From contig JAIMKV010000018.1 of NCBI GenBank assembly GCA_020692205.1, forward strand, positions 594 to 24,593: 24,000 nt of DNA, written 5' to 3'. The notes beneath the pieces were generated by a model. That model made no database searches and had not been told where the DNA came from. It saw nothing but the letters and a program-made list of their open reading frames with translations. This DNA is from Myxosarcina sp. GA_180221_E-2-1-MAG-40_15 (lineage in GTDB: Bacteria > Cyanobacteriota > Cyanobacteriia > Cyanobacteriales > Xenococcaceae). Both the position numbers and the translations under genes were made by a program. Positions 1 through 24,000 of the stretch are shown here, piece by piece; positions within the stretch are counted from its first letter, which is position 1; the number at the start of each line of letters is the position of its first letter.

Positions 1-292
1 AATACCTTATCGATGTTTGTCAGGAAAGAAAAACCATTACCAGTAGCCGTACTCAAACCCGAACCCACCAAAAATACCCAATCCCTAGAAGATGCAGGTA
101 TTCATTTAGGAGAGGGTTACTATTGGAATCGGTGAAGCCTTACCCAACAGGCATATCGTAGCTATTGGTGCATCTGGTAGTGGCAAAACTCCAACCCTAA
201 AAGCGATCGCTTATTCTCTCGACAAAACCTACCCAGATATGCAGGATAACCTGCTAGACAGACTTTCACGGCGATGGAGAAATCCGAAGTGA
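1..292 (+). pseudogene. Frameshifted, truncated P-loop NTPase remnant (5' part lies outside the window)
   Basis: Frame 1 is open from the window edge to TGA at 133-135 (...DAGIHLGEGYYWNR*). Frame 2 is open 110-292 and encodes ...NRHIVAIGASGSGKTPTLKAIAYSL..., a Walker A motif (GxxGSGKT). Frame 2 has no ATG/GTG/TTG before the P-loop and stops about 33 codons after it, too short for an NTPase domain. The two frames overlap at 110-135, consistent with a frameshift. Confidence 0.35.
203..210. repeat. HIP1 octamer GCGATCGC (representative of many copies across the window)
   Basis: Hand-verified copies: 203-210, 452-459, 690-697, 6798-6805, 6987-6994, 7777-7784, 9803-9810, 9896-9903, 11481-11488, 11807-11814, 12853-12860. 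Many more are visible. This over-represented palindrome is a hallmark of many cyanobacterial genomes. Confidence 0.9.
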
Positions 293-346
293 GACTTGCT
301 ATTCGATCCCTAAAGCATCTGTATATTTCATATTGTTTATAATTTC

Positions 347-1843
347 CTACTCAATCCAATTTTTCGCCCTAGCTACAGCTTTGGACCACATAGCAAAGTT
401 ATCTTGTGCTGGGGCTTGCCCAGCACCTGGTTCAAACACTCGATCTACTTGGCGATCGCTAATTAGCTGTTGATAGTTATCCCAAAAGCCCACCGCTAAT
501 CCTGCACCGAAAGCTGCTCCTTGAGCCGTGGCATCGAGTACTTTAGGCCGTTCTAAAGGGACTCCCAAAGCATCTGCTTGGAACTGCATCAAAAAATTGT
601 TTTTAGCGGCTCCACCGTCGACTTTGAGGAGAGATACAGGATGGTCACTATCTTGATTAACGGCATCTACTACTTCTTTAACCTGATAGGCGATCGCTTC
701 CAACACAGAGCGAACGATATGTTCTTGTTGAACACCCCCAGTAATGCCCAAAAAAGCCCCGCGAGCCTTCATATCCCAATGGGGTGCGCCCAAACCACTG
801 AGGGCAGGAACAAAATAAACTCCGTTAGTATCGTCTACCTGATGGCAAAGAGATTCGGTTTCAGCAGCATCAGTAATTAGTTTTAGTCCATCTCGCAACC
901 ATTGAATTGATGCCCCTGTGGTAAAAATTGCCCCTTCCAAGGCATAGTTGGTTTGCTCTTTAGTACTCCAGGCCACAGTAGAAAGAAGTTGATTGTGCGA
1001 TCTTGTAATTGTTGTACCTGTTTGAGCAACTAAAAAACACCCCGTACCATAGGTACACTTGAGTAAACCAGGGCGATCGCAACCGTGAGCATATAAGGCT
1101 GCCTGTTGATCGCCGAAAATAGCAGCGATTGGTATTTCTGCTCCAATTAAATCGCGATCGCATTGACCAAATATTCCCATACTGGGCTTGATTTCGGGCA
1201 TAATTTGGCGAGGGATATTAAACAATTCTAATAAAGACTCGTCCCAATCTCCCGTATCTAAATTCATCAACATAGTTCGACTGGCATTGCTAACATCAGT
1301 AGCATGAACTTGTTTACCAGTTAAATTCCATAACGCCCAGGCATCTATTGTTCCCGCCATCACGTTATCCCAATTAATGCCAGGTTGATTTTGCTTGACC
1401 CAATCAATCAGCCACGCCAGCTTGGTGGCTGAAAAATAAGCATCTAATACTAAACCAGTTTTTTGTTGAATGATTGCCGCTTTTCCTGCTGCTTTGAGGC
1501 GATCGCACAAATTTGCCGTACGACGATCCTGCCAAACAATTGCTTTATGTAAAGGTTGTCCTGTGGTTTTATCCCAAAGTAAACAAGTCTCCCGTTGAAC
1601 AGTTAAACCAATAGCAGCAATTTCTAGCGGATTTACCTTATTTTCGGCAATAACTTGTTGAATACTGTTACTAGTATCCTGCCAAATCTCTAACGCATCG
1701 TGTTCCAACCAGCCTGGATGTGGATAGTGCTGGGTCAATTCTTGATAAACTTGACCGACAACATTTCCCCGCTGATCGAACAAAATAGCTCGATTTCCTG
1801 TCGTACCCAAATCGAGAGAGAGAATATATTTACTGTCGGTCAT
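347..1843 (-). CDS. glpK: Glycerol kinase (FGGY family)
   Basis: Full-length 498-502 aa ORF with glycerol kinase motifs: YILSLDLGTTGNRAILFD, PGWLEHD, IFGDQQAAL, GGAAKNNFLMQFQADALG. The track ORF begins at a TTG (1855). The ATG four codons downstream (1843) gives the typical MTDSKYIL N-terminus, so I place the start there. Confidence 0.95.
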   Translation of the reverse strand: MTDSKYILSLDLGTTGNRAILFDQRGNVVGQVYQELTQHYPHPGWLEHDALEIWQDTSNSIQQVIAENKVNPLEIAAIGLTVQRETCLLWDKTTGQPLHKAIVWQDRRTANLCDRLKAAGKAAIIQQKTGLVLDAYFSATKLAWLIDWVKQNQPGINWDNVMAGTIDAWALWNLTGKQVHATDVSNASRTMLMNLDTGDWDESLLELFNIPRQIMPEIKPSMGIFGQCDRDLIGAEIPIAAIFGDQQAALYAHGCDRPGLLKCTYGTGCFLVAQTGTTITRSHNQLLSTVAWSTKEQTNYALEGAIFTTGASIQWLRDGLKLITDAAETESLCHQVDDTNGVYFVPALSGLGAPHWDMKARGAFLGITGGVQQEHIVRSVLEAIAYQVKEVVDAVNQDSDHPVSLLKVDGGAAKNNFLMQFQADALGVPLERPKVLDATAQGAAFGAGLAVGFWDNYQQLISDRQVDRVFEPGAGQAPAQDNFAMWSKAVARAKNWIE

Positions 1844-2081
1844 AAAAAATACCAAAATTCTGCTTATTGTAGATTTACAGCAAAGTTCTGGTTTAAATGT
1901 ATTTTATCGAGTTTTTTTTAAATAACTTAGCATTAACTATTTGTCGTTGAGTATCTAACATTTATCGTTCAACTCATTAGTGCTGGTTATTTCAGGATTG
2001 AATCTAGCGATCGCTAAAACGCTATTCGTTCCGATTCAAATATGACTTTGAGCTGATATCAAATCAATATAAGATTAACGA

Positions 2082-3152
2082 TTAATCATAATCGTTGTTA
2101 AAGTTAATTGGTTTTCTTCGTTCTGGCTGTTCAGGATAATCTTCTTGAGAATTATATTCAGGTAAATCATCGTATTCATCATAGTCGTCGTAGTCACCTT
2201 GGTCAGAATCATCATAGTCATCTGAGTAATCGGCTTCTGGTTCTTCTACGGGCTGATAATCAACTACATAATCTCCAGGAATAGTCGATTCGTTTGGCTC
2301 ATCGTAACTTTTGCCCAAATCAGTATCATCGTAGCTATTACCTAGATTATCGGAGTAGTCATCTTCTGGCTCATAGCTTCTACCTAAATCCTCAGGACCA
2401 GGTCTGCGTTGAGGCTCAGGTGTTGAGGTTGGGGTTGGGGCAGAATAGGGGTCTTCTGTAGAAGGGCGAGTACGCGAGCGAGGAGCCGATCTAGGTCGCT
2501 TATCCCACTCGTCATAACCATCGGCAGGGGAGGCAGTTGGACGACGACGTGGACGAATGTCTTGTTCACTATAGCCATAGCGCTCAACTTCAGGAGCGCG
2601 AGCTACATAATCACTGTTGGGTTCAGTACGGTTACGGCTTGGTCTACGTCGGGGTTCATCCCTCAAATCGGTAGACGGTACAGAGCGTTTTCTTTCAGCA
2701 CGACGGGAGGTGCGGGGTTGAGGCTCTTCGTAGCCTCTCAGTCTTGGGCTACTGTAATTGGGTTTTGCTCCTTCATAAGCATTGTCATAAGGATCGATTT
2801 TATCTAATTCCGCTTCAGTGTATACTCTGGTGCGACTTACAGGGCGATCGCGATCTACTGTTGGAGTATTTCGTCTAGCTTGCTCTGTCGCCACCCCGCG
2901 CATCCTAATACTCTCAAAGGCAAAGAAAATAGCTGTTCCTGTGAGCAAAAATTGACCAAATTGTAAAATCGGATCGAGTCGCCAGCCATTAAATAGCAAA
3001 ATAATCCCACAAAGCAGACCTACCGCAGCAAAAAAGATATCGTAATCCCTTGCCAACTCTGGGCGAATTGAACGTAAGAAAAACAGTCCAGCTCCTGCTA
3101 CTGCTAAGAATATACCTAATATAGCGGCTGCATTTAGCCCAAAATTGACCAT
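2082..3152 (-). CDS. ycf66: Ycf66-family membrane protein with a long disordered R/P-rich then D/Y/E-rich C-terminal extension
   Basis: The N-terminal ~95 aa (MVNFGLNAAAILGIFLAVAGAGLFFLRSIRPELARDYDIFFAAVGLLCGIILLFNGWRLDPILQFGQFLLTGTAIFFAFESIRMRGVATEQARRN) matches my memory of the conserved cyanobacterial/plastid Ycf66 N-terminal domain. The remaining ~260 aa are low-complexity. Confidence 0.7.
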   Translation of the reverse strand: MVNFGLNAAAILGIFLAVAGAGLFFLRSIRPELARDYDIFFAAVGLLCGIILLFNGWRLDPILQFGQFLLTGTAIFFAFESIRMRGVATEQARRNTPTVDRDRPVSRTRVYTEAELDKIDPYDNAYEGAKPNYSSPRLRGYEEPQPRTSRRAERKRSVPSTDLRDEPRRRPSRNRTEPNSDYVARAPEVERYGYSEQDIRPRRRPTASPADGYDEWDKRPRSAPRSRTRPSTEDPYSAPTPTSTPEPQRRPGPEDLGRSYEPEDDYSDNLGNSYDDTDLGKSYDEPNESTIPGDYVVDYQPVEEPEADYSDDYDDSDQGDYDDYDEYDDLPEYNSQEDYPEQPERRKPINFNNDYD

Positions 3153-3305
3153 TGTTACTCTCCCAATATGGTTCGCTTGGTTTTAGATAATACTTATTTT
3201 ACCTAGTACTTATATCAAGTAGTGTATTTTCACACTCTCATCAGAGTCAGACAGATTATAAATATACAAGTTATTATTTTAAATCTCCCATTAACCCTAA
3301 AATAT

Positions 3306-3359
3306 AACGACGGAATACTATTAAGGCTATTGATTCGCGCTAGAGAGGATTCCGTCGTT
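3306..3359 (-). terminator. Hairpin downstream of psbX (candidate intrinsic terminator)
   Basis: AACGACGGAAT (3306-3316) is the exact reverse complement of ATTCCGTCGTT (3349-3359). That gives an 11-bp stem with a 32-nt loop. On the - strand it is followed by TATATTTT and lies ~40 nt after the psbX stop. The long loop makes it atypical. Confidence 0.35.
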
Positions 3360-3397
3360 TAATTGCTTATACTGTTGCTAGCAAAAGCACACAACTG

Positions 3398-3517
3398 TTA
3401 TCCACGCTCAATTTTATCGCTTTGACTAAGAACAACTAGGGCTATGGTTGCAGGAATAACTACAATAATCGCGCCTAGCCCTATACTTAATAGAAAATTA
3501 GCTAATGAAGGAGTCAT
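3398..3517 (-). CDS. psbX: Photosystem II reaction centre protein X
   Basis: My own translation of a 39-codon ORF absent from the supplied track gives MTPSLANFLLSIGLGAIIVVIPATIALVVLSQSDKIERG*. It has the MTPSL.NFL start, a single TM helix and the SQxD..R C-terminus that I recall as characteristic of cyanobacterial PsbX. Confidence 0.8.
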   Translation of the reverse strand: MTPSLANFLLSIGLGAIIVVIPATIALVVLSQSDKIERG

Positions 3518-3764
3518 AATTTTTTTATCCTAACTATTTTTTGTTTTTGTCTCAACTGTAATAGTTTACGTTGTTTTATAATTTTAAAAGTTTTTTAACC
3601 GAAATTAAAGTTAATTACAGCATCTGATTATAATACAAGCTCAATTAGCATTGTTAGTGCATAACAACATAGTTTTCTTTACTTGAGAATGACAGTACAA
3701 TACATAAGCAGGTGTTTACATTACGCAATATTTCTGGCGATTAATTGAGAATTGAGTCACGGAT

Positions 3765-4052
3765 ATGAATTTATCAATAGCAACTATAGGAATTAGCCTT
3801 TTACTAGGATTGATGACCATTCTATTTATCTTTAGAATTGTTCTCACCTGGTATCCTCAAGCAGAGTTAACCAAGTTCCCTCTAAGCTTAGTTTTTTTTC
3901 CGACAGAACCTTTCCTCAAACCTTTACGTAAAATAGTTGCTCCTCTTGGGGGAGTAGACATAACGCCAATTATTTTAGTGGGGGTTTGTACTCTTTCAAG
4001 AGAAATTTTAGTCGGTCAGCAAGGATTAATTACCATGACATTAAATCATTAA
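3765..4052 (+). CDS. ycf19: YggT/Ycf19-family small membrane protein
   Basis: 95 aa with the YggT pattern: FRIVLTWYPQ...PTEPFLKPLRKIVAPLGGVDITPII, flanked by two hydrophobic helices. Confidence 0.85.
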   Translation: MNLSIATIGISLLLGLMTILFIFRIVLTWYPQAELTKFPLSLVFFPTEPFLKPLRKIVAPLGGVDITPIILVGVCTLSREILVGQQGLITMTLNH

Positions 4053-4107
4053 TTAAAAATTCGCTTAAAACTTTTGCCTTGTGGGTCTTGACTGTTCCTC
4101 AGAGGTG

Positions 4108-5454
4108 CTAATCGCTGAGATGCTCGGCAATAAAGTTAGTATAAATCTCACCTTTAAGAAAAGCTGGAGTTTCCAAAATTCTTTGGTGAAATTCAATCGT
4201 CGTTGGAACTCCAGTAATGGCACATTCTCTTAAAGCTCGCTTCATCCGTTTAATTGCCACATCGCGATTTTCTCCCCAGACAATTAGTTTGCCAATTAAA
4301 GAATCATAGTAGGGAGGAATTTCGTAGTCTGTATAGACGTGAGAATCCATTCTGACTCCAGGGCCTCCTGGCGGTAGGTAAGCTATAATCCTTCCTGGAT
4401 GTGGTCGGAAATTATGTTTGGGGTCTTCGGCATTAATGCGACACTCGATCGCATGACCCTTTAAAATTACCTGTTCTTGAGTAAATCTAAGTTTTTCTCC
4501 TTGAGCGACGCGAATTTGTTCGGCAATCAGATCGATACTTGTTACCATTTCAGTTACAGGATGTTCCACCTGAATACGGGTATTCATTTCCATAAAGTAG
4601 AAATCACCCGATTTATCCAGTAAAAATTCTATTGTTCCAGCACCAACATAATTAATCGATTTAGCTGCTTTGACTGCAGCATCGCCCATTTTCTGACGTA
4701 ACTCAGGACTCAGAACCGCACTGGGAGCTTCTTCGAGCAATTTCTGGTGACGACGCTGAATCGAACAGTCTCTTTCGCCTAAATGAACCACATTGCCGTG
4801 GCTGTCGGCAATAATCTGAAACTCAATATGACGGGGACATTCAACAAACTTCTCTAAATATACTCCCCCGTTACCAAAAGCTGCTTCTGCCTCTCCTTGA
4901 GCAGCCTGAAACATTCTGACCAGCTCCGTCTCGTCTCGCACTAGGCGCATTCCTCTACCGCCACCACCAGCAGTAGCCTTAATCATTACGGGATAGCCAA
5001 TCTTTCCTGCAACGACCTTGGCTTCGTCTTCATCACGCAACAAGCCATTACTACCTGGGACTGTAGGTACTCCTGCTTCCTGCATCGTTTTTTTTGCCGT
5101 AGATTTGTCTCCCATCGCCAACATTGCTTCTTTAGAAGGGCCAATAAAAGTTAGCTGATGGTCGTTGCAAATTTCCACAAAACGAGCGTTTTCTGCTAAA
5201 AAGCCATAGCCAGGATGAATAGCCGTAGCATTACGAGTTAGGGCAGCCGCTATAATATTGGGAATATTTAGATAGCTTTTACTAGATGGAGGTGGTCCAA
5301 TACAAACACTTTCATCTGCCAGCTGAACGTGGAGAGCTTGGCGATCAATAGTAGAGTGTACGGCTACGGTGGCGATGCCCATTTCAGCACAGGTGTGTAA
5401 AATGCGTAGAGCAATTTCTCCTCGATTGGCGATCAGAATTTTGTCAAACTGCAT
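4108..5454 (-). CDS. accC: Acetyl-CoA carboxylase biotin carboxylase subunit
   Basis: 448 aa. Motifs: [18 protein letters not shown] start, ATP-grasp glycine loop [36 protein letters not shown]. Confidence 0.97.
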
Positions 5455-5532
5455 TCTTTAAGTAGATAACTAAAGTCATGTTTTAGAGTAGAGCTTTTCA
5501 TGATACCAATGGTATTAGAAAAGTGTTGAAGC

Positions 5533-5772
5533 TTATTTGTTGGCTAATTCCGAAGGCGGGCGATCATCGCTCCAACCCCACCAAGCGGTATCACACTCAC
5601 ACAGATAAAACTCTTGGTATTTGCGTCGATTCTCTGTGCTTACTGGAGCGCGACGGTTCAGCCAAACATTTTTTGCCTTTACAGGTTCTGTTTTACAACT
5701 AGGGCAACAAAAATCAACCGCATGAACTGCTGATTTGATCCATTCTGGCGGAACTAGGGCAAAGGCATCCAT
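5533..5772 (-). CDS. Conserved hypothetical Cys-rich protein (possible zinc ribbon)
   Basis: The ORF lies directly downstream of accC on the same strand. It has CCPSC ... CEC cysteine pairs and a W-rich C-terminus (AWWGWSDD). The track start (5805) is a TTG; the first ATG (5772, MDAFALVPPEW) is the likelier start. No family name recognised. Confidence 0.55.
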   Translation of the reverse strand: MDAFALVPPEWIKSAVHAVDFCCPSCKTEPVKAKNVWLNRRAPVSTENRRKYQEFYLCECDTAWWGWSDDRPPSELANK

Positions 5773-6089
5773 AAAGCTTATCGAGAATTGGAGATGGAAC
5801 AGCAAAATAAAAATAACTTATTTGTAAAAGTCAGTGGTAAGTTATGGTTTATCCCTGTTATTGTACTTTGATTATTCATAGTTGTTGTGGAAGCTTTTAA
5901 TCAGTCACAGCAAACAGCAAATATTTAATGATCGCTCTTTGGACGTATCTGACTAAATTTATGCCTCAATGGAAGCTGCTACATCGAACAGAGCTGAATC
6001 ATTTACCTATTGAATGATTTAACTTTGTTTAACGAATTGTTGGATAGGATTGCCATTAAGTATTAGTTTGTTTGGCATTTTGTTAATAT

Positions 6090-6120
6090 AATCAGCTTTA
6101 AAGCTGATTTTTGGGCTTTT
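6090..6120 (+). terminator. AT-rich palindromic hairpin followed by a T-run, in a long intergenic region
   Basis: AATCAGCT (6090-6097), loop TTAA, AGCTGATT (6102-6109), then TTTGGGCTTTT. A consensus TATAAT hexamer (6087-6092) overlaps the left arm. No flanking gene explains it; function unknown. Confidence 0.2.
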
Positions 6121-6356
6121 AATGTAGTTGAACAACTATCTTGAACTAAGATTAAATATATCTGGATGATTTACTATTAAACAACAGAATTAGAATAATT
6201 ATATTCCCTGCTCTTGATTTAAGTATTTAGATTACTGTTACTTGCCTGTATGCCAATTCACAATTGTCATTAACTGATTTTTGGAGTGATATGAAAGATA
6301 ACCTGTGAGGGAATAATAAATATATCGCTCTACCTTGAAACCGTTAATAAATCGAT

Positions 6357-8444
6357 ATGTGGAAATCATTTAATAGCAAAAACTTTTTATTAATTAGTAT
6401 TAGTCTTGTATCAACATTAATCGGCTTAAAAGCTTTAATTATTGCTCAAACAAATACAAATTTTGCTCAAGGTATTAGACAAGTTTTTCCAGGTAAACCA
6501 ACAATTGCTCTAAATAAATCGAGCGCAAATACCCGCCATAGTTTTTTACTGGCAGCAGATTTAATTGACCGCAAACAGGGTAAAGAAGCTCTAGCAGAAT
6601 TACAGGGTTTAGAGCGAGAATATCCTTTATTAGCTGCTCATGTTTTGTTGTCTCAAGGTAAAGCTTATCAGCTCGAAAAAAACTTTAAAGCAGCAGCAAA
6701 GATTTGGCAGAAATTAGTCATCGAATATCCTACCGCTTCGGCTTCGGCAGAAGCACTATATTTATTAGGTAAGTCTAATTCTGCTTATTGGCAACAGGCG
6801 ATCGCCCAGTTTCCAGCTCATCCCCGCATCCATGAAATTATCCGTCAGCAGTTAAGCTTAAATCCGAACCAACCGCATTTGATGGCAGTCTTGGTTAAAT
6901 ATACTCCTGATGATCCTGGAGTAGACCAAATGAAAGAGCGTCTGGTTGAAGAATATGCCAGCCAGTTGACTCCTGAAGAGTGGGAGGCGATCGCCGATAG
7001 TTATTGGTTAAAATGGGACTACGTCGAGGCAGGCAAAGCCTACGCTAAAGCTCCTATTACTTCTCAAAACCTTTACCGTGCAGGCAGGGGATATCATCTA
7101 GGCAACGATCAAACCACTGCTAAACAATATTATCTTCAGTTAATTCAGCAATATCCTCATGCTGATGATACAGGCTGGGGTTTACGCCGTCTAGCTACCT
7201 TAGTCAATAAAACAGAAGCAGTGACTTATCTAGATCGGGCAATTAAGCAATTTCCTGCACAAGCACCAGAAGCCCTGGTTGAAAAAGCACAATTTCTTGA
7301 AGCACTCAATAGTTTTAAGTCCGCTGCTAATGCCCGACAAACTTTATTAACCGATTATAAACACTCTGAAGCAGCAGCTAACTATCGCTGGGACATTGCT
7401 AGTCAGAAAGCTGAAGCGGGAGATTTAATTACCGCCTGGCAATGGGCGCAACCGATTGTAGTTAATAATCCTCATAGTTTAATAGCACCCAAGGCTGGTT
7501 TTTGGATTGCTAAATGGGCCGAAAAGCTCAATCGTCCCCAAGATGCTAATACCGCTTATAAATCAGTCTTGACTCGTTTTCCCCGCTCATATTATGCTTG
7601 GCGTTCGGCAGTAGCTTTAGGATGGAATGTAGGAAACTTTACCACAGTACGCCATAAAGATCCTCAAGTAGTTAAAACGAGTAAAATAACTCCTCCAGGA
7701 GGCTCGCAAACCTTCCAAGAATTATACAAATTAGGGCTAGAACCACAAGCCTGGGCGCAATTTCAAACTGAAATTAGCGATCGCACCGAATTAACGATTG
7801 CCGAAGATTTTACTAAAGGCTTATTGAAACTCTATCAAGGTCAGAATCTGCGGGGCATCAATCACATCTGGTATTTACAAGATAGAGATTCCCCTGAAGA
7901 TAAGCAACAATGGCAGCAACTGCGTCAAACACCAGAATATTGGCAGGCTTTATATCCGTTTCCCTATGAAGACACCATTCTTAAATGGTCGAAACAGCGA
8001 CAGCTTAACCCATTATTAGTTACTTCTTTAATCCGTCAAGAATCACGGTTTGAACCTGAAATTGAGTCTTCTGCGGGGGCTTTGGGCTTAATGCAGGTAA
8101 TGCCTCCCACTGGTGAAAACGCAGCTAAAAATATTGGCTTATCTAGCTATTCTCTAACCAAGCCTGAAGATAACGTCAATATTGGCACTTATTATCTTGA
8201 CTTTACCCATGAAAAATACGGCAATAACTCGATGCTGGCGGTGGCTAGCTATAATGCAGGGCCAAATGCAGTAGCTGAATGGGTTTCTCGTCATGGGTTA
8301 CAAGACGCAGATGAGTTTGTCGCCAAAATTCCTTATCCAGAAACACAAGGCTATGTAGAGTCAGTATTTGAAAATTATTGGAACTATCTATTGGTTTATA
8401 ACCCCGAAGTAGGAAAATTATTTAAAGACTTACGCACTGAATAG
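6357..8444 (+). CDS. slt: Soluble lytic murein transglycosylase (Slt70-like: helical-repeat N-domain plus C-terminal SLT domain)
   Basis: 695 aa with an N-terminal signal/anchor (LLISISLVSTLIGLKALIIAQ) and a long alpha-helical repeat region. C-terminal SLT motifs: LIRQESRFEP (catalytic Glu), GALGLMQVMP, ASYNAGPNAV. The last ~24 codons are duplicated at 13430-13501 (see repeat features). Confidence 0.85.
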   Translation: MWKSFNSKNFLLISISLVSTLIGLKALIIAQTNTNFAQGIRQVFPGKPTIALNKSSANTRHSFLLAADLIDRKQGKEALAELQGLEREYPLLAAHVLLSQGKAYQLEKNFKAAAKIWQKLVIEYPTASASAEALYLLGKSNSAYWQQAIAQFPAHPRIHEIIRQQLSLNPNQPHLMAVLVKYTPDDPGVDQMKERLVEEYASQLTPEEWEAIADSYWLKWDYVEAGKAYAKAPITSQNLYRAGRGYHLGNDQTTAKQYYLQLIQQYPHADDTGWGLRRLATLVNKTEAVTYLDRAIKQFPAQAPEALVEKAQFLEALNSFKSAANARQTLLTDYKHSEAAANYRWDIASQKAEAGDLITAWQWAQPIVVNNPHSLIAPKAGFWIAKWAEKLNRPQDANTAYKSVLTRFPRSYYAWRSAVALGWNVGNFTTVRHKDPQVVKTSKITPPGGSQTFQELYKLGLEPQAWAQFQTEISDRTELTIAEDFTKGLLKLYQGQNLRGINHIWYLQDRDSPEDKQQWQQLRQTPEYWQALYPFPYEDTILKWSKQRQLNPLLVTSLIRQESRFEPEIESSAGALGLMQVMPPTGENAAKNIGLSSYSLTKPEDNVNIGTYYLDFTHEKYGNNSMLAVASYNAGPNAVAEWVSRHGLQDADEFVAKIPYPETQGYVESVFENYWNYLLVYNPEVGKLFKDLRTE
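8373..8425 (+). repeat. Direct repeat copy 1 (left boundary of the insertion; 3' end of slt)
   Basis: AATTATTGGAACTATCTATTGGTTTATAACCCCGAAGTAGGAAAATTATTTAA aligns by hand to 13430-13482 with 4 mismatches in 53 nt and no gap. It encodes NYWNYLLVYNPEVGKLFK. Confidence 0.85.
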
Positions 8445-8688
8445 TTAGTTGTTAGTTGTTAACCAAATTACTCTGCAATGGGTAATTTTTTTTCTTTTTA
8501 ACTCTAAATATAACAGTTTAATGTGGTTAATTGCCTTGAAAATATTAGCTTCTGCAAGCACATCAACGAAGATAAAACATCATCGCACTTCAATAAATAT
8601 AGAAACTTCTAAATTTTAAGCTAATATCAATCAATTTTTTCAATTAGTTGGGAACTATATAAATAGACATCTAGAGAAAAAGCGAATA

Positions 8689-9033
8689 ATGAAATTTTTT
8701 GAGCCATCTATAGAGCAGCTAGTAACAGAAATTATAGCTGTTAATCATGCTTGGAAAGAAGCAAAGAGTTTATTTAATCTCCCTGATACCCCTTTGGCTA
8801 ATTCTCTAAGAGATTTAAAAGCGCGTTTACAGGTAAGACTTTTGCGTAAGTATGCACCAGAGAACGTTTACTTAATGATAGATACCAACGTAAATACAGA
8901 CTATGACGAACTACTTTATGGTCTACAACTGGTGACATCAGTAAACGGTAGGCGAGATGCTGCACATATGCCGATTAGGGTTGCTAAAGAAAACTTATCT
9001 GCACAAGAATTAGAGCAATTTATTCAAAGCTAA
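8689..9033 (+). CDS. Hypothetical 114-aa protein, first gene of the island operon
   Basis: Intact ORF ending 22 nt before the next gene, whose RBS (AAGGAAG) lies in the gap. No TM segment and no motif I recognise. It is predicted soluble, and the sequence looks mostly helical. Confidence 0.55.
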   Translation: MKFFEPSIEQLVTEIIAVNHAWKEAKSLFNLPDTPLANSLRDLKARLQVRLLRKYAPENVYLMIDTNVNTDYDELLYGLQLVTSVNGRRDAAHMPIRVAKENLSAQELEQFIQS

Positions 9034-9055
9034 TTTTGAAAGGAAGTAGTAAATA

Positions 9056-11182
9056 ATGATTAATAATATAGTTAATGTTATATTTTGTTTGACTGTTGTT
9101 GGAATGGCAATTTGGATTGGGATCAAGGAACGAAAATTTTCAAGTGATTATCAAAATAAAGATTTTGTCGTAGTTAAGAACTCTATCAAAGAGTTAACAG
9201 AATACAAACGAGAACCAAGAAATAATTTTATACAAGTTCAAAAAGAATCGACTGAAATTATCAGATGGCTTGCTCAACATCTCAAAGGAGAATCCAGGTC
9301 ATTAGCTTTCAAGCCAGAACAAGATAAAAATGGCGATTTTATTTTACTTTCCTACCCATCTATTCTAGGAAAACCCGTACCTCGAAGTCCTGTTAGCTTT
9401 GCTCCTGCTTTATTAACCGCAATTGGTATTCTAGGAACTTTTACTGGTATCTTCTTGGGTTTACAAGGAGTAGATTTAGGGAATCTTAGCGAAACTCAAG
9501 CACTGATAGAAGCTAGTCAAAAGCTATTAGCAGGAATGAAAACAGCTTTTGTGACTTCTTTATTTGGGATGGGTGCTGCTATCTTTTTTATTTTATATTT
9601 ATCTTGGAAAGAGAGAAAACGTACTAAAATTCGCAATGATTGGCGTAAAAAACTAAGTAACATTGCTTTTGTAGAAAGTCCTAATCATCTTTTATCTCGT
9701 TTAGATAATGAAGGAAATATAAAAGTTGCTAAAACACTTCAGAGTGTAGCTGATAATTTATCTGGTTTTAATGCTGATGTAATTGCAAATGCCATTAAAA
9801 ATGCGATCGCGCCAATAGTTTCAGAAATAAAATATTTAGAAAAAATTGATCGACTGATAGATAATACATCAAGTTTATCTGATTTAACTCCTAAGGCGAT
9901 CGCCTCTGCAACAACGGATAAATTTACACAATTAATTAATCCCATTTCTCAAGAAATAAAACAACTTCGAGAACTTCAAGAAAGTCAGGGACAAACTGTC
10001 GAAACTTTAGTTAAACAACTGCGTAACGAGTTGATTGAACCTGTTGTTATTAGATTAGATCAAAGCGCAGCATTAACCAAAGAAGCGTCCGCAGCAGTAA
10101 CAGATTTGAAAAATGAATTAGGCGGTATTAGCCAAAATTTAGCAGGTGCGGTAGAAACCATTCAAAGTTTCCAACAAGATACTCTAATTCGTCTTCAAGA
10201 ATTTGCTGCTAACTTACAATCTATTCTCGGTCAATTCCGTACCGATACTCAAGGAGTAATGGAACAAGTTGCTGTAGAAATTCAGCAAGCAGTCAACCAA
10301 AGCATTACAGGAATGGAAGCACAACGTACTGCCTTTGAAGCTAGCGCAAGTCAAGCATCCCAAACTTTTAGAGGAATTAGAGAAGACTTACAAGCAGCAC
10401 TTGATACCCAAGCCGAACAGCAAAAACAAATGTTACATGATGTTCAAACCTCTACGGAAAGCGTTCTAGTTAAAGCTAACGAAGCCTTCTTGAATCAGTC
10501 TAATACTCTAGTAACAGTAGGAAAAGAAGCTTCGGGATTAATGAGCGAAGCTAAAGCTAATTTTCTTGGCACATTAAGCAATATTGACGGAATGCTGCAA
10601 AATACTCGTCTTACAGTCCAACAGGAATTAGAACAATTCCGTCTTGACTATCAAGCAGCGTTGCAAGATTTCTTTACCCAGCAGAATAATCTACTGAACG
10701 ACACCTTAGGAGAACAAAGAGAAGGGTTAGCAGGGGTTGTAGTTAATCTACAGCAAACATTTAGTGAAGAAGCAACACAACGAAAAGAAATGACTACACA
10801 AGTAGACCAGAGTTTAGACCGAATCGGGGAAACCGTCAAAACTGTAAATACTTTAGCTAGTGCAATGGGAATGACTTCTAGTGAACGTTTGGGTCAATTA
10901 CAAGAATTAGCACGAACTATTGGTAATGAAGCACATCGTGTAGAACATAGTTATCAAAGTATGACTGAACAGTTTAATAAAGCTCTATTAGATGGCAACG
11001 AAAAGCTAAATGACTACCTCAAACAAGCTGATGAAACTTATACCAGAAGTATACAAGATGCAGATAAAGCTGCCGCTGAAGTCTGTACCAAGTTAAACGA
11101 AACTTCTCACGGTTTGATGAATACAGCAGAGTTTTTAGTATCTGCTGCCACAGAACTAAAGAATAGTAATGGAGGTAAGTAA
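9056..11182 (+). CDS. zorA: ZorA-like protein: MotA/ExbB-type proton-channel domain plus ~525-aa helical tail
   Basis: Three hydrophobic helices (aa ~5-23, ~113-136, ~160-183). The last two carry MotA/ExbB-like motifs (LLTAIGILGTFTGIFLGL; MKTAFVTSLFGMGAAIFF). Residues ~184-708 are Q/E/A/T/L-rich with no further TM, consistent with a long coiled-coil. Size and architecture match ZorA as I know it from type I Zorya, and a MotB/OmpA-like gene follows 2 nt later. Confidence 0.72.
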   Translation: MINNIVNVIFCLTVVGMAIWIGIKERKFSSDYQNKDFVVVKNSIKELTEYKREPRNNFIQVQKESTEIIRWLAQHLKGESRSLAFKPEQDKNGDFILLSYPSILGKPVPRSPVSFAPALLTAIGILGTFTGIFLGLQGVDLGNLSETQALIEASQKLLAGMKTAFVTSLFGMGAAIFFILYLSWKERKRTKIRNDWRKKLSNIAFVESPNHLLSRLDNEGNIKVAKTLQSVADNLSGFNADVIANAIKNAIAPIVSEIKYLEKIDRLIDNTSSLSDLTPKAIASATTDKFTQLINPISQEIKQLRELQESQGQTVETLVKQLRNELIEPVVIRLDQSAALTKEASAAVTDLKNELGGISQNLAGAVETIQSFQQDTLIRLQEFAANLQSILGQFRTDTQGVMEQVAVEIQQAVNQSITGMEAQRTAFEASASQASQTFRGIREDLQAALDTQAEQQKQMLHDVQTSTESVLVKANEAFLNQSNTLVTVGKEASGLMSEAKANFLGTLSNIDGMLQNTRLTVQQELEQFRLDYQAALQDFFTQQNNLLNDTLGEQREGLAGVVVNLQQTFSEEATQRKEMTTQVDQSLDRIGETVKTVNTLASAMGMTSSERLGQLQELARTIGNEAHRVEHSYQSMTEQFNKALLDGNEKLNDYLKQADETYTRSIQDADKAAAEVCTKLNETSHGLMNTAEFLVSAATELKNSNGGK

Positions 11183-11184
11183 TT

Positions 11185-11886
11185 ATGAACTCTTTTGAAC
11201 AATTTGAACCAGATACAGAAGCAGAAGAAGATAACTCAGGTATTTGGTTATCTATCAGTGATTTGATGTCAGGGTTATTAATGTTTTTCGCTTTGTTATT
11301 TATTGTCGTACAAGTTCAGCTTCAGCAGGAAATAGTTAAAGCGCAAAGACTAGAAAGAGAACTAGAAACTTATAAAAGAGTAATCGATCAATTACCTTTA
11401 AGAATAATTAGTGCAATCGAAGGTAAATTCGGAGAAGGTATTCTGGAAATCGATCCAAAAACAGGAGATGTAAAAATAGGCGATCGCATTCTTTTTGATG
11501 AGGGAAGTGCAGAATTAAAACCCGCAGGAAAACAGTTTCTTAAAAGATTTATTCCTATTTATAGTGATGTAATTTTCTCCGATAAACTTTTTGAAAGTCA
11601 GATCACTCGTGTAGTGATAGAAGGTCACACTAGTTCTAAAGGTTCTGATAAAGCTAACATGGAATTAAGTCTCAGACGTGCTTTATCGGTATCTGATTAT
11701 ATTTTTTCTGAACAACTTAATTTCAAAACAAAACAAAAATTTCAGCAAAAAATTCTGGCATCTGGAAGAGGCGAAATAGATGCAGACAAGAGTAAAGATA
11801 ATTCAAGCGATCGCAAAGTTGTTTTCCGTTTTCAATTCCGACAAGTAAACTTTGATGATTTAGAGAAAGATATTGTCAAACCATAA
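11185..11886 (+). CDS. zorB: ZorB-like protein: MotB-type TM plug with conserved Asp plus OmpA-like peptidoglycan-binding domain
   Basis: A single N-terminal TM, GIWLSISDLMSGLLMFFALLFIVV, has Asp26 (nt 11260-11262) at the position of the MotB/ExbD/TolR proton-relay Asp. C-terminal OmpA_C pattern: ILFDEGSAELKPAG...VVIEGHTSSKGSDKANMELSLRRALSVSDYI...ASGRGE...DRKVVFRF. A GGAGG RBS lies inside the zorA 3' end, suggesting translational coupling. Confidence 0.8.
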   Translation: MNSFEQFEPDTEAEEDNSGIWLSISDLMSGLLMFFALLFIVVQVQLQQEIVKAQRLERELETYKRVIDQLPLRIISAIEGKFGEGILEIDPKTGDVKIGDRILFDEGSAELKPAGKQFLKRFIPIYSDVIFSDKLFESQITRVVIEGHTSSKGSDKANMELSLRRALSVSDYIFSEQLNFKTKQKFQQKILASGRGEIDADKSKDNSSDRKVVFRFQFRQVNFDDLEKDIVKP

Positions 11887-11894
11887 CTATAAAA

Positions 11895-13385
11895 ATGAAT
11901 ATTCAATTTCGTAAAATACATTTACCTCCACTTCCAAAAGTTAATGCTCATGCTCTAACTAAGTTAGTAGGAAACGACAATAATGGCTTAATGACTCCAG
12001 TTTTACCTATTGGCGTATCTAAAAGCCAAATTGTTTCTCGTTCTAATTTAGATGAAATTATTGAAGATATTGAAAATGGCAACAATAAGAAGATCACACC
12101 TTTAGAATGGATTCACTGTCTTTATAACAAAGATAAATGGGATGCCAAAAACCCAAACAAAAGTATATCTACATCGGAAGCAATTTGGAAAGCAGCAGAA
12201 CAAAATACTTGGTTAAAACAAAGATTATTTTGGAACTTAGTTCTTAATTACGATGGTCAAAAAGTTTTGGCTTCGTCTTTAGTAAAAACTTATTCTGTGT
12301 TTTCATCTCAAGATGCGAGAGACAGAATGAGATTATTGATAATTAAATCTTTTCAATTAGAAAAGCCAATGATTGGGTTAATCAAACTATGTTGTAGGCA
12401 ATTATTGACTCCGCGTGAACTATTTTTTCAACATCAGCTTCCTAGCAAAATTCTTATTATTAAAGAATGCTTAACTCTTGTTGTTTCTCAATTTTCTAAA
12501 ATTACTTCTCCCAATCAGCAACAAGTTGATTGGCTGTTAAGATGCCTTGAAGAAATGAGTCAAGAACAACAAATTAAAGCCGTAGAATCTTTGCTTACTT
12601 TAGTCGATCCTCAAGTTGGTACAAAACACTCAGAAATAATTGATTGGTTGCGTCAATATTATGCTTCTTCTAACTCTAACTCTCGTTGGAATGAACTGTC
12701 TTCAGAAGCTAAAGCAGCAATGCGAAAATGGCTTGGTGCAGTCAGTTATCAAGATTTCCAAAAATTAGCAAATCTTGTTTTGGATCGAGTACGCTTAGAA
12801 GACCACGAACATAGACGATTAAAAAGCCGTAGTGGATTTTGGTCAAACTATAGCGATCGCTTTGAACGTATTCGTATATTATTACCTAAAAGTTCAGTCA
12901 ATATTTTAGGCAATTACCTTAATCATCAAGATGTCAGTATCTTACTAAATGATGGCAGCGATTCGACTGAAGTATGCATCTTTGATTTTGGAAACTGGTT
13001 CTTAGTAGAGTTTTTTAGAGGTAATGGTAGCGAAACTCGGATTTTCAGAAAAGATACTGAAAGTGAACAAAAACTATTTCACTCTCAATTATCAATTAAA
13101 AAACTTCGTTGCTTAGATTCAAATAATGGAATTCACGATCATGAATTTTGCTGGCAATATTTTTGTGAACAATTGTTGAGAACTAAAAATATTTTTCCTA
13201 ATAAAAATATTCAGTACTTTAAAGGCTTATCTGATGAACATGGCAAATACAACCGACAAACAGGATTACCAAAACCATCATCAAACGACTTATCAAAGCG
13301 AAAGTATAAAGTAGAAAGATGGAAGCAAACAATGGTTCAGTTAGAACAAGAAGCAAAACAGTATTGCGACTACAATCAAACATGA
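11895..13385 (+). CDS. zorC: ZorC-like protein (tentative EH-signature domain)
   Basis: 496-aa soluble ORF starting 8 nt after zorB, the position ZorC occupies in type I Zorya. The C-terminal half has features I associate with the EH_Signature family: RSGFWSNYSDRFERIRILL, FGNWFLVEFFRG (Glu372) and GIHDHEFCWQYF (His414/His416) about 42-44 residues later. This rests on memory of the family, not an HMM score. Confidence 0.5.
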   Translation: MNIQFRKIHLPPLPKVNAHALTKLVGNDNNGLMTPVLPIGVSKSQIVSRSNLDEIIEDIENGNNKKITPLEWIHCLYNKDKWDAKNPNKSISTSEAIWKAAEQNTWLKQRLFWNLVLNYDGQKVLASSLVKTYSVFSSQDARDRMRLLIIKSFQLEKPMIGLIKLCCRQLLTPRELFFQHQLPSKILIIKECLTLVVSQFSKITSPNQQQVDWLLRCLEEMSQEQQIKAVESLLTLVDPQVGTKHSEIIDWLRQYYASSNSNSRWNELSSEAKAAMRKWLGAVSYQDFQKLANLVLDRVRLEDHEHRRLKSRSGFWSNYSDRFERIRILLPKSSVNILGNYLNHQDVSILLNDGSDSTEVCIFDFGNWFLVEFFRGNGSETRIFRKDTESEQKLFHSQLSIKKLRCLDSNNGIHDHEFCWQYFCEQLLRTKNIFPNKNIQYFKGLSDEHGKYNRQTGLPKPSSNDLSKRKYKVERWKQTMVQLEQEAKQYCDYNQT

Positions 13386-13420
13386 TCTTGACTTTTTTGA
13401 AGAATCTTAATCGAACTTAG

Positions 13421-13501
13421 ATATTGAAAAATTATTGGAACTATATGCTGGTTTATAACCCTGAAGTAGGAAAATTATTTAAGCAGATCAGTGAACAGTG
13501 A
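13421..13501 (+). pseudogene. Displaced 3'-terminal remnant of the slt gene
   Basis: The frame opens right after a TAG (13418-13420) and reads ILKNYWNYMLVYNPEVGKLFKQISEQ*. Codon for codon it parallels the slt C-terminus VFENYWNYLLVYNPEVGKLFKDLRTE*. Both have the same number of codons to the stop, but the last six codons differ. Confidence 0.7.
13430..13482 (+). repeat. Direct repeat copy 2 (right boundary of the insertion)
   Basis: AATTATTGGAACTATATGCTGGTTTATAACCCTGAAGTAGGAAAATTATTTAA matches copy 1 (8373-8425) at 49 of 53 nt. Confidence 0.85.
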
Positions 13502-13529
13502 ACGCAAATAACTTTCTCTAGCTTAAATA

Positions 13530-15230
13530 ATGGTCAAAATCATCAAACAGACAGCATCAATGCAGACGAGAGATCGCGTTAGATTAGATGCAGATATCTA
13601 TCGTCCTGACACGGATGAGAAATTACCGATTCTGTTGATGCGCCAGCCTTACGGTAGAGAAATTGCCTCGACGGTGGTTTATGCTCATCCTCGTTGGTAT
13701 GCAGCCCAAGGTTACATAGTGGTGATTCAAGATGTGCGGGGTAGAGGAACATCTCAAGGTGAGTTCGATCTGTTTACCCACGAGGTTACTGATGGTTTAG
13801 ATACGATCGACTGGGTGTCTCAATTACCTGGCAGTACAGGAAAAGTAGGAATGTACGGTTTTTCTTATCAGGGAATGACACAGCTATATACCGCAGCGCA
13901 TCAGCCAGAATGTTTAAAGGCGATCGCTCCTGCTATGGTAGCCTACGATCTTTATACTGATTGGGCTTATGAAAATGGAGCATTTTGCCTGTTTGCCAAT
14001 TTAGCCTGGGCAATTCAACTAGCGGGGGAAACAGCACGTCTTCAAGGAGATGAAGCAGCTTATTTAGAATTACGCGCTGCTTCTCGTAATTTGCCGTTAA
14101 ATGGCTCGATTCCTGCCAATCCCGAACTGATGAGAAAACTAGCTCCCAACTCTTTTTATCACCAATGGTTAAATAACCCTAATCCCAATACGGAATATTG
14201 GCAACAGCGATCGCCAAAATATTTTTTAGCCAACGTAGATCTTCCCATGCTGCACATTGGCGGATGGTTCGACCCTTATTTACGGGGAACATTAAATCTC
14301 TATCAGGCAATGGTAGCTCAAACTAAGCAACCCCAACATCTTTTAGTTGGACCTTGGGCGCATCTCCCTTGGGGTAGAAAACTGGGTGCAGTTGACTATG
14401 GTATTGAAGCGCAAAATCCCATTGATGATATTCAAATTCGCTGGTTCAATCATTGGCTTAAAGATCAAGATACAGGACTACTGCAAGAAGCACCGCTGTC
14501 TCTATTTGAAATGGGCAGTAACCAATGGCGAGAATTTGATAGTTTACCTGACAATCAGCAAATTTATTACTTAGCTAGTGATGGACAAGCCAGTATTAGA
14601 GAAGATAGCGGCATGCTTTGGAAGTATGAAGCGACGCTCAATATTTCTCCTCATGAGTTATTAGATACCAATCTTAGTCAAACGATTATAGAATTTGAGC
14701 CTAATACAGATATTTTAGTTCATGATCCTTGGCGACCAGTACCCGCACTAGGAGGTCATTCTGCCTATCCTAGCGGCTCGTTTGACCGTTCTGCTTTAGA
14801 CTGTCGTTCAGATGTCTTAACCTATACTTCTGCTCCTTTAGAATCAGATTTACACCTCGCAGGAGCGATAACGTTAGAAATCTATTGCACTGCGGAAAAT
14901 TCTAGTTTCGATCTTTGTGCTGTTCTGTCTACGGTTAACTCAGACAATGCCGTGTTTAATTTTACTCAGGGTTATATTCGCGTAGTTACCTCGGATTTAA
15001 ATACCAACCTAATTAAAATTCCTTTGCAGGCTACCTGTATGTGTATTGCAGCAGGGAAGAGCTTGCGTCTTAGTCTAAGTGCCGCCTGCTTTCCTGCCTA
15101 TCCCGTCAATCCTGGTAATGGCAAACTAGCTTACGAATCACGTTTGCTCGATGAGTCGGTAATCACCTTATTAATCCATTCAGGAGACAACCACCCATCA
15201 AGATTAATGATGAACTTCTCGACTAAATGA
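13530..15230 (+). CDS. CocE/NonD-family alpha/beta hydrolase (X-Pro dipeptidyl-peptidase S15-like)
   Basis: 566 aa. Motifs: PILLMRQPYGR, VVIQDVRGRGTSQGEF, nucleophile elbow GMYGFSYQG, plus a C-terminal beta-rich domain typical of the family. Confidence 0.82.
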   Translation: MVKIIKQTASMQTRDRVRLDADIYRPDTDEKLPILLMRQPYGREIASTVVYAHPRWYAAQGYIVVIQDVRGRGTSQGEFDLFTHEVTDGLDTIDWVSQLPGSTGKVGMYGFSYQGMTQLYTAAHQPECLKAIAPAMVAYDLYTDWAYENGAFCLFANLAWAIQLAGETARLQGDEAAYLELRAASRNLPLNGSIPANPELMRKLAPNSFYHQWLNNPNPNTEYWQQRSPKYFLANVDLPMLHIGGWFDPYLRGTLNLYQAMVAQTKQPQHLLVGPWAHLPWGRKLGAVDYGIEAQNPIDDIQIRWFNHWLKDQDTGLLQEAPLSLFEMGSNQWREFDSLPDNQQIYYLASDGQASIREDSGMLWKYEATLNISPHELLDTNLSQTIIEFEPNTDILVHDPWRPVPALGGHSAYPSGSFDRSALDCRSDVLTYTSAPLESDLHLAGAITLEIYCTAENSSFDLCAVLSTVNSDNAVFNFTQGYIRVVTSDLNTNLIKIPLQATCMCIAAGKSLRLSLSAACFPAYPVNPGNGKLAYESRLLDESVITLLIHSGDNHPSRLMMNFSTK

Positions 15231-15355
15231 AAACGGAAAAGATAACTTATCTGAAATAAGATCTCCCTAGCAGTCAAACCTACAAAAATTAATACTTACT
15301 TGCTAGCCAAGACATTCTGCATATTTGATTCAAAAGTAATGATGAAAAATATGAA

Positions 15356-15413
15356 AGAGAGGAAACACCAGAATATTGAATAACTAAAACGTTTGTTTCA
15401 CTGCCTCCTCTCT
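15356..15413. terminator. Imperfect long hairpin between convergent genes (candidate terminator)
   Basis: AGAGAGGAAACA (15356-15367) pairs with TGTTTC (15394-15399) and TCCTCTCT (15406-15413), with a bulge. On the - strand it is followed by TTCATATTTTT and lies just after the lipoprotein gene stop. The loop is long and AT-rich. Confidence 0.25.
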
Positions 15414-15424
15414 AATCAAATCAA

Positions 15425-15586
15425 TTATTGACCAGCATCAGGAGCTGGTTCAGCACCAGGAGTTGGTTCAGCACCAGGGGCTGGGTCAGTAGCAGGATCT
15501 CCTGTTTCTGGGGTGGCACAAGAAGTTACCAAGCCGAGGCTTAAAATAAAAGCAGCAAACAAAGTTCCTAAATATTTGATTTTCAT
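15425..15586 (-). CDS. Small secreted lipoprotein with Pro/Ala/Glu tandem repeat
   Basis: My own translation (not in the track) gives MKIKYLGTLFAAFILSLGLVTSCATPETGDPATDPAPGAEPTPGAEPAPDAGQ*. An AGGAG RBS lies ~7 nt upstream. There is a signal peptide with lipobox V-T-S-C, then an 18-nt tandem repeat encoding PGAEP(T/A). Confidence 0.6.
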   Translation of the reverse strand: MKIKYLGTLFAAFILSLGLVTSCATPETGDPATDPAPGAEPTPGAEPAPDAGQ

Positions 15587-15846
15587 GTTTTTCTCCTAGT
15601 GAAAACTTAAGTTGAAATTATTTTACTGAAGCAAATTATCTAGTTGCTCTTAGTACACGGTTAATTTAACCAAACAGATGAAAATTTTCTGATAAGGCAT
15701 CATTAAAATCAATCAAACTTAATTAAATCTTTATGTTGCACTAGTAGATTTGACAAGAGTTTGATAAATTTACTGAAAACGCTCCGTAGAACGTCTTCTT
15801 TTTATTTAAAATATAATTAAATATTAAGAAATATAAATTTAGTTAT

Positions 15847-17361
15847 ATGGCGACCGCTCTTAAAAGTAAGCAAACTTGTATCGTAGTTGTTGGGGCCGGT
15901 ATCGGCGGATTAACTGCGGGAGCGCTATTAGCCAAACGTGGTTATCAGGTAAAGATCTATGACCAAGCGATTGTGCCTGGGGGATGCGCCTCCACTTTTA
16001 AGCGTAGTGGTTTTACCTTTGACGTGGGAGCAACTCAGGTAGCGGGATTAGAGCCTGGAGGAATTCATCATCGCGTTTTTCAAGAATTAGCAATTCAACC
16101 GCCTCGGGCTACCGATTGCGATCCCGCCTGTGCTGTGTTCTTACCTGGAGAAACCGAGCCGATAAATGTCTGGCGAGATCAGGATAAGTGGCAAGAAGAA
16201 AGACAAAGACAGTTTCCTGGCAGTGAACCATTTTGGAATTTATTGAATCGTTTATTTGAGGCAAGCTGGCGTTTTCAAGGGCGAGACCCAGTCTTACCTC
16301 CTCGTAACCTTTGGGATTTATGGCAGTTAGTTTCCGCAGTCAGACCAGATACTTTAATTACTGTTCCCTTTACCTTAATGACTGTTGCCGATGCTTTAAA
16401 ACTATACGGCTTAGATGGAGATCAACGACTAAAGATTTTTTTAGATCTGCAATTAAAGCTTTATTCCCAGGTAGGGACAGAAGAGACAGCCTTATTGTAT
16501 GCAGCTACAGCCTTAGCGGTTTCCCAAGCACCCCAAGGACTATTTCATCTTGAAGGAAGTATGCAGGTATTGAGCGATCGCCTAGTAACGGGTTTAGAAA
16601 AGTATGGTGGTAAGCTGATGATGCGCCATAGCGTTGAACAAATCCACACTAAGTCAGGAAAAGTTACTGGAGTGACTGTCCGCAACCAGAAAACTGGTGC
16701 AACTTGGATCGAAAAGGCAGAGGAAGTAGTAACAAACGTTACCGCGCAAAATTTAGTTAAGCTGACTGATGATAAATCCCTGCTAAATTATCAACGTCGA
16801 GTCGAAAAGCTGCCTCAACCATCAGGAGCATTTGTAGTTTACCTAGGAGTTAAACGAGAAGCAATTCCCGCCGACTGCTCTCCCCATCTCCAGTTTCTTT
16901 ACGATCAAGATGAAGTAATTGGTGAAAATAACTCCCTGTTTGTTTCAGTTAGCAAGCCAGGAGATGGACGCGCCCCCGAAGGACAAGCAACGCTGATTGC
17001 ATCTTCTTTTACCGATGTTGATTTATGGTGGAAGGATGATCGTGACTATGACCAGATTAAACAACAGTATACCAAAGAGGCGATCGCGCGTTTAGGATCG
17101 TATTTTAACCTCACTCCAGAAAATATTATTTACACTGAAGCAGCAACCCCCCGAACTTTCGCTAACTATACGGCTAGGGAAAAAGGGATTGTCGGTGGTT
17201 TAGGACAGCGTATTTCTACCTTTGGGCCTTTTGGCTTTGCCAACCGCACTCCAATTAAACATCTTTGGCTGGTGGGAGATTCTACGCACCCAGGAGAAGG
17301 TACAGCAGGAGTAAGTTATTCAGCTTTAACTGTTGTCAGACAAATTGAAGCGGGTATTTAA
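15847..17361 (+). CDS. crtD: Phytoene-desaturase-family FAD oxidoreductase, CrtD-like (carotenoid C-3',4' desaturase type)
   Basis: 504 aa. Dinucleotide-binding start VVVGAGIGGLTAGALLAKRGY, then PGGCASTFKRSGFTFDVGATQVAGLEPGGIHHRVF, which I recall from cyanobacterial CrtD (slr1293-type) rather than CrtH/CRTISO (SMIFGF type). C-terminal GDSTHPGEG. Confidence 0.65.
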   Translation: MATALKSKQTCIVVVGAGIGGLTAGALLAKRGYQVKIYDQAIVPGGCASTFKRSGFTFDVGATQVAGLEPGGIHHRVFQELAIQPPRATDCDPACAVFLPGETEPINVWRDQDKWQEERQRQFPGSEPFWNLLNRLFEASWRFQGRDPVLPPRNLWDLWQLVSAVRPDTLITVPFTLMTVADALKLYGLDGDQRLKIFLDLQLKLYSQVGTEETALLYAATALAVSQAPQGLFHLEGSMQVLSDRLVTGLEKYGGKLMMRHSVEQIHTKSGKVTGVTVRNQKTGATWIEKAEEVVTNVTAQNLVKLTDDKSLLNYQRRVEKLPQPSGAFVVYLGVKREAIPADCSPHLQFLYDQDEVIGENNSLFVSVSKPGDGRAPEGQATLIASSFTDVDLWWKDDRDYDQIKQQYTKEAIARLGSYFNLTPENIIYTEAATPRTFANYTAREKGIVGGLGQRISTFGPFGFANRTPIKHLWLVGDSTHPGEGTAGVSYSALTVVRQIEAGI

Positions 17362-17517
17362 AGTCTACAAGATGAATGCAAATAACGTGGCACTATTTAA
17401 TTCCAACTCGTGATTTTCCCAAAATTTCCTTGTTCTAAAAGGCTGATCGCGCCACAATATAAAAATATAGAAAAGTATTTATACTCAGATAATTATTCGC
17501 TTAAAAATCCATAAATA

Positions 17518-18756
17518 ATGTTAGTCCAAGCAGAAACTACTCAAGCAGACTCCCTTAATCTCGATTGCGACATAGCCATTGTTGGCGGTGGCATTGTGGG
17601 GACAACTCTAGCAGCAGCACTAAAAGATTCTGGTCTAAAGATCATTTTGATTGAAGCTCGACCCCCAGAGGTAACGACAGCTAAAACCCAAGCTTATGCT
17701 CTTTCTCCTTTATCTAGTCGTATTTATCAAGGAATGGGTATATGGCAAAATATATTTCCCTACATTGGTAAATATCAGCATATAAGTCTGACTGATGCCG
17801 ATTATCCTCAGCAAGTTAAGTTCGAAACTAAAGATTTGCCAGGAGAATACTTGGGTTATGTGGCGCAGCACAACGTACTTATTACTGCCCTACACGAATA
17901 TTTGGTAGACTGTCCTAACGTTACCTGGCTTTGTCCAGCAGAGGTGATTAATCTAACTACAGATCAAGATGTTTCAACGCTAGAAGTAAGAGTTAATGGA
18001 GAACAACATTTAATCAAAACTAAACTGGTTGTGGGTGCAGACGGAGCGAGATCGCCGATTCGCCATTTAGCAAAAATCAAAACTCGGGGTTGGAAATATT
18101 GGCAATCCTGTGTGGCATTTACCATTAAGCATAACGCTCCCCAAAACAACACTGCTTTTGAACGTTTTTGGCCAACTGGTCCGATGGGAATACTACCTTT
18201 GCCCGAAAACCACTGTCAAATTGTTTGGACATACCCCCATGCCCAAGCTAAAGCTTTAGCTGAACTAAATGAGTCGGCTTTTTTAGCTAAACTACAGACC
18301 TGCATCGGTGGTGTTTTAGGCGATTTAGAATTAGTCAGCGAACGTCTGGTGTTCCCAGTCCAGCTAATGCAGTGCGATCGCTATATCAAGTCCCGTCTGG
18401 CTTTAATCGGTGATGCGGCTCACTGCTGTCATCCCGTTGGCGGACAAGGTTTGAACATGGGTATTCGAGATGCTGCTAGTTTAGCCCAGGTACTACAGAC
18501 TGCTCATGAGCAAGGACAGGATATCGGTACAGTCAAAGTTCTCAAACGCTATGAAGGCTGGCGACAACGGGAAAATTTAGCCATACTCGGCTTTACTGAT
18601 TTATTAGATCGGATGTTTTCTAATAATTGGTTGCCAGTAGTCGTTCTGCGCCGTCTGGGATTATGGCTGATGAGCTATTTGCAACCCCTAAGAATTTTTG
18701 CTCTGCGACTCATGACAGGTTTACTAGGTAGAACGCCCAAGTTAGCTCAACGCTAG
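17518..18756 (+). CDS. UbiH/UbiF/VisC/COQ6-family FAD-dependent quinone-ring hydroxylase
   Basis: 412 aa. Motifs: IVGGGIVGTTLAAAL, VGADGARSPIR, LIGDAAHCCHPVGGQGLNMGIRDA. Confidence 0.85.
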   Translation: MLVQAETTQADSLNLDCDIAIVGGGIVGTTLAAALKDSGLKIILIEARPPEVTTAKTQAYALSPLSSRIYQGMGIWQNIFPYIGKYQHISLTDADYPQQVKFETKDLPGEYLGYVAQHNVLITALHEYLVDCPNVTWLCPAEVINLTTDQDVSTLEVRVNGEQHLIKTKLVVGADGARSPIRHLAKIKTRGWKYWQSCVAFTIKHNAPQNNTAFERFWPTGPMGILPLPENHCQIVWTYPHAQAKALAELNESAFLAKLQTCIGGVLGDLELVSERLVFPVQLMQCDRYIKSRLALIGDAAHCCHPVGGQGLNMGIRDAASLAQVLQTAHEQGQDIGTVKVLKRYEGWRQRENLAILGFTDLLDRMFSNNWLPVVVLRRLGLWLMSYLQPLRIFALRLMTGLLGRTPKLAQR

Positions 18757-18993
18757 GTACATTGAGTAATCTAGACCAATTGAGCATTTATTTAGTCAAG
18801 AACAGAGTTTAATCTTATTTCTACGTCTGAACCGTTGATCATCATCCTACTTGGTCAGTTTGAGAATTGCGATCAATGTTATTATCAGAAATTGTAATCA
18901 AGGCACAATTACAGCTTAAAGCTTGGAAAAAAACCTTTATTTTCCAGTAATTTTAATTATCAGTAACTAACTACAAACAGAAGCTCGCACACT

Positions 18994-20298
18994 ATGATTC
19001 ACGATATATTCATGCCCGCCCTCAGTTCCACAATGACCGAAGGTAAGATTGTTGAGTGGACTAAATCCCCTGGAGACAAAGTAGAAAAAGGGGAAACGGT
19101 CTTAGTAGTTGAGTCGGACAAAGCCGACATGGACGTTGAATCTTTTAACGAAGGCTATCTGGCAGTTATCTTAGTCGAGGCGGGACAAGAAGCTCCAGTG
19201 GGCAGTGCGATCGCTCTAGTAGCCGAAACTGAAGCTGAAATTGAATCAGCTAAAAAACAAGCGGTGGATTATGCCAAAGGTGGAAGCAAACCCGAACAAG
19301 CAGCCCCCGTAGCAGTTACCGCACCAGTAGAAGTTAGTACTGCTACCGCATCTAGCAATGGTAGTAGCTCTGGCAGAACTATTGCTTCTCCCAGAGCGAA
19401 AAAATTGGCTAAACAGTTGGGTGTGGACTTAAAAACTATTCAGGGAAGTGGTCCTTATGGCAGAATTACTGCGGGTGATGTAGAACAGGCATCAGGCAAA
19501 CCGATAAGCTCTCCTGCTGCAACTCCTATCGGCGTTGTTCCTCAGGCTACTGCTAACTCTGCACCTGCTGTGGTGGCTGCTAGCGTTACTCCCTCAACTC
19601 CTGCTGCCCCAGTCAATGTTACTTCTGGTGAAACTGTACCCCTTAACACTTTGCAAAAAGCGGTGGTACAGAACATGATGGCAAGCTTGCAAGTGCCTAT
19701 TTTTCATGTTACCTACACGATTACTACCGATGCTTTAGATCGACTTTATCAGCAGATCAAACCCAAAGGTGTTACGATGACGGCTTTATTAGCCAAGGCG
19801 ATCGCCATTACCTTACAAAAACATCCTGTAGTTAATGCTGGCTATACTCAGGACGCTATTAGCTATAAGTCTGAAATTAATATTGCTGTAGCAGTAGCTA
19901 TGCCCGATGGTGGTCTAATTACTCCTGTACTGCGTAATGCTGACCAAATGGATATCTATTCTCTGTCTCGCAGTTGGCAAGATTTAGTCGCTCGTGCCAG
20001 ATCAAAACAACTAAAACCCGAAGAATATACGACTGGAACATTTACTCTGTCTAATTTGGGAATGTTTGGCGTAGATAGTTTCGATGCTATTTTACCACCT
20101 GGACAAGGCTCAATTTTAGCCGTTGGTGGTTCAAAACCGCAGTTGGTGGCTGATGATCGGGGCATGATGGGAGTCAAACGCCAGATGAAGGTTAATATTA
20201 CTGCCGATCACCGCATTATCTATGGCGCACAGGCAGCAGCGTTTTTAAAAGATTTAGCTAGTCTAATTGAAACTGACGCTCAATCTTTGACGCTTTGA
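18994..20298 (+). CDS. pdhC: Dihydrolipoamide acetyltransferase (E2) of the pyruvate dehydrogenase complex
   Basis: 434 aa. Lipoyl domain (IFMPALSSTMTEGKIVEW...VESDKADMDVESF), Ala/Pro linker, E3-binding segment (ASPRAKKLAKQLGVDL), catalytic domain with DHRIIYGA. Confidence 0.92.
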   Translation: MIHDIFMPALSSTMTEGKIVEWTKSPGDKVEKGETVLVVESDKADMDVESFNEGYLAVILVEAGQEAPVGSAIALVAETEAEIESAKKQAVDYAKGGSKPEQAAPVAVTAPVEVSTATASSNGSSSGRTIASPRAKKLAKQLGVDLKTIQGSGPYGRITAGDVEQASGKPISSPAATPIGVVPQATANSAPAVVAASVTPSTPAAPVNVTSGETVPLNTLQKAVVQNMMASLQVPIFHVTYTITTDALDRLYQQIKPKGVTMTALLAKAIAITLQKHPVVNAGYTQDAISYKSEINIAVAVAMPDGGLITPVLRNADQMDIYSLSRSWQDLVARARSKQLKPEEYTTGTFTLSNLGMFGVDSFDAILPPGQGSILAVGGSKPQLVADDRGMMGVKRQMKVNITADHRIIYGAQAAAFLKDLASLIETDAQSLTL

Positions 20299-20468
20299 CA
20301 CAAGCGATCGCCTTTTAGTTTCATAGTTAAAATTTAAAATTGTGCTAATTAGTATAGGCGAAGCAGATCTGGTTCTGTCTTTTTGCTTATACTAAGCTGA
20401 TAAATGCAAATAATAACTAAAGGCTGAATAATAATAGCCTGTACAGTTCAATTGACGAGTAAACCAAA

Positions 20469-20897
20469 ATGAGCGAGCGGTTTCTCTACGAAAAATCTGT
20501 AGCATATCAGGAATGTTTAATTATTCCCTTTGTTTTCCGCTGCATTGATAGTCAAAATATCTATTCTTATTCTCTCCTATCAGAGCAGGGTTACACTAGC
20601 ATCTTACATCAAGCGGAAAATCCTGCCAGGTTATATTCTAATGAGCTACAAGGCATTGTGGCGATCGCCAAACAGCATTTAGATAGCCAAATTATCTTGG
20701 AAGGATCGCACTATTTTCAACAGCGTTACACTTATCATCACAATCTAATTGTAATCCATCAACAAGCTAACAAGTGTTTTTATGATCACTACGCCCCAAA
20801 CAAGTTAGTCAACATCGCTGCCCCTAAAGTATTTAGTTGTCCTTCAGACTGCATCGCTTGGGTTAAGTGGGGACTACAGCGCAGCCAAAATAATTAA
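20469..20897 (+). CDS. Hypothetical protein (142 aa)
   Basis: Intact ORF with an ATG start and no recognisable motif. Its stop overlaps the stop of the convergent gene. Confidence 0.5.
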   Translation: MSERFLYEKSVAYQECLIIPFVFRCIDSQNIYSYSLLSEQGYTSILHQAENPARLYSNELQGIVAIAKQHLDSQIILEGSHYFQQRYTYHHNLIVIHQQANKCFYDHYAPNKLVNIAAPKVFSCPSDCIAWVKWGLQRSQNN

Positions 20898-21184
20898 TGT
20901 GCTTCTTTGACAATTACAAAAGGCTGGACAATCAAAGCCGTAAATTCTTTTTGCGGTGTCTGATTCCAGTTGGTCAGTTGTTTTGAAGTTGGCTTCGCAA
21001 TGAATTGTTCGCCAATCCATCGCTGCACGAAAGGGGTGTTGTCTTGCGCGATCGCTACTGCTACTTCCGAAAGATCTAACTCATCTTTAACTACAATAAT
21101 GGCATCTCTTTTGGCGTGAGGCTGTAAGTCTTGCCAAGAAATATTGGCAACATCTTGTTCTAGTTTCTCTTTTAAATTTGACAT
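20894..21184 (-). CDS. Conserved small cyanobacterial protein (tentatively DUF2288-like)
   Basis: 96 aa with an ATG start. The pattern W.DL.PHAKRDAIIVV...LDL.EV..AIA.DN...V..WI......KP....L..W......F.ALIVQPFV resembles my memory of DUF2288; not verified. Confidence 0.55.
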   Translation of the reverse strand: MSNLKEKLEQDVANISWQDLQPHAKRDAIIVVKDELDLSEVAVAIAQDNTPFVQRWIGEQFIAKPTSKQLTNWNQTPQKEFTALIVQPFVIVKEAH

Positions 21185-21467
21185 AGTAAATTGGCTTGCT
21201 ATCTACTTCCAATTATCTTAAGTCTCTGTTGGAAAATTTAGCAAATTGGCTATCTGTTTTTTAAGTTATCAGTTTATTGAATCGGACACAGATCACTAAA
21301 GCTGAGTGATAACCGTACTGTAAAACCAGAACGAAAATACCATAAAATATAGATGTAAGCAATTACACATCGTTCATCTCTCTAACCACAAATTAGCAAG
21401 ACGGAAGTAGGAGAAATCTCTCGAAGGAACGCACTGTACAAAGTTTATCTTGAGAGGCAACTATAAT

Positions 21468-21590
21468 ATGGATATAGCTAACATCGATTTATTCTGGCTA
21501 CTAAGCATTGTAACTATTTTTACGGCGATTATGTCTCCCACACTTTGTTGGGTTCTAACAGCTAAACATCGTTCAATCAAAGCTCAGTAA
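21468..21590 (+). CDS. Possible 40-aa single-TM peptide
   Basis: My own translation gives MDIANIDLFWLLSIVTIFTAIMSPTLCWVLTAKHRSIKAQ*. There is a purine-rich GAGAGG ~12 nt upstream, one hydrophobic helix followed by basic residues, and a GC-rich hairpin after the stop. No homology evidence is available. Confidence 0.3.
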   Translation: MDIANIDLFWLLSIVTIFTAIMSPTLCWVLTAKHRSIKAQ

Positions 21591-21609
21591 ATACAACAAT
21601 AGACTGCCA

Positions 21610-21634
21610 AAGGGGGTGGGAATATTACCCCCTT
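21610..21634. terminator. GC-rich hairpin between the small ORF and the 3' end of hisS (candidate bidirectional terminator)
   Basis: AAGGGGG (21610-21616), 11-nt loop, CCCCCTT (21628-21634), followed by GTTTGA on the + strand. It sits between convergent transcription units ending at 21590 and 21669. Confidence 0.35.
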
Positions 21635-21668
21635 GTTTGATGAATGTTCAGACAATCTATTTCCAGAC

Positions 21669-22940
21669 TCATTTTAAGCTGGCGATTTTCAACTTCAACT
21701 CTTCTACCATATCTAATAAATTGCTTTGAGTGATCGCCTGTTGTTCTCCTGATGCCAACCATTTTAAGTTAACCGTGTTACTTTGCGCCTCCGCATCACC
21801 TAAAATTAAACAGGCAACTGCACCACTGCGATCAGCTCTTTTAAACTGTTTACCAAAAGCACTACTGCTTAAATCTAGTTCGACTCTCAAGCCTAAGTTA
21901 CGTAACTTCTGCGCCAAGATTAATCCTTGTGCTTCTGCTGCTTCACCACGAGAAATAATATACATATCAGGAATATTAACTAGATTAGATTCTAGCTGTT
22001 GCAACAGCAATACTAATCTTTCCATGCCAATTGCCCAACCTACCGCTTGGGTTTCAGGGCCGCCTAGTTCTTTTACCAAACCGTCATAGCGTCCACCACC
22101 ACATACTGTTGCCTGGGCGCCCAAGTCATCGGATTTGATTTCAAAAGCAGTGTGGGTATAGTAGTCCAAACCCCTCACGAGGCAGTGATTGATCTGATAC
22201 TTAATCTTCAAGTCAGTTAATAACTGCAACACCAGATCAAAGTGTTTTTTTGATTCTGTACTCAGATTCTCACTAATTTTAGGCGCATTTTGAGCAATTT
22301 CTTGGGTTTTAGGGTCTTTACTATCTAATATGCGTAGAGGATTACGGGTTAATCGATCTTGTGAATCTGGGTCTAAATCACCTTGATAGGGTTCGAGATA
22401 GCTAATCAAAGCTTCGCGATATTGAGCGCGATCTTGACTATTTCCTACCGAATTGATCTCCAACTCCAAATTTTTCAGACCCAAAGTTCGCAAAATATCA
22501 GTAGCCAAGGCGATAACTTCTACATCTGCACGAGGAGCATCACAACCTAACAATTCCAGCCCAACCTGATGAAACTGACGCTGACGACCAGCTTGTGGAC
22601 GTTCATAACGAAACATTGGGCCAGAATACCACAGTCGCTGTACACCTCCTTGGGCATGAAGCTTATTTTGAATATAAGCTCTGACTACTCCTGCCGTACC
22701 TTCCGGTCTGAGGGTAATAGACTTATCTCCTCGACTACTAAAGGTATACATCTCTTTCCCTACCACATCAGTAGCTTCTCCAATTCCCCGCTCAAATAAT
22801 GCCGTCTGCTCAAAAATAGGCACACGAATCTCTTGATATACTGCCCGACTCAGTATTTCCCTTACCGTTGCTTCAATTAACTGCCAGTATCCAACTTCCT
22901 CTGGCAGAATATCTCTTGTTCCTCTTAATGCTTGAATCAT
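21669..22940 (-). CDS. hisS: Histidine--tRNA ligase
   Basis: 423 aa. Class II aaRS/HisRS motifs: GTRDILPEE, LRPEGTAGVVRAY, FRYERPQAGRQRQFHQ, GGGRYDGL, plus a C-terminal anticodon-binding domain. Confidence 0.96.
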   Translation of the reverse strand: MIQALRGTRDILPEEVGYWQLIEATVREILSRAVYQEIRVPIFEQTALFERGIGEATDVVGKEMYTFSSRGDKSITLRPEGTAGVVRAYIQNKLHAQGGVQRLWYSGPMFRYERPQAGRQRQFHQVGLELLGCDAPRADVEVIALATDILRTLGLKNLELEINSVGNSQDRAQYREALISYLEPYQGDLDPDSQDRLTRNPLRILDSKDPKTQEIAQNAPKISENLSTESKKHFDLVLQLLTDLKIKYQINHCLVRGLDYYTHTAFEIKSDDLGAQATVCGGGRYDGLVKELGGPETQAVGWAIGMERLVLLLQQLESNLVNIPDMYIISRGEAAEAQGLILAQKLRNLGLRVELDLSSSAFGKQFKRADRSGAVACLILGDAEAQSNTVNLKWLASGEQQAITQSNLLDMVEELKLKIASLK

Positions 22941-22975
22941 TGATTGCTTAGTGACATCCTCCCACTCATCTTTAG

Positions 22976-23854
22976 CTAATTTAACTGATGTCCAGTTAGC
23001 TCCACAAAAATATCTTCCAAATTAGAATCACGGATCATCACCCCACTTTTATCGTTCAAAGATTCTAAATAAGTGTTAGCTGCTTTTGTGTCTGGAAAAA
23101 ACTGACTTTCTAATTGATCACCTGTTTGCTGAAGCGCGATCGCTTTGCCATATTGAGTACGAAACTGCTCTAGCGTTCCTAATCCAATCAGTTTACCAGT
23201 ATCCATAATACCGATGCGTCCTGGTTTGCCGTTACCCGAACGTTCGCACAGGAATTCTACCTCATCCATATAGTGACTGGTAATTATAATAGTCATTCCT
23301 TTACGGTTTAAATCCTGAATAATTGACCACAGGCGACGGCGAGTTTGAGGATCTAAACCCACTGTTGGTTCGTCTAAAAACAAAATATTTGGTTCATGAA
23401 GTAACGCCCTGGCAATTTGTAAACGACGTTTCATCCCACCAGATAAAGTTTTGACTAAAGAATTACGGCGATCGCTCAAGCCGACATATTCTAGCCAAAG
23501 ATTGATTCGCTTTTGTCTTTCGGGGTTAGCAATGTGGTGCATTCTGCCGTGGAATTCTAAATTTTCCCAAACAGATAATTCTCCATCAACACTAATTTGT
23601 TGCAAAACAACGCCAATACTTCTTTTGACCAAATTGCGATGGCGCGATACGTCATACCCTGCAACCTCAATTTTGCCTTTATTTGGCTCGCTCAGCGTGA
23701 TTAACATCCGAATTGTAGTTGATTTTCCCGCTCCATTTGGGCCTAAAAGACCAAATATTTCTCCTTGTTCTATAGTCAAAGAAAGATTGTCAACCACCAA
23801 GTTTTTATTGTATGTTTTGCCAACATTTGATAATGTTACCGCTGCATTGTTCAT
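22976..23854 (-). CDS. ABC transporter ATP-binding protein (ABC-2/DrrA-like)
   Basis: 292 aa. Walker A GLLGPNGAGKST, signature LSGGMKRRLQIARAL, Walker B ILFLDEPTVGLD, H-loop TSHYM. No permease gene is adjacent within the window. Confidence 0.92.
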   Translation of the reverse strand: MNNAAVTLSNVGKTYNKNLVVDNLSLTIEQGEIFGLLGPNGAGKSTTIRMLITLSEPNKGKIEVAGYDVSRHRNLVKRSIGVVLQQISVDGELSVWENLEFHGRMHHIANPERQKRINLWLEYVGLSDRRNSLVKTLSGGMKRRLQIARALLHEPNILFLDEPTVGLDPQTRRRLWSIIQDLNRKGMTIIITSHYMDEVEFLCERSGNGKPGRIGIMDTGKLIGLGTLEQFRTQYGKAIALQQTGDQLESQFFPDTKAANTYLESLNDKSGVMIRDSNLEDIFVELTGHQLN

Positions 23855-24000
23855 TGATATTTACAATTTTTATCTAGAAACCAAAAAACAATTATCAAAG
23901 ATAATGCTATTATCTTTTCAAGCCATTTTATTAATACTGCTAACAACAACTTGATTCAATCTTTAAACTTATAAACGAGATTAATAGCTAGAATTATTAG

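What the first reader, a model, noticed from the sequence alone, without database searches (positions are those of the whole stretch)
8373..13482. Island inserted at the 3' end of the lytic transglycosylase gene, bracketed by a duplicated gene end
Seen in sequence: 53 nt at 8373-8425 (the last codons of slt) recur at 13430-13482 with 4 mismatches and no gap. Both copies continue in frame for exactly six more, unrelated codons to a stop (KDLRTE* versus KQISEQ*). The second copy has a stop immediately upstream, so it is an orphaned C-terminal fragment.

Established knowledge: integrative elements that target the 3' end of a gene carry a surrogate 3' end. They leave the original end as a displaced remnant, producing att-like direct repeats.

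Inference: the ~5.06 kb between the copies was acquired by site-specific or short-homology recombination at the slt 3' end. One of the two C-termini came in with the island. No integrase is present, so the recombinase acted in trans or has been lost.
Basis: partly seen in the sequence, partly recalled or inferred. Interest (0 to 1): 0.7.

Follow-up and report, generated by a model that had tools for sequence, protein, structure and literature searches.

The report
Zorya defence cassette inserted behind slt
A 5-kb anti-phage gene cassette (a Zorya system that lacks its usual nuclease gene) was spliced into the last codons of a cell-wall enzyme gene of a cyanobacterium and left a 61-base duplicate of the gene's end; a related genome shows the same site unoccupied, so the insertion is real, but it is a familiar kind of event.

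Summary
The repeat is real: 8365-8425 and 13422-13482 match at 55 of 61 bases (53-nt core, 4 mismatches). It is by far the longest repeat in the window.

A fully syntenic relative (L090/L091) has slt followed after 22 nt by the CocE/NonD gene. One 61-nt stretch of that relative aligns to both window copies. So 5,057 bp were inserted.

The cargo is orf114-zorA-zorB-zorC, a type I-like Zorya cassette with no zorD and no integrase or transposase.

The live copy's repeat is native and its tail KDLRTE* is imported. The orphan's repeat is imported (95% identical to a Waterburya slt end) and only its tail KQISEQ* is native. The two imported halves join into one foreign slt end. That is the mark of a reciprocal crossover, placed at 8406-8425.

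The slt|cocE junction is a hotspot:
- L089 carries other cargo there.
- L092 carries Zorya remnants plus sbtAB.
- Decayed slt-end stubs precede cocE in distant lineages.

A lineage 93.5% identical to the window shares the left junction, so the insertion is not recent.

Verdict: observation confirmed and interpretation supported, except that nothing points to an integrase. This is a new member of a known kind.

The parts
6357..8444 (+). slt, a soluble lytic transglycosylase gene (695 aa; TPR repeats plus an SLT domain). It is native up to 8425. Its last six codons and stop are imported.
   Evidence: Pfam SLT E 4.8e-33. It is 89.9% nt identical to slt of L090, and the alignment ends at 8425.
8365..8425 (+). 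Left repeat copy (attL-like). It is the resident 'L-type' sequence.
   Evidence: Identical to the empty-site relative L090 at every base of 8355-8425 except 8420. L173/L174 are 100% identical over 8365-8425.
8406..8425 (+). Inferred crossover interval, GAAGTAGGAAAATTATTTAA. It lies between the last L/M-type difference (8405) and the end of homology.
   Evidence: Mismatch map. The interval is one of two blocks that recur as 17-30-nt perfect runs against slt of other genera.
8426..8444 (+). Imported surrogate tail of slt (KDLRTE*).
   Evidence: It does not align to the L090 tail. It resembles the Waterburya-type tails KNLPTE* (L009, L010) and ENLPTE* (L013).
8445..8632 (+). 188-nt spacer that arrived with the island. 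It has no counterpart at other copies of the cassette.
   Evidence: blastn finds no match in L017, L088 or L085. It is 93.1% identical in L173. No promoter or terminator consensus was found.
8633..8688 (+). Conserved upstream end of the cassette, with the motif TTGGGAACTATATAAATA (probable promoter).
   Evidence: Homology to L017 and L088 starts at 8633 in both, and to L085 at 8649.
8689..9033 (+). orf114, a conserved 114-aa protein that always precedes zorA in this cassette. Its function is unknown.
   Evidence: 94 homologues, those with a source name being cyanobacterial, none with a Pfam domain. No Pfam, NCBIfam or PADLOC hit. AF2 model pLDDT 90 with no PDB Foldseek match at E <= 1e-3.
9056..11182 (+). 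zorA (708 aa, MotA/ExbB-like with a long tail).
   Evidence: PADLOC ZorA1 PDLC00597, E 9.5e-269, full length. PDB 8vvn_C (MotA/TolQ/ExbB proton channel domain-containing protein; PMC11890865 Table 1 lists 8VVN as Shewanella sp. ANA-3 type I ZorAB), E 3.3e-8.
11185..11886 (+). zorB (233 aa, MotB/OmpA-like).
   Evidence: PADLOC ZorB1 PDLC00609, E 2.6e-79. Pfam OmpA.
11895..13385 (+). zorC (496 aa, EH-signature domain).
   Evidence: PADLOC ZorC1 PDLC00618, E 1e-197, profile positions 1-494 of 495. Pfam PF15611.
13386..13421 (+). 36 nt between the zorC stop and the orphan. It is the outer junction of the imported DNA and ends in TATTGAAAA, a near-match to TATTTGAAAA of slt.
   Evidence: Sequence. 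No significant similarity to the left flanks of slt stubs in other lineages.
13422..13482 (+). Right repeat copy (attR-like orphan). It is the imported 'M-type' slt end.
   Evidence: 59 of 62 bases match slt of L009. Only 13462 differs from L009 within 13428-13482. It differs from native L090 at 13445, 13447, 13448 and 13462, plus the A/G position (13477, equivalent to 8420) where both window copies differ from L090.
13483..13501 (+). Displaced native slt tail (KQISEQ*).
   Evidence: It is colinear with the L090 tail KQINEQ* and runs on into the shared spacer and cocE. It is also homologous to the L001 tail KQINKQ*.
13530..15230 (+). CocE/NonD family hydrolase gene, the native right flank.
   Evidence: TIGR00976 E 3.5e-124. 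It follows slt directly in L090/L091 and, after 427 nt, in L005.

Best explanation
The window comes from a Pleurocapsales-type cyanobacterium whose ancestral arrangement was slt followed directly by cocE. A 5.06-kb segment now separates them. It carries orf114-zorA-zorB-zorC, a Zorya type I-like anti-phage cassette, together with the last ~80 nt of a foreign slt gene.

How it got there (inferred). The foreign slt end recombined reciprocally with the resident slt end. The exchange lay within the 20 identical bases at 8406-8425. The incoming DNA was either circular (Campbell-type integration) or in an 'ends-in' configuration. Alternatively, the whole pre-formed architecture was copied in by homologous exchange from a donor that already had it.

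Result (shown). The resident gene keeps its own sequence up to 8425 and gains a foreign six-codon tail. The foreign 61-nt slt fragment sits at the far end of the island, fused to the displaced native tail in front of cocE. Both genes stay intact because the joint falls where the conserved Slt sequence ends and its variable C-terminal tail begins.

What drove it (inferred). No recombinase of its own is involved. The anchor is the near-invariant nucleotide sequence of the slt 3' end. The outer junction, next to zorC, looks like a microhomology join.

Wider picture (shown). The slt|cocE junction is a recombination hotspot where alternative alleles occur: empty, Zorya, other cargo, and a gutted Zorya. 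The L089/L090 comparison shows crossovers in both flanking genes, which indicates that alleles are swapped by exchange in those flanks (inferred).

The cassette presumably defends against phage as Zorya does: a ZorAB membrane motor senses infection and ZorC binds DNA. The usual nuclease ZorD is not encoded beside it.
For: Insertion:
- L090/L091 is an empty site with more than 20 kb of synteny. The blastn blocks are window 6199-8425 to L090 7729-9959 and window 13422-15231 to L090 9899-11702, so 61 nt of L090 are used twice.
- slt-cocE adjacency also occurs in the more distant L005.

Polarity:
- attL equals L090 up to 8425.
- The attR core equals the L009 slt end except at 13462.
- The attR tail equals the L090 tail.
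- The attL tail is of the Waterburya type. The two imported halves together read ...NYWNYMLVYNPEVGKLFKDLRTE*, one coherent foreign slt end.
- The L-type is shared by L090, L091, L173, L174 and the L092 stub. All relatives outside that clade are M-type.

Cargo:
- PADLOC gives ZorA1 E 9.5e-269, ZorB1 E 2.6e-79 and ZorC1 E 1e-197.
- The same four-gene cassette sits at unrelated sites in L017, L085, L088, L175, L177, L180 and a Nostoc plasmid.
- GC and GC3 are lower than in the flanks.

No mobility genes in the island or within about 10 kb on either side.

Hotspot and exchange through the flanks:
- L089 differs from its 95%-identical sister L090 only from the last 57-83 nt of slt to the first ~40 nt of cocE.
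- L092 has ZorA and ZorC fragments around sbtAB, joined to an slt stub by a TAT microhomology.
- Decayed slt-end stubs lie upstream of cocE in L119, L094, L095 and L110.

The junction blocks 8364-8387 and 8406-8425 are recurrent perfect-identity runs between genera.
Against: - No circular form, donor genome or excision product was seen, so the single-crossover step is inferred from geometry only.
- A 20-nt identical stretch is near the lower limit for RecA-type exchange.
- Perfect runs of similar length exist elsewhere in slt, so identity alone does not fully explain why the junctions cluster at the gene end.
- Zorya remnants at the same site in L092, together with the window being the outgroup of the four syntenic genomes, allow an older origin in which L090 is a secondary loss.
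- L089's right-hand stub is short and diverged. It does not fit a simple reciprocal product.
- Anti-phage activity of a zorD-less cassette is untested. Type I Zorya needs all four components in E. coli (PMC11946911).
Confidence: 0.72

Rival explanations
1. The segment is a site-specific integrative element. An integrase encoded elsewhere, or since lost, recognised an att site in the slt 3' end. The two repeats are attL and attR, and the element carries a surrogate gene end.
For: Direct repeats bracket the cargo. The target is a gene 3' end that is restored by the element. The empty site exists. The reciprocal attL/attR geometry is exactly what an integrase would produce.
Against: - No integrase, transposase or excisionase lies in the island, the 24-kb window or about 10 kb on either side. 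None lies in the alternative cargos of L089 and L092 either.
- The left ends of the slt stubs differ between lineages: about 80, about 60 and about 32 nt before the stop.
- The left junction of L089 lies in a different block from that of the window.
- The same cassette sits at at least seven other sites with no slt fragment. In the three loci that could be checked on both sides it has no flanking repeat.
- Among 92 ORFs downstream of slt in 30 relatives, no integrase family appears among the recurrent families.
- No relative of the cassette was found in viral contigs.
Confidence: 0.12
2. The island is ancestral to the whole syntenic clade, and the 'empty site' of L090/L091 is secondary. On this reading, recombination between the two repeats deleted the island and produced a hybrid slt end (L-type repeat plus KQ tail). 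The window shows the old state, not a gain.
For: - Zorya remnants occupy the same site in L092.
- cocE four-fold-site distances place the window outside L092, L089 and L090.
- L173/L174, at 93.5% identity, share attL with uniform divergence across the native and island parts.
- slt-end stubs upstream of cocE are old and widespread.
- Deletion between 61-nt repeats would yield exactly the L090 sequence.
Against: - The window's orphan is almost undecayed. It differs from a live Waterburya slt end at 1 base within 13428-13482. By my estimate from the window-to-clade four-fold-site distance of about 0.3, about 8 neutral changes would be expected in it since the clade's root.
- The stub in L092 is L-type, not M-type, so a shared origin needs an extra gene conversion.
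- The ZorC fragment of L092 is less like the window's (81%) than the cassette of unrelated L088 is (91%).
- slt-cocE adjacency without an island also occurs in the distant L005.
Confidence: 0.25
3. The duplication arose in place. Either it is a long target-site duplication made by staggered breaks, or it is a local tandem duplication into which the cassette later landed. Both copies were originally the resident sequence and have since diverged.
For: The two copies are in direct orientation and in the same frame. Six differences in 61 nt are not far from the neutral divergence expected over the age of the insertion.
Against: - Three of the orphan's differences (CTATTG to ATGCTG) reproduce exactly the state of slt in other genera. 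A fourth is synonymous. Random decay would not do this.
- The live tail and the orphan tail are unrelated. Each matches a different natural slt tail type.
- No terminal inverted repeats and no transposase are present.
Confidence: 0.04

Closest known systems
Genomic islands and prophages that integrate into the 3' end of a tRNA, tmRNA or protein gene and carry a surrogate 3' end (tyrosine-integrase elements; Williams 2002, cited from my own knowledge and listed as reference 26 in PMC10250203)
   Same: Insertion into a gene's 3' end. The gene is restored by imported sequence. Direct repeats bracket the cargo. The reciprocal attL/attR composition is the same. An empty site exists in relatives.
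   Different: There is no integrase here or in neighbouring alleles. Junction positions vary between lineages. The outer junction shows microhomology. The cargo cassette also occurs at other sites without any slt fragment.
Core defence hotspots flanked by conserved core genes (cDHS1-2 of Pseudomonas aeruginosa, PMC10250203)
   Same: The site lies between two conserved housekeeping genes. Cargo varies between related genomes and some alleles are empty. GC is lower than in the flanks. There are no obvious mobile-element genes. Transfer by homologous recombination through the flanks was proposed there and is seen here in the L089/L090 comparison.
   Different: The island is very small (5 kb, one system). 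The host is a cyanobacterium. A duplicated gene end marks the joint, which has not been described for cDHS. Not all cargo is recognisably defensive: L089 carries a DUF1232 protein and a pentapeptide-repeat protein, and L092 carries sbtAB.
Type I Zorya (ZorABCD; E. coli EcZorI, PMC11946911; Shewanella ZorAB, PDB 8VVN, PMC11890865)
   Same: Full-length ZorA1, ZorB1 and ZorC1 in the canonical order and orientation, each matching the PADLOC type I profiles over its whole length.
   Different: No zorD lies beside the cassette in any context where the DNA downstream of zorC was held. A conserved 114-aa gene of unknown fold precedes zorA. ZorC gives no sequence-level hit in the PDB.
Campbell-type (single-crossover or 'ends-in') integration and homology-facilitated illegitimate recombination in naturally transformable bacteria (de Vries and Wackernagel 2002; my own knowledge)
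   Same: A short homologous anchor gives a duplication of the anchor on both sides of the insert. The second joint forms at a microhomology.
   Different: The anchor is only 20-61 nt. No circular intermediate or donor was observed. Natural competence of the host is unknown.

Membership tests
Integrase-mediated integrative element targeting a gene 3' end | Site-specific recombinase (integrase) gene in or beside the element | tested here: not met
   Pfam, NCBIfam and PADLOC scans of the four island ORFs and of most of the larger window ORFs, together with the precomputed Pfam list for about 10 kb on either side, show none. None is present in the L089 or L092 cargo either.
Integrase-mediated integrative element targeting a gene 3' end | Direct repeats (attL/attR) flanking the element, with the target gene restored | tested here: met
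   A 61-nt repeat at 90% identity. slt remains a 695-aa intact ORF.
Integrase-mediated integrative element targeting a gene 3' end | Unoccupied attB in related genomes | tested here: met
   In L090/L091 slt is followed after 22 nt by cocE. L090 9899-9959 aligns to both copies.
Integrase-mediated integrative element targeting a gene 3' end | The same fixed crossover position in independent insertions | tested here: not met
   The window crossover lies at 8406-8425. The L089 left junction lies just after the 8387 equivalent. Stub left ends lie about 80, 60 and 32 nt before the stop.
Integrase-mediated integrative element targeting a gene 3' end | Excision to a circle or regeneration of the empty site | not testable with these tools
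   This needs read mapping or PCR on the source samples (SRR11600161, SRR11600162).
Type I Zorya | ZorA (MotA/ExbB-like with a long C-terminal tail) | tested here: met
   PDLC00597, E 9.5e-269, residues 6-705 against profile positions 3-680 of 683. PDB 8vvn_C, E 3.3e-8.
Type I Zorya | ZorB (MotB/OmpA-like peptidoglycan binder) | tested here: met
   PDLC00609, E 2.6e-79. Pfam OmpA, E 3.1e-14.
Type I Zorya | ZorC (EH-signature protein) | tested here: met
   PDLC00618, E 1e-197. PF15611, E 1e-25.
Type I Zorya | ZorD (SNF2-type helicase/nuclease) in the operon | tested here: not met
   zorC is followed after 36 nt by the slt stub and cocE, and there is no ZorD hit in the window. ZorD is also absent next to the cassette in L084, L085, L088, L180 and L176. 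A copy elsewhere in the genome cannot be excluded. L085 has an SNF2 helicase 5 kb away that hits ZorD1 (E 1e-34) and DpdE (E 7e-33) about equally.
Core-gene-flanked defence hotspot | Conserved flanking core genes with variable content between them in related genomes | tested here: met
   The same flanks occur in the window, L089 and L090/L091. The contents are Zorya, a DUF1232 protein plus a pentapeptide-repeat protein, and nothing. L092 has Zorya remnants plus sbtAB next to cocE.
Core-gene-flanked defence hotspot | Cargo enriched in defence systems across many genomes | tested here: inconclusive
   Only four informative alleles were found, and two involve Zorya. The L089 cargo has no PADLOC hit.
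Transposon or insertion sequence | Transposase, terminal inverted repeats and a short identical target-site duplication | tested here: not met
   No transposase. No inverted repeats at the island ends. The duplication is 61 nt long and not identical.

The most novel reading that the evidence does not exclude
orf114-ZorA-ZorB-ZorC is a distinct cyanobacterial Zorya subtype that works without ZorD. In this reading the conserved 114-aa protein, which has a confidently predicted fold with no solved counterpart, replaces or recruits the effector. The cassette spreads as a bare promoter-plus-four-gene module by recombination at ultra-conserved gene ends rather than on a mobile element.
Probability: 0.3. 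Interest if true: 0.65.

Novelty: new member of a known kind. Interest (0 to 1): 0.45.

Why it matters
It gives a clean, base-resolved example of how a defence system can enter a chromosome without any mobility gene. A foreign copy of a highly conserved gene end serves as the recombination anchor. Both neighbouring genes survive because the joint falls at the boundary between conserved sequence and a free-to-vary tail.

It extends the 'core defence hotspot' idea to cyanobacteria.

It also points to a compact Zorya variant (small protein plus ZorABC, no ZorD) that recurs across Pleurocapsales, Xenococcaceae and a Nostoc plasmid. That variant could be used to test whether Zorya can act without its known nuclease.

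Tried and rejected
- Chimeric slt upstream of the repeat. Sliding identity against 16 relatives showed no switch point. The relatives then available were too distant.
- Flanking duplications at other copies of the cassette (L017, L084, L085, L088). None was found, so the repeat is not a property of the cassette.
- A second slt-end copy near slt in 80 other species. None was found.
- The orphan as the cocE promoter. No sigma-70-like site lies on the + strand and no terminator lies after zorC. The idea was dropped to speculation.
- A shared left flank between the window's orphan and the stubs of L094, L119 and L095. Local alignments were no better than shuffles.
- A right-hand crossover inside cocE in the window. 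The identity profile against L090, L089 and L092 shows nothing unusual beyond the first ~90 nt.
- A phage or plasmid vehicle. There was no viral-contig relative. The only plasmid hit is a 40%-identical copy on a Nostoc plasmid.
- tRNA, tmRNA or Rfam elements as integration targets. None was found.
- Tetranucleotide and HIP1 signatures. They do not set the island apart, so the donor was probably another cyanobacterium, or the island has been resident for a long time.


Full report
**1. The observation**

8373-8425 and 13430-13482 differ at 4 of 53 bases with no gap. Ungapped extension gives 8365-8425 against 13422-13482, 61 nt at 90% identity and 5,057 nt apart. It is the longest repeat in the window. 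Other repeat families are 22-41 nt at 60-77% identity. blastn-short gives E = 4.6e-18, against chance matches of 9-14 nt.

The left copy closes a 695-aa ORF (6357-8444) with TPR repeats and an SLT domain. The right copy is an in-frame stub with a stop just upstream. It ends KQISEQ*, where the live gene ends KDLRTE*.

**2. What lies between the copies**

The interval holds four co-oriented genes:
- orf114 (8689-9033), with no family hit;
- zorA (9056-11182), PADLOC ZorA1 E 9.5e-269;
- zorB (11185-11886), ZorB1 E 2.6e-79;
- zorC (11895-13385), ZorC1 E 1e-197, EH signature.

This is a type I-like Zorya anti-phage cassette. The fourth type I gene, zorD, is missing: zorC is followed after 36 nt by the slt stub. 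There is no integrase, transposase, tRNA or Rfam element.

The flanks are housekeeping genes: glpK, ycf66, accC, slt, then cocE, two FAD oxidoreductases, PDH E2 and hisS. HIP1 sites mark a cyanobacterium.

The island has GC 0.341 against 0.412 in the flanks, and GC3 0.21-0.27 against 0.31-0.35. HIP1 density and tetranucleotide usage are the same as in the flanks.

**3. The empty site**

The source is GCA_017973915.1. All seven contigs that carry these exact proteins have the same arrangement.

A scan of one genome per species with Slt found relatives at 80% identity or less, with poor synteny. Only L005 has slt followed by cocE.

Searching with CocE found closer genomes at 88% amino-acid identity. 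L090 (GCA_036703275.1) and L091 share the whole gene order of the window. In them slt ends 22 nt before cocE. In blastn, window 6199-8425 aligns to L090 7729-9959 and window 13422-15231 aligns to L090 9899-11702. So 61 nt of L090 are used twice. The 5,057 bp are therefore an insertion relative to this relative.

**4. Which half is native**

The slt of L090 ends ...ENYWNYLLVYNPEVGKLFKQINEQ*.
- The live copy in the window equals L090 at every base of 8355-8425 except 8420, then departs.
- The orphan differs from L090 at 13445, 13447, 13448 and 13462, plus the same A/G position as the live copy. From 13483 it follows the L090 tail, the spacer and cocE.
- The orphan's variants (ATGCTG for CTATTG) are the state found in slt of other genera. 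It matches slt of Waterburya L009 at 59 of 62 bases.
- The live tail KDLRTE* resembles the Waterburya tails KNLPTE* and ENLPTE*. The orphan tail resembles KQINEQ* and KQINKQ* of L090 and L001.

So the resident gene is native to 8425 with an imported tail. The orphan is imported up to 13482 with the native tail. Joined, the two imported pieces read ...NYWNYMLVYNPEVGKLFKDLRTE*, one coherent foreign slt end.

This reciprocal composition is what a single crossover between the chromosome and a foreign slt end attached to the cargo would give. The crossover falls after the last diagnostic difference (8405), within GAAGTAGGAAAATTATTTAA (8406-8425).

The geometry is shown by the sequences. The circular or ends-in intermediate is inferred.

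**5. A hotspot, not a single event**

L089 is 94-95% identical to L090. It has the same flanks but carries a DUF1232 protein and a pentapeptide-repeat protein between slt and cocE. L089 and L090 are about 95% identical everywhere except two stretches: the last 83 nt of slt (72%) and the first 100 nt after the insert, which includes the start of cocE (73%). That allele was therefore exchanged by crossovers in both flanking genes. The left one lies just after the block ...GAAAATTATTGGAACTAT.

L092 has, upstream of cocE, the following in order: a ZorA fragment, sbtA, sbtB, a ZorC fragment, and then a native-type (L-type) slt stub. The stub is joined to the ZorC fragment at a TAT microhomology.

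Decayed slt-end stubs also precede cocE in L119, L094, L095 and L110, where slt is not nearby.

No second slt-end copy occurs near slt in 80 other species.

The two junction blocks, 8364-8387 and 8406-8425, recur as 17-30-nt perfect runs between genera. Runs of similar length exist elsewhere in slt.

Among 92 ORFs downstream of slt in 30 relatives, no integrase family recurs.

**6. Age**

L173 and L174 are 93.5% identical to window 7347-9037. They share the left junction, the tail (KDLRTK*), the 188-nt spacer and orf114. Identity is even, 92.5-96%, across the native and imported parts. The insertion therefore predates that split.

Four-fold-site distances in cocE place the window outside L092, L089 and L090. 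Together with the Zorya remnants in L092, this allows an older origin with secondary loss in L090. Against that, three points stand: the near-intact state of the orphan, the L-type stub in L092, and the weaker resemblance of L092's ZorC fragment to the window's (81%, against 91% for unrelated L088). I rate this timing variant at about 0.25.

**7. The cassette**

The four-gene module occurs at unrelated sites:
- L017, after a histidine phosphatase gene;
- L085, before metG;
- L088;
- L175, after a glycosyltransferase gene;
- L177 and L178, after dnaG;
- L180, before a response-regulator gene;
- a Nostoc plasmid, beside a DISARM/Dpd-like cluster.

Conserved sequence begins 56 nt upstream of orf114, at a TTGGGAACTATATAAATA motif, and ends at the zorC stop. 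There are no terminal repeats. ZorD is never adjacent where the downstream DNA could be read. One SNF2 helicase 5 kb away in L085 is ambiguous between ZorD and DpdE.

orf114 has 94 homologues; those with a source name are cyanobacterial. It folds confidently (pLDDT 90) into helix-helix-three strands-two short helices. It has no PDB match at E <= 1e-3.

In E. coli type I Zorya, all four components act together and ZorD is the nuclease (PMC11946911).

**8. Comparison and verdict**

The structure works like an island that targets a gene 3' end and supplies a surrogate end. It fails the membership test for an integrase-borne element: no recombinase, variable junctions, and microhomology at the outer joint. 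It fits core-gene-flanked defence hotspots, for which transfer by homologous recombination through the flanks has been proposed (PMC10250203). By contrast, most E. coli hotspots are occupied by recognisable mobile elements (PMC10121019).

It is a new member of a known kind and of moderate interest. The ZorD-less cassette is the most promising lead.

Noticed in passing
window 8689-13385; also L085, L088, L180, L176 (Nostoc sp. HK-01 plasmid2 AP018320.1): The Zorya cassette is always small ORF-ZorA-ZorB-ZorC with no adjacent ZorD. This holds from Pleurocapsales to Nostoc, where ZorC is 40% and orf114 53% identical. It may be an undescribed Zorya subtype. I found no paper describing it.
   Followed up: partly
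window 8689-9033: orf114 has 94 homologues (those with a source name are cyanobacterial) and no Pfam domain. Its AF2 model is confident (pLDDT 90, pTM 0.82). No Foldseek PDB match reaches E <= 1e-3.
   Followed up: partly
L092 146-2607: A bicarbonate transporter pair (sbtA and the P-II-like sbtB) sits between a ZorA fragment and a ZorC fragment, next to an slt stub. A defence cassette was gutted and its place taken by metabolic genes.
   Followed up: partly
window 8370-8379 and 8413-8422 (also 13470-13479): The 61-nt repeat contains an internal 10-nt direct repeat, GAAAATTATT, near each of its ends. The orphan's left boundary and the crossover interval each coincide with one copy. The short stub in L089 starts at the second copy.
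   Followed up: no
L119 ~896-954, L094 ~1090-1160, L095 ~9900-9970, L110 ~3690-3720: Decayed slt 3'-end stubs persist directly upstream of cocE in lineages where slt is not nearby. In L119 and L094 an ATG (in L095 a GTG) opens a 16-18-codon frame that ends just before cocE. The same holds for the window's orphan (ATG at 13445). A role as a leader or uORF is possible but untested.
   Followed up: no
window 15756-15788 versus L090 12193-12761: A DUF2780 gene (129 aa) lies between cocE and the first FAD oxidoreductase in L089, L090 and L091. It is absent from the window. This is a second presence/absence difference close to the island.
   Followed up: no
window 22976-23854: The ABC-transporter ATPase gene is intact in the window (292 aa). 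In L089 and L090 only a 45-58-aa fragment remains at the same place.
   Followed up: no
L089 1446-2386: L089 carries an extra partial copy of accC (residues 196-448) and of the yggT-like gene, just beside the full accC. This is a local segmental duplication that the window and L090 lack.
   Followed up: no
L177 4044-6086: In one metagenome contig the orf114 homologue, which sits downstream of dnaG, is followed by a DDE transposase gene where zorA would be expected. An IS appears to have disrupted that copy of the cassette.
   Followed up: no
L001-L038, the 4.5 kb downstream of slt: The genes downstream of slt are almost never the same in 30 related genomes: 146 Pfam families among 92 ORFs, none present in more than 3. 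The slt 3' side is a general synteny breakpoint in this order.
   Followed up: partly

What the first reader, a model, noticed from the sequence alone, without database searches (positions are those of the whole stretch)
8689..13385. Zorya-like ZorA/ZorB/ZorC operon with no ZorD-type effector and an extra leading gene
Seen in sequence: four co-oriented genes separated by 22, 2 and 8 nt.
- Gene 2 has a MotA/ExbB-like 3-TM channel domain plus a ~525-aa Q/E-rich helical tail.
- Gene 3 has a MotB-like TM with a conserved Asp plus an OmpA-type peptidoglycan-binding domain.
- Gene 4 is a 496-aa soluble protein with EH-signature-like features.

Established knowledge: a MotAB-like pair in which the A subunit carries a very long tail, followed by an EH-signature protein, defines type I Zorya anti-phage systems. 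Described Zorya types always add an effector: ZorD SNF2-like helicase/nuclease in type I, ZorE HNH nuclease in type II, ZorF/ZorG in type III. Cyanobacteria have no flagella, so a flagellar stator role is unlikely.

Inference: no helicase or nuclease gene lies inside the repeat-bounded island, and a 114-aa gene of unknown function leads the operon. This is either an undescribed minimal or alternative Zorya subtype, or a decayed type I system.
Basis: partly seen in the sequence, partly recalled or inferred. Interest (0 to 1): 0.85.

Follow-up and report, generated by a model that had tools for sequence, protein, structure and literature searches.

The report
ZorD-less four-gene Zorya variant
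This cyanobacterial island carries an intact, widely conserved relative of the Zorya anti-phage system that never has the usual helicase-nuclease (ZorD) and instead always has a small protein of unknown fold in front, so it looks like an undescribed fourth Zorya architecture, not a broken copy.

Summary
Four co-oriented genes sit at 8689-13385 with gaps of 22, 2 and 8 nt. Genes 2-4 match one specific trio of PADLOC type I Zorya models end to end: ZorA1 PDLC00597 (892 bits), ZorB1 PDLC00609 (264 bits) and ZorC1 PDLC00618 (656 bits).

The cassette is a discrete 5,057-bp insertion bounded by a 61-nt direct repeat. A close relative has the same neighbourhood with an empty site. No ZorD lies in the island or the window.

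The "decayed type I" reading is refuted.
- Of 62 cyanobacterial species loci with enough flank, 55 have the 114-aa gene directly upstream of ZorA and 48 have all four genes intact.
- Of 70 loci with at least 3.5 kb downstream, none has a ZorD.
- The same g1-ZorA-ZorB-ZorC set recurs in Vibrio and in four metagenomic contigs with remote g1 homologues (one family carries a Flavobacteriales label); one abuts BREX genes.
- All four genes are under purifying selection (omega 0.05-0.37).

Gene 1 is a stand-alone family found only in such cassettes. Its model is confident (pLDDT 90), but it matches no Pfam family or solved structure.

This is best read as an undescribed Zorya variant: ZorAB sensor motor, DNA-binding ZorC and a new small subunit. 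The effector step is unknown. Anti-phage function is inferred, not shown.

The parts
8365..8425 (+). Left copy of the 61-nt direct repeat. It lies inside the 3' end of the SLT lytic transglycosylase gene (6357-8444).
   Evidence: repeat family D1; this copy is identical to the empty-site sequence of L092 up to ...GGAAAATT(A/G)TTTAA, then diverges.
8426..8444 (+). Island-borne replacement tail of the SLT gene (...KDLRTE*).
   Evidence: The sequence after the left repeat has no counterpart in the empty site. The native ending (...KQISEQ*) sits at the right junction.
8445..8688 (+). AT-rich non-coding leader of the cassette. It is the presumed promoter region, but this is not demonstrated.
   Evidence: The consensus promoter scan was uninformative.
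8689..9033 (+). g1: a 114-aa soluble protein and conserved fourth subunit of this Zorya clade, with an orphan fold.
   Evidence: No hit in Pfam, PADLOC, NCBIfam or PDB. Directly upstream of ZorA in 55 of 62 loci. 138 clusters among 1.84 billion representatives, all small and stand-alone. AF2 model pLDDT 90: helical hairpin, three strands and two short helices. No Foldseek match in PDB or BFVD. omega 0.09-0.25.
9056..11182 (+). ZorA: MotA/ExbB-type channel subunit with three TM segments and an acidic helical tail of about 520 aa.
   Evidence: Matches solved ZorA chains 8vvn_C (3.3e-8) and 8qyh_A.
11185..11886 (+). ZorB: MotB-like subunit with one TM carrying Asp26 and an OmpA-type peptidoglycan-binding domain.
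   Evidence: Matches solved ZorB chains 8vvi_A, 8qyd_F and 8vvn_B.
11895..13385 (+). ZorC: basic (pI 9.2) EH-signature protein with invariant E372 and H414-D415-H416.
   Evidence: AF2 model pLDDT 85. EH_Signature is the only domain in all 26 homologues.
13422..13501 (+). Right copy of the direct repeat (13422-13482), continuing into the displaced native 3' end of the SLT gene (...YNPEVGKLFKQISEQ*).
   Evidence: Collinear with the empty-site SLT end (...KQINEQ*) and with the start of the S15 peptidase gene.

Best explanation
The locus is a complete, horizontally acquired member of a distinct Zorya lineage. Its conserved gene set is g1-ZorA-ZorB-ZorC: a ZorD-less architecture with an extra small subunit.

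Shown:
- ZorA and ZorB have all the sequence hallmarks of the ZorA5B2 peptidoglycan-anchored, ion-driven motor with a long cytoplasmic tail.
- ZorC is an EH-signature protein.
- g1 is a soluble protein of about 113 aa that is strictly linked to these cassettes.
- All four genes are under purifying selection.
- The cassette was inserted as a four-gene unit.

Inferred by analogy with E. coli type I Zorya (PMC11946911):
- ZorAB senses envelope perturbation at phage entry, anchors to peptidoglycan through ZorB, and uses ion flow through Asp26 to rotate the ZorA tail.
- The tail recruits the basic, DNA-binding ZorC.

My proposal (inference only): g1 is made with ZorA, often from overlapping or closely spaced reading frames, and takes the place of ZorD as ZorC's partner at the tail. 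It either acts as an adaptor or activator, or supplies the missing effector activity. Invading DNA would then be neutralised locally without an SNF2 helicase-nuclease.
For: Family identity:
- Full-length matches to PADLOC ZorA1, ZorB1 and ZorC1 and to Pfam MotA_ExbB, OmpA and EH_Signature.
- Matches to solved ZorA and ZorB chains.

Not decayed:
- 48 of 62 loci have all four genes intact, and 55 of 62 have g1 directly upstream of ZorA.
- omega is 0.05-0.37 for all four genes.

No ZorD:
- There is no large ORF in the window.
- Only 2 of 70 loci have a co-oriented ORF of 600 aa or more after ZorC. These are a DpdE/DrmD-type helicase and a sacsin-like protein, not ZorD.
- A helicase sweep and tblastn with a canonical ZorD found no ZorD in the window or beside any cassette. 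The only matches were two distant flanking fragments, in L029 and L004.

Clade coherence beyond cyanobacteria:
- Remote g1 homologues from Vibrio and four metagenomic contigs all lie in g1 + ZorA + ZorB + EH-protein cassettes. The two loci scanned (L085, L087) hit the same three PADLOC models.
- g1 is never fused to another domain, and in the five remote contexts examined it is never outside a cassette.

Mobility as a four-gene unit:
- Empty site in L092 and clean junctions.
- A different chromosomal site in Waterburya.
- A copy on a mobilizable Nostoc plasmid.

Defence context:
- Next to a DISARM/Dpd-like cluster and next to BrxL/PglZ.

ZorC features:
- Charge of +14.5.
- E372-to-H414/H416 spacing of +42/+44, against E400-H443 (+43) in EcZorC.
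Against: - No experiment exists on any member, so anti-phage activity is inferred.
- In E. coli type I every gene, including ZorD, is essential, and ZorC only binds DNA (PMC11946911). A nuclease-free effector step therefore has no precedent within ZorC-containing systems.
- g1 has no detectable similarity to any known domain, so its proposed role rests on linkage alone.
- The ZorC model did not retrieve any solved structure by Foldseek. It aligns with a canonical ZorC only weakly (hhalign E=0.2).
- Whole genomes could not be searched, so an unlinked ZorD is not formally excluded.
- In Nostoc the cassette is syntenic across many species among housekeeping genes, which is less typical of defence islands.
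Confidence: 0.7

Rival explanations
1. Decayed type I Zorya: a canonical zorABCD that lost zorD in this genome and is now non-functional or on its way to loss.
For: The best PADLOC matches are to models labelled type I. About a fifth of the related loci (14 of 62) do show pseudogenisation.
Against: - ZorD is absent from all 70 related cyanobacterial loci and from 5 remote loci.
- All four genes here are intact and under purifying selection.
- Only 36 nt lie between the ZorC stop and the island boundary.
- The island was inserted as a four-gene unit.
Confidence: 0.03
2. A trans-complemented system: ZorABC + g1 sense and mark the invader, but DNA destruction is done by a nuclease or helicase encoded elsewhere. 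That could be an unlinked ZorD-like gene, a housekeeping nuclease, or a neighbouring defence system such as DISARM/Dpd or BREX.
For: - ZorC in E. coli only binds DNA, and ZorD is the nuclease (PMC11946911).
- No catalytic domain is detectable in g1 or ZorC.
- Some cassettes sit next to helicase-containing systems.
Against: - The cassette moves and is conserved as a self-contained four-gene unit in very different genomes and sites.
- Most loci have no defence neighbour.
- Zorya effectors from another species do not cross-complement in E. coli, which argues for tightly co-evolved partners.
Confidence: 0.12
3. An abortive-infection variant: ZorAB itself is the effector, causing ion leak or membrane depolarisation, while ZorC and g1 act as cytoplasmic sensors or gates.
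For: - This was the original hypothesis for Zorya, as cited in PMC11946911 and PMC8565338.
- There is no nuclease in the cassette.
- Type II Zorya shows population-level immunity at a fitness cost (PMC11890865).
Against: - For type I, direct non-abortive immunity was shown and the depolarisation model was rejected.
- The ZorA tail and the DNA-binding EH motif are conserved, which points to a cytoplasmic DNA-directed step.
Confidence: 0.1
4. Not an immune system: a MotAB/TolQR-like envelope machine of cyanobacteria with a housekeeping role in envelope stress, septation or gliding.
For: - In Nostoc the locus is syntenic among housekeeping genes across many species.
- In this window the neighbours are housekeeping genes.
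Against: - Distribution is patchy, with an empty site in a close relative.
- The cassette is carried on a plasmid.
- Pseudogenisation is frequent.
- It is specifically related to Zorya models rather than to Mot, Tol or Exb.
- Some copies sit in defence-island contexts.
Confidence: 0.05

Closest known systems
Type I Zorya (zorABCD; E. coli NCTC9026 EcZorI, PMC11946911; example here: Zymomonas pZA1001, L094)
   Same: ZorA has a MotA-like channel and a very long helical tail. ZorB has the conserved Asp and an OmpA-type PG-binding domain. ZorC is an EH-signature protein with the E...H spacing conserved. Gene order is A-B-C. PADLOC files all three proteins under type I models.
   Different: There is no ZorD (SNF2 helicase / Mrr-like nuclease) in any member. 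An extra conserved 113-aa gene precedes zorA; it is absent from the canonical Zymomonas operon. ZorC is so diverged that only one clade-specific PADLOC ZorC model and Pfam EH_Signature detect it: no NCBIfam hit, no PDB sequence or fold hit, and hhalign to a canonical ZorC gives E=0.2.
Type III Zorya (zorFABG; PMC8565338)
   Same: Four genes, with one gene before zorAB and one after. There is no recognisable nuclease or helicase. The accessory proteins are of unknown function.
   Different: g1 and ZorC do not hit the ZorF (DUF3348) or ZorG (DUF2894) models in PADLOC or Pfam. The trailing gene here is an EH-signature ZorC.
Type II Zorya (zorABE)
   Same: A ZorAB core. ZorA and ZorB give secondary hits to the ZorA2 and ZorB2 models.
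   Different: There is no ZorE HNH nuclease, and an EH-signature protein and g1 are present instead.
Flagellar stator MotAB and the ExbBD / TolQR motors
   Same: MotA_ExbB channel domain, MotB-like TM Asp and OmpA-type anchor.
   Different: The tail of about 520 aa is unique to ZorA. NCBIfam Mot models score far below their cut-offs. There are no flagellar, TonB or TolA partners nearby. The host is a cyanobacterium (Ycf66, PsbX, HIP1).

Membership tests
Zorya (any type) | ZorA: MotA/ExbB-type channel subunit with a long cytoplasmic helical tail | tested here: met
   MotA_ExbB above the Pfam cut-off. PADLOC ZorA1 PDLC00597 scores 892 bits over the full length. Three TM segments plus an acidic tail of about 520 aa. 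Matches the solved ZorA chain 8vvn_C.
Zorya (any type) | ZorB: MotB-like single TM with the ion-coupling Asp, plus a peptidoglycan-binding domain, encoded next to ZorA | tested here: met
   OmpA 53.6 bits and ZorB1 PDLC00609 264 bits. Asp26 lies in TM 19-51. The gene starts 2 nt after zorA. Matches solved ZorB chains.
Zorya (any type) | ZorA5B2 assembly that functions as an ion-driven motor | not testable with these tools
   No multimer prediction or experiment was available. This is inferred from homology only.
Zorya (any type) | Confers protection against phage | not testable with these tools
   No experimental data exist for any member of this clade. Support is indirect: defence-island neighbours in some loci and a patchy, mobile distribution.
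Type I Zorya | ZorC: EH-signature protein after zorB | tested here: met
   EH_Signature 91.4 bits (cut-off 27.5) and ZorC1 PDLC00618 656 bits. E372 and H414/H416 are invariant. Caveat: no significant link to a canonical ZorC by hhalign, PDB sequence search or Foldseek.
Type I Zorya | ZorD: SNF2-type helicase with a nuclease domain, encoded in the operon | tested here: not met
   No such ORF in the island or the 24-kb window. None adjacent in 70 related loci or 5 remote ones. An unlinked copy elsewhere in the genome could not be tested.
Type II Zorya | ZorE HNH nuclease | tested here: not met
   None of the four proteins hits a ZorE model, and there is no further gene in the island.
Type III Zorya | ZorF (DUF3348) and ZorG (DUF2894) flanking zorAB | tested here: not met
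   g1 has no PADLOC or Pfam hit at E<=1. Gene 4 hits only the ZorC and EH_Signature models.
Flagellar stator MotAB / ExbBD / TolQR | Scores above family cut-offs for Mot, Exb or Tol models, with the cognate partner genes nearby | tested here: not met
   NCBIfam MotB, MotS and MotD hits score 20-30 bits against cut-offs of 259-312. The best hits are Zor families. Neighbours are unrelated housekeeping genes.

The most novel reading that the evidence does not exclude
g1-ZorABC is a fourth Zorya type that achieves immunity without any helicase-nuclease. Either the orphan-fold g1 protein, alone or with the EH domain of ZorC, is a new kind of DNA-inactivating effector. Or the ZorAB motor plus DNA-binding ZorC block or sequester incoming phage DNA mechanically at the entry site.
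Probability: 0.3. Interest if true: 0.85.

Novelty: new variant of a known kind. Interest (0 to 1): 0.7.

Why it matters
Current models of Zorya end in a nuclease: ZorD in type I and ZorE in type II. In E. coli, ZorD is indispensable. Here a large lineage keeps the sensor motor and the DNA-binding ZorC, has never been seen with ZorD, and instead keeps a small protein of unknown fold. It gave 154 species-level hits in GTDB, mainly cyanobacteria, and also occurs in Vibrio and metagenomic contigs.

That gives a natural experiment on two questions: what ZorC does by itself, and what the ZorA tail actually recruits. It also adds a new subunit family to study.

The published Zorya phylogeny (PMC11946911) was explicitly filtered to canonical gene orders, so it would have excluded this architecture. 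Type I rules that require ZorD would probably leave these loci as incomplete or "other" Zorya; that was not checked here. If so, Zorya prevalence in cyanobacteria, hosts of ecologically important cyanophages, may be mis-estimated.

Tried and rejected
- PDB sequence searches with g1 and ZorC, as single sequences and as profiles, gave no relevant hit.
- hhalign of the g1 profile against a canonical ZorD and ZorC was not significant. The idea that g1 is a split-off ZorD or ZorC domain therefore has no support.
- The idea that g1 is a His-Me/HNH-type mini-nuclease was considered because of its beta-beta-alpha end and conserved His93. It was rejected for lack of any fold or profile match and because the His is in the wrong place.
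- L074's co-oriented SNF2 helicase was tested as a ZorD candidate. It is DpdE/DrmD-like (695 and 335 bits) and belongs to a neighbouring helicase-methylase cluster.
- Two degenerate-pattern scans of metagenome contigs for an empty site found nothing. The empty site was found instead through SLT homologues.
- A viral-contig scan for the cassette found none.
- The promoter and terminator scan was uninformative.
- Doron et al. 2018 is not held in the library.
- The region downstream of the Vibrio locus could not be fetched.
- Flanking repeats at other loci turned out to be MITE-like or longer intergenic repeats, not the same target duplication.

Full report
**1. Observation**

| Gene | Coordinates | Length |
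|---|---|---|
| g1 | 8689-9033 | 114 aa |
| gene 2 | 9056-11182 | 708 aa |
| gene 3 | 11185-11886 | 233 aa |
| gene 4 | 11895-13385 | 496 aa |

All lie on the + strand, separated by 22, 2 and 8 nt.

- Gene 2 passes Pfam MotA_ExbB (26.1 bits, cut-off 22.9). It matches PADLOC ZorA1 model PDLC00597 over its whole length (E=9.5e-269, 892 bits).
- Gene 2 has three hydrophobic segments (1-24, 115-137, 161-184), followed by an acidic tail of about 520 residues with Q+E of 18-19%.
- Gene 3 has an OmpA domain (53.6 bits), a weak MotB_plug match and a full-length ZorB1 PDLC00609 match (264 bits). Its single TM (19-51) carries Asp26.
- Gene 4 has EH_Signature (91.4 bits, cut-off 27.5) and a full-length ZorC1 PDLC00618 match (656 bits).
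- ZorA and ZorB also match solved Zorya chains: 8vvn, 8qyh, 8qyd and 8vvi.
- g1 matches nothing in Pfam, PADLOC or NCBIfam.

**2. The island**

- GC drops to 0.32-0.37 across the cassette, against about 0.40-0.45 in the flanking genes.
- A 61-nt direct repeat (8365-8425 and 13422-13482, 90% identical, 5,057 bp apart) brackets it. The repeat is the 3' end of the upstream SLT transglycosylase gene.
- The neighbours are cyanobacterial housekeeping genes: FGGY kinase, Ycf66, PsbX, AccC, SLT, S15 peptidase, amine oxidase, E2 acyltransferase and HisRS.
- The closest relative with a long contig is L092 (GCA_036703275.1, SLT 89% identical). It has exactly the same gene order, but its SLT gene is followed 22 nt later by the S15 peptidase. 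That is an empty site.
- The junction alignment shows that the right repeat copy runs on into the native SLT end (...KQISEQ* against ...KQINEQ* in the empty site). The left copy is fused to a replacement tail brought by the island (...KDLRTE*).
- The insert therefore contains only a 244-nt leader and the four genes. Just 36 nt separate the ZorC stop from the right repeat. No integrase, transposase, helicase or nuclease is inside.
- HIP1 (GCGATCGC) density in the island (5 in 5.06 kb) equals that of the flanks (23 in 18.9 kb). The cassette therefore has a cyanobacterial history.

**3. Is the lack of ZorD a one-off?**

It is not.

- ZorC has 336 database homologues. All those that carry a taxonomic name are cyanobacterial.
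- A profile scan of one genome per GTDB species gave 154 confirmed hits. I analysed the best 80 loci with 10-kb flanks.
- By script, 62 loci have enough upstream DNA. Of these, 55 have a g1 homologue directly upstream of ZorA and 48 have all four genes intact.
- The other 14 loci show splits or truncations, mostly in Nostoc assemblies. One more locus has g1 with an in-frame stop. Only L062 has intact ZorABC with no g1.
- Of 70 loci with at least 3.5 kb downstream, only two have a co-oriented ORF of 600 aa or more within 700 nt of ZorC.
  - In L074 it is a DpdE/DrmD-type helicase (695 and 335 bits). In the near-identical Nostoc HK-01 plasmid locus it heads a helicase / DNA-modification / DEAD-helicase cluster, which is a separate defence system.
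  - In L080 it is a sacsin-like protein.
- The large neighbouring ORFs are otherwise heterogeneous. They include arginine decarboxylase, acetyl-CoA synthetase, Hsp70 and others.
- An iterative helicase sweep of all flanks and tblastn with a canonical ZorD from Zymomonas pZA1001 found no ZorD in the window or beside any cassette. The only matches were two distant flanking fragments, in L029 and L004.
- All four genes are under purifying selection against five relatives.

| Gene | omega |
|---|---|
| g1 | 0.09-0.25 |
| ZorA | 0.12-0.28 |
| ZorB | 0.05-0.22 |
| ZorC | 0.30-0.37 |

**4. g1 is a clade-defining subunit**

- The g1 profile found only 138 clusters (50% identity) among 1.84 billion representatives. 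All are small, mostly about 100-140 aa, and none is fused to a large protein.
- Remote members come from Vibrio neonatus, V. ezurae and V. breoganii, from a family named Flavobacteriales in NCBI, and from unnamed metagenomic contigs.
- All five remote contexts I could inspect are again g1 + ZorA + ZorB + EH-signature protein with no ZorD.
  - L085: Vibrio, g1-818-213-473.
  - L087: g1-662-218-504.
  - L089: same gene set.
  - L090: order permuted to g1-B-A-C, and abutting BrxL/PglZ.
  - L091: same gene set.
- The proteins from L085 (Vibrio) and L087 hit the same three PADLOC models as the window. That trio therefore marks one lineage.
- The canonical Zymomonas zorABCD has no g1-like sequence.
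- g1 is often only a few nucleotides from, or overlapping, the zorA start.
- Its AF2 model is confident (pLDDT 90). It shows a helical hairpin (8-29, 35-55), a three-stranded sheet and two short helices.
- It has no match in the PDB (sequence or Foldseek), BFVD or Pfam, or to canonical ZorC or ZorD.

**5. ZorC of this clade**

- All 26 aligned members contain EH_Signature and nothing else.
- Invariant residues include E372 and H414-D415-H416. The E-to-H spacing (+42/+44) matches E400-H443 (+43) of EcZorC, where these residues are needed for DNA binding and defence (PMC11946911).
- The protein is strongly basic (pI 9.2, +14.5), whereas the ZorA tail is acidic.
- The AF2 model (pLDDT 85) shows, in order:
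  - a low-confidence N-terminus;
  - a helical-repeat body (52-317);
  - an alpha/beta EH domain (325-430);
  - one long C-terminal helix.
- It is nonetheless very distant from canonical ZorC.
  - Only the clade-specific PADLOC model detects it.
  - There is no NCBIfam hit, no PDB hit and no Foldseek hit.
  - hhalign to Zymomonas ZorC gives E=0.2, although the aligned RxxFW...VVE core is plausible.
- ZorC is the fastest-evolving gene of the four.

**6. What it most likely is and does**

Shown: this is a complete, mobile, selectively maintained four-gene Zorya-family system. It lacks ZorD by design and has an additional conserved small subunit.

Inferred from the E. coli type I mechanism (PMC11946911; PMC11890865):
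- ZorA5B2 senses envelope perturbation.
- ZorB anchors to peptidoglycan.
- Ion flow through Asp26 rotates the ZorA tail.
- The tail recruits the DNA-binding ZorC.

My proposal is that g1 takes ZorD's place as ZorC's partner at the tail, as adaptor, activator or effector. It rests only on strict genetic linkage and co-expression geometry. The effector chemistry is unknown.

Rivals:

| Rival | Confidence | Comment |
|---|---|---|
| Nuclease supplied in trans | 0.12 | Whole genomes could not be searched |
| ZorAB-mediated abortive infection | 0.10 | |
| Non-immune envelope role | 0.05 | |
| Simple decay of a type I system | 0.03 | Contradicted by the census |

**7. Comparison with what is known**

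- The literature I could search (up to August 2026) recognises three Zorya types: zorABCD, zorABE and zorFABG. It treats type I as a four-gene operon in which every gene is essential.
- No paper in the library mentions a fourth type, further Zor components, or a ZorD-less ZorABC system.
- The published ZorA phylogeny was explicitly filtered for canonical gene orders. PADLOC has a relaxed "other" class for incomplete sets.
- The individual proteins are thus already captured by PADLOC HMMs. The architecture and g1 appear to be undescribed.
- The original Doron et al. 2018 paper and its tables were not available to me, so an earlier passing mention cannot be excluded.

**8. Verdict**

- Novelty: a new variant of a known kind.
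- Interest is fairly high (0.7). The system removes the component thought to execute type I immunity, adds an orphan-fold subunit, is widespread in an ecologically important phylum, and is directly testable by cloning a 5-kb cassette.

Noticed in passing
window 8365-8444 and 13422-13501; L092 10990-11135: The cassette was inserted into the 3' end of the SLT transglycosylase gene and supplies a new six-codon tail (...KDLRTE*). The native end (...KQISEQ*) is left as a remnant after the island. A close relative shows the empty site. No integrase or transposase is present, so the insertion mechanism is unexplained.
   Followed up: yes
window, whole length (28 sites; e.g. 9803, 9896, 11480, 11807, 12853 inside the island): The HIP1 palindrome GCGATCGC occurs 28 times in 24 kb (0.18 expected by chance). 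Its density is the same inside and outside the low-GC island.
   Followed up: partly
L085 14871-19471 (Vibrio neonatus AP024886.1): Directly after the g1-ZorABC cassette lies a second module: ZorA1 (630 aa), ZorB1 (246 aa), a 321-aa unknown protein and a second ZorB1-like protein (322 aa). These belong to different PADLOC subfamilies. No ZorC or ZorD is seen within the fetched DNA.
   Followed up: partly
L012 8362-9827; L020 8446-9902; L080 8439-10004: Some Oscillatoriales-type cassettes carry two tandem ZorB paralogues between ZorA and ZorC.
   Followed up: no
L090 579-5455: One remote cassette has the permuted order g1-ZorB-ZorA-ZorC. It sits back to back with BREX genes (BrxL, PglZ).
   Followed up: partly
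P0090: A 768-aa ZorC homologue (43% identity) carries many WD40 / beta-propeller Pfam hits in addition to EH_Signature. It is a ZorC fused to a propeller domain.
   Followed up: no
L084 10855-19371 (Nostoc sp. HK-01 plasmid2) and L074 11855-14704: On a mobilizable 312-kb Nostoc plasmid the cassette is followed, co-oriented, by a DpdE/DrmD-like helicase, a 1,281-aa DNA-modification enzyme, a hypothetical protein and a 1,782-aa DEAD/DEAH helicase. This is a DISARM/Dpd-like system forming a small defence island.
   Followed up: partly
L080 12259-20221: Co-oriented after ZorC are a sacsin-like HATPase protein (856 aa) and a 1,799-aa protein with a NOV_C domain. Both give weak PADLOC TmtA hits, so they may form another defence candidate.
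   Followed up: no
L033, L036, L037, L047, L048, L058, L065, L070, L072, L073, L081: Most of the disrupted loci (14 of 62 analysable) are Nostocales assemblies, chiefly Nostoc, several of them metagenome bins. They have split or truncated ZorA, ZorB or ZorC at an otherwise syntenic site. This could be real decay or assembly error.
   Followed up: partly
L012 5475-5560 and 11576-11661; L077 5936-6305 and 11435-11818; L080 5521-5787 and 11883-12157: Other cassettes are also bracketed by direct repeats, but of a different kind. L012 has an 86-nt palindromic MITE-like element. L080 and L077 have intergenic repeats of 275 and 384 nt.
   Followed up: partly
L001 7162-9288 (= window 9056-11182): The precomputed Pfam list names a newer family, PF28082 ZorA-like_t1 (weak), for this ZorA and for the Vibrio ZorA1. 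The Pfam copy I scanned did not return it.
   Followed up: no
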